64,000 nt of DNA. It comes from Anaeromyxobacter sp. Lineage in GTDB: Bacteria; Myxococcota; Myxococcia; Myxococcales; Anaeromyxobacteraceae. This document shows, piece by piece, positions 1 to 64,000 of this stretch; the stretch's first letter is position 1; each line of letters begins with the position of its first letter. The stretch covers positions 128,001 through 192,000 of the forward strand of contig JASGJN010000004.1 in the NCBI GenBank assembly GCA_049840735.1, written 5' to 3'. The position numbers were made by a program, and so were the translations under genes. Below the pieces are notes generated by a model. The model saw only the letters and a program-made list of their open reading frames with translations. It was not told where the DNA came from and made no database searches.

Positions 1-182
1 GCCGCGTCGACGTCGTCCTCGCCGACCTCGACCACCTTGACGTACGCGTTGCGGGCCTGCTCCTTCCGCTCGGCGATGTTGACCAGCAGGGCGGCGCCGG
101 CGAGCGCCGCCAGGGTGAAGACACCGGCCACCAGCGCCAGCAGCAGGCCGCGCTTCCCGCGGGGGTTCTGGACGTCGGACAT
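1..182 (-). CDS. nrfA: Ammonia-forming cytochrome c nitrite reductase NrfA, 5' part only (runs off the window)
   Basis: Manual translation from ATG at 182 (AAGGAG RBS upstream) gives MSDVQNPRGKRGLLLALVAGVFTLAALAGAALLVNIAERKEQARNAYVKVVEVGEDDVDA, nearly identical to the N-terminus of the full NrfA at 48180-49868. It lies directly downstream of nrfH. Confidence 0.85.
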   Translation of the reverse strand, partial: MSDVQNPRGKRGLLLALVAGVFTLAALAGAALLVNIAERKEQARNAYVKVVEVGEDDVDA

Positions 183-215
183 CGGAGGCTCCTTCTCGAT
201 CAGGGGGCGGTTCGT

Positions 216-674
216 TCAGCGGAGGTGGCCGACGGAGGCGTGGCAGCGGACGCAGGAGACGCCGCCGCCGTGGGCCACGCTCTCGACCAGGTCGGCGTGG
301 CAGCGGCGGCAGTTGTCCTCGACGATGGCGGCGCTCTCCGGCCGGGCGCGGATCACGTCGGGGTAGCCGCCGAAGGTGAAGGCGGTGGAGTGGTGGTAGC
401 CGTTGATCGCCTTCACCAGGTACTTGGAGAAGAACCCGGCGGGCGTGTGGCAGTCGTTGCAGGTGGCCACCAGGTGGTGCGGCGCGGCCTGCCAGCCGGA
501 GTAGTGGCCGGCCATGACGTGGCAGTTGGCGCAGGTGGCCGGGTCGTTGCCCAGGTAGCTCGAGCCCTTCGCGTAGTGGAAGGCGTAGCCGCCGATGCCG
601 GCCGCCAGCCCGGCCGCAGCGGCGACCAGGGCCAGCGTGAGCGGGATGACGGTGGTGCCGCGGCTCTTCGTCAT
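216..674 (-). CDS. nrfH: Cytochrome c nitrite reductase small subunit NrfH (tetraheme, NapC/NirT family)
   Basis: N-terminal TM helix, four CxxCH motifs (CANCH, CNDCH, CRRCH, CVRCH), and the YLGNDPATC and KAINGYHHS signatures. Confidence 0.93.
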   Translation of the reverse strand: MTKSRGTTVIPLTLALVAAAAGLAAGIGGYAFHYAKGSSYLGNDPATCANCHVMAGHYSGWQAAPHHLVATCNDCHTPAGFFSKYLVKAINGYHHSTAFTFGGYPDVIRARPESAAIVEDNCRRCHADLVESVAHGGGVSCVRCHASVGHLR

Positions 675-704
675 GGAGGCCCTCGAGGGTTCGACGCCGC
701 CCTT

Positions 705-720
705 CGCAAGCGGCTTGCCA
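705..720 (-). promoter_or_regulatory. Sigma54 (-24/-12) promoter for nrfHA
   Basis: Minus strand reads TGGCAAGCCGCTTGCG, i.e. GG-N10-GC with the TGGCA and TTGC consensus, 30 bp upstream of the nrfH ATG. Confidence 0.8.
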
Positions 721-798
721 CCCTAGCAGGTGGCCAAGGCCTCGGAAGGACGGGTCCCGGAAGGGACGGCGGCGGGGTTCACCGGATGCGAGGGTCCG

Positions 799-822
799 GG
801 ATCGGATGGCCGGATCCGATCC
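799..822. promoter_or_regulatory. Perfect inverted repeat, candidate upstream activator site
   Basis: GGATCGGAT-GGCCGG-ATCCGATCC, ~80-100 bp upstream of the sigma54 -24 box. It could instead be a terminator hairpin of the response regulator gene. Confidence 0.5.
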
Positions 823-830
823 GTCGGCCC

Positions 831-2206
<1,376 letters not shown>

Positions 2207-2210
<4 letters not shown>

Positions 2211-3550
2211 GGCGCCACCTCCGCCGGCGCGGGCGCCAGCCGCCGGAGCGGGAAGCGCAGCCGCGCCACCGCGCCGCCGCCCTCGCGTGGTCCCAGCGTG
2301 AAGGCGGCCCGGTGGACGCCGGCCGTGCGCTGGACGATCACCAGCCCCAGCCCGGTGCCGGTGGGCTTGGTGGTGACGAACGGGCGCTTCACCTCGTCCA
2401 GCCGGTCCGCGGGGATGCCGCAGCCGCGGTCCAGCACCTCCACCACCACCGCCCCCTCCCCGCCCGCCGCCTCGAAGCGGCTCGCCAGCTCCGGCACCGC
2501 GGGCCCGCCGGCCTCGAAGGCGTTGGCCAGCAGGTTCACCACCGCCTCGGTGACCAGCGCCGCGTCCAGGTCGAGCGGCGGCAGGTCGCGCGCCAGCTCC
2601 AGGCGCACCGCGTCCTCCGGCAGGCCGCGCGCCAGCGCCGCCTTGCGGGCGGCCTCCTGCAGCACCCGGTTCACCTTGGAGGGCGTGAAGACCGGCTCCA
2701 CCGGGCGCGAGAGCCCCAGCAGTTCGGAGATGAACCGGTTGACCCGGTCCACCTCCTGGCCGATCAGCCCGGCGTACTCGGCCACGTCGGCGTCGCCGGA
2801 GAGCCGGCGGGCCAGGTACTGCGCGGCGCCGGCGATGGCGTTGAGCGGGTTGCGCAGCTCGTGGGCGATCTGGGCCGACATCTGGCCCAGGCCGGCCAGC
2901 CGCTCTGCGTCCAGCAGCCGCGTCTCCAGCGTCCGGCGCTCGCTGATGTCGCGGATCACCATCACCGTGCCCAGGTAGGCCCCCTGGGGCGAGCGGACCG
3001 GCGCGTAGGTGGTCTCGAACCGGCCCTCCTTCTCCTTCAGGATCGAGTGGGCCGGCCCGGAGGCGTCGCCGGCCCGCAGCCAGCCCATGACCCGCTCCAG
3101 CATGGGGTGGCTGGCGCTGGGGTGGCAGTCGCGCAAATCGCCGCCCGGCCCGGCGGAGAGGTTGCGCAGCGCGCGCCCGGCCTGGTTCACGAGGGCCACG
3201 CGGTCGCGGGCGTCGATGAAGAGCAGGCCGTCGGCCATGGAGTCCACCACCGCCTGCATGGTCTCCAGCTCGGCGCGCCGGGCGGCGCGCTCGGCCTCGG
3301 CCTCGGCCAGCGCCGCAGCGGTGGCGCGGGTCCGCTCCACCAGCCCGCGCAGCAGCAGCACCAGCGCCGCCCCGGCCACCGCCACCGAGATGGCCCCCAC
3401 CGCGGCCGTGCGCCAGGCGACCGAGGCCAGCGCCGGGTCGAGGCGCGCCACGTCGCGCAGGAACAGCAGGGCGGTGGCGGCCGAGATGGCGACCGCCACG
3501 GTGATCAGGCTGACGGTGAGGCGGGCGCCTGGGCCGAGCGCTCGGAGCAT
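2207..3550 (-). CDS. Membrane sensor histidine kinase with PAS domain
   Basis: Two TM helices, PAS region containing DCHP, H-box AHELRNPL, N-box NLLANA, DRGCG and GTGLGL G-boxes. Confidence 0.92.
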
Positions 3551-3618
3551 CCGCGCATGGTACCCGGGCCCCGCCCGCGGCGCGACGGCCTCGCGGCGGC
3601 CTTCTCCCGGCCGGCGCG

Positions 3619-4854
3619 ATGGGGCAGTGTGGGGCCGCCGTGCCGACCCCGGAACCCCAGGACCACGCCGCCCGCCGCCTCACCCACGGCATCCTGCCCG
3701 CGGTCGCCTTCTCGCTCGTCTGCTACCTGACGGTCGGGCTGGCGCTGGCGGTGCTGCCCACGCACGTCCACCTGCGGCTCGGCTTCGGCACGGCGCTGGC
3801 GGGCCTGGTGGTGAGCGCGCAGTACGTGGCCACCGTCCTCTCGCGCCCGCTGGCCGGGCGGCTCACCGACACGGCCGGCCCGCGCCGGGCCGTGCTGCGC
3901 GGCCTGGTGGCCTGCGGCCTGAGCGGCGCGCTGACGCTGGCCGCCGCCCCGCTCGACGCGCACCCCTGGGGCGCGCTGGCGCTGCTGCTGGCCGGCCGGC
4001 TGGCGCTGGGCGTGGGCGAGAGCCTGGTGGCCACCGGCGCCATCATGTGGGGCATCGCCCGCGTCGGTTCCCGGCACACGGCGCAGGTGATCTCCTGGAA
4101 CGGCATCACCACCTACGGCGCGCTGGCGGTGGGGGCGCCGCTGGGCGTCGGGCTGGCGGCACTGGCCGGGCTGGCCGCGGTGGGCGGGTTCGTGGTGCTG
4201 GTGGCGGCCGGCGCCGGGGTGGCGGCGCGCCGGCTGCCGCCGCCGGCGGTGGTCCACGGCGAGCGCATGCCGTTCCACCGCGTGGTGGCCCGGGTCGCGC
4301 CCATGGGCCTGGGGCTGGCGCTGGGCGGCACCGGCTTCGGCGTGATCGCCGCCTTCATCACCCTGCTCTACGCGCACCGCGGCTGGAGCGGCGCCGCCTT
4401 CGCGCTCTCCGCCTACGGCGCCTGCTTCATCGCCACGCGCCTGCTCTTCGCGCACCAGATCGACCGGCGCGGCGGCCTGGCGGTGGCGCTGCCGTCGCTG
4501 GCCGTGGAGCTGGCCGGGCTCCTGCTATTGGCCTCGGCCGGCGGGCCGGGCGCGGCGCTGGGCGGGGCGGCCCTGACCGGCCTCGGGTTCTCGCTGGTCT
4601 TCCCGGCGCTGGCGGTGGAGGCGGTGCGGGGCCTGCCCGCCGAGGACCGCGGGACGGGGCTGGGCGCGTACTCGGCCTTCGTGGACCTGTCCCTGTTCGT
4701 GAGCGGCCCGGCCGCAGGGGCGCTGATCGCGGCGCGCGGCTACGCGGCCGGCTTCCTGGGCGCGGCGGCCGCCGTGGGGGCGGGGCTCCTGCTCACCGGC
4801 TGGCTGGCGCTGCAGGCCGGGCGGGCGCCGGGCCCGGGACCTCACCCACCGTGA
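3619..4854 (+). CDS. MFS transporter (YhhS/YfcJ-like)
   Basis: About 12 hydrophobic helices, motif A GRLTDTAGPR, and the ISWNGITTYGALA and GFSLVFPAL segments typical of this subfamily. Confidence 0.88.
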   Translation: MGQCGAAVPTPEPQDHAARRLTHGILPAVAFSLVCYLTVGLALAVLPTHVHLRLGFGTALAGLVVSAQYVATVLSRPLAGRLTDTAGPRRAVLRGLVACGLSGALTLAAAPLDAHPWGALALLLAGRLALGVGESLVATGAIMWGIARVGSRHTAQVISWNGITTYGALAVGAPLGVGLAALAGLAAVGGFVVLVAAGAGVAARRLPPPAVVHGERMPFHRVVARVAPMGLGLALGGTGFGVIAAFITLLYAHRGWSGAAFALSAYGACFIATRLLFAHQIDRRGGLAVALPSLAVELAGLLLLASAGGPGAALGGAALTGLGFSLVFPALAVEAVRGLPAEDRGTGLGAYSAFVDLSLFVSGPAAGALIAARGYAAGFLGAAAAVGAGLLLTGWLALQAGRAPGPGPHPP

Positions 4855-4977
4855 CTCCCCCGAGGGGAGGATGAGCCGCGCGCCGTTCACGGCTGGTGAT
4901 GGTCGCCGGCCACCCACCCCGGGAACGGCCCCGGCCGCTCCCGCCTCGGGCTAGACTGGGCGCGGGGTCTCCCCGAC

Positions 4978-6735
4978 ATGCCCGCCCCAGTCTCCACCCC
5001 CGCGGTAGACGTCCAGGAGCTGGCCTGGCGCGCCTGGGCGCTGCGGCTCTCCTACCTGATCCTGGGCGTCGGCGTGGCGGCGCCGGCCCTGGCCCACAGC
5101 CTGGTGGCGGGCAACGCCTGGATGGCGGCGGCCCTGCTGGCTGGGGCGCCGCTGGTGGCGGCGGGGGCGATCTGGGGCGGGCGGGCCGGCCGCTTCCGGG
5201 CCTGGTCCGGCCTGCTGCTGGTGATGGTCGGGGCGGTGCCGGCCATCGGCATGGCCGGGGTCGGCCCCACGCCCGGGATCTGCGCGGGCCTGACCACGCT
5301 GGTGGTGCTGGCGGCGCTGTTCCGCGGCCGGAGGGCGGCGTGGGCAGCGGTGGCGCTCCAGACGCTGGTGCTGGCCTTCACGCTGGCGGGCGGGGAGCTG
5401 GGCTGGCTCCCCTGGCCCTCGACCCCGCCCGGCGACTGGTCCACCTCGGCGCTCTGGGCCTGGTACCTCACCCACCTGCTGGCGCTGGCGCTGGTGATCG
5501 CCATCCCGCCGCGGGTCATGGCGGACCGGTTCGAGCAGTTCGCGGCCGATCGCGAGGCGGCCCACCGCGAGGCCGACGAGGCGCTGGGCTCGCGCGAGCG
5601 GGCGGAGCAGGAGCGGAGCCAGGCCGAGGCCGCGCTGGCGCAGGCGCAGCGGGGCGCGGTCATCCAGCGGGTGGGCGCGGCCCTGGCCCACGACTTCAAC
5701 AACGCCCTGGTGGTGATCCGCTGCTCGGCCGAGGCGCTGGCCGACCCGGCCGCCTCCCCGGAGATGCGCGCCGAGGCGGGGGACGCCATCCTGGCCTGCG
5801 CGCGGCGCGCCTCGGCGCTCACCCGCCAGCTCATGCTGCTGGCCCGGCGCGCGCCGCCGCCGCCGGGCGCGCGCACCCCGGCGGACGTGGGGCGGGTGCT
5901 CCAGGAGTCGAGCCGGCTGTTCCGGCAAATCCTCCCGGCCGACGTGCAGCTGGAGGTGCTGACGGCCGGCGCGGCCCCGGCCGCGCTGGACGAGACCGCG
6001 CTCACGCAGGTGCTGCTCAACCTGGTGCTGAACGCCCGCGACGCGCTCCCCCGCGGCGGGCACGTGCGCATCAGCTCGGAGCCGGTGCCGGCAGCGGGGC
6101 CACCCAGCCACGTGCTGCTCGAGGTGACCGACGACGGCGCGGGCATGACGCCGGAGGTCCGCGCCCACGCCTTCGAGCCGCTCTTCTCGTCCAAGGCGCA
6201 CGGCGCCGGCCTGGGGCTGGCGGTGTCGCTGGCCCTGGTGCGGCAGGCCGGGGGGGACCTGGCGCTCCGCTCCGCCCCCGGGGCGGGCACCACCGTCACC
6301 ATCACCCTGCCGGCGGCGGCGCAGCCGCGGGCCGCCGCCCCGCGAGCGCGGCCGCAGGCGCCGCCGCGCGGGGCGCGGGCGCTGGTGGTCGATCCGGACG
6401 AGGGGCTGCGCCACGTGACGGCCCTGGCGCTGCAGGCGCGCGGCTTCTCGGTGATGGAGGCCGGGGACGCGAGCGCCGGGCTGGAGCGCGTGCGGCGGCT
6501 GCACGACCGGCTGGACCTGATCTGCCTGGACGTCTCCGAGTTCACGCCAGGTGCGGCCCGGCTGGCGGAGGAGTGCGCCGCGCTCTTCCCGGAGGTGGCG
6601 CTCCTGGCCACCGGCTCGGTGGCGGAGCCGGGCGTGGCGCAGGCGCGGAGCTTCGCCTTCATCGCGAAGCCCTTCGTGGCCTCCGACCTGGCCGAGCGCG
6701 CGGTGGGGCTGGTCGCGCGGGAGGGGAAGGCGTGA
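4978..6735 (+). CDS. Hybrid sensor histidine kinase (multi-TM sensor, HisKA/HATPase, atypical receiver)
   Basis: Hydrophobic N-terminus, AHDFNN H-box, NLVLNARDA, DDGAGM, GAGLGL, and a C-terminal REC-like domain ending in AKPF. Confidence 0.88.
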   Translation: MPAPVSTPAVDVQELAWRAWALRLSYLILGVGVAAPALAHSLVAGNAWMAAALLAGAPLVAAGAIWGGRAGRFRAWSGLLLVMVGAVPAIGMAGVGPTPGICAGLTTLVVLAALFRGRRAAWAAVALQTLVLAFTLAGGELGWLPWPSTPPGDWSTSALWAWYLTHLLALALVIAIPPRVMADRFEQFAADREAAHREADEALGSRERAEQERSQAEAALAQAQRGAVIQRVGAALAHDFNNALVVIRCSAEALADPAASPEMRAEAGDAILACARRASALTRQLMLLARRAPPPPGARTPADVGRVLQESSRLFRQILPADVQLEVLTAGAAPAALDETALTQVLLNLVLNARDALPRGGHVRISSEPVPAAGPPSHVLLEVTDDGAGMTPEVRAHAFEPLFSSKAHGAGLGLAVSLALVRQAGGDLALRSAPGAGTTVTITLPAAAQPRAAAPRARPQAPPRGARALVVDPDEGLRHVTALALQARGFSVMEAGDASAGLERVRRLHDRLDLICLDVSEFTPGAARLAEECAALFPEVALLATGSVAEPGVAQARSFAFIAKPFVASDLAERAVGLVAREGKA

Positions 6736-8507
6736 TGGGCGCGGACGCCAGCGCGGACGGGCTGCACCCGGCGCCGGCCTCCTGGCGCGACCCGGCGCTG
6801 CGCAGGCTGCTGCTGGGGCTGGTGGTCTTCGTCCCGATCGACCTGGCGGCGAACCGGCTCCGCGCGCAGGAGACCCCGGCCTGGCTTTTCCTGCTGGCCG
6901 CCCTGTGGGCGCTGGCGCTGGCCGGCTGGGCGCTGGCCCACCGGCGGCGGCCGGTCCGGGCGGTGCTGGCGCTGGTGACGCTGGACGCGCTGGCGCTCTT
7001 GCTCCTGCCGCTCTTCCAGGGCCGGGCCCCCGGGCCGGCCTCCGCGGTGGCGCTGGCCACCGCCATCACCTTCGCCACCCTGTTCCTGGGGTGGCGCGCG
7101 CTGGCGGGGTGCGTACTCCTCGTGGCGCTGGCCACGGCGCTGGCCCACGGCCTGGCGCGCGCCGGCCGCGTCCCGCTCCAGCAGGCGGCCCCGTTCGCCG
7201 ACGGCTGGCTGGCGCAGGGCGTCCAGCTGGTGGGGTCCTGGGCGCTGCTGGCGCTGGTGGTGAGCACCGTGCTGCGCAGCTACCAGGAGGGCGCGCGCCG
7301 GCTGCACGAGGGGGTGGAGGCGCTGGTGCAGCGGCGCGCCGAGCGCGAGCAGGCCGAGGCCCAGCGCTGGGCCGCCGCGGAGGCGGCGCGCCGGGCGCAG
7401 GACCTGGAGCTGGTGGGACGGCTCACCGCCGGGCTGGCCCACGACTTCAACAACTCGCTCACGGTGATCATGAGCTGGGCGGGGGCGCTGCGCGATCCGG
7501 TCGGGGCCGGCCTCTCGCAGGCCGAGGCCAGCCAGGCCATCGCCGCCGGCGCCGAGCGGGCGGAGCTGGTGACCCGCCGGCTGGCGGCGCTGCGCCGGCA
7601 GGAGCCCGGTCCGCGCCGGCGCGTCGAGCTGGGCGAGGTGGCCGCCGCGCTGGCCCGCTCGGCCCGCTGGGTGGTCCCGCCCACCTGCCCGGTGCTGCTG
7701 CGGCGCGCGGAGCCGGCGGCGGTCCTCGCGGTCCCGGCGCAGCTGGAGCAGGCGCTGCTCCAGCTCGTGCTCAACGCCCGGGACGCGCAGCCGGGCGGGG
7801 GGCGCATCGAGGTGGAGGTGGGCTGGGCCCGGCCGGAGGAGGTGGCGGGGCTCCCGCCCGGCAGCTACGCCGCGGCCCGGGTCCGCGATCACGGCGTGGG
7901 GCTCGACCCCTTCACCCGCGCCCACCTCTTCGAGCCCTTCTTCACCACCAAGGCGGACGGCGCCGGGCTGGGGCTGGGGCTGGCCGTGGCGCGCGAGGTG
8001 GCCGTGGCGCACGGGGGGCGGATCCACGTCGAGAGCGCGCCCGGCGCGGGGAGCACCTTCAGCCTGGTCCTCCCCGCCGCCGGGCCGGCCCCGCTGCCGG
8101 CGCAGGAGCGGCCGGCGCGGGCGCTGCCGCCGGGCCGCCGCGTGCTGCTGGTCGAGGACGAGCCGCTGGTCCGCCGCGCCATGGCGCGGGCGCTGCGCGC
8201 GGCGGGCGGCGAGGTGATCGAGGCCTCCACCGGCGAGGCGGGCCTGGCGGCCGCCGCGCTGCCGGGGCTGGAGCTGCTCTGCCTGGACGCGGTCCTCCCG
8301 GACCTGGCCAGCCAGCGGGTGGCGGACGCCTTCACCCGGGCGCATCCGGGCCGGCCGGTGCTGGTCTGCTCCGGCCACGTGGAGGAGGACGAGCTGCGCC
8401 AGCGCATCGCGCTGGGTGACTACGCCTTCCTGGCCAAGCCGTTCGACGGGGCCACGCTGGTGGCGCGGGCCGCCGCGCTCATGGCCGCGCCAGCGGCCGC
8501 GCGGTGA
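6735..8507 (+). CDS. Second hybrid sensor histidine kinase (paralog of the preceding gene)
   Basis: ATG overlaps the previous stop (TGATG). AHDFNN, LVLNARDA, FEPFFTTK, GLGLGL, and a VLLVEDE...LCLD...AKPF receiver. Confidence 0.88.
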   Translation: MGADASADGLHPAPASWRDPALRRLLLGLVVFVPIDLAANRLRAQETPAWLFLLAALWALALAGWALAHRRRPVRAVLALVTLDALALLLLPLFQGRAPGPASAVALATAITFATLFLGWRALAGCVLLVALATALAHGLARAGRVPLQQAAPFADGWLAQGVQLVGSWALLALVVSTVLRSYQEGARRLHEGVEALVQRRAEREQAEAQRWAAAEAARRAQDLELVGRLTAGLAHDFNNSLTVIMSWAGALRDPVGAGLSQAEASQAIAAGAERAELVTRRLAALRRQEPGPRRRVELGEVAAALARSARWVVPPTCPVLLRRAEPAAVLAVPAQLEQALLQLVLNARDAQPGGGRIEVEVGWARPEEVAGLPPGSYAAARVRDHGVGLDPFTRAHLFEPFFTTKADGAGLGLGLAVAREVAVAHGGRIHVESAPGAGSTFSLVLPAAGPAPLPAQERPARALPPGRRVLLVEDEPLVRRAMARALRAAGGEVIEASTGEAGLAAAALPGLELLCLDAVLPDLASQRVADAFTRAHPGRPVLVCSGHVEEDELRQRIALGDYAFLAKPFDGATLVARAAALMAAPAAAR

Positions 8508-9243
8508 AGGCCACCCAGCGCAGCACCACCGCCACGCGCCCGTCCGGCCCCGCCCAGCGGGCCACCAGCGCGCGGAGCCCGGCCTCCACCGCCGGCTCGA
8601 GCTGACCCTCGCGGACCGGCAGGTAGGACGCGCTCCGGGCCCAGCCCACCAGGCCGTCGGCGTCGAGCCGCCAGGGGTGGCGCTCCTCCAGCGCCTGCTC
8701 CAGCGCGAAGAGCGGGCTTTCGCGGAGCGGCGCCTCGGCGCCGGTCACGTCGGCGGCCGGCGAGCCGCCGCTCTTGCGCATCACGAACCCGGAGAGCGCG
8801 CGGGTGAAGGGGTCCTGTCCGTCGCGCAGGTACCAGATCAGCACCAGCCGCCCGCCGGGCCGCAGGATCCGGTGCAGCTCGGGGAGCGCCTCGGCCGCGC
8901 GGAACCAGTGGAAGGACTGGACGCAGCAGGCGGCGTCCACCGAGCCGGCCGGCAGCCCGGTGGCCTCCGCCGCGCCGGGGTGGACCGTGACGCGCGCCCC
9001 CGGGATGAGCCGGCGGCGCATGTCGGGGTTGGGCTCGATGGCGTGGACGTGCGCCGAGCGGACGGCCAGCCGGGCGGTCGAGAGCCCGGTCCCTGCCCCC
9101 ACGTCCGCCACGATGGGCTCCGGAGGCAGGCCCCGCAGCGCCGCATCCAGCAGGGAATCCGGGCACTCAGGGCGGTTCAGGGCGTAGCTCTCGGCGCGGC
9201 CGGTGAAGCGCGCCGGAGCGCCGGGGGAGAGGTCGTCCGGCAT
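8479..9243 (-). CDS. Class I SAM-dependent methyltransferase
   Basis: RFTGRAESY N-terminus, ADVGAGTG motif I, AIEPN, QSFHWF, RILRPGG. Start taken at MPDD (9243) with GAGGAG RBS. Confidence 0.88.
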   Translation of the reverse strand: MPDDLSPGAPARFTGRAESYALNRPECPDSLLDAALRGLPPEPIVADVGAGTGLSTARLAVRSAHVHAIEPNPDMRRRLIPGARVTVHPGAAEATGLPAGSVDAACCVQSFHWFRAAEALPELHRILRPGGRLVLIWYLRDGQDPFTRALSGFVMRKSGGSPAADVTGAEAPLRESPLFALEQALEERHPWRLDADGLVGWARSASYLPVREGQLEPAVEAGLRALVARWAGPDGRVAVVLRWVAFTARPLARP

Positions 9244-9438
9244 ACATCTCCTCACATGCACGCTGGGGTCAGCACACGCCACTGGACGGCTGGGGCGCGC
9301 GGGACCGGGTGAATACCCTACATCCAGATAGAGCGTTCAGACGCCTCGCAACGACAGGTTCGCCCTGCACGCGACGGGGCCTCATCTGGCTAGGTTGGCG
9401 AGACGCGGACCTATTTGCCGCTGGGGAGCGCAAGGGGC

Positions 9439-9669
9439 ATGGGAAGGACGCAGGATCGACAGAAGCAGGACGACCTGAAGCAGCTGGGCAGCCGGGTGCG
9501 CGAGGCGCGGACCGGCGTCGGCTACACGCAGGAGGTGCTGGCCAAGGAGCTGGGGATCTCCGTCGCGTACGTGAGCCTCATCGAGCGCGGCGGCCGCAAC
9601 CCGCCCTGGACGACGGTGGTGGCCATCGCCCGCGCGCTGCAGGTCCCGCTGCAGCGCCTCGTGGCGTAG
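9439..9669 (+). CDS. XRE-family helix-turn-helix regulator
   Basis: LGSRVREAR...TQEVLAKELGISVAYVSLIERGGRNP is a canonical HTH_3 pattern. Confidence 0.88.
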   Translation: MGRTQDRQKQDDLKQLGSRVREARTGVGYTQEVLAKELGISVAYVSLIERGGRNPPWTTVVAIARALQVPLQRLVA

Positions 9670-9691
9670 CGGAGCGACGGCCGGCCGCGGC

Positions 9692-10186
9692 TCAGGCGGC
9701 CTGCTCCAGCCCCAGCGCCCGGCGGATGTCCGGCTCCAGCTTCTCGGGCGTGGTGTAGGGCGCGTAGCGCCGCAGCGGCCGCCCCTGCCGGTCGAGCAGG
9801 AACTTGGTGAAGTTCCACTTCACGTCGCGTCCGATGGTGCCGGGCAGCTCGCGCGTCAGCCAGCCGAAGAGCGGGTGGGCCTGGGCGCCCTTCACGTCGA
9901 TCTTCTCGAACATCTGGAAGCTGACGCCGTAGTTGACGAGGCAACCTCCCTCGATCTCGTCCGGCCCGCCCGGCTCCTGGTTGCCGAACTGGTTGCAGGG
10001 GAAGCCCAGCACGGCCAGCCCCTGCGACGCGTAGGTCCGGTGCAGCGCCTCCAGCCCCGCGTACTGCGGGGTGAAGCCGCACTGGCTGGCGGTGTTCACC
10101 ACCAGCACCACCTTCCCTTCGTAGCGGGACAGCGGGATCTCCTCGCCGCGCAGCGTGCGGGCGGTGAACTGGCCGAGGTCGCTCAT
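9692..10186 (-). CDS. Glutathione peroxidase family protein (Cys-type)
   Basis: VVNTASQCGFTPQY, LGFPCNQFGNQEPG and KWNFTKFL motifs; start at MSDLGQF. Confidence 0.93.
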   Translation of the reverse strand: MSDLGQFTARTLRGEEIPLSRYEGKVVLVVNTASQCGFTPQYAGLEALHRTYASQGLAVLGFPCNQFGNQEPGGPDEIEGGCLVNYGVSFQMFEKIDVKGAQAHPLFGWLTRELPGTIGRDVKWNFTKFLLDRQGRPLRRYAPYTTPEKLEPDIRRALGLEQAA

Positions 10187-10312
10187 GCCCCGATTGAAGA
10201 ACGGGTTGCGCGGCGCGGCAACACCCGCGGAGGGGCGCGCGGGCCCACGCGCGACCATCGGCCCGCCCTCACGGCCCGCCCCCGCCGGGGCTGGGCGCGG
10301 TAGCTTGCCAGC

Positions 10313-12517
10313 ATGGAGATCCCCCACGAGCAGCACCGCGGCTCCGGCGAGGCCTACGCCCGCTACCTGGCCAGCATGGACGCGTCGATGCGCCAGAAGG
10401 TGGCGCTCACCGCGGCGCACCTCATCTGCAAGGGGCGCGTGGCGGACATGGGGATGGGGTCGGGCTCGGGGACGCTGGCGCTGGCGGAGCTCTACCCGGA
10501 CCTGGAGGTGATCGGGGTCGACCTGGATCCGGAGATGGTGGCGCTGGCCCGCGCCCGCCACGTCCGCCCCAACCTGGGCTTCGTCCAGGGCGACGTGGCG
10601 GCGCCGGTCTTCGAGGACGGCTCGCTGGACGGGCTGCTCGACTCGTCGGTGCTCCACCACGTCACCAGCTTCGGCGGCTACCGCCACGAGGCGGCGGCCG
10701 AGGCGCTGGCCGTGCAGGCGCGGGCGCTCCGCCCGCACGGCGTGCTGGTGATCCGCGACTTCGTGGCGCCGGAGGACGGCGGCGCGCCGGTGGTGCTGGA
10801 GCTCCCTCCGGACGACGGCGACGCCACGGACGACCCGGCCACCTGCTCCAGCGCCGCCCTGCTGCGCCGCTTCGCCGGCGAGTTCCGCAGCCTCTCCTCC
10901 GCGCCGGGCTTCGCCTGCGAGGAGCTGCCGCCCCGGCGCGACGGCTGGCGCCGCTTCCGGCTCTCCCACCGGCACGCGGTGGAGTTCCTGCTGCGCAAGG
11001 ACTACCGGCGCGACTGGGTCCAGGAGGTGAAGGAGGAGTACACCTGGTGCACCCAGCGCGGCTGCGAGGCGCTGCTGGCGCGGCTGGGGCTGCGGCTGCT
11101 CGCGTCCACGCCCATCCGCAACCCCTGGATCGTCGCGCACCGCTGGGAGGGGCGGGTCGCGCTCTCCGACGCGCGCGGGGAGCCGCTGCCGCTGCCGCCC
11201 ACCAACTACCTGGCCGCCGCCGAGCGGGTCCCGGCGCGCGAGGGGGTCCGCTTCCGCGCCCGCCCCTCGGCCGCGGCGCCCCGCTTCCTCTCGCTCGAGC
11301 AGCGGGCGCTGCGCGACGGGGGCGGCGTGCGCGACGTGGTCCGCCGGCCCCACCTGACGCTCGACGTGCTGCCGCACTTCGACCGCGCGGGCGACACCTA
11401 CGTGATCGCCAAGGTGAGCTACCCGCGCCCGCTCCTGGCCACCGGGCCGGCCGCCGCGCTCGACGGCAGCACGCCCTGCCCCTACGTCACCGAGCCGCTC
11501 AGCGCGCTGCAGGACGGCCGGCCGCTGGGGCAGCTGGTGGAGGCGGTGCTGGCCCGCTTCGGCGTGACGGCGGACCGGATCCGCCGGCTGCGCCCGGGCG
11601 GCACCTACTTCCCGTCGCCGGGCGGCGTCGAGGAGGAGGTGCACGCGGTGCGCGTCGAGATCGAGCCGACGCTGGTGCAGGACCCGCCCGGCGACCTGAC
11701 CGGCTTCTCCACCTCGGGCCGCGCGCGCGCCATCGAGGCCCGCCAGCTGCTCCGCGCCGCGCAGGTGGGCGGGCTGGCCGACGCGCGGCTGGAGCTGAAC
11801 GTGCACGAGCTGCTCCTGGAGCTGGGGAGGGGCCCGGGGCCGTGGATCGGCGCCGAGGTGGCCGTGGCCGAGGGGGCGCCGGTGGAGGCCACGCCGCTGG
11901 CGGCGCTGGAGGCGCGCCCGCCGCGGCGCGCCTTCACCCCCGCCCCGCCCGCCGCCAGCCCCGGGTTCCTGGCGCTGGCGGCCTACGAGCTGGAGGAGCT
12001 GTCGGCCTCCGGCGAGCCGGTGGCGCGCGGCCGGCTGGAGGCGGTGACGCCGCTGCCGGTCTCGCCGCTGACGGTGGCCACCGCGCTGCTCCGGCGCGAC
12101 GCGCGCGGCGTGTACCTGGGCCTGGACGACGCCGACCTGGCGGCGGCGCAGGGGCTGTGCGGCCACTCCTCGCTGCTGGTCACGCCGGCCTGGCGGCTGC
12201 CGCACGCCGCGGCCACGCCGGACGCGGCCCGGGCCTTCCTGGCCGGGCGGCTCGAGGCCGAGCACGGCGTGCGGCCCGGGCGCTGGTTCGAGCTGGGCGG
12301 CCGCTATCACCCCACGCCCGGCGCCACGCCGGAGGTGGTCCACCCCTGGGCGGTGGAGGTGGCGGCCGAGGCGCCGGCGCCGCGCCCGCTGCGCTGGGTG
12401 CTGCTGCGGGAGCTGGTGGCCCGGCGGGCGGCGCTGGTGGACGGGCACCTGCGCGTGGTGGCGCTGCGGGCGGCCCACGCGCTGGGGCTGCTGGCGGGAG
12501 GCGAAGACGCGCCTTGA
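10313..12517 (+). CDS. Multidomain protein: SAM-dependent methyltransferase with C-terminal NUDIX-like regions
   Basis: ADMGMGSG motif I, GVDLD, SSVLHH, LRPHGVLVIRD. The C-terminal half has two related segments, YFPSPGGVEEEVH and YHPTPGATPEVVH. Confidence 0.7.
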   Translation: MEIPHEQHRGSGEAYARYLASMDASMRQKVALTAAHLICKGRVADMGMGSGSGTLALAELYPDLEVIGVDLDPEMVALARARHVRPNLGFVQGDVAAPVFEDGSLDGLLDSSVLHHVTSFGGYRHEAAAEALAVQARALRPHGVLVIRDFVAPEDGGAPVVLELPPDDGDATDDPATCSSAALLRRFAGEFRSLSSAPGFACEELPPRRDGWRRFRLSHRHAVEFLLRKDYRRDWVQEVKEEYTWCTQRGCEALLARLGLRLLASTPIRNPWIVAHRWEGRVALSDARGEPLPLPPTNYLAAAERVPAREGVRFRARPSAAAPRFLSLEQRALRDGGGVRDVVRRPHLTLDVLPHFDRAGDTYVIAKVSYPRPLLATGPAAALDGSTPCPYVTEPLSALQDGRPLGQLVEAVLARFGVTADRIRRLRPGGTYFPSPGGVEEEVHAVRVEIEPTLVQDPPGDLTGFSTSGRARAIEARQLLRAAQVGGLADARLELNVHELLLELGRGPGPWIGAEVAVAEGAPVEATPLAALEARPPRRAFTPAPPAASPGFLALAAYELEELSASGEPVARGRLEAVTPLPVSPLTVATALLRRDARGVYLGLDDADLAAAQGLCGHSSLLVTPAWRLPHAAATPDAARAFLAGRLEAEHGVRPGRWFELGGRYHPTPGATPEVVHPWAVEVAAEAPAPRPLRWVLLRELVARRAALVDGHLRVVALRAAHALGLLAGGEDAP

Positions 12518-12570
12518 CCGGCGCTGCGGTGGCGTGGTCCGCTGAAGCCTGCTCCTGGAGGGACATGGTG

Positions 12571-13011
12571 ATGGACATCAGCTTCCGGCCTGCGGTCGCG
12601 GCGGACGAGCCGGCAATCCGGGCGCTCCTGCAAGAGGCCGGGCTCCCGGTGGAGGACCTGTCGCTGAAGCGGCAGGACCTGCTGCTGGCGGTGCAGGGCG
12701 AGCAGGTGGTGGGCTGCGCCGCGCTGGAGCGGCACGGGGCGGACGCGCTCATCCGCTCCTACGCGGTGGCGCCGGCGCTGCGCCGCCACGGGCTGGGCAG
12801 CGCGCTGCACGAGCGCATCCTGGCCCACGCCGCCGCCTGCAAGGTGGACACGGCCTGGCTGCTCACCACCACCGCCGCGCCGTTCTTCGCGGCCCGCGGG
12901 TTCGAGCAGGTGGACCGCCGCGCCGCCCCGCGCTCGGTGGCCGCCTCCCCCGAGTTCAAGACGCTGTGCCCGGCCAGCGCCGTCTGCATGCGGCGGTCGC
13001 TGGCCCGCTGA
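12571..13011 (+). CDS. GNAT N-acetyltransferase (ArsN2-like)
   Basis: GLPVEDL, VGCAALE, RRHGLG acetyl-CoA motif, LLTTTAAPFF, EFKTLCPASAVCM. Alternative start at 12565. Confidence 0.85.
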   Translation: MDISFRPAVAADEPAIRALLQEAGLPVEDLSLKRQDLLLAVQGEQVVGCAALERHGADALIRSYAVAPALRRHGLGSALHERILAHAAACKVDTAWLLTTTAAPFFAARGFEQVDRRAAPRSVAASPEFKTLCPASAVCMRRSLAR

Positions 13012-13042
13012 GCCCACCCTTCCCCCGCAGCGCGGAGGCCGC

Positions 13043-14221
13043 GTGATCCTGCCCACCCTGCCCTCGCGCCGCCGCCTCCTGCGCGGCGGCGCCGTGCTGG
13101 CCGTGCTGGCCGTCGCCTGGGTCCTGCGCGAGCGCGCCGTCCAGCTGCTGCCGCCCGACTACGACGAGGACGACTACCTGCGGGCGGGCCAGCAGTACGC
13201 GGTGGGGCTGCAGGCGCACGATCCGGGCGTCTTGGTGCGCGAGAACTACCGCCCCGAGCACCCGCAGCTCATGAAGCTGCTCTACGGCGCCGCGCTGACG
13301 CCGCTGCCGCCGGTGGCGGAGATCCCCGACCGCCCCACCACGGCCGAGCCGGACAAGGGCCTCCCGCCGGTGCACCTGCGCGCCGCGCGCCAGGTCTCGG
13401 CGGTGGCCGGCACGCTGGCGGTGGGGCTGGCCGCCTGCCTGAGCCTGGTGGGCGGCGTGCTCCTGGCGCTCCACACCTTCACCATCAAGTACAGCGCGCA
13501 GGTGCAGCTCGAGGCGGTGCCGCTCCTGGCCAGCGCGCTCTGCGTGGTGGCCTACGACCGGTCGCGCGTGGCCGCCACGGCACGCTGGAGCGGCTGGCTG
13601 CTCCTCTCCGGCGCGGCCCTGGGGCTGACGGCCGCCAGCAAGTACCCGTTCGCCATCGTGGGGCTGGTGGTGCTGGTGCACTGGGCCGGCGCGCGCTGGC
13701 TCGCGCGCGGCGCGCCCAGCCCCGGGCGCGCCTGGCCGCTGTTGCTGGGCTGGGGCGGGCTGGCCGTGGCAATCTTCCTGCTGGTGAACCCCTGGCTCTG
13801 GCCGGATCCGCTGGGCAGGCTGGGGAGCTCGTTCGCCTACCACTTCGGCTACGCCCACAGCCCGGCCGTGCAGAAGGCCGCGATGCCGCCCTGGCAGCCG
13901 GTGGCGTGGCTGGTCCGCTCGGCCGCCGGCTGGCACAAGGGGGTGTTCCTGCCCGGCGCCGACGGCGTGGACCTGGCGTTCACGCTGCTGGCCTTCGCCG
14001 GGCTGCCGCGGCTCGGGCGCGAGCGGCCGCTCTACCTGCTCTGGATCGGCCTGGCGCTGGCGTTCCTGTTCGTGTGGCCCACCAAGTGGCCGCAGTACGT
14101 GCTGCTGGTGGTCTTCCCCTGGTCGCTCGCCGCCGCCGCCGGGCTGCGCGAGGTGCTGGCCTGGGCGGGCGCCGGGGTGCGACGGCTGCGGGAGGCGCCG
14201 GTCGCGCCGGGCGGGACCTGA
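13043..14221 (+). CDS. Polytopic membrane protein, probable GT-C/PMT-like glycosyltransferase
   Basis: Acidic DYDEDDY after the first TM helix, EHPQLMKLLYG, GLTAASKY, and many TM helices. Confidence 0.55.
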   Translation: MILPTLPSRRRLLRGGAVLAVLAVAWVLRERAVQLLPPDYDEDDYLRAGQQYAVGLQAHDPGVLVRENYRPEHPQLMKLLYGAALTPLPPVAEIPDRPTTAEPDKGLPPVHLRAARQVSAVAGTLAVGLAACLSLVGGVLLALHTFTIKYSAQVQLEAVPLLASALCVVAYDRSRVAATARWSGWLLLSGAALGLTAASKYPFAIVGLVVLVHWAGARWLARGAPSPGRAWPLLLGWGGLAVAIFLLVNPWLWPDPLGRLGSSFAYHFGYAHSPAVQKAAMPPWQPVAWLVRSAAGWHKGVFLPGADGVDLAFTLLAFAGLPRLGRERPLYLLWIGLALAFLFVWPTKWPQYVLLVVFPWSLAAAAGLREVLAWAGAGVRRLREAPVAPGGT

Positions 14222-14379
14222 GCCCAGGGGTACGGCGGGACCCCGGGCGCGCACGTACTCAGCGCCCGGGTAGACGGATCGACCCGGCGCCTGGGCTTTC
14301 CCGCGGTGTGGCCAGGTATCGGGGATGCAGCACAGGTCTCGGCGCCCAGGTGGGCGTACGTCCTTCACGAGGTGCCTCC

Positions 14380-16957
14380 ATGCTCCAGCGCGTCTCCCTC
14401 TCCACCGCCGTCCGCGCCCTGGCCCTCATGGCCATCGGCGGGCTGGTGGCGGTCGTGCTGCTCACCTGGCTGCCCATGCGGTCGGTGCAGGTGAACGGCG
14501 CGCTCTACCGGGAGATCGCCGCCGCCCAGCAGCTGGAGGCGGACGTGCTCCCGCCCCCGCTCTTCCCGCTGGAGACCTACGCGGTGGCCCTCGACCTGGT
14601 GGCCGCCACCGACGTGAACCGCGAGCGGGAGCTGGTGGCCCGCCTGGAGCAGGCGCGCGCGCCGTACGAGGCGGCGGCGAAGCTGGAGCTGGAGGCCGGG
14701 CACGACGCGGAGACCCTGCGCGTGCTGGAGCAGGCGGTGGCGGACGGGCGGAAGTTCTACACCGCCATCGACGCGCTGCTGGCGGCGGTGAAGCACTCCG
14801 ACGCGGGGTTGCGGGCCGCCGCCGACGAGCAGCTGCGGGCCGCGTTCGCCGAGCTCACCAGGACGGTGACGCCGCTGGTGGAGCGGACGCACGCCCGCGC
14901 GGCCGAGCTTGAGGCCGAGGCCGACCGGCGCGTGCGCAACGTGATGATGGGCGTGGTCGCCACGCTGCTGGCGGTGCTGACGCTGGTGGTGGCGGCCGCG
15001 CTCGTGACCTCGCGGGCCGTGCGCCTCTCGATCCGCGCCCTGCAGGAGGAGACCGCGCGCCTGCAGGCGGCGGTGACGGCCGGGGCGCTCACCGAGCGGG
15101 CCGAACCGGCGCTGGTGCACCCGGACTTCCGCGGCGTGGTGGAGGTGCTGAACGGCACCATGGACGCCTACGGCGCGCCGCTGGCCGACCTCGGGCGGAC
15201 GCTCACCAGCATCGCCGCCGGCGAGGTGCCCGAGGCCATCACCGCCGCCTACCGCGGCGACTTCGAGCGGCTCGAGGAGGACCTGAACGCCGTGGCCGCC
15301 ATGATGGCCCGGCGCGCCGCCGAGCTGGACGGGCTGGTGGCGGCGGCCGCCGCCGGCCGGCTCAGCCACCGCGGCGACGCCAGCGGGCTCGCCGGCGGGG
15401 ACCAGCGGCTGATCGCGGGCATGAACCAGCTCATGGACTCCGTGACCGGCCCGCTGCAGACCACCGCCCAGGCGGTCGCGGCCATCGCCCGCGGCGAGAT
15501 CCCGCCGCCCGTCGCCGAGACCTGGCAGGGCGAGTTCGAGGGGCTGCGCCTGAACCTCAACACCTGCCTCGGCTCGGTGCGGGCGCTGGTGGAGGACACC
15601 GCGCTGCTCACCCGCGCCGCGCAGGCCGGCCAGCTCACCACCCGGGTCTTGAGTACCGGGCCGTCACCAGGGCGACTTCCGGACCATCGTCTCCGGCGTC
15701 AACGGCACGCTGGACGCGGTGGTGCGCCCGGTCACCTCGGCCGCCAGCTGCGTGGCGGCCATCGCCCGCGGCGAGCTCCCGGCGCCCATCACCGAGCCCT
15801 GGCCGGGCGACCTGGCCACCCTGCGCGAGAACCTCAACACCTGCCTGGCCGCGGTCAACGCGCTGGTGCGCGACGCGGAGGCGCTGGCCGCCTCGGCGGT
15901 GGCCGGCGACCTCTCCCGCCGCGCCGACGCCAGCCGCCACCAGGGCGACTTCCGCCGCGTGGTGGAGGGCGTGAACGCCACGCTGGACGCGGTCATCGCG
16001 CCGGTGAAGGAGGCGTCGGGGGTGCTGGAGCGGCTGGCCCACCGGGACCTGCGGGCGCGCATGCCCGGGTCGTTCCAGGGCGACCACGCGCGCCTCCAGG
16101 AGGCGGTGGACACCACCGCCGAGGCGCTCCATGACGCGCTGCTGGCCGTGCAGGGCGCGGTGGAGCAGGTGTCGGGCGCCGCGGCCCAGATCGCCTCGTC
16201 CTCGCAGGCGGTGGCCTCGGGCGCCTCGGAGCAGGCCGCCTCGCTGCAGGAGACCGGCGGCGCCGTGGAGGCGGTCACCGAGACCAGCACGCGCTCGGCC
16301 GAGCACGCGCAGCAGGCCAGCCTGCTGGCCGGCACCGCGCGCGGCGCCGCCAGCGAGGGGACCGCCGCGGTGGAGCGGCTGCAGGGGGCCATGCAGCGGA
16401 TCCGCGCCGCCGCCGAGGGGACCAGCGCCATCATCCGGGACGTCTCGGACATCGCCTTCCAGACCAACCTGCTGGCGCTCAACGCCGCGGTGGAGGCGGC
16501 CCGCGCCGGCGAGGCCGGCCGAGGCTTCGCGGTGGTGGCCGAGGAGGTCCGCTCCCTGGCCCTGCGCGCCAAGGAGGCGGCCTCGCGCACCGAGGCGCTG
16601 ATCCGGCAGTCGATGCAGGAGGCGGGCGAGGGCGAGCAGGCCGCCGCGCAGGTCTCCGGGCGCCTGACCGACATCGCCGGGGCGGTCTCGAAGGTGCACG
16701 CCATCGTGACGGAGATTGCCGCGGCGGGGAAGGAGCAGGCGGCCGGCATCGCCCAGGTGAACCGGGCGGTGGGCGAGATGGACAAGGTCACCCAGCAGAA
16801 CGCCGCCAGCGCCGAGGAGTCGTCCTCGGCGGCCAGCGAGCTGTCGAGCCAGGCCGAGCAGCTGGCGGCGCTGGTGGGCGGCTTCCAGCTGGAGCGGCGG
16901 GCCGGAGAGGCGGTCCGGCGGACGCGGCGCGCGCTGGGGCCCGCGCCGCGGGAGTGA
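14380..16957 (+). CDS. Methyl-accepting chemotaxis protein with poly-HAMP region; frameshift near 15650-15662
   Basis: Two TM helices, repeated HAMP-like units (xQGDF...N..LD), and the signalling hairpin [34 protein letters not shown]. The frame changes within a garbled stretch where the parallel repeat predicts R.DA.RHQGDF. Confidence 0.88.
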
Positions 16958-17011
16958 GGGAGGGAAGGCGCCGCGAACGCGGCTCGTCCCACTGCTTCGG
17001 GAGCGGACCAC

Positions 17012-18244
17012 TCACGCTCCACCGCGCCGGCCGTCACACCCCAAGGGCGCATTCGCTGGAGGAAGTGAAAGGGAAGGGACGAAGGCAGCCATCTTCTCGC
17101 GCCCGAACGCCTGCACCGCAGCCCAGAGGTTGTGCCCCCGGCAGCGGAGCCGGAGGTTGGGGAGGGTCGGCGGCCCGCCCATCGCCTCCGGGTCGATGTG
17201 GTCCAACTCCAGCTGCCAGCGGCTGCAGCAGCGGTGGCCGTCGGGGGAGACGTAGGTGCAGCAGCCGCCATCCCGCGTCCAGACCGCGCGCCGGACGTCA
17301 GCGGTGACGGTGCGAGGGTCGAAGCGGCACGGGGTGGCGAAGAGCGGAAGCGGGTCGCTGGAGGGAGCCGGATCCGGAACCGGCGCGGAGACCGCCGCCG
17401 GCGCCGGGACCTCGGGCACGGGGGCCGCGGGCGCAGCCGCCCTGGTCAGCTCCACCGCACCCTTTCGCTTCGCGTGCTTCTCGACCGCGCAGCGGAGCGC
17501 CTCCTTGAGGACGTCGGCCAGGTTGCCGTCGGGGACCTTGTGGGAGAGGAGCACCCGGAGCGTCTCGAGGTCGGCATGCGCAGCTTCGTCGAGCGTGACC
17601 CGCATCGACCACTGCTCGGCGTTCACCGGGTGAAGCTCGGGACGGCTGGGAACGGGGATGGGGCTGGGTGCCGAGAGCGCGAAGGCGGGCGCGGAGGAAG
17701 CGGCCGGTTCCTGGAGCTGGAACGGGACCGCCTCGGCCGGCGCGAGCGCCAGTGCAGTCGCACCCTTCGGATCCACCGGACGGGACTGGAAGGTTGCGAG
17801 GGTGGAGGAGGGAAGGCGACGCAGGCCGTCCTTCGGCGCCTCCCGCGGCTTGATGGTCACGACCAACCGCTCCACCTCCGCCTTGGACTTGAAGGCCGCG
17901 CCCCCGACCAGCGCCTCCAGGTTCTCCTCCGTCGGCACCTCACGCAGCATGCCGAGCGTGGTGAGCGAAAGCCGCCCCTCGCGAAGCGGCGCCTCGAGGG
18001 AGGGAAACCGGGACACCAACCGCATGGCCGTGATCCGCCGGTAGGCGCCGCCTTCCGGAAGGTGCAGCACCTCCCGGCAGAACGCCCAGAGCGATGGGTA
18101 GCCCAGGTCCAGGTAGAACTTCCGCCGCTCCACCTCCGCCAGCGCCAGCAGGGACTCGACCTTGATGCCCCGCTCGTCCGCAGCGAGCGACCGCAGGTGA
18201 GCGACGAGAGAGCTGTTGTCGAGCGCATCGAGTCGAGCGTCCAT
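17012..18244 (-). CDS. HNH endonuclease domain protein with long helical N-terminal region
   Basis: C-terminal RDGGCCTY...C...LELDHI...GG...NLRLRCRGHN HNH motif; N-terminal LGYPSLWAFC...AYRRI segment. Confidence 0.85.
   Translation of the reverse strand: MDARLDALDNSSLVAHLRSLAADERGIKVESLLALAEVERRKFYLDLGYPSLWAFCREVLHLPEGGAYRRITAMRLVSRFPSLEAPLREGRLSLTTLGMLREVPTEENLEALVGGAAFKSKAEVERLVVTIKPREAPKDGLRRLPSSTLATFQSRPVDPKGATALALAPAEAVPFQLQEPAASSAPAFALSAPSPIPVPSRPELHPVNAEQWSMRVTLDEAAHADLETLRVLLSHKVPDGNLADVLKEALRCAVEKHAKRKGAVELTRAAAPAAPVPEVPAPAAVSAPVPDPAPSSDPLPLFATPCRFDPRTVTADVRRAVWTRDGGCCTYVSPDGHRCCSRWQLELDHIDPEAMGGPPTLPNLRLRCRGHNLWAAVQAFGREKMAAFVPSLSLPPANAPLGCDGRRGGA
17038..17068 (+). repeat. 31-bp direct repeat, copy 1 (3' end of the HNH gene)
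   Basis: ACCCCAAGGGCGCATTCGCTGGAGGAAGTGA, 30/31 identical to the copies at 18601 and 18642. Confidence 0.92.
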
Positions 18245-18598
18245 GGCGTGCACCTCCAGCAGAATGCAGCCATCCTAACCGCGGTCTTCGAGGCGCTCGC
18301 CGAGGCCCCTGGCGCCTTCGCAGGCGCGAGATCTCGAGCGCCCATCTCCGCTCCCTCACGCTTCTCCTCGCGCGGCGCAGCAGCAGCGGCGAGCGCTGCG
18401 CGAGAGCCATTTCCGGCAGCCCGCCACCGCGGAGCCCGCCACGCGCCCATTTCACGTCAAGCGAAGTTTCGGGACGCCCCACTTGTCGCTTCCGCCAGCG
18501 CAAGTGCGTCGGCAGGCACCGCGGTTCGGCAGGCTCACCGCGAACGGGACGGGGCAGCCGGCATCCACCATCAGCAATGACCTGACCCCCGCCTCGGC

Positions 18599-18672
18599 TG
18601 ACCCCAAGGGCGCATTCGCTGGAGCAAGTGACTCTCAGTTGACCCCAAGGGCGCATTCGCTGGAGCAAGTGA
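18599..18672 (+). repeat. Two tandem copies of the same repeat (period 41 bp) upstream of the HNH gene
   Basis: TGACCCCAAGGGCGCATTCGCTGGAGCAAGTGA at 18599-18631 and 18640-18672, separated by CTCTCAGT. Confidence 0.92.
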
Positions 18673-18857
18673 GCGTGAACAAGGAGGAGCCGCGCCGCCC
18701 CGCCCGCTCCGCCGCCCTCCGCCGCCCCACCCTCGTCCCCAGCCCGCACCCATCCAACAGCACGGCACCCCTCACGGCGCAGGGGCAGGGGCTCCCCGGC
18801 GCCCTGTTCCGGCGGCAGGACCGCCGGCAGGATCACCGGCAGGACCCCCGCCAAGCC

Positions 18858-20543
18858 TCACTCGTGCCCCTCCCGCCCGAAGTCCTCCTGCCAGAACTCC
18901 CCTTCCGCCCGCGCCGTGCTGCGCCGCCCGGCCTCCTGCCGCCTCAGGTCCCCCCGCCGGACCTTCCCGGAGATGGTCCGCGGCAGCTCGCCGAACTGGA
19001 TGCGCCTGACCCGCTGGTACGCCGGCAGGTGCGTGCGTGCGAAGCGCAGGATGTCCTGCGCCACCGCCGCGTTGGGCTGCTGGTCCGGCTCGAGCCGCAC
19101 GAACGCCTTGGGGACCAGCCCGCGCATGGGGTCTGGGCTCGGCACCACCGCCACCTCCGCGACGGAGGGGTGCTCCTGCAGCACCTTCTCCAGCTCGAAG
19201 GGGCTGATGCGGAAGTCCGAGCTCTTGAACACCTCGTCCGCGCGGCCGCCGTAGAACAGGTAGCCGCCTTCGCCCCGCCGCGCGCTGTCGCCGGTGCGGT
19301 ACCAGCCCTCGCGCAGCGCGGCGCTGGTCAGGGCCAGCTCGCCCACGTAGGCGGACATGAGGCCGGTGGGGTACGGGTCGAGCGAGAGCGCCAGCTCGCC
19401 CTCGTCCACCTGCGCGCCGTCGCCGTCCAGCAGCGCCACGTCGAAGCCGGGCAGCGGCCGGCCCATGGAGCCGGGGACGGTGGGCTGGCCGGGGCTGTTG
19501 CCCACCGTGGCGGTGGTCTCGGTCTGCCCGTAGCCCTCGCGGATGGTGAGCCCCCAGGCGTGCTTGATGCGGGCCGCCACCTCCGGATCGAGCGGCTCGC
19601 CGGCGGTGAGCCCCTCGCGCAGCGCGACCCTGCGCGTCGCGGGATCGCGCAAGAGCAGCATGCGCCAGGCGGTGGCCGGCGCGCACAGCGAGGTGACCGG
19701 GATCCGCTCCAGCAGGTCCAGCATGCGGCCCGGGTGGAAGCGCGCGTGCGGGTCCAGCACCACGGTCGCGCCGGCCGTGAGCGGGGCGAAGAAGCTCGAC
19801 CAGGCGTGCTTGCCCCAGCCCGGGGTGGAGACGTTGAGGTGGACGTCGCCCTCGCGCAGCCCCATCCAGTAGAGCGTGGAGAGGTGGCCCACCGGGTAGC
19901 TGCCCTGCGAGTGGGAGACCAGCTTCGGCTGGGCGGTGGAGCCGGAGGTGAAGTAGAGCAGCGCCGGGTCGTCCTGCGAGGTGGGCGCGTCCGGCACGAA
20001 CGGCGCCGCCGCGCGCGCCTCGTCGAGCGGCCGCCAGCCGGCGGCGCTGCCGCCCTCCACCACCCGCAGCCCCGAGACCGGCTCCGGCCCCAGCTGCTCG
20101 GCCACCGCGGCGTCCGCCACCAGGTGGCGGATGTGACCGCGCGAGATCCGCTCCTGCAGCTGCTCGGTGGTGAGCGCGGTGGAGGCCGGCACCATCACCG
20201 CGCCGATCTTCAGGCTGGCCAGCAGCAGCTCCTGGATGGCGATGCCGTTCTGGAGCGCGGCCAGGATCCGCTCGCCGCGCGCCACCCCGCTGGCGCGCAG
20301 GTACCCGGCCAGCCGCGCGCTGCGGTCCTTGAGCTCGGCGTAGCTCACCCGCACGTCGCCGTGCGGATTGGCGATCAGCACCGCGGTGCGGCGGTTGCCC
20401 TCGGCCAGCCGGTCGAAGAAGTCGAGCGCCCAGTTGAACCGCGACAGCTCCGGCCAGCGGAAGCCGGCGCGGGCGGCGTCGTAGTCCTCGCGGTGGCGCA
20501 GCAGGAAGTCACGGGCCGCGAGGTAACGATCCAGGTCGTGCAT
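18858..20543 (-). CDS. AMP-dependent acyl-CoA synthetase/ligase
   Basis: YFTSGSTAQPK, EGYGQTET, YRTGD, GRADEVFKSSDFRISPFELE, LPRTISGK. Confidence 0.92.
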   Translation of the reverse strand: MHDLDRYLAARDFLLRHREDYDAARAGFRWPELSRFNWALDFFDRLAEGNRRTAVLIANPHGDVRVSYAELKDRSARLAGYLRASGVARGERILAALQNGIAIQELLLASLKIGAVMVPASTALTTEQLQERISRGHIRHLVADAAVAEQLGPEPVSGLRVVEGGSAAGWRPLDEARAAAPFVPDAPTSQDDPALLYFTSGSTAQPKLVSHSQGSYPVGHLSTLYWMGLREGDVHLNVSTPGWGKHAWSSFFAPLTAGATVVLDPHARFHPGRMLDLLERIPVTSLCAPATAWRMLLLRDPATRRVALREGLTAGEPLDPEVAARIKHAWGLTIREGYGQTETTATVGNSPGQPTVPGSMGRPLPGFDVALLDGDGAQVDEGELALSLDPYPTGLMSAYVGELALTSAALREGWYRTGDSARRGEGGYLFYGGRADEVFKSSDFRISPFELEKVLQEHPSVAEVAVVPSPDPMRGLVPKAFVRLEPDQQPNAAVAQDILRFARTHLPAYQRVRRIQFGELPRTISGKVRRGDLRRQEAGRRSTARAEGEFWQEDFGREGHE

Positions 20544-20726
20544 CGATTCGCGAATCTACCACCCGCGCCGGTCACTGGGGCGTCATCGCAAACGATCACC
20601 ACGGCGTTGCGCGGGCGAGCCCGGCGCCTGCGGCAGGCGGCCGCTGGACGCCTGCGCGGCCGTGTGGTCCGCTCCCCGCGCCCACCGCGCGCTGCACGGG
20701 ACGCGGGCGGGACGAGAGGAACCCAC

Positions 20727-21821
20727 ATGCAGAAGCTCATGCTCGCTGCGCTGGCGGTGGCGCTCGGCTGCGTCACGCCTCGCACGGCCCAGGAGCCGGC
20801 GCCCGACGTGGGCTGGCTCCAGGCCTGCGTGGACGCGGGGGACGACGCGGCCTGCATGGCCCTGGCCCGCGCCGACCTGGCGCGCCGGCAGCATCGCCGC
20901 GCCGCGGCCGCGCTGGAGGTGGCCTGCCTGGCGGAGCCGCCGGTCCGCGAGGCCTGCGCGGCGCTGGCGCCGCTCTACAAGAAGGGCAAGGGCGTCCCCC
21001 GCGACGCGGCCCGGGCGACGCTGCTCTCGGCGCGCGCCGGCGATGCCCCGGCGCTGGAGCCGCTCACCACCTCCGGCCGCGCGGTGACCCAATCCCAGGA
21101 CCAGGCCCGGGCCTGGCGCGCGGCGTTCCTCGACATCTGGGTGAGCGACAAGGAGCGGTCCGAGCTGGCCGTCGATGCGGACCAGTACGTGGCCCAGGCG
21201 CCAGCCGGGCTGCAGGGGGACGTCGCGGCGCTGACCCTGGCTGCGAAGACCCGGGCGTTGCGCTGCGACGAGCCCGGGGGCGAGAAGAAGCTCCCGCTGC
21301 TCATCGCCTTCAGCGTCGGCGACGATGGAAGGCCGCGCTCCGTCCGCGCCATCTCCGATGCGGATGCCCCGCTGCCCGCAACCACCGGCGCCTGCCTCCA
21401 GGGCGCCGTGGCAGGGTGGGAGCTCGCCGGGCTGGTGCCCGGTGGACCGCAGCAGCTGCTTCGCGTGGTCGTGAGCGTGCGCGCCCCTTGGCCCGTCGCC
21501 GCCGCGCCCGAGGTGCAGGCGCCGCCCCCGGCCAGGGAGCCGACGCGGTACACGAAGCCGAGGCCGGAGGCCCCCCCATGCGTCGGGCTCTCGGTCAGTA
21601 TCCCTCGGCACCTCCTGTATTCGAGCCGCACGGTGCAGGTGAGGTTCGCGGTCCGCAGGGATGGCTCGGTGGGCCAGTTCGTGCCCCACTCGCCGATGGA
21701 GCTGCCGCTGGCGTCAGCCATCAAGCGGGCCGTCGAGTTCTGCCGCTGGATTCCCGGGACCGACCCGATCGGCAGGCCGGCGACGATGTGGGTGATCCTA
21801 CCGCTGCGCCTGTCGCCCTGA
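20727..21821 (+). CDS. Lipoprotein with Sel1-like repeats and a C-terminal TonB-like domain
   Basis: GAGGA RBS, lipobox ALGC, AC..LA.LYKKGKGVPRD Sel1-like segment, and VRFAVRRDGSV...CRWIPG...WVILPLRL TonB_C-like tail. Confidence 0.65.
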   Translation: MQKLMLAALAVALGCVTPRTAQEPAPDVGWLQACVDAGDDAACMALARADLARRQHRRAAAALEVACLAEPPVREACAALAPLYKKGKGVPRDAARATLLSARAGDAPALEPLTTSGRAVTQSQDQARAWRAAFLDIWVSDKERSELAVDADQYVAQAPAGLQGDVAALTLAAKTRALRCDEPGGEKKLPLLIAFSVGDDGRPRSVRAISDADAPLPATTGACLQGAVAGWELAGLVPGGPQQLLRVVVSVRAPWPVAAAPEVQAPPPAREPTRYTKPRPEAPPCVGLSVSIPRHLLYSSRTVQVRFAVRRDGSVGQFVPHSPMELPLASAIKRAVEFCRWIPGTDPIGRPATMWVILPLRLSP

Positions 21822-22122
21822 GCCGCACGTCGCCCCTGCCGCTCGCAGCACCCGGCTCACGTGCTGGCGTGAGCGCCGGCGCCCCGCTGCGCGGGGAGCC
21901 GGACGCCCAGGAGAGGACGTCACGGCAACCGCGTGATCGCGCAGGCCAGCGCGGCCAGCCCAGGATGGTCCGGAAGAGCCTCGGGTTCACGTGCGGACCT
22001 CCGGGTGGATGGGCCCGCGAGTCTTGCCCGGCCGCGCCGGCCGACACCGTGCCGTGTCGGTGGCGGACCGGCGAACAGCACGCCACCGCGCCTCAGGACC
22101 GGCACCCCGGCACGTCACCCGC

Positions 22123-23868
22123 TCAAGGCAGCCGCGTGATACGCTTGCCCCCCGGCGCCACCACCGGCTGCGGGAGCGAGCCGAGGTAGCCGGCCAGCGC
22201 GTCCACGTCGAGCGGGCCTCCCACCCGGTCGGTCCCCTGCGTGATCACCGTCAGGCCGTCGCCGCCTCCGGCCAGGAAGTCGATGGTGGCCACGCGGTAG
22301 GTGGCCGACGGCTCCACCGGCGCGCCGCCGACGCGCAGGTCGCGCACCTTCTGCCCGACCGGCGCGCCCTCGCTCCAGGCGTAGCTGAGCCCGGACACCT
22401 GCAGCAGGCGGGGGTCGGGCGTGGACCACTGCTGCTCCAGCAGCGCCTGCAGCTGCGCGCCGGTGAGCGTGAGGGACACCAGGCCGTTGCCGAACGGGTG
22501 GATGGCGAAGAGGTGGCCCACGGTGACCGGGCCGGCCGGGAGATCGGTGCGGATGCCGCCCAGGTTGACGACCGCCGCCACCGCGCCGGGCGTGCGGGCG
22601 CGGAGCGCGTCGGCCACCAGGTCGCCCAGCGGCGACTCGCCGGCCGCGTCCGGCGCGTTCGCGAGCGTCGCGGCCGCGGTGGCCACCACCCGGCCCACCC
22701 TCGGCGCCACGGCGGCCTCGGCCGCGGCCTGCAGCGCGGCGGCGGCGGGATCGGGTGAGCGCCCGGGCCCGGCGTCGGCGTACGCGACCTGCACCTCGGC
22801 GCTCCCGGCCACCACGTCGCGGGTGGAGCGATCGACCTGCAGGTCGATGCGGGCGAAGGCGGTCCCTGCGGAGAGCGCCTGGGTGACCAGCACCGGCCGC
22901 CCGCCGCGGGCCGGCAGGAGCGCGTTGGTGAACGCGTGCTGGTGCCCGGAGACCACCACGTCCACCTCCGGATCCAGCCGGGCCACCAGCTCCAGCAGCG
23001 CCTGCCCGCGGACCGGTGGCGCGTCGGCCCGCGTCGGCCCGGCGTAGGGCGCCTGCGCGCCGCCCTGGTGGACGAGGACCACCACCGCCCGCACGCCCTG
23101 CCCGCGCAGCGCCGCCACCGCGGCGTTGGCCGCCTCCGCGGCGTCGAGGAAGCGCAGCCCGGCCACGCCGGTGGGCGTCACCGCCTGCGGCGTCTCGGGC
23201 AGGCCCACGCCGACGATCCCCACCGGCACGCCATCCACCTGCTTCACCACGTAGGCCGGCAGGATGGGTCGCCCGGTGGCCGCGTCCACCACGTTGGCCG
23301 CCAGCGTGGGGTAGCGCGCGCCGCGCCAGGGCTGCGTGAGGAACGGGCCCGCGGGGTGATCCCCGCCGCCCAGCAGCCGCAGCAGCTCCGCGCGCCCCTC
23401 GTCGAACTCGTGGTTGCCCACCGTGCCGGCCAGGTTGCAGCCCGGGTCGAGCCAGGGGGCGAACCGCTCCGCCGGCGCGGCGTCGGCGCCGTCGGCGCGC
23501 GCGGCGCCGGGCGCCAGCGGGCGGCAGCGCTCGTTGGCCAGGAGGTGGAGCATCGCGACGGTGGGCTCCTCCTGCAGCAGCGCGGAGGGGGGCGGCGAGG
23601 CGCTGACCAGGTCGCCGGCGTGGACGATCAGCGTCCGGTCCTCGGCCCCGGCCATCGCGGCGCGCAGCCAGGCCACGAAGACGCCGGCCGAGCCCGCCGG
23701 GCGCCCGTCCACCTTCTTCCCGGCGCCGAGCTGCCCGTGGAAGTCGTTGAAGGCGAGCAGCCGGACATGGGCGGCGGCGGTGGGCGCGGGGGCGCGCGCG
23801 GCGGGCGCGGCGCAGGACAGGGACAGCGCGAGCAGCGGGGGCACGAGACGGATGGTCGAGCGGTGCAT
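22123..23868 (-). CDS. Secreted bifunctional metallophosphatase/5'-nucleotidase
   Basis: Lipobox-like LSLSC, NDFHG, AGDLV, GNHEFD, SGHQH, and the C-terminal NLGGIR...HPFGN...FLAGGGDG nucleotidase domain. Confidence 0.92.
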   Translation of the reverse strand: MHRSTIRLVPPLLALSLSCAAPAARAPAPTAAAHVRLLAFNDFHGQLGAGKKVDGRPAGSAGVFVAWLRAAMAGAEDRTLIVHAGDLVSASPPPSALLQEEPTVAMLHLLANERCRPLAPGAARADGADAAPAERFAPWLDPGCNLAGTVGNHEFDEGRAELLRLLGGGDHPAGPFLTQPWRGARYPTLAANVVDAATGRPILPAYVVKQVDGVPVGIVGVGLPETPQAVTPTGVAGLRFLDAAEAANAAVAALRGQGVRAVVVLVHQGGAQAPYAGPTRADAPPVRGQALLELVARLDPEVDVVVSGHQHAFTNALLPARGGRPVLVTQALSAGTAFARIDLQVDRSTRDVVAGSAEVQVAYADAGPGRSPDPAAAALQAAAEAAVAPRVGRVVATAAATLANAPDAAGESPLGDLVADALRARTPGAVAAVVNLGGIRTDLPAGPVTVGHLFAIHPFGNGLVSLTLTGAQLQALLEQQWSTPDPRLLQVSGLSYAWSEGAPVGQKVRDLRVGGAPVEPSATYRVATIDFLAGGGDGLTVITQGTDRVGGPLDVDALAGYLGSLPQPVVAPGGKRITRLP

Positions 23869-23897
23869 GGAGAGCCTCCCGGTGGCATGGTACGCCC

Positions 23898-24043
23898 GTG
23901 GGCCGTTCACCCCCAGGAGGAACTGGACCGGCCGATCGGCGACGTGATTCCATGGTCCGCACCGGGGAAGGCAACCGGTCACGATCTGGGTGATCCTCCC
24001 GGTGCGGTTCCGGACCGACCCGCCGCCGGAGCCCGCCCGCTAA
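23898..24043 (+). pseudogene. Degenerate remnant of a TonB C-terminal domain gene
   Basis: CCGGTCACGATCTGGGTGATCCTCCCGGTGCGGTTC encodes PVTIWVILPVRF, matching PATMWVILPLRL at the end of the 20727-21821 gene. There is no start codon and the upstream frame is broken. Confidence 0.55.
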
Positions 24044-24309
24044 CCGATCGTCCGCACCAGCTCCTCCACCAGCTTCACGTACTGGGCCTTCGCGTCCTCG
24101 GCGCCCAGCCCCTTCCTGCCGGCCCAGGCGTCGTACTTGGCGCGGCCCTTGAGGTCGAGCATGCCGGGGCGGCTCCCCTTCACGTCGCCGTCGGTGGCCT
24201 GCTTGAAGAGCGCGTAGAGCGCCAGCAGCTGGTCGTTGCTGGGGCGCTTGGAGAGGGTCTTCACGCGGTCCTGCGCGGCGGCGAAGGCGGTGTCGCTGGC
24301 GGCGGTCAT
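24040..24309 (-). CDS. Acyl-CoA-binding protein (ACBP)
   Basis: PSNDQLLALYALFKQATDGD...PGMLDLKGRAKYDAW is the ACBP signature; start overlaps the upstream stop. Confidence 0.93.
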   Translation of the reverse strand: MTAASDTAFAAAQDRVKTLSKRPSNDQLLALYALFKQATDGDVKGSRPGMLDLKGRAKYDAWAGRKGLGAEDAKAQYVKLVEELVRTIG

Positions 24310-25241
24310 GGTGCGGCTCCTGGCTGTGGCCCGCGGGCGCGGGCGGTGGAAGGGTGGAAGTCGGGCGGCAGGCGCGCCAGCGTGCCGGGCGTGACCAGGC
24401 CGCGGGCCAGGGCGTCCTCGAGCAGCGCCGCGCGGTCGAGCGGGCGGCGCCCGGCGGCGGCGGCCGCGCCGGCCTGGATCACGCCCTCGGCGCGGAGCTG
24501 CCCCAGCGCGAAGAGGGCCAGCGCCAGCTGGGTGGCGTCGCGCACCGGCACCACCCGCTCGCCCAGCGCGGCGAAGGAGGCCGGGTCGGTGCGCCGCTCC
24601 AGGTGGATGAAGGCCCGCTCCACCTGGCCGCCCTGCGGCGGCAGCCCCCGCGCCAGCGCGTCCACGCAGGCCCGGTCGTCGGGGGCCACGCCCGCCTCGC
24701 GCAGCGCCTCGTCGAGCGGCCCCGCGCGCAGCTCGCCGGAGAGGATCCGGGCGTAGAGCGCGTAGGCCAGCGCGTCCTGCTCGGTGTCGTCGCCGATCAG
24801 CCACTCGGTGGCGAGCGGCCGCCCGCGGCGCAGCGTGAGCAGCGCGGCCAGCTTGAACCCCAGCTGCTCGCGCAGCCGCCCGGGCCGGCCGGAGAGGAGC
24901 GCGCGCGCCCAGTCCTTGAGGACCAGCCCGTCCCACTCCACGCCGTCGAGCAGCATCTTCCGCTCCAGCACGGCGCGGAGCTGCGCCGGGCTGGCGGAGA
25001 GGAAGTAGAGCGGCACCGCCGCGTAGGCCTCGCGCGGCCCGTGGCGGATGGCGCGCAGCACCTCCGGCATGCCGGGGATGGCCAGCTTGTCGATCGCGAA
25101 CTCGAGCGGGATGCGCGCCAGCCCCTGCAGCGAGGAGAAGCGGGTGCTGAGGTAGGTCTTGTCCACGTCGGAGACCCAGACCGGCCCGCGGTAGGCGGCC
25201 GGCAGGGGGCGCTCGTCGACGATGGAGAGCGGGTAGGCCAT
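24306..25241 (-). CDS. HAD-like phosphatase, App1-type phosphatidate phosphatase-like
   Basis: SDVDKT (DxDxT), FLSASP, LKDW, K, and LIGDDTEQD...Y motifs in the order found in App1 catalytic domains. Confidence 0.72.
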   Translation of the reverse strand: MAYPLSIVDERPLPAAYRGPVWVSDVDKTYLSTRFSSLQGLARIPLEFAIDKLAIPGMPEVLRAIRHGPREAYAAVPLYFLSASPAQLRAVLERKMLLDGVEWDGLVLKDWARALLSGRPGRLREQLGFKLAALLTLRRGRPLATEWLIGDDTEQDALAYALYARILSGELRAGPLDEALREAGVAPDDRACVDALARGLPPQGGQVERAFIHLERRTDPASFAALGERVVPVRDATQLALALFALGQLRAEGVIQAGAAAAAGRRPLDRAALLEDALARGLVTPGTLARLPPDFHPSTARARGPQPGAAP

Positions 25242-25244
25242 GGC

Positions 25245-26267
25245 TCACTGGAACCGCAGGCGCGCCAGCTCGCCCCGCACCGGCCGGGACATCAGCGCCT
25301 GCATGGCCTCCCGGGCGCTGCGCCCTTCGCGCAGCGTGGCGTGCACGGCGGCGGCGATGGGCAGCTCCAGCCCGCGGCGCAGGGCCTCCTCCTGCACCGC
25401 CAGCGCCGTGGGCACCCCCTCGGCCACGTGCTTGAGGCTGGCCAGGATGTCCTCCAGCGGCTCGCCCCGGCCCAGCCGCTCGCCCACCTGGTGGTTGCGC
25501 GAGAGCTCCGAGGCGCAGGTGGCGATCAGGTCGCCGATGCCGGCCAGGCCGCCGAAGGTGAAGACGTCGGCGCCCAGGGCCACGCCGTACTGGGCCATCT
25601 CGGAGAGGCCGCGGGTGATCACCAGCGCCTTGCTGTTGTCCCCCAGCCCCAGCCCGTCCACCACCCCGGCGGCCAGGGCGATGACGTTCTTGAAGGAGCC
25701 GCCCACCTCGGTGCCGACCACGTCGCGCCCGCCGTACACCCGCACCCAGCTGCCGGCGAAGAGCGCCTGCACCGCGGCCACCACCTCGTCGTAGCGCGAG
25801 GCCACCAGGGCGCCGGCGGGCTGGCCGGCCATGATCTCCGCCGCCAGGTTGGGGCCGGAGAGCACGCCCAGCTTCAGGCAGCAGGTCTCCTCGCGGAGGA
25901 TCTGCGTCATGCGCCGGCCGGTGCCGATCTCGATCCCCTTGGTGCCGTGCAGCAGGAGCTGGTCGCCGCGCAGGTGCTCGCCCAGCTGCGCCGCCACCTC
26001 GCGGAAGGAGCGGGACGGGACCGCCACCAGCACCACCCGCGCCTCGCGCACCGCCGGTCCCAGCGCGGTGGTGGCGGTGAGCCCCTCGGCCAGCCGGGCC
26101 CCGGGCGCGTAGGCCTGGCTGGTGTGCTGGCCGTTGATCTCCTCCGCCAGCTCGGGCCGGCGCACCCAGAGCTGCACGCGGCGGCCGACGGCGGCGAGCG
26201 CGTGGGCCATGGCGGTGCCGAAGGAGCCGCCGCCCACCACCAGCAGGTCGAGCCCGTGGGCGCTCAT
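25245..26267 (-). CDS. gpsA: NAD(P)H-dependent glycerol-3-phosphate dehydrogenase
   Basis: GGGSFGTA, TKGIE, LSGPNLAAEI, KNVIALAAG, GLAGIGDLIATC...SRN, AEGV. Confidence 0.95.
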   Translation of the reverse strand: MSAHGLDLLVVGGGSFGTAMAHALAAVGRRVQLWVRRPELAEEINGQHTSQAYAPGARLAEGLTATTALGPAVREARVVLVAVPSRSFREVAAQLGEHLRGDQLLLHGTKGIEIGTGRRMTQILREETCCLKLGVLSGPNLAAEIMAGQPAGALVASRYDEVVAAVQALFAGSWVRVYGGRDVVGTEVGGSFKNVIALAAGVVDGLGLGDNSKALVITRGLSEMAQYGVALGADVFTFGGLAGIGDLIATCASELSRNHQVGERLGRGEPLEDILASLKHVAEGVPTALAVQEEALRRGLELPIAAAVHATLREGRSAREAMQALMSRPVRGELARLRFQ

Positions 26268-27862
26268 GCCGCCACCCGCCCCGCCTCGAGGCCGAGGCTG
26301 TCGATCCGCGCCTGGTAGTAGAGCAGCAGGTTGCGGTCCTCGTGGAAGAGCCGGTCCCCGCGCCGCACCACCGCCGGCCGGCGGTGGTAGCTGGCCAGGT
26401 GGGCCAGCGCCGAGGCCACCACCGCCCCGGCGTCGCGGTCGCGCAAGGTGTCGTCGAGCCGCACCTGGCCGGCGGCCGCGGCCCGGCGCAGCCCCTCCAG
26501 CAGGCGCGCGGTCCGCTCGTGGACCTCCACGGCCGGGAAGGAGGGCTCGCGCCCGCCGGTCCGCAGCAGGCGGTAGGGATTGACCCCCGGGTTGCGCTCG
26601 CGCAGCAGCGCGAACATGACGCGGCAGAGCGCGTGCGTGGAGGAGAGGACGGTGTCGCGGGCGTAGGCGGCCACCACCGCGCCCGCCAGCTCGCGGGTGT
26701 ACTCGGCGTCGCGCTGCGGATCGGGCGCGGGCCGCCCGGCCGCGTCGAGGAGGTAGCGGGCCCGGTCGATGCGCCGGCCGCGGGGGTCGAGCGAGGTGCC
26801 GTCGTCCGGCGCCACCGGGTTCCCGAACACGTCCAGCGGCCGCGAGAAGACCACGTGGATGCGCGAGTCGAGCGAGAGCGCCTTCTCCACGAAGTCGAGG
26901 ATGCGCCGCGGCTGCGAGAACTCGTCGTCCTCGATGATGTAGCGGCTCTTCCCGGCCTCCTGCAGGTGATCGCCGATGAGCGTCTCGGCCTCCAGCACCA
27001 GCTGGTAGTTGAGCGTGCACGGCACCACGAACACGTCCGGCCGCGCCGCGCCCTTGACCAGGTTGTGCGCGTAGGCCTCCAGGCCGGTCCCGAGCAGCCC
27101 CAGCTTGAGCTTGCGCTCCACCCCGCCGCTGCGGCTGCGGGTGCCGCCGGGGAAGAAGAGGTTGTGGTGGCCCGCCTCCAGCGTGCAGGCCGCGTAGGTC
27201 TTGAGCACGTCCTTGTAGAGCGCCGCCTTCTTGCGGCGGTCGACCCGGTACGCGCCCAGGTGGTTCATGAAGAAGCCGATCAGCCGGTTGTGGAAGAGGT
27301 TCAGCCCGGCGCCGTAGATGAACGGCGGCAGCCCCACCCGGTGGAGCGCGTAGCCGATCACCAGGCTGTCCAGGTTGGAGAGGTGGGTGGGCACCACCAC
27401 CACCGTCCCCAGCGCCGCCACGGCGCGGAGCGCGTCCACCTCGCCCTCGAGCTGGATCTGGTCCTCGAAGCCGGAGAAGCCGGAGGGGAGCGCCGAGAGG
27501 AGGCGCAGCGGGCTGGCCGCGTTGAGGAGCACGTTGAGCGCCCGGGGGATGACCTGGGTGGCCACCGCGTGGATGCGCGGGTCGAAGTGGCCGGCCACCT
27601 CCTGCGCGAACCCGCGGATGAGCTCCTGGAGCAGCACCCGCTGCCGGTCCGGCGAGGCGCGCTGGGCCTCTGCGTAGATGCGCTCGTAGGTGGCCGCCTG
27701 CCGCCGGGCCAGCTCACGGTCGCGCTCGGTCTCGAGCCGGCGGCGCTCCTCGTAGAGGGTGTCGTAGATGGCGGCCTCGACGGCCTGGGCGTCCTCGCCC
27801 AGCCGCCCCGAGACCCGATGCACGACCTCGACCAGCACCCGCTCGCGGTCCATCTCGCGCAC
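26264..27862 (-). CDS. Glycerol-3-phosphate acyltransferase (PlsB/GPAT-like)
   Basis: PTHLSNLD (HX4D), GAGLNL, GAYRVDR, FPGGTRSRSG, KLGLL acyltransferase blocks. Confidence 0.88.
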   Translation of the reverse strand: MREMDRERVLVEVVHRVSGRLGEDAQAVEAAIYDTLYEERRRLETERDRELARRQAATYERIYAEAQRASPDRQRVLLQELIRGFAQEVAGHFDPRIHAVATQVIPRALNVLLNAASPLRLLSALPSGFSGFEDQIQLEGEVDALRAVAALGTVVVVPTHLSNLDSLVIGYALHRVGLPPFIYGAGLNLFHNRLIGFFMNHLGAYRVDRRKKAALYKDVLKTYAACTLEAGHHNLFFPGGTRSRSGGVERKLKLGLLGTGLEAYAHNLVKGAARPDVFVVPCTLNYQLVLEAETLIGDHLQEAGKSRYIIEDDEFSQPRRILDFVEKALSLDSRIHVVFSRPLDVFGNPVAPDDGTSLDPRGRRIDRARYLLDAAGRPAPDPQRDAEYTRELAGAVVAAYARDTVLSSTHALCRVMFALLRERNPGVNPYRLLRTGGREPSFPAVEVHERTARLLEGLRRAAAAGQVRLDDTLRDRDAGAVVASALAHLASYHRRPAVVRRGDRLFHEDRNLLLYYQARIDSLGLEAGRVAA

Positions 27863-28055
27863 GCAGCCTCCCGCGGGCCACGCCCGGCGCCTCTCCGGCC
27901 ACCCAGGACTCTAGCCGAGCGGCGGGTCGCCGCATGGGTCGGCCACCGGGTCCTGGCGGGTACCCCGACCCCCGGGAAGCGGGGCCAGGACACCCCAGGA
28001 CACGCGTTTCCCAGCCGGGTCCGGTGGGCTGTATGATGCTTCGTACCCACCGTCC

Positions 28056-30128
28056 ATGCCACCGACCTGGCTCGCCACCATTCACCACGATGGGTCCAGC
28101 AAGTACGTCTCGGACCTGTGCCCGGCCATCGGGGACGTGGTCCGGATCCGCCTGCGGGTCTCGGACCAGACGGCGCTGAAGCGGGTCTTCCTCCGGACCA
28201 ACCCGGACAACCTGCAGGTGCTCTCCCCCATGTCGCCCGGCCGCCACGCGCCGCCGGCGCGCTGGTACGACGTCGACCTCCCCATCACCGAGCGGATCGT
28301 GCAGTACCGCTTCGTGATCGAGGCCGAGGACGGCGGGGTGTGGTGGTACTCGGCGGCGGGCGTCACCGAGCACGAGCCGCTGGGCGGCAGCGACTTCCGC
28401 CTGGTGACCGACCTGCCGCCGCCGTCGTGGGTGCGGAGCACGGTCTTCTACCAGATCTTCCCGGACCGCTTCTGGAACGGCGAGCCCAGCAACGATCCGC
28501 AGCCGGACGAGTACGACCGGCCCAGCTACCGCTACAAGAAGTTCGAGTACCAGAACCGCCGGCCGCGGACCCTGCCCTGGGGCAGCCCCGCCCCCTTCGA
28601 CGCGCCCCCCACGCTCACGTTCTACGGCGGGGATCTCCCCGGCATCGAGTCGAAGCTGCCCTACCTGCAGGACCTGGGGGTGGGGGCCATCTACCTGAAC
28701 CCGGTCTTCGCCTCGCCCTCCAACCACCGCTACGACGTGGTGGACCACGAGCGCGTGGACCCGCGCCTGGGCGGCACCGCCGCGCTGGCCCACCTGCGCC
28801 AGGCGCTCACCGCGGCCGGCATGCGCTACCTGCTGGACGTGGTGCCCAACCACGTCAGCTACTGGCACCCGTGGTTCCAGGCCGCCGAGAGCGACCCGAC
28901 CTCGCTGGAGGCCGGCTTCTTCACCTTCCTGCGCCACCCGGAGAGCTTCAAGGACTGGTTCGGCTGGCCGCGCCTGGACTACGCCAGCGAGGAGCTGCGC
29001 CGGCGCATGTTCACCGGCCACGAGGCCGTGCTGCGCCGCTGGCTGCGGCTGCCCTACTCCGCCGACGGCTGGCGCGTCTACCTGCCCAACGCCCCGGCGC
29101 GCCAGGGCGAGCTGCAGCCCGGCCTGCACATCGGCCGGGCCCTGCGCGCCGCCATCAAGGAGACGCGCCCGGACGCCTACCTGCTGGGCGAGAACCTGGC
29201 CGACGCCACCGAGCAGCTGCAGGGCGACCAGTTCGACGGGCTCATGAACTACCGCGCGTTCATGCTGCCGCTCTGGTCCTGGCTGCGCGGCTACCACCAG
29301 GACCTGCCCGGCCTGCCGCCCATCGTCAGCGTGCGGCTCGCCACCCAGGCCCTGGCGCGCGCGCTGCTGGAGGGACTCTCCTCGGCGCCCTGGAGCGTCT
29401 CGCTCCACCACTACAACCCCATCGGCAGCCACGACTTCCCGCGCGTCCGCAGCGTGCTCGACGGCAACGACGCGCTCCACCGGCTGGCGGCGGTGGTCCA
29501 GTTCACCTTCCCCGGCGTCCCCGGCATCTACTACGGCGACGAGATCGGGATGGTGAACGACCCCGGCCTGGAGCAGCGGGCCTGCATGGTCTGGGACGAG
29601 AAGGCCTGGAACCGCCCGCTGCGCGAGTTCTACAAGGCGCTGGTGGCGCTGCGCCGGGGCTCGCCGGCGCTGCAGGAGGGCGGCTTCCAGGTGCTGGCGG
29701 TGGAGGCGGACACGCTCGCCTACCAGCGCGAGGGGCCGGCGGGGCGCGTGATCGTGGTGGCGCACCGCGGGTCCACGCCGCGGCCGCCGGGGCCGCTGGC
29801 GGTGGCCCACGGCGGCGTCCCGGACGGCCTGGCCTTCACCGAGGCCTTCAGCCGCCGCGTGGTGCTGGCGCGGCGCGGGCAGCTGGCCCTGCCCGAGCTG
29901 CCGCAGGGCGCCACGGTGTGGGTGGCCGAGGAGGAGCCGGACGCGGCCGAGCGCCCGCACCCGCTCTCCGCGCCCCAGGCGCCGCGCGCCGAGCCCACCC
30001 GCGGCCGCACGCTGGCCTGCCCGGTGTGCGGGAAGAAGGACGGGACGCGGCGGGAGACGCGCACCGTCCCGGGCGGCGTCCGCCACGACCGCTGGTTCTG
30101 CCTCTGGTGCGGCGCGACGTGGACCTGA
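28056..30128 (+). CDS. GH13 maltodextrin glucosidase/neopullulanase-like protein with substituted catalytic nucleophile and C-terminal Cys4 motif
   Basis: FYQIFPDRF, YGGDLPGI, YLNPVF, HRYD, DVVPNH, GEN, SHDFPR, PGIYYGDEIG. Region II reads DGWRVY instead of DGWRxD. The tail is CPVC...CLWC. Confidence 0.85.
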   Translation: MPPTWLATIHHDGSSKYVSDLCPAIGDVVRIRLRVSDQTALKRVFLRTNPDNLQVLSPMSPGRHAPPARWYDVDLPITERIVQYRFVIEAEDGGVWWYSAAGVTEHEPLGGSDFRLVTDLPPPSWVRSTVFYQIFPDRFWNGEPSNDPQPDEYDRPSYRYKKFEYQNRRPRTLPWGSPAPFDAPPTLTFYGGDLPGIESKLPYLQDLGVGAIYLNPVFASPSNHRYDVVDHERVDPRLGGTAALAHLRQALTAAGMRYLLDVVPNHVSYWHPWFQAAESDPTSLEAGFFTFLRHPESFKDWFGWPRLDYASEELRRRMFTGHEAVLRRWLRLPYSADGWRVYLPNAPARQGELQPGLHIGRALRAAIKETRPDAYLLGENLADATEQLQGDQFDGLMNYRAFMLPLWSWLRGYHQDLPGLPPIVSVRLATQALARALLEGLSSAPWSVSLHHYNPIGSHDFPRVRSVLDGNDALHRLAAVVQFTFPGVPGIYYGDEIGMVNDPGLEQRACMVWDEKAWNRPLREFYKALVALRRGSPALQEGGFQVLAVEADTLAYQREGPAGRVIVVAHRGSTPRPPGPLAVAHGGVPDGLAFTEAFSRRVVLARRGQLALPELPQGATVWVAEEEPDAAERPHPLSAPQAPRAEPTRGRTLACPVCGKKDGTRRETRTVPGGVRHDRWFCLWCGATWT

Positions 30129-30147
30129 TCTGGCATGATGCGCCGCC

Positions 30148-31494
30148 ATGTCGACGCAACGGGACGGCTTCGCCTCCACGCTCGGCGCCCTCGCCGCCAC
30201 GCTGGGCTCCGCGGTCGGGCTGGGCAACATCTGGAAGTTCCCCTACCTGACCGGCTCCAACGGCGGCGCAGCCTTCGTGCTCACCTACCTGGTGGCCGTG
30301 GCGCTGGTGGGCGTGCCGGTCATGGCGGTGGAGCTGGCCATCGGGCGGCGGATGCGGGCCAGCGCGGTACGCGCCTACCGCGACGTGGTCCCCGGCCTGC
30401 CCGTGCTGGCGGCGGTGGGCTGGGCCGGCGTCCTCTCCTCCGTGCTGATCATGGCCTTCTACACCGACGTGGCGGGCTGGGTGTTCGCCACGGTGGCCCG
30501 CAGCGTGGCCGCGTCCGTGCGCGGCGTCCCGCTCGACCCCACCGGCTTCGTGGCCCTGGCCTCCGGCACCTGGGAGCCGGTGCTCTGGCAGGCCGGGGTG
30601 CTGCTGCTGGCCTGCGCCATCATCGCCGCCGGCGTGTCGCGCGGCATCGAGCGGGTGACGCGGGCCCTCATGCCGCTCCTGCTCGGGCTCCTGCTGCTGT
30701 GCGACCTGCGGGCGCTGACCCTGCCCGGCGCCTGGGCCGGCGTCAGCTACCTCTTCGCGCCCGACCTCTCCCGGCTCACCGGGCCGGTGCTCCTCTCCGC
30801 GCTGGGGCTGGCCTTCTTCAAGCTCTCGCTGGGCATGGGCACCATGACCACCTACGGCTCCTACCTGCCGGACCAGGTCCGGCTGGTGCCGACCGCCGCG
30901 CGGGTGGCGCTGGCCGACACGCTGGTGTCGCTGCTGGCCGGCCTGGCCATCTTCCCGGCGGTGTTCGCGCTGGGCGGCACGCCGGCCGGCGGGCCAGGGC
31001 TGCTCTTCCTGACCATCCCCAGGCTCTTCGCCCAGATGCCCATGGGCGGCCTCTTCACCACCCTCTTCTTCGTGCTGGCGGCCGTGGCGACCATCGGCGC
31101 CATGGTGAGCCTGGTGGAGGTGCCGGTGGCGGTGCTGGTGGAGCGCGGGGTGCGCCGGCCGCTCGCTGCGGCCGCGGCCGGGCTGGTCATGCTGGCGCTG
31201 GGCGCGCCGGCCACGCTCTCGCGCAGCCCGGGGCTGGGCGGCCTGCGCCTGGGGGATCGCACCCTCTTCGACCTCTTCGACTTCGCCTCCTCCAACCTGC
31301 TCCTGCCGCTGGGCGGCCTCTGCATCGCCGTCATCGGAGGCTGGCTGCTGCCGCGCTCGGCGCTGCTGGACGAGCTGACCCGCGGCCACCCCGGGCGCGC
31401 CCGGACCGCCGCCGCGGTGCAGCTGGCGGCGCGCTGGCTGGCCCCGGTGCTGATCGCGCTGATCCTGCTCTCCGGGCTCGGTGTGCTCGGCTGA
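30148..31494 (+). CDS. Sodium-dependent transporter (NSS/SNF family)
   Basis: GSAVGLGNIWKFPY, NGGAAF, AFFKLSLGMG.M.TYGSY, GPGLLF. Confidence 0.93.
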   Translation: MSTQRDGFASTLGALAATLGSAVGLGNIWKFPYLTGSNGGAAFVLTYLVAVALVGVPVMAVELAIGRRMRASAVRAYRDVVPGLPVLAAVGWAGVLSSVLIMAFYTDVAGWVFATVARSVAASVRGVPLDPTGFVALASGTWEPVLWQAGVLLLACAIIAAGVSRGIERVTRALMPLLLGLLLLCDLRALTLPGAWAGVSYLFAPDLSRLTGPVLLSALGLAFFKLSLGMGTMTTYGSYLPDQVRLVPTAARVALADTLVSLLAGLAIFPAVFALGGTPAGGPGLLFLTIPRLFAQMPMGGLFTTLFFVLAAVATIGAMVSLVEVPVAVLVERGVRRPLAAAAAGLVMLALGAPATLSRSPGLGGLRLGDRTLFDLFDFASSNLLLPLGGLCIAVIGGWLLPRSALLDELTRGHPGRARTAAAVQLAARWLAPVLIALILLSGLGVLG

Positions 31495-31552
31495 GGGCGC
31501 GTCCCTATCTTCGCCTGCCCGCCTTCGCGGGCCAGCGAGGAAGGTCGCCCCG

Positions 31553-32308
31553 ATGCCGTCGCGCAGCTCCACAGCCACCGCCGCCGCGCTGGCCCTGCTC
31601 CTCGCCTGCGGGCCGGGCGATCCGCCCTCCCCTCCACCGCCGACCGGGCCGAGCGGGCCCACCGGCACGAGCGGCCCCACGGGCCCGACGGGCCCGACCG
31701 GCGCCACCGGGCCCACCGGGCCCACCGGCACGCCCTCGACCTCGACCGTGTCGCTGGAGGTGGCGCCGGGCGGCGCGCCGGCGGGCGTCACCGAGGTGGA
31801 CTGGGAGGTGGTGGCGGTGGGGCTCTCCACCGGCGCGGCCCCGGCCGCGGGAGGCGCCTGCGACGAGGGCGGCACCGGGCACGAGCTGCGGACCACGGTG
31901 ACGTTCGCTCCCGGCGGCGCGGCCGCGCCGGTGGGGAGCGTCGACCTGCCGCCCGGGGGCTCGCTCCAGTCGGCCTGGCTGGTGCTGCGCGAAGGGCGGC
32001 TGGCGCGCGAGGGGCGGACCTACAAGGTGCACGCCGGCGCGCTCTGCCGCCAGCCCGACGGGCTCGACTACACGCGGCTGCGGCTGGCGCTGGACCAGCC
32101 CGCCAGCCTGGAGGGCGGCGCCGATCCGCGGGTGGTGATCCCCTTCGACGCCGCGGCCCAGCTGCAGGTCGAGCACGTCACCTGCCCCGCCGACGGGGTG
32201 GAGGAGTGCGACACGAGCGACGACCCGGACGACGACGGCGACCCCGCCACGCGGCTGCGCTACGCCTTCCCGGAGGAGATCCCGGCGCAGATGGAGCCGG
32301 AGGGGTAA
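31553..32308 (+). CDS. Lipoprotein with collagen-like (G-P-T) linker and acidic C-terminal domain
   Basis: Lipobox LLAC followed by about ten Gly-X-Y triplets (GPSGPTGTSGPTGPTGPTGATGPTGPTG). Confidence 0.7.
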   Translation: MPSRSSTATAAALALLLACGPGDPPSPPPPTGPSGPTGTSGPTGPTGPTGATGPTGPTGTPSTSTVSLEVAPGGAPAGVTEVDWEVVAVGLSTGAAPAAGGACDEGGTGHELRTTVTFAPGGAAAPVGSVDLPPGGSLQSAWLVLREGRLAREGRTYKVHAGALCRQPDGLDYTRLRLALDQPASLEGGADPRVVIPFDAAAQLQVEHVTCPADGVEECDTSDDPDDDGDPATRLRYAFPEEIPAQMEPEG

Positions 32309-32415
32309 GCCGCGTCAGGCCCCAGCCTCGGCGCGCGCGGTAACCGCCCGGCGAACGCCGTCTGGCGGGGCTGATCCAGTCGGTCGATGCTCCTCCGCTC
32401 ACAACGGAGGACGAC

Positions 32416-32805
32416 ATGACGGAGCAGGAGCGGACGCGTTGGACGAGGCTGGTCGCAGACTTCGAGGCAAGCGACCTCACGCAGCGGGAGTTCGCGACGG
32501 AGCGCGGGGTCTCGTTCAGCAACCTGCGCAACTGGCTGTACAAGCTTCGCAAGGAGTCCCGGCCCCTGCAGCCGGAGCCGCCCAAGGTGCCTGGTCAAGC
32601 CCCTGAGTCGGGCGCCCGCGCCGACGGGCTCGCGTCTGGTGCCGGTCCGTGTGGTAGCGTCCGCGGCGAAGCCGCGGACCTCGGTGGTGGCGGGTGAGCC
32701 GGGGGCGAGATGGTCCGAGATCGCGCTCCTCTCCGGCGTCCGGGTGCGCTTCCCCCCGTCGGCACCGATCCCAGGTACGTGCGCTCGCTGGCGGCGGCGC
32801 TGTAG
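32416..32805 (+). CDS. tnpA: IS66 accessory protein TnpA (frameshifted as sequenced)
   Basis: W..LVADFEASDLTQREFATERGVSFSNLRNWLYK HTH, followed across frame changes by RLVPVRV and SGVRVRF. Confidence 0.75.
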
Positions 32806-32808
32806 GCC

Positions 32809-33170
32809 GTGATCGGGATCCCGCAGTCGGTCCGCATCCTGATCGGCACCACGCCCATCGACATGCGGAAGTCGATCGACGGCCTCACCGCCATCGTGCA
32901 GCAGGAGATGAAGGAGGATGCCTACTCGGGCCACCTCTTCATCTTTGTGTCGCGGCGGCGCGACCGGGTGAAGATCCTGGCGTGGGACAAGGGGCGGCTT
33001 CGTGCTCGTCTACAAGCGACTGGAGCGCGGCCAGTTCAAGCTGCCGCACATGGACCCGTCCACGATGGCCGTCGAGATCGGACGCCACGCAGCTCGCGAT
33101 GCTGCTCGACGGGATCGACTTCGGCCGCGTCGGGCGCCCCAATCACTGGAAGCCCCCATCCCAGATTGGA
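32809..33170 (+). CDS. tnpB: IS66 accessory protein TnpB (frameshifted as sequenced; end approximate)
   Basis: PIDMRKSIDGL...SGHLFIFVSRRRDRVKILAWD, then YKRLERGQF, then QLAMLLDGID, in shifting frames. Confidence 0.85.
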
Positions 33171-33227
33171 TCTTCCGGGTCGTCGTCCCATGGACAAGCC
33201 CCGCCGCGCCGTGATCTACCGTCGTCA

Positions 33228-34775
33228 GTGAGCGGCGACGATCATCACTGTGCGTGGCGCGAGCCGGGCGGAGGCCCTCGAGGGCGAGCTCGCCGCGCTT
33301 CGTGCCGAGCACGCCGAGACCGTCGAGCAGCTCGCCGCCGTCCAGGCCACCATCGAGTAAGGCTGCAGCGCCACGTCTTCGGGAAGCGGTCAGGAGAAGA
33401 TGCCGTCCGTCGCCAAGGCAATCCGCGATCCGGGCCCGCGCCGAGGCGGAGCGGCTCGCGGCGCTGCAGACCCGGCGCGAGAACGCGAAGAAGAAGCGCC
33501 AGCCTCGTCACCCGCACCCGTCGAGCACAAGGTGCCCGAGGAGAAGAAGGCCTGCCCGAAGTGCGGCGGCCGCGAGTTCACCACGCTCGGCGACGGCAGG
33601 GAGACGGTGATCTACGAGCTCGTCCCCGCCATGGTGGAGCGCCAGCTCTCACGTCCAGGAGAAGTGCCGACTGCCGGTGCGGGGAGACGATCATTCACGG
33701 CGGGAGGGGCCGGCCAAGGTCTTCGACAAGACGCGCTTCGGCCCCACCTTCATGGCCCAGGTCGCCGTCTCGAAGTGTACGCCGGACCTCGCTGCCGCTC
33801 TACCGGCAGGCGAAGGCGTACCGCCGCGTCGGCGTCCAGGTGGACGACTCGACGCTGGGCGATCTCTTTCCACCGAACCGCCGAGATCTTGAACCCGCTC
33901 TATTGAGCGGCTGCTGTAAGCTCGTCTCCGAGAAGCGGAGATCGTGCTCGCAGACGAGACGACCCAGCGCGTGCAGGCGAAGGGGAAGACGCGGACGGCC
34001 TGGCTGTGGAGCTTCATCGGCCGCGACGAGCTCGAGAGCGAGCTCATCGGGCCTACGTCTTCGCCAACAGCCGATCCGGCGAGACGGCCGGTGAAGGTGC
34101 TCGGGGAGACCGAAGGCAAGCTCGTCGCCGACGCGTACAGCTGGCTACAACAAGGTGAGCAAGCCGGGCCAGCGCGAGCGCGCGGGGTGCCTCGCCCACG
34201 TCCGGCGCTACTTCTTCGACGCGCAGTTCGGCGGCGCCCGAGGCGGCAAAGCAGGCGATTGCGACGCTTCATCCGCTGGATGTCTACCGGGTGGAGCGCG
34301 CCGCGGCTCGACGCCGATCTGCTCGGCACCCCCGAGCATCTCGAGATGCGCCAGACGAAGAGCAAGGCGATCATGGACGCCTTCCACGCCTGGCTGCTCA
34401 CCGAACAGGGCCGGCACCCTGCCCCGTGGCGCGATGGGCGAGGCCATTCAACTACACCCTCGGCCAGTGGGGACGAGCTCAACCTCTTCCTCACGGACCC
34501 GCACCTCCCCATCGACAACAATGCCTCCCGAGCGCGCCCTGCGGGTCGCCGCGCTCGGGCGCAAGAACTTCCTCTTCGTGGGCACGGATCACGCCGGCGA
34601 GAACCTGGCCGGCCTCTACTCGCTCATCGCCACCTGCGAGGTGAACGGCGTCCAACCCCGTCGGCTCTACCTCGCCGACGTGCTCCTCCGCGTCCAGACT
34701 CACCCGGCCTCGCAGATCGACGAGCTGCTCCCGCACCGCTGGAAGCCGCCCCCCGAAGCCCAGCCGTCGGCCTGA
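33228..34775 (+). CDS. tnpC: IS66 transposase TnpC (multiple frameshifts as sequenced)
   Basis: Fragments FGKRS, CPKCG, LPLYRQ, ADET, LVADAY, GCLAHVRRYF, PIDNN, ERALR...GRKNFLF, IDELLP. Confidence 0.88.
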
Positions 34776-34949
34776 AGCTGGTCGGCGGCGAACACGAACA
34801 CCATCAAGGAGAGCCACGGGCCCGCGGTCGCGCGGGCTGCCTGGAGTGCTACGTCAAGACGTCCATGCCCGGGCGGTTACCGCGCGCGGGCCCCTCACTG
34901 CCGGCGGCTGGATGTGCTCACAAGGGACTCGCCACTCAGCCTCGAAGGC

Positions 34950-35215
34950 AATGACGAGACCTCCCGGAGCTCCAAGTGGTCGAAGTAGACAAGCGGCGGC
35001 CCCACCGAGACCTCAAACTAGCCGTTGCCGAGGCGCCGCAGCATGGTGGCCTATCCCTCCTCCGCTACCCCGCTTCAACTTCCCTCGGCACCTCGGCCAT
35101 CGGCACGGCCACCCACATCGACCCGCGCTCCGTCTCCAGCCGCAGGAAGCTGTACGGCGGCCCATCGACGTGCTCCATCACGGTGCCGGTGACGGTTGGC
35201 GTTCGGGCCCGTGCG
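34950..35215 (-). pseudogene. Remnant of a small OB-fold-like protein gene
   Basis: VTGTVMEHVDGPPYSFLRLETERGSMWVAVP resembles GxVxExxxxxxYxYxxxxxxxGxxWxAVP beta-barrel proteins. There is no clear start, and it is followed by stops. Confidence 0.4.
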
Positions 35216-35245
35216 CGGCGGGGCGATGGCAGGAGGTACAGGGCG

Positions 35246-35704
35246 CTAGTGAGTTCCTGGCGTCGGACACTTCGCGGCTCGAAATAGGACGTCTCCCTGA
35301 ACGCAGCCCCGGCCAACAGGGTCATCAGTGAGTGAAGCTTCGACATCCGCACACCAAAGTCTATCCACTTTGCATTCGCCCCAGCGGTCGGCACTGTAGT
35401 CTCTTACGACTTCCACTTGGCAGCCATCGGCTCGCGGCACGATGAAATAGTCAACAATCACTGGGTCACCTTCAATCGTAAAATTCCTTTGCTCGCGATG
35501 AGCGGGGGCGCATTGGGCGAACGCCCCTCGCATGCACTCGTCATCTGAGCACTCACGGTATTGTCGTTCTCTCAAGAGTTGCACCACAAAAGTGCGGGCC
35601 GCAGCCCCGGCAGTTCCTGCCGGCGGCGCGCCGCTTCTCACGGTTCGGCATGCTCCCCCGCAAAGCAGCGCCGCAAGCAGCACAGTGACCCTTGATAGAC
35701 CCAT
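35246..35704 (-). CDS. Cys-rich exported protein/lipoprotein, candidate RHS immunity protein
   Basis: Starts 15 bp after the toxin stop with a GGGGAG RBS. Signal peptide ending GGAC, a TIEGDP motif reminiscent of DUF4362, and visibly lower GC than the flanks. Confidence 0.7.
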   Translation of the reverse strand: MGLSRVTVLLAALLCGGACRTVRSGAPPAGTAGAAARTFVVQLLRERQYRECSDDECMRGAFAQCAPAHREQRNFTIEGDPVIVDYFIVPRADGCQVEVVRDYSADRWGECKVDRLWCADVEASLTDDPVGRGCVQGDVLFRAAKCPTPGTH

Positions 35705-35719
35705 GCGCTCTCCCCGCCA

Positions 35720-36323
35720 TTACAGGCTGCAGGCACCGGGCGCGACCCCGCTCGGATGAGGGACTCCCTTCCCGCCATTGTGTTTCCAGCCGCAATTGTG
35801 CGCAAACTCATGAACCAAGACGTCCGCAGAGCAATTCGGCTTGACGCGATTGCACCAGGTCACCTTGCACGTCCCTGGGCCTCCTGCACAGGCGTTGACC
35901 CGCGCACTGCCGTCATCGCAACACGCCGGGTCCGGCTCCTCTGGACACCTGAGATGGGCATGCTCGTTTTGCTTCAGGATGCACTGCTTCAAGTTGACGT
36001 CCGTAACGGCGTCGGCCGCCATTATCACGTCGGTCTCCTTGGGCAGGCCGAGGCAGGCCCTGTCCTTCGTGAACAGGCCAAAGCGATCCGTGTACTTCAG
36101 CGGATTCCCACTCCCATAGCTGTACCAGTCCACCCCGTAGTCGGAATTGAACTCGCCATCGAGCGCAATCGGGTCCGGCTCCAGATACCTCCCCACGCCC
36201 GGCAGATACCACCTGTTCCAGTTGTAGTACGGTCCCTGAAGCCCCAGGCTCCCGAGCAGCCGCTCGTCGTACTGCCCGGGCAGACGCAGGTTCGTCACGA
36301 CCGCGCCAGCGGAGGGCGTGTCC
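35720..36323 (-). pseudogene. 5'-truncated RHS repeat-associated core with C-terminal HExxH toxin domain
   Basis: NLRLPGQY...YYNWNRWY.PGVGRYLEPDP...YSY...NPLKYTDRFGL core, then a Cys-rich tip with LVHEFAHNCGWKH. The 5' end abuts the TGT terminus of the mobile element. Confidence 0.9.
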
Positions 36324-36368
36324 TGTGCCGCGCCGCCGGAGTCAGCCGTTTGATCCGGCCTCAATCAC

Positions 36369-37457
36369 CTAGCATCCGCCTCCCCGTTCGCAGCGCAGGT
36401 AGCCGCGCTTCGTCAGCGCCCACTCGATGGCGAGGCGCTCGGCCATCGCCGCGGTCGCGCCGCGGCCTTCCACCTGCCGCCTGATCCGGGCGGCGCGGTC
36501 CTGCACCTCCTCGCGCAGCGCGTCCCGGTCCTCGTGCAGCTCCGGGCGCGCCTGCCAGGCCTCCTCGCTCGTGCGCCAGCCCAGGTTATGCCTTGGCCAG
36601 GCGCCGTTCAATGCCAGCAGCATCTCCTCCGCACAGCCTTTCGAGGTCGCCTTCCGGGATTGCGCCGTCCTTTTGCAAAAGAGCCATTCGCGGTGCTCCC
36701 GGTTCTGCCGCTCGAGCTGGCCGTAGTAGCCCGGGTGGCCGCGGCGGGCCCTGCAGCAGCAGGACCTTGTGGCGCCGCAGCACGTCCATCACCTCGCCTG
36801 TCCTGTGGCACTTGGCCCGGTCAGCCCGTAGCACCAGCGGCGCCCCGTGGGCGGCGAAGTCCTGCTCCAGGGTGTCAGCCACGGCGTGGCCGTCGTAGGC
36901 CGGCACCACCGCGGCGGTGGTGCGGTACGGCAGGGCGGCGTCGGCCGCCACCAGGGGCGAAGCGGCGCCCGGCGGTGGTGGCGAGGTGCATGGCGTCGAA
37001 GCCGCGGACGGCGCCAGCGGCGGTGACCTCCACGGTGGCGCTGGCAGCCTTGCGCTCCCGCTCCATCGCGGTCAGCGTCTCGTGCTTCACGGCCGCCGCC
37101 TGGCGCCGGGATACGCCCCGGCACGGCGTGCCGGATGGCCTCGGCGCCGACCAGGCCGCGGAGGCTGCGGACAACGGCGGCGACCTCGGCCTTGAGATCG
37201 AGGCGGATCGGCGCGGCCGCCGGAGCGGGCGGCTCTCCCGCTGCCAGTTGCTTGCGCCAGCGCGCCACCGTGGCCGGACTCGCGTCCACCAGCGCGCACG
37301 ACAGCGCCGCCGGCATCCCGGCCTCCCTCAGCGTCCGCTCGGCCTCGAGCCTCATCAGGATCTCCGCACCGTCGGGCTCATCGCCCTCACCGCCACCGCC
37401 CGGGCGGCTCTTCCTGGGCCGCGAGGTCCGCACCCGGGTATGCACCACCTGGCTCAT
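36369..37457 (-). CDS. Second DDE/integrase-core-like protein (frameshifted as sequenced; may be fused to the upstream HTH ORF)
   Basis: Reconstructed across frames: ASPATVARWRK HTH, VRGFDAMHL (D), ALVAADAA, HGAPLVLRADRAKCH (D), GPPRHPGYYGQLERQNRE (E), LNGAWPRHNLGWRT. The stop codon lies in the terminal repeat. Confidence 0.7.
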
Positions 37458-37459
37458 CG

Positions 37460-37778
37460 CTCCGGAAGATCCGGTCGATCATCTCCGCCCGGGTCTGGAG
37501 CTTCCGGTTCTCCCGCCGCAGCTCCTCCAGCTGGCGCTCCAGCTCCGCCTCCCGCTCCGGCTTCGGCTGGCGCCCCGGAGCGCTCGGGGTCACTCCCTCC
37601 ACCATCCCCTTGAGCCCCCTTGTGCAAGAGCGTCTGGAAGTGGTTCCGCGGACAGGCCCAGCTTCCGGGCTCCCTCGCTCACCGACAGCTCCCCCGACAT
37701 CACCGACAGCATCGTCCCCAGGCGCTCCTGCAGCTCCGGCGGCACCTCGGGCGCGGGCTCGTAGGTCTTCTTCGGCAT
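37460..37778 (-). CDS. HTH plus coiled-coil protein (IS3 OrfA-like architecture; 3' end uncertain)
   Basis: GAGGAG RBS; MPKKTY...MLSVMSGELSVSEGARKLGLSRNHFQTLL...PGRQPKPEREAELERQLEELRREN, with one frame change. Confidence 0.65.
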
Positions 37779-37841
37779 GGGCGCGCTCCTCGGACCCAGC
37801 GTCACACGCCGCGATCTCGCCCGCGAGTTTCCGATCCCACC

Positions 37842-38352
37842 TCAGGGCGCGACCGCGCCACCCGTCCTCGGGGTCGAAGCCTGGCCGGCCTCCCCCTTCT
37901 TCGTCACCGAGCCGCTCGAAGGCTTCGCGCCATCCTTCGTCGAGCTGGGCCGGCCCAGACCCGGCAACGTCACGCGCCCCTTCCCCAGCAGCTTCCGCGT
38001 CATCAGCAGGAGCCGCTCCCGCTCGCCGCTTCTCCTGCTCCAGGCGCTGCACCTTCGTCTCCAGCTCCGCGATCTTCCGGTCCTGGCTCGGCGGCCGCCC
38101 CGGCTTCGTCGCCGGCGTCGGCGACAGCGCCTCCAGCATCGCGTTCGAGCGCCCAGCTCCTCCAGCTGGTAGTACCGGCCCCGCGACAGCTTCGCCTCCG
38201 CGATCGCGTCCGTCACCGGCGCGCTCCCCCGACAGCACCGACAGGACCAGCAGGCAGCGCCGCCTGGCCATCTCGTCCAGCTCCTGCCGCGTCTTCAGCC
38301 ACCTGGGCACGGGTCGCGGCCGGTGCCGCCTCGATCGCCTCGTCTCGCTCAT
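37842..38352 (-). CDS. HTH plus coiled-coil protein, paralog of the downstream ORF (frameshifted as sequenced)
   Basis: AAGGAGGAGG RBS; VLSVLSGE..VTDAIAEAKLSRGRYYQLE...AMLEALSP...PGRPP...KIAELETKVQRLEQEK. Confidence 0.65.
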
Positions 38353-39535
38353 GGACGCCCTCCTCCTTCAACGGGATGGTCTGCTCCTCGCCGCCCACGT
38401 TCACCCGCAGCCCCTCTGCGCTCGCCGCGATCGAGAGGTCCCGATCGCCCAGCCGGCCCACCAGGTAGAAGGGCTTTAGTGGCGGCTTCTCCTTTGCCAG
38501 CCGCAGCGCGTTGGCCTGCACGCTCCGCTCCACCGCGGCACGCACCTGCGGTGCCGCCTGGAAGAAGCGATCCGCCGGCACCAACCCCGCCAGCGCCTGG
38601 TGCGGCCGCCTGGAAGTTGTACCCGTCGATGAAGAGCCCGATCCGCCGCGCGCAGTCGGCGAAGTCCGAGAAGACCGTCCGGGACAACAGCTCGTCCCAT
38701 AGCGTCTTCCAGAACCGCTCGACCTTGCCCAGCGTCTGCGGGTGCTGCGGCCGGCTCTTCACGTGCCGGATCCCCCTGCCGCCGCAGCTCCCCCTCGAAC
38801 TCCGTCGTCCCGCGCCACGCCGTGTACTGCCGGCCCTGGTCCGTGAGGATCTCCCCGCGGCGCGCCCGTACACGCCGCGATCCCGCGGTTCCAGCGCCTC
38901 CATCACCAGCCCCGACCGCTGGTGGTGCGCGATCGCGTGCGACACCAGGAACCGCGAGTGGTCGTCCATGAACGCGGCCATGTACAGCCGCTCGTGCCGC
39001 CGCAGCAGGAACGTGAAGATGTCCGATCTGCCACAGTTCGTTCGGCTGCGCCCGCTCGAAGCGGCGCTCCGGGTGATCCCTCGGCCCCGCCGGCTCCTTC
39101 TCCTCGATCAGCCCTTCCTCGTGCAGGATCCGCCGAACCTCGTGCTCCGACACGCCCAGCGACTGGAACCGCCCCAGCAGCTGCGAGATTCGCCGCGTCC
39201 CGAACTCCGGGTGCTCACCGCGAAGCTCCGTCACCGCCACCCGCTTCGGGTCCTCGGGATTGCTCGTCTTGCCCGGCCGGCCCAGGTTCGGCTTTGGATC
39301 CAGCCCGGCCATCCCATCGGCCTTGAACCGCTCCACCCAGGTACGCAGGGTCGTGAGCGACAACCCGTACAGCCCGGGCCACGTGCGTGATGGGCACCTG
39401 CTTGTCCACCACCTGCCGCACCGCCCGCAACCGGAACGCCAACGGGTGGATCCTCGGGTTCCCCGCCGAGCCGCTCCGCCGCACCCCACCGCGTCCGTTC
39501 CCGGACCCGACCTTGTCCTTCGTTCGCTTGCTCAT
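38213..39535 (-). CDS. IS481-family-like DDE transposase (frameshifted as sequenced)
   Basis: AAGGAG RBS; HTH LSLTTLRTWVERFKADG, HPEFGTRRI, RFERAQPNELWQ.DIF (D), DDHSRF, ILTDQGRQY (D), HPQTLGKVERFWKTL (E), YNFQRPHQAL, PADRF. Confidence 0.88.
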
Positions 39536-39633
39536 CCGTCGCTCCTTCTCGGCCGCTGCGTCAGCGTCCGAGGGCGACGGGTGCTAGGTCATCAAATGGG
39601 GGAGCAAACGCTCATCCGGTGGCGCGCGGCACA

Positions 39634-42166
39634 CCGATCGACGCGCCGCTGGGCTGGTAGACGACCAGGGTGGCGCCGTAGTTGGTGAAGCCCGAGGCCA
39701 AGGTAGCGCGGAGCGTGAAGCGCTGCCCAGCCGTGCCGCTGAACGTGTAGCGACCGGCCTGGCCTGGACGCGAGGTCTCAAAGCGGGTCACGGCGCCGGT
39801 CGTGGCGAGCGTTCCCGTCAGCCCGGTGGAGAGCATCACGGAGAGGGAGGTGGCCGAGGTGCCCGGCGGATTGACCACCAGCGTGTAGGTGCCGGTCGTC
39901 GGGAGCTGGCCTGGCTGCCAGCTCGTCGCAGTCGCGACGAGCGAGCTGCTCCAGAGCGAGGTCCCATCTGGCTTCAGGATGGAGAGGTTGGTGGTGCCTC
40001 CCGGCGTGGTGGTCACCGACGTCACCGCGAGGCCGAGCCAGTCGCCAGCGTTGCCGCTGAAGGTGTAGCGGCCGTTCTGGGCGGCGGAGAGGGTCACGCC
40101 CTGGGCTGGGCTTCCGATCGAGAGCGTGCCCGCGGCGCCTTCAATGAGCGTCAGGTCGATTGCGCCGGTCTTGATCCCGCTGGGCACCACCGAGACCGTG
40201 TAGGTGCCGGTCACTGGCAGCGCGCCCAGGTCCAGCTTCTGGTCCGTGGAGGTCGAGAACGTGGTGCTGGCGATGGTGGCGCCGCTGGGCTGGTAGACGA
40301 TGACGGTCGCGCCGGAGGTGGTGAAGCCCGAGGCCATGGTGGCGCGGAGCGTGAAACGCTGTCCCGCCGAGCCGGTGAACGTGTACCGGCCGCTCTGTCC
40401 AGGCCGCGCGGGTCTCGAACCTGGTCACGACGCCGCTGGCGAGGCCTCCCGCGAGCGCCTTGGAGACGAGGATCTCCGTCGACACCATCACGGCGGCGCT
40501 GGGCTGCGCCACGAGCGTGTAGGTTCCCGAGGACGGCAGCGCAGGCAGCTGCCAGCTGTTGACTGCGTTGGCCGTGGCGCTCCAGACGGTCGCGCCGCCG
40601 GGCGCGAGCACCTTCAGGGAGGTCGAGCCTGCCGGGGAGGCCGCGTAGCTGGTCAGCGCCAGGCCCAGCAGGTCACCGGCGCTCCCGGCGAACATGAACC
40701 GGCCCTGCTGGCCGACCGTGGCGTTCGAGAATGGGGTGGAGTCCCCGTCGACGATCAGCATCCCGACGTCGGGGGTCGACAGCAGGCAGGTGACCGTGCC
40801 GCTCGCGACGCCCGACGGCGTGAGCGCCAACCGGTAGCTCCCGGCCGCGGCGAGCGCAGGGAGCTGCGCGCTGGTCGGGCCGGAGAAGGTGCTGCTCCAC
40901 AGGTTCGTCCCGGTGGGCCCGTAGAGCCTCACGCCGAGGGTGCTGCCGGCCGGGGCCAGCGAGAGCGCGCTGCACCCCAGGCCCAGGAGATCGCCGGCCG
41001 CTCCGCTGAAGGTGAAGTGGCCATTCTGTCCCGGCGCGAACGACAGGGTGGCTGGTGCCTGGCCCTGGGTGAGGGCGGCCACCGCGTTGGAGAGGCGCTG
41101 CACGGCGGCGGAGCCCGTGGCATTCGCGCCGGGCTCGAGCACCACCATGTAGCCTCCCGTGGTCGGAAGCGCCGGGAGCGTGTGCTTCGTCGAGGCGGAG
41201 GGCGTGATTGTCCCGGAGTAGATGACGTCGCCTGCCGGGGCGAAGACCTTCAGCGAGGTCGAGCCCGGGTAGGTCACGTTGCCCACGAAGAGGGTCACGA
41301 ACTCGCCAGCGGTCCCGTCGAAGGCCAGGAACGCGACTCGCTGCGCCGTGGTGGTCGTGGCGGTGACCGGCTGCGTACCGGAGAGGACCCCGGTGAACTC
41401 GACGTCCGCTGCCTCGTAGCCGCTGGGAAGCTTGAAGAACGTCCCTGCGCTCACGCCGGTGCCTCGCGCATTGGTGACCACGATCTGGCCCGTGGCGGCA
41501 TCGGTCGTGAGCTGGGCGTTGAGCGTGTTCTGGGATGCGGTCCGAACCGTGACCACGCCGGTCCCCACTCGGACGGTGTTGCCTGACGGCGTGCCGTCGA
41601 AGTTGAAGCCGGTGATGGTGATGGAGTCACCGCTGCGGCCGATCTTGGGCCAGAAGTCCGTCACCTGCACGTCGGTGATGACGGAGAACGCCGCGACGCT
41701 CGTGGCCACCTGTCCCTGCGAGGAAACGGAGATCGGTCCACTCGCCGCCCCTTCGGGCACCACAATGGTCAGGCTGGAGGAGGTGGCCGCGATCGGTGTG
41801 ATGTGGGAGCCACCCAGCGTGACAGTGTCCAGCGCGGGCGACGGCGAGAAGCCGGTCCCGTGGACGGTCACGACCTGCCCGATCCCGCCGGCGCGAGGGC
41901 TGGAAGTCCGAGACCGAGAGGGAAGCAGCGGACGAGGCGGTGATGGAAATGAGGTTTCCGGCTCCGTCGTACTCGTAGGCCACGGCTTCGCCGGACTCGG
42001 CGCTGCTGGCGGTCGCGGTAACCGGTGGAGCGGGCTGCCGGGGCGGCGCTGGGTCACGCCCACAGCCGCTGATCAGCGGAATTCCCGCGAGGAGGGTAAC
42101 CAGCAGCCCACCCGCGAACGCTCGCAACGCCGCCTCATTCGGCGGATTCGATGGTCTTGCGGCCAC
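39634..42166 (-). pseudogene. 3'-truncated surface protein: lipoprotein-like signal, YD repeat, two IPT/TIG domains, repeated PPC-like beta domains; frameshifts near 41895 and 40410
   Basis: LISGC, YEYDGAGNL, GQVVTVHGTGFS and GDSITITGFNF IPT repeats, and at least five F.G.AG.......LP.TGTY units. The last repeat is cut at the ACA end of the element. Confidence 0.8.
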
Positions 42167-42384
42167 AGTTCCCCCTCAGCGCGCCGGTGCACCTCGGCAC
42201 AGAAGGCGTGCACGGTACACATTCAGTGGAGTGGCCGGCGAGTGAAACTCGCTAATAGCCAAAATGCCACAGTGTCGGGCCCGGGACCGCTGGGGAGATC
42301 CCGAGGTCGCGGTAGGGACACCGGCGCTCAGGTCCGAGCGGAGATCCCAGCTCAGATCGAATCCGGCGGGGTGAGCGCCGCGGG

Positions 42385-43563
42385 TCAGGCGCCGGCCGCG
42401 GCGCGGGCGTCGGGGTCGCCGTCCAGCCCGCGGAGGAGCTCCACCTCGGCGGCCAGGAGCCGGGCCAGCTGCTGGTGGTCTGCCTTCATCGCCTCCAGCG
42501 GCCGGTGCAGCGCAGCGATGCGATCGCTCACCTCCAGCAGCCCGCCCGCGGCCTGGTCCCTCGCCGCCTGGTAACCGGCCAGCCCCGCTTCACCCTCGGT
42601 GATCACCGCCCGGGCCAGCAGCTCGGCGTCGCGCAGCGCGTCGGTCAGGCCGTGGGCGGTGATGGGATCCCGGAAGGCGCCGGCGTCTCCCACCAGCGCC
42701 CAGCCGGGCCCCCAGGCCTGGCGCAGGAAGCCGGGCCGCCCGGTGAAGGGGTGCAGCTTCCCCTCCCGCTGCGCGGCCCCGAGCCGGGCCGCCAGGGCCG
42801 GCGCCGCCTCGGCCAGCGCCTCGCGGTAGAGCGCCTCCAGCCCGTCGGGGAGCGCCGCCCGGAAGCGGGCCGGCGGCACGGCCACGAACAGGCAGGTGCG
42901 CCCCGCGTCGGTGGGGATGGCACCGGCGCTCACACCGGACGCGTAGAACCAGTGGTAGCCCTCCACCGGCAGGCCGGAGAGGTGGGCGTAGAGCACGGCG
43001 GTGGCGTGGTGCCCGGCGCGCTGCACCGCCGCCCCGACCTGCGACGCCACGGTGGAGCCCAGCCCATCGGCGCCGATCACCAGGTGGGCCCGCACCCGGA
43101 GCGGAGCGCCGTCCAGCCCGACCAGCCGCGCGCCCACCACGCGCCCGGCGCCGTCGCGCTCGAGGTTCCGCAGCGCCAGGCCGTGGCGCACCTCGGCGCC
43201 GGCCTCCCGGGCCGCCGACACCAGCAGCGGATCGAGCACGGTCCGGCGCGGCGCGTAGAGCGCCTCCACGCCGTCGCGCGGCTTGATCTGGACCCCCACC
43301 GTCTCGTCTCCGTAGTGGAAGGTGGCGCTCCGCACCGGGGGCGTGCCGGCGGCCACCAGCCGGTCCAGGAGCCCCCAGCGGCGCAACTGGAGCACGCCGC
43401 CGCGCATCAGCGCGTGCGTCAAGAGCGTGTCCTGGCCCTCCTGGCCGCGATCGACCACGGCCACGCGCAGCCCGGCGCGGGCCAGCAGCAGGCCGGTGGC
43501 GGCCCCGGCCGCGCGCGCGCCGACGATCAGGGCGTCGAGGGTGGTGTCGTTCATGGGGTCCAT
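42385..43563 (-). CDS. FAD-dependent oxidoreductase (geranylgeranyl reductase/aromatic hydroxylase-like)
   Basis: IVGARAAG, APRRTVLD, IGADG, ALVGDAG.FRDPITAHGLTDALRDAE. Confidence 0.88.
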   Translation of the reverse strand: MDPMNDTTLDALIVGARAAGAATGLLLARAGLRVAVVDRGQEGQDTLLTHALMRGGVLQLRRWGLLDRLVAAGTPPVRSATFHYGDETVGVQIKPRDGVEALYAPRRTVLDPLLVSAAREAGAEVRHGLALRNLERDGAGRVVGARLVGLDGAPLRVRAHLVIGADGLGSTVASQVGAAVQRAGHHATAVLYAHLSGLPVEGYHWFYASGVSAGAIPTDAGRTCLFVAVPPARFRAALPDGLEALYREALAEAAPALAARLGAAQREGKLHPFTGRPGFLRQAWGPGWALVGDAGAFRDPITAHGLTDALRDAELLARAVITEGEAGLAGYQAARDQAAGGLLEVSDRIAALHRPLEAMKADHQQLARLLAAEVELLRGLDGDPDARAAAGA

Positions 43564-43575
43564 GGCGTCCTCCGG

Positions 43576-44810
43576 TCAGGCAGCGCGGCGCGCCTGCAGG
43601 CGCCCGGCCAGGTGGTCGACCAGGTCGCGCGCGTCGGCGCCGACCCCGTCGAGGAAGGTGGAGTTGCGGCGGCGCAGGAACGGCAGCCCCAGCACGTAGA
43701 GGCCGGGGGCGGGCGTGACGCCGCCCTCGTGGATCAGCTCGCCGCGCGCGTCGAGCACCGGTGCGTGGAGCCAGGGGTAGCTGCGGCGGTAGCCGGTGGC
43801 CCAGAGCACGGTCCGGATCCCCTCGGCCGCCAGGTCGAGGCGGGCGGGTGTCCGCACCGGCTGGACGGGCGGCCGGCGCTCCGGCGAGGCGGCCGCGAGC
43901 CTCTCGCGCTCCGCGAAGTCGTCGATGCGCGCCAGCACCCGCTCCAGCCGCCGCTCGGCGTCGGCCACGCTGGCCAGGAGATCGTCCGCCAGCGCCAGCC
44001 GGCCGCCGTCCACCCCCGCCAGCCGCCCGGTGAGCCGGATCCCCATGGCCTGCAGCGCCGCCAGGTCCAGCGTGCGGTGGTCGGGGCGGCCCACCAGCTG
44101 CGCCGAGGGCTGGGCGCGGGCCGCGGCCAGGTCGGGGACCGCCGCGGCCGGCTCGGTGAGCAGGCCGGCCCGGTCCATCCACCAGAGCACGTCGTGCCCG
44201 CGGTAGCGCCGCGGCAGCCGCGTGTGGCGCCCCACCGCCAGCGTGACCGGCCGGCCGGACGCGTGCAGCTCCGCCGCCAGCTGCACGCCGGTGGCGCCGG
44301 CGCCCACCACCAGCACGCCGCCCGGCGGCAGCGACCCGGGGTGGCGGTACTCGGTGGGGACCACCTGGAGCAGGCCGGGCGGGAGGGCCGCCGCGGCCGC
44401 CGGCACGCGGGCGTGGTGGGCGTGGCCGGTGGCGACCACCACGGCCAGCGCCCGCCAGCCGCCGGCGTCGGTTCCACCCTCCAGCCGCCACCGCCCGGCG
44501 CGACCCGGGTGACGGTGACGCCCTGGTGCACCGGCGCCCCGAAGGCGCGGGCGTAGCCCTCCAGGTAACGGACCACCTCCGCGCGCGACATGTAGCCGTC
44601 GGGATCCGGCCCGCGCCAGCTCCAGCCCGGGAGGCGCGACTGCCAGCGCGGGGTGAGGAGCCGGAGCGAGTCCCACCGCTCCGAGCGCCAGCGCTCGCCC
44701 ACGAACCCGCGCTCCAGCACCACGTGCTCGATGCCGCGTCCGCCCAGCAGGTTGCTGGTGGCCAGGCCGGCCTGCCCGCCCCCGATCACCACCACGTCCG
44801 TCCGTCGCAT
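43576..44810 (-). CDS. Flavin-containing monooxygenase-like oxidoreductase (CzcO/TrkA-like); frameshift near 44473
   Basis: IGGGQAGL, WRSERWDSLRLLTP, VVATG, VGAGATGVQLAAEL, WATGYR, GVGADA. One base is missing at WRVE-TDAG. Confidence 0.87.
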
Positions 44811-44966
44811 GTTCTGCCTCCACAGGGGCCTCGGACCTCAGGCTTCGGGCCTCAGGCTCGGGGCGCCAGCGCTTCTTCACCGCGTCCTCGTCCTTGCGTC
44901 CTGCGCCGGCCGCGCGACGCGCGGGGCCGACCCCATCCGGCGGCCGGCCCCGCGCCGCGGCCGCGT

Positions 44967-45584
44967 TCACCCCGCGTCCACCGCGATCATCACCGGCACG
45001 CCGCGGGTGAGGACGTCGTAGACGGCCGACCGCGCCCGCGACTGGTCGACGATGGCGCGCAGCACCTCCGGCGAGGCGTCGCCCTTGATGCGGAAGCTGA
45101 CCCGGAGCTGCTCGTAGCCGTTCCGCACCTCCGTCGACTGGCCGAAGATGCCGCGCAGGTCGATGTCCCCCTCCACGGTGGACTCCACCTCGTAGAGCGT
45201 CACCCCGCGCGCGGCGGCGATGTTGCCCACGCCGGAGGTGATGCAGGCGGCCAGCGCGTGGAGCAGGAACTCCACCGGCGTGGGGCCGTGGTCGCGCCCC
45301 ACCAGCACCGCCGGGTGGTCGGCGTCGAAGGTGAAGGCGCGCTGGTGACGCTGCGGTCCGCCGGCGCCCTCGAAGGTCTCGAGGGTGGAGCGGCTGTGGG
45401 TCCCCTGCTGCCAGTGGTTCACGGCGCGGAAGCGGAAGCGCGCCAGCTGGGGCTGGGCCTTGACCGCGTCCAGCGTGGCGAAGAGCGTGGGCGTGTCGAC
45501 GCCGTTCATGGGCCGCACCTGGCGGGCGGGCTTCATGGAGGCGGCGGTCGGGGTCTGCATCTCGGTGTTCAGCTCGGTCTGCAT
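44967..45584 (-). CDS. OsmC family protein
   Basis: NGVD...FRFRAVNHW..GTHS, ADHPAVLVGRDHGPTPVEFLLHALAAC, EGDIDLRGIFG, SAVYD. Confidence 0.9.
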   Translation of the reverse strand: MQTELNTEMQTPTAASMKPARQVRPMNGVDTPTLFATLDAVKAQPQLARFRFRAVNHWQQGTHSRSTLETFEGAGGPQRHQRAFTFDADHPAVLVGRDHGPTPVEFLLHALAACITSGVGNIAAARGVTLYEVESTVEGDIDLRGIFGQSTEVRNGYEQLRVSFRIKGDASPEVLRAIVDQSRARSAVYDVLTRGVPVMIAVDAG

Positions 45585-45644
45585 CTCGGCTCCCTGTCCC
45601 GGCGTCCGGTCGTCGGCCGCGTCTCGTGGGACGGGGAGGGACAT

Positions 45645-45660
45645 CGCACCGTGCGTGCCA
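45645..45660 (-). promoter_or_regulatory. Sigma54 promoter for the osmC-flavoprotein operon
   Basis: Minus strand TGGCACGCACGGTGCG (GG-N10-GC), ~60 bp upstream of osmC and divergent from a sigma54 activator gene. Confidence 0.75.
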
Positions 45661-45727
45661 GCCGCGCCGGGCCAGGCCGGGCGCGTGTTTCCGGCCGGTT
45701 CGCGCCGCCGGGTCCCCTGGCGGGCCG

Positions 45728-45779
45728 CGACGAGGATTGGGCGGCGACGGGATTTCGCCGCGGGTAACGACGAGATTCG
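45728..45779. promoter_or_regulatory. Three related boxes, candidate activator-binding sites
   Basis: CGACGAGGATT (45728), CGACGGGATTTCG (45745, inside GGCGA...TCGCC) and CGACGAGATTCG (45768), 70-120 bp upstream of the -24 box. Confidence 0.55.
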
Positions 45780-45794
45780 ACCGGAGGGCGCGCC

Positions 45795-47738
45795 ATGGAC
45801 GGGATCGCGACGGGAGGGCGCCGCGTGGACGAGGGCGCCGCGCTGCGCGCGGTGGTCGAGGGCACGGCCGCGGAGACCGGGACGGCCTTCTACCGGGCGC
45901 TGGTCCGCAACCTCGCCAGCTCGCTCGGCACGGCCGGCGCCTGGCTGACGGAGCTCGACGAGACGGGACAGCGGCTGCGCGCCGTCGCGTTCTGGTGCGG
46001 CGACCGGTTCGTCGAGGGGCACGAGTACGCGGTGGCCGGGACGCCGTGCCAGCAGGTGATCGATCGCCGGGGGATGGTGCTGGTGGGCAGCGATCTCGGC
46101 CCGGGCCGCGGTGCGCCGCCCGGCATCCCGGAGATGGTCAGCTACCTCGGCGTCCCGCTCATGGCGGGGGATGGCCGCATCCTCGGGCTGCTCTCGGTGG
46201 TGGACTTGGCCCCCATCGCGCCGGAGGAGCGGCTGCTGACGCTCTTCCGGCTCTTCGCCACCCGCGCGGTGGCCGAGATGCGCCGCGAGGCGCTGGAGCG
46301 CGAGCTGCGCGATCGGCAGGAGAAGCTGGCGCTCCTCATCGGGAGCGCCCTCGACGCCATCGTGGAGCTGGACGAGCGGCTGGAGATCACCCTGGTGAAC
46401 GCCGCCGCCGAGACGCTGTTCGGGGTGCGGGCCGACGCCGTGCGAGGCCTGCCGGTGGCCGCACTGCTGGGCGAGCGCTCGGCGGCCCGGCTGGCAGCCC
46501 TGCGGAGCGGGCTGGAGGCGGACCGGGCCCGGCAGCTCTGGATCCCCGACGGCCTGGTGGCCGAGCCGGCCGGGCGGCGGCCGTTCCCGGCCGAGGCCAC
46601 GCTCTCCCGCTACGAGGTGCGCGGCCGCCCCTACCACACGCTCATCCTGCGCAACGTGGACGAGCGGCTGGAGGCCGAGCGGCGCATCCGGGCCCTCACC
46701 GCCACCGCCGACGACCTGCGCGACGCGCTGGCCGAGGGGCACGGCTTCGACGACATCGTCGGCCGCAGCGAGGCGCTGCGCGAGGCGCTGCGGGGCGTGA
46801 TCCAGGTCGCGCCCACCGACGCCACCGTGCTCGTCACGGGCGAGACCGGGACCGGCAAGGAGCTGTTCGCGCGCGCGCTCCACGAGCGGAGCGGCCGGCG
46901 CGAGGGGCCGCTGGTGAAGGTGAACTGCGCGGCGGTGCCCGCCGCGCTGATGGAGAGCGAGTTCTTCGGGCACGAGCGCGGCGCGTTCACCGGGGCCACC
47001 CAGCGGCGCGAGGGGCGGTTCGCCCTGGCGGACGGCGGGACCATCTTCCTCGACGAGATTGGCGAGCTGCCGGTGGAGCTGCAGGGGAAGCTGCTCCGCG
47101 TGCTGCAGGAGGGCGAGTTCGAGCCGGTCGGCTCCTCGCGCACGCGGCGGGTGGACGTGCGGGTGGTGGCGGCCACGAACCGCGACCTCGAGGCCGACGT
47201 GCGCGCCGGCACCTTCCGCGAGGACCTCTTCTACCGGCTGAGCGTGTTCCCGCTGCGCCTGCCGCCGCTGCGCGAGCGCGGCGACGACGCGGTCCTGCTG
47301 GCCGAGACGCTGGCCCGGCGGCTGGCGCGATCGATGGGCAAGGTGGTGGCGCCGCCCGGCGCCGCCGACGCGGCCGCGCTGCGCGCCTACCCCTGGCCCG
47401 GGAACGTCAGGGAGCTGCGCAACGTGATCGAGCGGGCGCTGATCCTCTCCGTGGACGGGCGGCTGCACCTCGACCGGATCCTGCCGGCCCCCTCGCCCGC
47501 GGCCGAGCCGCCGGCGGCCGCCCCGGCGGAGGGCAGCCGGACCATCCTGACCGACGGCCAGCTTCGGGCGCTGGAGCGGGAGAACACTCGCGCGGCGCTG
47601 GAGCGCTGCGGCTGGCGGGTGGGCGGCGAGGGCGGCGCGGCCGAGCTGCTCGGGCTCAGCCCCTCCACGCTCAAGTCGCGGCTGCGGGGGCTGGGGCTGC
47701 AGCGCGGGGTCGGGGGCGCGGACGCCGCGGCGCCCTGA
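45795..47738 (+). CDS. Sigma54-dependent activator, GAF-PAS-AAA+-HTH (FhlA/HyfR-like)
   Basis: GTPC...SYLGVPL GAF domain, PAS domain, [46 protein letters not shown]. Confidence 0.93.
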
Positions 47739-47749
47739 CAATCCCCGGG

Positions 47750-48172
47750 CTTCGACTCCGCTCGCCCTGCGGGCTCGCTACGCTCAGCCCGAACGGTCCG
47801 AAGGTCCCGTTCGCCCTCGCTACGCTTTCGCCACGCCCAGCCCGCACGGTCCGAAGGCCCCGTTCGCCCTCGCTACGCTCAGCCCGCACGGTCCGAAGGC
47901 CCCGTTCGCCCTCGCTACGCTCAGCCCGCACGGTTCGAAGGTCCCGTTCGCCCTCGCTACGCTCAGCCCGCCACGGTCCGAAGGTCCCGTTTGCCCTCCG
48001 CCACGCTCAGCCCGCACGGTCCGAAGGTCCCGTTTGCCCTCGCCACGCTCAGCCCGCTCGGTCCGAAGGTCCCGTTCGCCCTCGCTACGCTTTCGCCACG
48101 CCCAGCCCGCACGGTCCGAAGGTCCCGTTCGCCCTGAGCGTAGCCGCGGCAAAGCCGCGGCGGAGTCGAAGG
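47750..48172. repeat. Eight tandem ~42-bp units enclosed by a REP-like inverted repeat pair
   Basis: Unit CTCGCTACGCTCAGCCCGCACGGTCCGAAGGTCCCGTTCGCC starts at 47774, 47816, 47869, 47911, 47953, 47996, 48039 and 48081. The outer ends CTTCGACTCCGC and GCGGAGTCGAAG are inverted. Confidence 0.92.
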
Positions 48173-48179
48173 GCAGGGC

Positions 48180-49868
<1,689 letters not shown>

Positions 49869-49879
49869 GCTCCCTCCGG

Positions 49880-50377
49880 CTACCGCATCGCCCCGTGCCC
49901 CACCCCGCGGTGGCACTGGACGCAGCGGATGGCGTTGGCCTCCCAGGTGCTGCCGCGCACGATCTCGTGCACGAACTCGCCGTGGCAGCGGAGGCAGTTG
50001 TCCTGCAGGATCTGGCTGTTCGTCTCCTTGATGCGGATCGGCTCCTCGAAGACCTGCTTCGCGCCCGGCGCGTCGGGGCGCGGAGGCTGGAAGGTGAAGC
50101 CCATCGAGTGGTGGTAGCCGTTGCGCGCCTTGGCGAGGTACTTGGCCGGGAAGTGCGGCGGCACGTGGCAGTCGTTGCAGGTGGCCACCGCGTGGTGCGG
50201 CCCCTTCCGCCAGGCGTCGAACTGCTCGTTCATGATGTGGCAGTTCTTGCAGGCCGCCGGGTCGTTCGACAGGTAGGCCAGGCCGGACGCGTAGGAGAAG
50301 GTGGTGGCGCCCACGCCCATCAGGCCGCCCGCCAGCGCGGCCAGGATGATCCACCGCTTCGACCAGCCTGCCGCCAC
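49880..50377 (-). CDS. nrfH: Cytochrome c nitrite reductase small subunit NrfH
   Basis: GTG start with GGAGG RBS, TM helix, CKNCH, CNDCH, CLRCH, CVQCH. Confidence 0.92.
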   Translation of the reverse strand: MAAGWSKRWIILAALAGGLMGVGATTFSYASGLAYLSNDPAACKNCHIMNEQFDAWRKGPHHAVATCNDCHVPPHFPAKYLAKARNGYHHSMGFTFQPPRPDAPGAKQVFEEPIRIKETNSQILQDNCLRCHGEFVHEIVRGSTWEANAIRCVQCHRGVGHGAMR

Positions 50378-50567
50378 GCGCCGCCTCCGCCGGGCCCACC
50401 GGGCGACGGTGGGCTCGGTGCCCTGGCCGGCGCCCGCCCCGCGCGCTGCGCCAGGGAGGTGGGCGGGACGCCGGCCGCCGCGGAGTCTCGCCCGCCTGGC
50501 CTGCCGCGGTGAGGGGCCCAGAGAGGGCCGGCTCCACACAGGGGCCCGGGCGAGCAGGCCAGCGGCC

Positions 50568-51341
50568 TCAGCCCGGCGCGTCGGCCGCCAGCACCCGCAC
50601 GCCGGCCGCGTCGGCCACGCGCGCCATCGCGGGCGGGAGCGGCGCGTCGGTGAAGAACCGGTCCACCTCGGAGAGGTGGCCCAGCCGCACCATGGCACCG
50701 CGCGTGAACTTGGAGCGATCCGCCACCAGCCAGACCTCGCGCGCCTGCTCGATGATGGCCTGCGCCACCCGCACCTCGCGGTAGTCGAAGTCGAGCAGCG
50801 TCCCGTCCGGCTCGATGCTGGAGACCCCGATCACGCCCACGTCCACCTTGAACTGGCGGATGAAGTCGAGCGTCGCCTCGCCCACCACGCCGCGATCCCG
50901 GCTGCGGACCAGCCCGCCGGCGATGAAGACCTCGGCGTGCTCGTTGGGCGCCAGGATCGACGCGACGTTCAGGTTGTTGGTGACCACGCGGATGCCGCGG
51001 TGATGCGCCAGCGCCCGCGCCACCTCCTCGGTGGTGGTGCCGATGTTGATGATCAGCGAGCGGCCGGGCTCCACCTGCCGTGCCACCAGCCGCCCGATGC
51101 GCCGCTTGGCCTCGACGTTCATGACCTGCCGCTGCGCGTAGTCGATGTTCTGGACGGTCGAGGGCAGCCCGACGCCGCCGTGGTAGCGCGCGAGCAGGTT
51201 CGCCTTCTCCAGCGCCCGCAGGTCGCGCCGGACCGTCTGCGTGGTCACCTGGAGCAGCCTGGCCAGATCCGAGACCGAGGTGTCGCCGTTCTGCCGGAGG
51301 AAATCGAGGAGTTGACGCTGTCGGGGGGTGGCCGTCATCAT
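50568..51341 (-). CDS. glpR: DeoR-family glycerol-3-phosphate regulon repressor
   Basis: VTTQTVRRDL HTH, RYHGG, INIGTTTEEVA, LLDFDYREV; divergent from glpD. Confidence 0.92.
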   Translation of the reverse strand: MMTATPRQRQLLDFLRQNGDTSVSDLARLLQVTTQTVRRDLRALEKANLLARYHGGVGLPSTVQNIDYAQRQVMNVEAKRRIGRLVARQVEPGRSLIINIGTTTEEVARALAHHRGIRVVTNNLNVASILAPNEHAEVFIAGGLVRSRDRGVVGEATLDFIRQFKVDVGVIGVSSIEPDGTLLDFDYREVRVAQAIIEQAREVWLVADRSKFTRGAMVRLGHLSEVDRFFTDAPLPPAMARVADAAGVRVLAADAPG

Positions 51342-51369
51342 GAACCCAAATGAACCCAAATGAACACGA
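51340..51369. promoter_or_regulatory. Three tandem 10-bp boxes, candidate GlpR operators
   Basis: ATGAACCCAA-ATGAACCCAA-ATGAACACGA between glpR and glpD; AT-rich with helical periodicity. Confidence 0.6.
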
Positions 51370-51495
51370 GGCGTTCCAGAACGAGCCGCATCATAGTGCG
51401 CCCGTGGCGCACATCAACCACCCGGCGCGTCTGCGCGATCCCGGCCGGACGGTTGCCCCGCGGAGGATCGCGACTGGCCTGGAGCGGGTCCTCCC

Positions 51496-53133
51496 ATGAA
51501 CGACCGCGGTTCACCTGCGCTCCGGCAGACCTGCCTGGACAGGCTCGGCACCACCCCGCTCGACGTGCTCGTGGTGGGCGGCGGCATCAACGGCGCCGTG
51601 TCCGCGGCCGCGCTGGCCGCGCGCGGGGCGCAGGTCGGCCTCATCGATCGCGCCGACTTCGGCTGCGCCACGTCGCAGGAGTCCTCCAACCTGGTCTGGG
51701 GCGGCATCAAGTACCTCGAGACCTTCGAGTTCGGGCTGGTCTTCAAGCTCTGCCGGGCCCGGAACGAGCTCCTGCGCTCCTACCCCACCTCCGTGCGCGA
51801 GATCCGCTTCTACACCGCCCACCCGCGCGCCTTCCGCCACGGGCGCTGGAAGCTCGTGGCCGGCACGCTGCTGTACTGGGCGCTGGGCAACTTCTTCACC
51901 CGCCCGCCCCGCCCCCTCTCGCGCCGCACCATGGCGCGGGAGCAGCCCGCCATCGCGCTGGACGAGCTGGACGGCGGCTTCGAGTACTCCGACGCCTGGC
52001 TGCCCGACAGCGACGCGCGGTTCGTGTGGACCTTCGTGCGCAGCGCGCTCGACCACGGCTGCGCCGCCGCGAACTACGTCGAGGCGCTCGGCTCGCGGCG
52101 CGAGGGCGACGGCTGGGTCACGCGGGTCCGCGACGGCGTGACCGGGCGCGAGCTGGACGTCCGCTCGCGCGCGGTGGTCAACGCCTGCGGCCCCTGGGCC
52201 GACCGGCAGAACGGCGCGAACGGCGTGCGCACGACCCACCGCCACGTGCTCTCGAAGGGCATCCACCTGCTGGTGGACCGCATCGCCCCGCCCGATCGCG
52301 TCCTCACCTTCTTCGCCGACGACGGGCGCTTCTTCTTCGCCATCCCCATGGGCTCGCGGACCTGCATCGGCACCACCGACACGCCGGTGGAGCAGGCCGA
52401 GGTGGGCGTCACGCCAGAGGACCGGCGCTTCGTCCTCGACAACATCAACAAGCGCCTGCGGCTGCCGCGCCCGCTCGAGGAGAAGGACATCGTGGCCGAG
52501 CGCTGCGGGGTGCGGCCGCTGGTGATCGAGGGGGACGACGCCACCCGCGAGTGGATGCAGCTCTCCCGCAAGCACGCGATCGAAACCGACGTGGCCGCGC
52601 GCCACGTGACCATCTTCGGCGGGAAGCTCACCGACTGCCTGAACGTGGGCGAGGAGATCTGCGCGGAGGTGACGGGGCTCGGCATCGCGCTCCCGCACGC
52701 CGGCCGGCGCTGGTGGGGTGAGCCGCCGGCGGCGCTGCGCGAGGCCTTCCTCCACCAGGCGCGGCTCATGGGGCTCGACGCCCGCCCGCCCGGCGGGGAC
52801 GAGCCGCCCGCCGCGCGGCTCTGGCGCCGCCACGGCGCCGAGGCGCTGGCCATGCTCGAGGCCGCCCGGCGCGATCCCCGCCAGGCGGAGGAGCTGGTCC
52901 CGGGGTCGGGGTTCCTGCGCTGCGAGCTCGAGGCCACCGCGCGCCGCGAGATGGTGGTGCGGCTCGACGACTTCCTGCGGCGCCGGACCCAGCTCGCGCA
53001 GGTGGTGCACCGCGACGCCCTGCGGCGCGCGCCCGGCGTGGCCGAGGCGGCCCGGGAGCTGTTCGGACCGGACGCCGAGCAGCGGCTGACCGAGTACTTC
53101 GAGGAGGCGCTCGCCCCTTCGGCCACGGCCTGA
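51496..53133 (+). CDS. glpD: FAD-dependent glycerol-3-phosphate dehydrogenase
   Basis: VGGGINGA, TSQESSNLVWGGIKYLE, DSDAR, VNACGPW, KGIHL, IGTTD, GVRPL, GGKLT. Confidence 0.92.
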   Translation: MNDRGSPALRQTCLDRLGTTPLDVLVVGGGINGAVSAAALAARGAQVGLIDRADFGCATSQESSNLVWGGIKYLETFEFGLVFKLCRARNELLRSYPTSVREIRFYTAHPRAFRHGRWKLVAGTLLYWALGNFFTRPPRPLSRRTMAREQPAIALDELDGGFEYSDAWLPDSDARFVWTFVRSALDHGCAAANYVEALGSRREGDGWVTRVRDGVTGRELDVRSRAVVNACGPWADRQNGANGVRTTHRHVLSKGIHLLVDRIAPPDRVLTFFADDGRFFFAIPMGSRTCIGTTDTPVEQAEVGVTPEDRRFVLDNINKRLRLPRPLEEKDIVAERCGVRPLVIEGDDATREWMQLSRKHAIETDVAARHVTIFGGKLTDCLNVGEEICAEVTGLGIALPHAGRRWWGEPPAALREAFLHQARLMGLDARPPGGDEPPAARLWRRHGAEALAMLEAARRDPRQAEELVPGSGFLRCELEATARREMVVRLDDFLRRRTQLAQVVHRDALRRAPGVAEAARELFGPDAEQRLTEYFEEALAPSATA

Positions 53134-53210
53134 CGCCCGGCCCAGCGCGTCACCTTTTCCCGAATAACCCTGGATGCTTAACCCTTTGGTAGCTGCCTCT
53201 CGGCCTTGAT

Positions 53211-53240
53211 GGGGGAACCGAAACGAAAAGAAAGGAACTC
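53211..53240. promoter_or_regulatory. 10-bp-periodic GAA boxes, candidate GlpR operators upstream of the ABC operon
   Basis: GGGGGAACCG-AAACGAAAAG-AAAGGAACTC, with the same core and spacing as the boxes at 51340. Confidence 0.45.
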
Positions 53241-53312
53241 GTCGAGTTTTGCAGTATGAGCGAACGCCGGACTGCGACGATGTGGCTCAGTCTCTTACCC
53301 AGGGGAGCGACC

Positions 53313-55059
<1,747 letters not shown>

Positions 55060-55164
55060 GGTACCGGGGTGGGGCCGGCGTCCGCGCGCCGGCCCCGCTC
55101 CACGCTGGTCCGGTCCGCCGGCGATGGCTCCCTCCCCTCCTCGTCCCGCACCAGGTGCCGCCCG

Positions 55165-56247
55165 ATGAGCCTCGTCCTGAAAGCCGTCGAGCTCCGCGTG
55201 GGCGCTGACACCCACGTCCACCCCACCTCGCTGGAGCTCGCGCCGCGCGGCTTCAACGTGCTGCTCGGCCCGACGCTCGCGGGGAAGACCACCCTCATGC
55301 GCCTCATGGCCGGGCTGCTCCGGCCCAGCGCCGGCGAGGTCTGGTTCGCCGGCCGCGACGTGACCGGCGTGCCGGTGCGCGAGCGGCGGGTGGCCATGGT
55401 CTACCAGCAGTTCATCAACTACCCGCACCTGACCGTGCTCGAGAACATCGCCTCGCCGCTGCGCGTGGCCGGCCTGCCCCGCCCCGAGGTGAAGGCGCGG
55501 GTGGGCCGCATCGCCGAGCTCCTGCGCCTCTCGCCCCTCCTCGACCGCAAGCCCGCGGAGCTGTCCGGCGGGCAGCAGCAGCGGACCGCGCTGGCCCGCG
55601 CCCTGGTCAAGGACGCCGAGCTGATCCTGCTCGACGAGCCGCTCGCCAACCTCGACTACAAGCTGCGCGAGGGGCTGCGCGACGAGCTGCCCCGGCTCTT
55701 CGCCGACCGGGAGTGCACCGTGGTCTACGCCACCACCGAGCCGGCCGAGGCGCTGCTCCTGGGGGGCCACACGGCCACCCTGCACCAGGGCCGGGTCACC
55801 CAGTTCGGCCCCACCGGCGCCGTCTATCGCCGGCCCGCCAATCTCACGACCGCCCAGGCCTTCTCCGACCCGCCCATCAACACCGCCCCGGTGCTGAAGC
55901 AGGGCGGCCGCATCTCGCTCGGCGAGGTGGTCAGCTGGCCGGCGCGGGGCGCGCTGGCCGGGTTGCCCGACGGCCCCTACACGTTCGGCCTCCGCCCCCA
56001 CCACGTGCAGCTGGACGGCGGCGCCGAACCGGCGGAGCAGGTGCGGGTGGCGGGGCGGGTCTCCATCGCCGAGATCAGCGGCTCGGAGAGCGTGGTCCAC
56101 TTCGCGATCGACGGGCAGACCTGGGTCTCGCAGTCGCACGGCGTCCACCGCTTCGACGTGGGCGCCACCGCGGCCTTCCGGCTGGAGGTGGAGCGCGGGC
56201 TCTACTTCACCGCCGACGGCCGCTGCGTCACGCCGGGAGGCGCCTAG
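55165..56247 (+). CDS. glpS: ABC transporter ATP-binding protein (glycerol uptake)
   Basis: GPTLAGKT, VYQQFINYP, LSGGQQQR, DEPLANLDYKLRE, YATTEP. Confidence 0.9.
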   Translation: MSLVLKAVELRVGADTHVHPTSLELAPRGFNVLLGPTLAGKTTLMRLMAGLLRPSAGEVWFAGRDVTGVPVRERRVAMVYQQFINYPHLTVLENIASPLRVAGLPRPEVKARVGRIAELLRLSPLLDRKPAELSGGQQQRTALARALVKDAELILLDEPLANLDYKLREGLRDELPRLFADRECTVVYATTEPAEALLLGGHTATLHQGRVTQFGPTGAVYRRPANLTTAQAFSDPPINTAPVLKQGGRISLGEVVSWPARGALAGLPDGPYTFGLRPHHVQLDGGAEPAEQVRVAGRVSIAEISGSESVVHFAIDGQTWVSQSHGVHRFDVGATAAFRLEVERGLYFTADGRCVTPGGA

Positions 56248-56249
56248 CC

Positions 56250-59085
<2,836 letters not shown>

Positions 59086-59098
59086 AGGGAGGCCGCGC

Positions 59099-59395
59099 GT
59101 GAGTCCTGAACTGCATGGCCTCGGCTGGATGGCCTGGACGTGGCAGACCGCGGCGTTCTTCGCCTTCATCGGCCTGCTCCTGGCGCTGATGATGGTCTGG
59201 GAGTGGCGCCGCCCGGGCGGCGCGCCGCGGCGGGGCGTGCTGCGCATCGTCACCACCCGGGGCGACCGGCTCTTCATCTCGCTGCTCTCGGCGGCCTACC
59301 TGCACATCGGCTGGCTGGCCCTCACCTCCGTGACGCTGTGGGGCGCCACCGCCGCCTCGGCGGTGCTGGCGGTGCTGGTGTTCCGGTACGTCTGA
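59099..59395 (+). CDS. glpU: Small integral membrane protein (DUF2160-like) of glycerol ABC clusters
   Basis: WMAWTWQTA...RRGVLRIVTTRGDRLFISLL...IGWL. Confidence 0.85.
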   Translation: MSPELHGLGWMAWTWQTAAFFAFIGLLLALMMVWEWRRPGGAPRRGVLRIVTTRGDRLFISLLSAAYLHIGWLALTSVTLWGATAASAVLAVLVFRYV

Positions 59396-59397
59396 AG

Positions 59398-59520
59398 CGG
59401 GGGCTGCGCCCCCGCCCCGCCGGCAGAGCCGTCGGGGCCCCACCCCTGCTACGCTGGGTCCCAGCGCGCTGCGGCCTTCGGCCTTGCGCGCGACCCAGCG
59501 CCGAGGGGCTTCGCCCCTCC
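59398..59520. repeat. GC-rich multi-hairpin intergenic element (REP-like or terminator region)
   Basis: GGGGCTGCGCCCC, CGCTGGGTC...GACCCAGCG enclosing GGCCTTCGGCC, and GAGGGGCTTCGCCCCTC stem-loops after the glp operon. Confidence 0.5.
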
Positions 59521-59614
59521 CCCGGCCACATGCCGGAGCCCCCACCCCAGCGCCCCATCCAGTTCACGCTCGGGCAGTCCCGGCGGCCCCTGGCGCGGCG
59601 GGCCGGGCCGGGCC

Positions 59615-60805
59615 ATGCTCCTGGGCATGCCCCGCCCGCCCGCCACCTCGACCCACGCCGCCGGCCTGTCCGCCAACGTGTACAGCGCGCTGGTGGAGCG
59701 GGCCCGGTCCATGCCCGGCCCCATCTACCCGCTGCACGTGGGCGACACCTGGCGCTCGCCGCCGGAGGGGGCGCGGGCCGAGGACCAGCGCGAGGCGGAG
59801 TTCCCGCGGCTGCACGCCTACGCCCCGGTGACCGGCGAGCCGGAGCTGGTGGAGGCGGTGCGCGAGCACCTGCGCGCGCGCCACGGCCTGGCGCTCGCGC
59901 CCGAGCAGCTGCAGATCATGCCCGGCGCCACCGGCGGGCTGACCACGGTGCTGACCGCGCTGCTCGACCCCGGGGACGAACTGCTGCTCCCCTCGCCGTT
60001 CTGGCCGCTGATCCGCGGCATCGCCGCCGCGCGCGGCTGCCGGGTGGTGGAGGTGCCGTTCTTCACGCGGCTGGGCACGCCCGGCTTCGATCCGGAGGCC
60101 GCGCTGGAGCGGGCGGTCACGCCCCGCACCGCCGCCGTCTACGTGAACGACCCGCACAACCCCACCGGCCGCGTCCTCGACGACGACACCGTGGCGGCCA
60201 TCGCCCGGGTGGCGCGCCGGCACGACCTGTGGGTGGTGGCGGACGCGGCCTACGAGGACCTGCGCTACGGCGAGGCGCGGCCGCCCCCCTGGCTGCGGCC
60301 CGAGCTGGTGGAGCGGACCATCGTGAGCGGCACGGTGTCGAAGAGCCACGCCATGGCGGGCGCGCGGGTGGGCTGGTCGTTCGGGCCGGAGGCGCCCATG
60401 CGCGCGGTCCGCGGGGTGCAGACGTTCCAGCACTACTGCGCCGCGCGCCCCATGCAGCGGGCCGCCGCGCGGGCGCTGCGGATGGGCGAGGGGTGGCTGG
60501 CCGGGCTGCGGCGCGAGTACGCCGCGGCCGGCGCCGCAGCGGCCGCCGCGCTGGGCCTGCCCGCGCCGCAGGGCGGGACGTTCCTGTTCGCCGACGCCAC
60601 GCCCTGGCTGCGCCCCGGCGAGGCGCTGCAGGGCTTCCTGGAGCGGTGCCTGGAGGCCGGCGTGCTGCTGACGCCCGGCCTGGCCGCCGGGCAGGACTTC
60701 GGCAGCTGGGTGCGGCTCTGCTTCACCGCCGTGCCGCCGGGGGACCTGGCGCAGGCGCTGCGGCGGCTGCAGCCGGTGCTCGCCAGCGGTCCTGGAGGTC
60801 CGTAG
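59615..60805 (+). CDS. PLP-dependent aminotransferase class I/II
   Basis: NDPHNPTG, DAAYE, SKSHAMAGARVG (PLP lysine), VRLCF. The start may be 59627. Confidence 0.92.
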   Translation: MLLGMPRPPATSTHAAGLSANVYSALVERARSMPGPIYPLHVGDTWRSPPEGARAEDQREAEFPRLHAYAPVTGEPELVEAVREHLRARHGLALAPEQLQIMPGATGGLTTVLTALLDPGDELLLPSPFWPLIRGIAAARGCRVVEVPFFTRLGTPGFDPEAALERAVTPRTAAVYVNDPHNPTGRVLDDDTVAAIARVARRHDLWVVADAAYEDLRYGEARPPPWLRPELVERTIVSGTVSKSHAMAGARVGWSFGPEAPMRAVRGVQTFQHYCAARPMQRAAARALRMGEGWLAGLRREYAAAGAAAAAALGLPAPQGGTFLFADATPWLRPGEALQGFLERCLEAGVLLTPGLAAGQDFGSWVRLCFTAVPPGDLAQALRRLQPVLASGPGGP

Positions 60806-60819
60806 CGAGGACCGGCGGT

Positions 60820-61772
60820 TCACTGACCGTCAGCTCGGGGGCGGACCGGGAGCGGGACGCTGCACAGGTCGATCCGGCCGGCCGGCACCTTGTACCAGGT
60901 GCCACCGCGGTTGCGCCGGGACTCGACCAGCCGGTCCCACGTGGTCCCCTCGGTGCGGAGGAGCTCGAGCTGCGGGCGTCCGGCAGCGGGCAGATCGGCG
61001 AGCACGCGCACGCTGCGGATGGGCGTCCTCAGCTCCGGCTGCTCGTGGAAGCCCATGGGCGCGGGGCCGCGCGGCAGCGAGGACAGGTGCTCCATGCCCT
61101 GGACCACCCGGCCGACCACGGTGATGTTCCGGTCCAGCGTGCGCGGGGCGTGGCCGATCACCGCGAACAGGTTGGTGCCGTCGCCGGTGGCCGGGTCGTC
61201 TGCGCGCGCGAGGCCCACCGCGCCGTAGCAGTGCGTCAGCCAGGCCTCGCCGGTGCGGGCGTCCCGGGCGGCCGGGAACCCGGCGGAGAAGCCGACCTCC
61301 GGCGCGTACAGGTCGCCGTCCGGCAGGGGCGTGAACGGCAGGTCCGCGGCGGCGCGGGTGAACTCCGCCGGGAGCGCGGCCGGGCCGGCCTTGATTGGCC
61401 GCGCCTTGGCCGGCTCGTCGCCGTCCGGGTCGCCCCACTGCGCGACGTAGCCGTCCTGGACGCGATACACCGACAGGCCGTCGAAGTAGCCCTCCCGCAC
61501 CAGCGCCAGGATCCGCTCCACGTGCCTCGGCGCGAAGTCCGGCGCCAGCGCGATCACCACGCGCCCCCCGGGCAGCTCCATGACCAGGGTGTGCGCGGGA
61601 TTCGAGCGCCGCCCAGTCCCCCGGCGCTGACGCGGCCAGGACGTCCTTCATCTCCAGGCGCGCCGCGGCCGGCGCCGCGGCCGAGGCCTGCCCGACGCCG
61701 CGGCAGCCGGCGAGCATGGTCCCGCTGACCAGGACGAGGGAAGCGACCAGACCGGATTCGAGAGCTGGGCAT
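60820..61772 (-). CDS. Cyclophilin-type peptidyl-prolyl isomerase lipoprotein; two +1 frameshifts (61601, 61757)
   Basis: [54 protein letters not shown]. Removing one base at each GAATC gives [23 protein letters not shown]...WAALDPAHTL. Confidence 0.85.
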
Positions 61773-61867
61773 TCGTCACACCTTATCGCGACCTCGACGG
61801 GGGCGCCGCGCCCCGGCCAGGGAGGCGCCGAGACAGGGGGCCTGGGGCGCGCATAGAGTCGGCTGCA

Positions 61868-62855
61868 ATGCCTCCCACCGACGCCCCTCGCATCCTCGTC
61901 CGCAGCGCCGAGCGCGGGACCCCCGACGCGTTCTCGCATCCGTACAACCCGAGCTCCGAGATCCACGGCTGGACGCTGGCGGCCGCCGCCGGGCTGACGC
62001 GCATCGGCGTCAGCCTGGCCTGGCTGCCGCCAGGGAAGGAGTCCTTCGCCTTCCACCGCCACCATCGCGAGGAGGAGTGGATGTTCGTCCTCTCCGGCAG
62101 CGGGACGGTGGACGTCGACGACGCGTCGCTCCCGGTCGGGCCGGGCGACTTCCTGGGCTTCCCGCCGGGCGTGGCCCACCTGGTCCGCAACACCGGGACG
62201 GAGGACCTCCACTTCCTGCAGGGCGGCGAGTCCTTCGGCGACGTCGAGGTGGCCGACTTCCCGCGCCTGCGCCGGCGCATGGTCCGCACCGGCCACCAGC
62301 TGACGGTCTACCCGCTCGACGCCGAGGTCCCCTTCCTCCCGCCCGGCGTGTCGCTGCCGCCTCCCCCGCCCCGGCCAGCGCCGCGCGTCCTGGTGCGCGC
62401 CGCCGACCGCGGCGAGCCCCGCGCCTTCCACCACCCGGAGAACCCGGCAGGCGAGGTCCATCTCACGCCGCTCTCGCGCCCGGCGGGGCTCTCGCGCGTG
62501 GCGGTGGTCCTGACCCGCGTCCCGGCCGGCCGCGACGCCTACGCCTTCCACGTCCACCAGCACGACGAGGAGTGGCTCTACGTCCTCTCGGGCCGCGGCG
62601 AGGCGCTGGTGGGCGACGCCGTGCACGCCATCGGCCCGGGCGACTTCCTCGGCTTCCCGCCCCGCGGCCCGGGCCACGACACCCGCGCGCTGCCGGGCGA
62701 GGACCTCGTCTACCTCTGCGGCGGCGACGCCTGGTCGCGCTCCACCATCGAGAATCGTGGACTTCCCGCGCCTGGGCCGCCGGCGCACCTTCGTCGGCAC
62801 CCGCGAGGCGCTCACCTTCCCGCTCGAGTCTGCGCGGGAGCGCCCGCCGCGCTGA
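61868..62855 (+). CDS. Tandem two-domain cupin protein; +1 frameshift at ~62753
   Basis: Two copies of FH.H...EEW..VLSG.G...GPGDFLGFPP...H. Removing one A restores IEIVDFPRLGRR, parallel to VEVADFPRLRRR in domain 1. Confidence 0.85.
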
Positions 62856-63031
62856 GGGCGCCAGGGCCGGCTGCCCGCGATCCAGGCAGCCGCCGCCCGG
62901 TTCGCGGGCGCGCCACGCCGCTGGCCTTCGCGCTTTGCGCGCCTGCGCCGCGCTGCCGCCGGTACGCCGGCTGCAACCCCGGCCGGCGAGGGGCAGCGGC
63001 CGGCCGGCCCGGCCACGGACGAGGAGCGAAC

Positions 63032-63370
63032 GTGAAGCGGATCGAGGCCATCATCCGGCCGTCCAAGCTGGAGGACGCGAAGCGGGCGCTGGCCCACCCC
63101 TGGATCGCCGGCATCACCGCCGGCGAGGTGAAGGGGTACGGGCGCCAGCGCGGCCACGTGGAGGTCTACCGCGGCGCGGAGTACGCCACCTCCATGGTCC
63201 CCAAGATCAAGATCGAGATCGTGGTCCCGGACCCGCTGGTCCCGCGGCTGGTGGGGGACCTGGCGGACTGGCTCAAGACCGGCAAGATCGGCGACGGGAA
63301 GATCTTCGTCACGCCGGTGGACGACGCGGTCCGCGTCCGGACTGGGGAGCGGGGCGAGGCGGCGCTGTGA
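63032..63370 (+). CDS. glnB: P-II family nitrogen regulatory protein
   Basis: KRIEAIIRP.KL, GYGRQRGH.EVYRGAEY (Tyr51), TGKIGDGKIFV, RVRTGERG; 112 aa. GlnB and GlnK cannot be distinguished here. Confidence 0.9.
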   Translation: MKRIEAIIRPSKLEDAKRALAHPWIAGITAGEVKGYGRQRGHVEVYRGAEYATSMVPKIKIEIVVPDPLVPRLVGDLADWLKTGKIGDGKIFVTPVDDAVRVRTGERGEAAL

Positions 63371-63447
63371 CGGCCCGGGGCTTGGGGTGAAGCCACGCCG
63401 CGGGCGCACCGGCGCGCGCCCCGCGACCGCGGCCCGGCGGCTCCGGC

Positions 63448-64000
63448 TCAGGCCTGCCGGCTGGCCTTGAGCCACTCCAGCGCGGCGATGGCCGCGCCGC
63501 GGGCGCCGGCCATGTCCAGGTGCTGGACCACCTCGAACCGGGCCACCTGCTCCTGCTCGGCGCGCAGGTACGTGTGCTCCCGCACCTTGGCCAGGAACCA
63601 GGCCCGGAACTCGGGGGCCGCCTCCACCACGCCGCCGCCCAGGAAGTAGGCGTCCGGGTCGGTGAAGTTGGCGGCGACCGTGAAGAGCCGCCCGATGGCC
63701 ATGGCCTGCTGCTCGAAGATCTTGAGCGCCAGCGGGTCCTGCTTCTCGCCGTAGCCGCGGACCTGCTTGGCCGCGTCGGCGACCGGCAGCTTCGCCAGCG
63801 GGTGGTCGGGGTGGCGGGTGAGCCAGTACGGCAGCAGGTTCTCGCGGATGCCGGTCAGCGAGGCCACGCTCTCGGCGTCGCCCACGAACCCGCAGTTGCA
63901 GCGCGGCATGGGCTGGCCGTCGCCCAGCAGGCCGTGCATCGGGATGTGCACGTGGCCGAGCTCGCCGGCCATGCCGGCCGCGCCCTTGACCACGTTGCCC
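63448..64000 (-). CDS. ROK family kinase/regulator, 3' part only
   Basis: AGELGH, CNCG...ES, LGGGV, AGARGAA ROK motifs. Confidence 0.85.
   Translation of the reverse strand, partial: GNVVKGAAGMAGELGHVHIPMHGLLGDGQPMPRCNCGFVGDAESVASLTGIRENLLPYWLTRHPDHPLAKLPVADAAKQVRGYGEKQDPLALKIFEQQAMAIGRLFTVAANFTDPDAYFLGGGVVEAAPEFRAWFLAKVREHTYLRAEQEQVARFEVVQHLDMAGARGAAIAALEWLKASRQA

Follow-up and report, generated by a model that had tools for sequence, protein, structure and literature searches.

A compact insertion element of Anaeromyxobacter encoding two paralogous DDE transposases, one with an overprinted tail

Positions 36324 to 39633 of a 64,000-nucleotide stretch of an Anaeromyxobacter sp. genome (hereafter, the window) almost certainly constitute a single mobile element that encodes two different DDE transposases. 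These enzymes, A and D, are accompanied by two HTH-zipper modules, B and C, of which C is fused to D in one ORF, CD, and A carries a long tail that is overprinted on B and C and includes a conserved peptide, T (Table 1). The element belongs to the IS481/IS3 superfamily and falls outside IS481, IS3, IS1202, IS21 and Tn7 when tested for membership of each; its family is apparently undescribed, set apart by family descriptions and models rather than by ISfinder entries. Most subscription journals lay outside the coverage of our literature search, which returned no description of a two-transposase layout. Annotation pipelines hide the family, A currently being called a long 'IS481 transposase' and CD a hypothetical or transposase-like protein. 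To our knowledge, a bacterial DDE transposon relies on a single catalytic protein, whether or not helpers are present; a natural family in which two DDE paralogues are retained offers a direct test of splitting ends or steps between enzymes.

Table 1. Features of the element and its flanks, in window coordinates
Feature	Coordinates	Strand	Description
Element	36324..39633	coding on -	TGT at 36324, ACA at 39633
ORF A	37387..39535	-	~720 aa; broken by single-base indels in the assembly
ORF A core		-	~385 aa; IS481-type DDE transposase: HTH-HTH-DDE-beta domain
A catalytic codons	near 39023, 38841, 38720	-	
ORF A tail		-	~340 aa, acidic, predicted disordered; overprinted on B and C
ORF B	37842..38352	-	HTH + coiled-coil, ~175 aa, nested in the +1 frame inside A
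T peptide	37819..37947	-	motif LD..W....L ... FDPD.GWR.RAL.WERKLAG; A frame, between B and CD
ORF CD	36369..37778	-	~467 aa; module C (HTH + zipper) fused to module D (HTH-HTH-DDE)
CD catalytic codons	near 36997, 36822, 36713	-	D-D-E of module D
Left end (upstream of ORFs)	39580..39633	-	TGT terminus, CCA box, middle TGAGCG box, inner CTAGC box
Right end	36324..36375	+	TGT terminus, CCA and CTAGC boxes; contains the CD stop codon
Right flank (outside element)	35720..36323	-	Rhs core end + C-terminal domain, co-oriented, 5' part missing
Left flank (outside element)	39634..40337	-	repeat-rich gene (Ig-like by eye) cut near its 3' end

Boundaries, copies and integrity of the element

The imperfect inverted repeats starting with TGT that a preliminary description placed around the unit are borne out by gapped alignment, in which the two terminal repeats match in 44 of their first 60 columns; an ungapped repeat finder recovers only the inner 21 nt. 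When the ends were checked for copy number against the host genome (G000; 6.67 Mb in 26 contigs), a second full copy with the same ends was found on contig C22 (G000:C22:349452-352773), 91% identical and with exactly equal boundaries in unrelated flanks, and no solo ends were found elsewhere in this genome. The exact boundaries and unrelated flanks of the C22 copy indicate that the unit is real and was mobilised whole.

The window copy differs from the C22 copy by 245 substitutions and 43 indels, and since 41 of the 43 are not multiples of three and so break frames, we infer long-read assembly errors as their cause; the indels are consistent with such errors, decay being the alternative. All coding in the window copy is on the minus strand and is split into frameshifted pieces, and every motif previously named for A, B, C and D is present on that strand, spread over these pieces.

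Conservation as a single unit

Among 94 loci examined (80 metagenomic, the rest genomic, with two duplicates), the order A, B, T, CD is complete in 73; 19 of the other 21 begin, at a contig start, too near CD to hold A, and the remaining two lack only a match to T. Both ends are visible in 50 loci (43 distinct), at a separation of 3,215-3,473 bp. Gene order is thus kept in 73 of 73 scorable loci, and trees of A and D built from 38 loci share 12 of the 14 splits with support of at least 0.95 and show no strong conflict, as befits one multi-component element rather than nested ISs, the reading originally proposed. A search anchored on A in 251 genomes gave seven matches, each adjoining CD, and neither A alone nor C-D alone with its own repeats was found among the loci and genomes examined.

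Within the phylum, at least 8 of the 401 genomes carry the family. Among the source names are Anaeromyxobacteraceae, Archangiaceae, Polyangiaceae, Deltaproteobacteria and Thermoanaerobaculia and, as far as such names show, the family is widespread in uncultured bacteria of soil and sediment type.

Two pairs of paralogues

The identification of A as an IS481-like transposase with a full catalytic triad is upheld: an intact homologue (locus L018) passes the NCBIfam model NF033577 with 229.5 bits against a cut-off of 224, and the triad D169/D228/E268 is invariant in 36 of 36 sequences. The divergent second protein likewise proves integrase-like, as had been suggested from its motifs. Its triad, D262/D320/E356 in CD numbering, is invariant in all 57 aligned sequences, and all three catalytic motifs are found in 113 of 120 homologues, with a D-to-E spacing of 36 in 103. 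The AlphaFold model of CD (pLDDT 85.5) resembles retroviral integrases, IstA (8b4h) and TnsB (7svw), with a best E of 1.5e-9 in a structure search, and D has an integrase fold in this predicted structure. Of 8,000 candidates scored in a search restricted to proteins of 256-818 aa, 1,268 were CD homologues at E<=0.001. At E<=1e-30, CD has 237 homologous cluster representatives. Matches to CD at E 1e-8 were absent from 72,556 plasmid and 50,697 phage records.

The A core and the D part of CD align colinearly (hhalign 89%, 19% identity), and B aligns with the C part of CD (hhalign 98%), the latter in keeping with the noted similarity of these two HTH and coiled-coil proteins. These alignments show that two IS481-type paralogues and two HTH-zipper paralogues are encoded within the element. 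ORF B has its own ribosome-binding site, and third codon positions vary more than first and second positions in both A and CD.

Four ORFs had been counted, with C and D separate. In this subfamily there are three (A, B and CD), C and D forming a single ORF of about 467 aa in the C22 copy and in full-length homologues (e.g. the intact L002 and L018); the four-ORF count does hold for distant relatives, in which C and D are separate. The break between C and D near 37465 most likely stems from an assembly indel, the window carrying one extra base there compared with the C22 copy. The D stop codon, at 36371-36369, does lie inside the repeat on the 36324 side.

The overprinted tail of A

A second revision concerns A, formerly read as a protein of about 390 aa ending before B, which instead runs for about 720 aa and overlaps both B and C. 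In 67 of the 73 loci its frame meets no stop from the core across B as far as T, and the six exceptions (five distinct) resemble single frameshifts. Stop codons were counted in 50 non-redundant loci (<85% CD identity, out of 61 past filters). None occurs in the A frame in 6,374 codons over B, a zero that is partly by construction because loci with a stop there had been filtered out, or in 4,700 codons over CD 1-95, a zero that is not. Together these give 0 stops in 11,074 codons against about 1 per 100 in the controls (131 in 16,091 codons in the same phase over the A core, 159 in 15,650 over D), the loci being related by descent and the counts not independent events. In a search that could return only proteins of at least 392 aa, 111 of 120 independently found A homologues were at least 650 aa long and 109 carried T. 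Same-strand overlap of about 330 codons, kept across many lineages, is a rare case of bacterial gene overprinting.

The tail is rich in acidic residues (D+E 20%, K+R 12%), and full-length A has an AlphaFold pLDDT of 51.7, the tail scoring mostly below 50 and being predicted disordered. Four-fold sites score 0.46-0.48 in B and C vs 0.50-0.58 elsewhere; since those of B and C are only slightly more conserved, the constraint is mostly the avoidance of stops.

Within the tail, T is protein-coding in the A frame, its invariant R, K and L residues using many synonymous codons. The same synonymous variation rules out a DNA or RNA motif, and there was no Rfam match in L018 or L021. A start codon with a ribosome-binding site for T was found in 0 of 50 loci, and expression by frameshifting from B was rejected, slippery heptamers being present in 2 of 50 loci, both near the start of B. 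The A frame stays open for about 150 codons beyond T, also in the T-less relative L127; a tether offers no explanation of this stretch, which runs counter to the model we prefer below.

Of 50 loci, 39 have an ATG in the CD frame near the A stop, accompanied in 15 of them by a ribosome-binding site (counts given without a chance level), and coupled synthesis of D alone is therefore possible. A third-frame ORF following the A stop was discarded, its median length being only about 21 codons; a programmed A-D fusion finds no support, the A stop ranging from CD codon 95 to 167 without common context. No sigma-70 promoter or terminator was matched in L018.

Distant relatives

In L127, which lacks T, the coding is divided among four ORFs: an A that is 46% identical, B, C and D. 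No stop interrupts its A frame over the 223 codons that cover B and C, against 7 stops in 353 codons over D, and the frame terminates where C meets D, at an A8 run in +1 phase. In L174 and L175, a short-tailed A is followed by B, C and D, with an A8 or A9 run at the C/D junction in -1 phase; T compared with their short A tail gives E 0.11-0.14, a hint that the two might be homologous. L170, a 3.5-kb contig starting with TGT, encodes an A-like and a second DDE protein without B. As L174 and L175 lack the long tail and L170 lacks B, the family can do without either; what stays constant is the pair of DDE enzymes, and B, the tail and T are elaborations.

Ends and insertion sites

Each end comprises a TGT tip followed by a CCA box, a middle box and an inner CTAGC box. 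A consensus of 43 distinct ends shows that the right end differs from the left in nearly all members, its CCA box lying 2 bp nearer the tip and its CTAGC box 1 bp nearer; the inner box occupies position 47 in 37 of 43 left ends, but position 46 in all 41 right ends scored.

No target duplication of 4-80 bp at 85% identity was found in any of the 44 loci that retain 10 or more flanking bases on each side; flank matches are absent in 32 and measure 1 bp in 8, 2 bp in 3 and 3 bp in 1, many of the flanks coming from short-read contigs that may be chimeric across copies (shared flanks). No sequence consensus was found in the flanks across insertion sites. Because short-read flanks may derive from different copies, empty sites were compared. 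The points flanking the window insertion are separated by about 4.4 kb in the paralogous Rhs locus on contig C13. For L018 the separation is 3.0 kb in one relative and 3.8 kb in another, the other four of the six compared showing one flank only. L119 is a clean intergenic insertion whose distances to both neighbours match those in three relatives; it lost little or no DNA, a divergent spacer preventing base resolution, and it indicates that duplication-free insertion does not need a large deletion. Multi-kilobase flank deletions are common, frequently affecting Rhs genes co-oriented with the element, though not universal.

Relation to known families

IS481 elements have a single transposase ORF. 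The present element likewise has 5'-TGT...ACA-3' terminal inverted repeats, A passes the IS481 model, and D has the same domain order and finds its best match in NF033577, at 65 bits, below the cut-off. It differs in encoding two DDE enzymes and B, in the roughly 720-aa A with its overprinted tail, and in its 3.3-kb length. IS481 target duplications are given as 2-15 bp, mostly 6 (PMC10045372), whereas 0 of 44 copies here has one of at least 4 bp.

In the IS3 family (IS911, IS2, IS1447), the OrfA-OrfB arrangement resembles C-D, an HTH-zipper followed by a DDE domain with 35 residues between D and E. C and D are fused here, and the A-runs at the junction in L127, L174 and L175 are candidate frameshift sites only; the +1 slippage described for IS1447 (PMC6211511) may be compared with the +1-phase run of L127. 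The element differs from IS3 by adding a full transposase, A, and an OrfA-like B inside the same ends, by scores of 47 (CD) and 159 bits (A), both below the family cut-off of 160, and by its lack of the 3-5 bp duplication.

IS1202, as described (bioRxiv 2022.12.17.520857), has TGT ends with up to three conserved boxes and an HTH and DDE protein, as here, with a single ORF of 400-500 aa, a length of 1.3-2.0 kb and duplications of 5-29 bp. The present element, at 3.2-3.5 kb, is longer, and reaches 81 bits with NF033594 against a cut-off of 250.

Tn7 and IS21 also have TG...CA ends and multi-protein transposition, and D has a fold like IstA and TnsB. The partners are TnsA and TnsB in Tn7, and IstA and IstB in IS21. 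The element differs from both in having no AAA+ ATPase or TnsA-type nuclease, both its enzymes being DDE paralogues; no match to an AAA+ helper (IstB/TnsC) was found in A, B or CD. Finally, in the piggyBat transpososome, protomers play asymmetric roles on divergent ends and an engineered heterodimer works, according to a preprint (bioRxiv 10.64898/2026.07.15.738711); piggyBat differs in being one eukaryotic protein whose heterodimer is man-made, and provides an analogy only.

Models of transposition

Our best model, to which we give slightly less than an even chance, is a heteromeric transpososome in which one DDE enzyme would serve each end, with no fixed stagger. The element would be an autonomous IS requiring two paralogous DDE transposases: A and D would assemble together, each binding and joining one end, and the zippers of B and C, with T on the flexible tail of A, would hold the complex together, much as OrfA and OrfAB pair via a zipper in IS3 elements. 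The two active sites would not be fixed at a 4-15 bp stagger, and the ends could join bluntly or at separate positions; such an arrangement would leave no duplication, sometimes with little loss and often with kilobase deletions. The model draws on the synteny, co-phylogeny, invariant triads, colinear alignment of D with the A core, integrase fold of D, end asymmetry, absent duplications and empty sites, as well as on the open A frame, the T peptide and the four-module relatives with A-runs. Against it, an end asymmetry of 1-2 bp also occurs in ISs with a single transposase, and deletions can arise after ordinary insertion (PMC11708052).

Labour might instead be split by step, which we regard as rather unlikely: one enzyme would make a figure-eight or circle (copy-out) and the other would integrate the junction of abutted ends or resolve the intermediate, with B and the A tail switching between steps. 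The IS3/IS481-type domain layout of both enzymes suits this reading, which also requires both triads to be kept, and the two-step pathway calls for an asymmetric reaction as well as a symmetric one (PMC7780238). Symmetric integration by a homodimer, however, normally gives a fixed duplication, seen in 0 of 44 loci, and the fixed asymmetry of the ends is left without a reason.

Two further explanations are each improbable. Insertion into pre-existing breaks or rearrangement intermediates, for instance at recombination-prone Rhs loci, with one enzyme processing the ends and the other capturing broken DNA, would involve no staggered cut and would account for the missing duplications, the varying deletions and the many Rhs flanks described below; a mechanism of this kind has been proposed for IS481 and IS5 (PMC11708052). 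The clean intergenic insertion of L119 and the diversity of the non-Rhs flanks, which have no sequence consensus, tell against it. Alternatively, an ordinary short duplication could later be erased by element-driven adjacent deletions, the second transposase mainly raising intramolecular activity or regulating A. Such deletions commonly remove duplications (PMC11708052), and in several Rhs genes only a short 5' fragment and a 3' fragment are left around the element, yet erasure would be needed in 44 of 44 copies, including L119 with its neighbour spacing as in three relatives. That an IS481 and an IS3-like element became nested by chance or formed a composite is very improbable and largely refuted: A alone does pass the IS481 model, C-D resembles OrfA-OrfB and relatives have A-runs at the junction, but the genome has no solo ends, all 73 scorable loci keep the gene order, 67 of them with locked frames, the trees of A and D are congruent, and the A frame physically overlaps B and C.

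The family bears on why some ISs lack target duplications and are found at large deletions, and a natural heteromeric, duplication-free integrase, if the transpososome model is true, would be of interest to genome engineers.

Insertions at Rhs loci

Both copies in the host genome adjoin the end of an Rhs core, the right flank in the window matching TIGR03696 (E 4e-12). Of 53 usable loci, 7 have Rhs flanks by NCBIfam models, 9 by any tool and 12 when by-eye calls are added, against none of 26 other IS481-like control loci (77 of 98 pieces scanned), with p = 0.09, 0.026 and 0.007, respectively, only the first of which compares like for like. On that test (7/53 vs 0/26, p = 0.09), the enrichment is not significant, and the control is weak in that it sets genomes against metagenomes and includes some flanks inside larger elements. 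A local Rhs tblastn search, itself insensitive, gave 5 of 55 test loci, 0 of 28 controls and 4 of 400 random windows.

All nine tool-supported Rhs cases are co-oriented with the element, as are 12 of 13 when by-eye calls are included, one with a flank of <200 bases; non-Rhs neighbour genes are diverse and lie in both orientations. In L041, L083, L087, L122 and L123, partly by eye, the element separates a short 5' piece from a 3' piece or probable immunity gene. Co-orientation most likely reflects selection for read-through, in that translation across the element would let transcription reach the downstream immunity gene; such selection would explain the orientation without targeting, which is the less likely cause. 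A broader reading, which we put forward as doubtful, is that two different DDE enzymes, joined by a long overprinted tether, insert the left and the right end independently, up to kilobases apart, and replace the target DNA between rather than duplicating it, so that in predatory and soil bacteria Rhs genes would be hollowed out and orphan toxin-immunity modules left behind. In-frame fusion of the right end to Rhs tips was considered and set aside: both host-genome copies are fused in frame, and other loci show mixed phases.

Loci with an IS481-model match beside a probable ATPase

At several loci (L155, L157, L158 and L166-L169), an IS481-model match is followed by what by eye is an ExeA-like AAA ATPase; these loci represent a different multi-gene transposon that is common in the phylum. 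The window's genome itself carries two IS481-model matches of equal score, on C14 and C17; the by-eye ATPase neighbour belongs to the L loci.

Distant relatives and single-locus junctions

Among the distant relatives, L174 and L175 form with L171 and L172 a subfamily of four modules, in which the C/D junction bears an A-run and the right end overlaps the final codons of D, the second DDE module; A-like genes in the same genome break off at contig ends. L127 represents a four-ORF subfamily in which the phase at an A8 run is +1; the middle box is shared by its ends, but the apparent left end begins TGA. L170, a more distant element that also encodes two DDE proteins, lacks B and shows no overlap; its second protein (627 aa) has a long helical C-terminus, and its right end lies outside the contig.

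The two flanks of L039 display a 121-nt inverted similarity to each other (69%). In L090, a 62-nt direct repeat (94%) is common to both flanks and lies clear of the element ends. In the right flank of L123, a YD-repeat fragment of 210 codons breaks off sharply where a second junction occurs, which suggests that at least two deletions took place at this locus.

Neighbourhood and related Rhs loci

An IS66-like element, with pieces by eye resembling TnpA/TnpB/TnpC, adjoins the Rhs remnant, 1.5 kb from the two-transposase element. It is heavily frameshifted; frameshifts also break ordinary genes throughout the window, consistent with an unpolished long-read assembly. The paralogous locus L017 retains the repeat gene and Rhs almost whole, flanked by an ISAs1-like transposase and another DDE transposon (both by eye). 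Another Rhs locus, L136, follows the element copy on C22 at a distance of 16 kb on the downstream side; the end of its Rhs core shows 70% identity to the right flank of that copy.

Coordinates of the loci and features discussed
Feature	Location
L174	G090:C177
L175	G090:C75
L127	G401:C672:1-3296
L170	G090:C183:1-3525
IS481-model match	G000:C14:99540-100340
IS481-model match	G000:C17:53529-54329
IS66-like element	window 32416-34800
Frameshifted ordinary genes (example)	window 43734-44970
L017	G000:C13:722000-738000
ISAs1-like transposase	L017, 4115-5353
DDE transposon	L017, 13000-15000
L136	G000:C22:353000-373000
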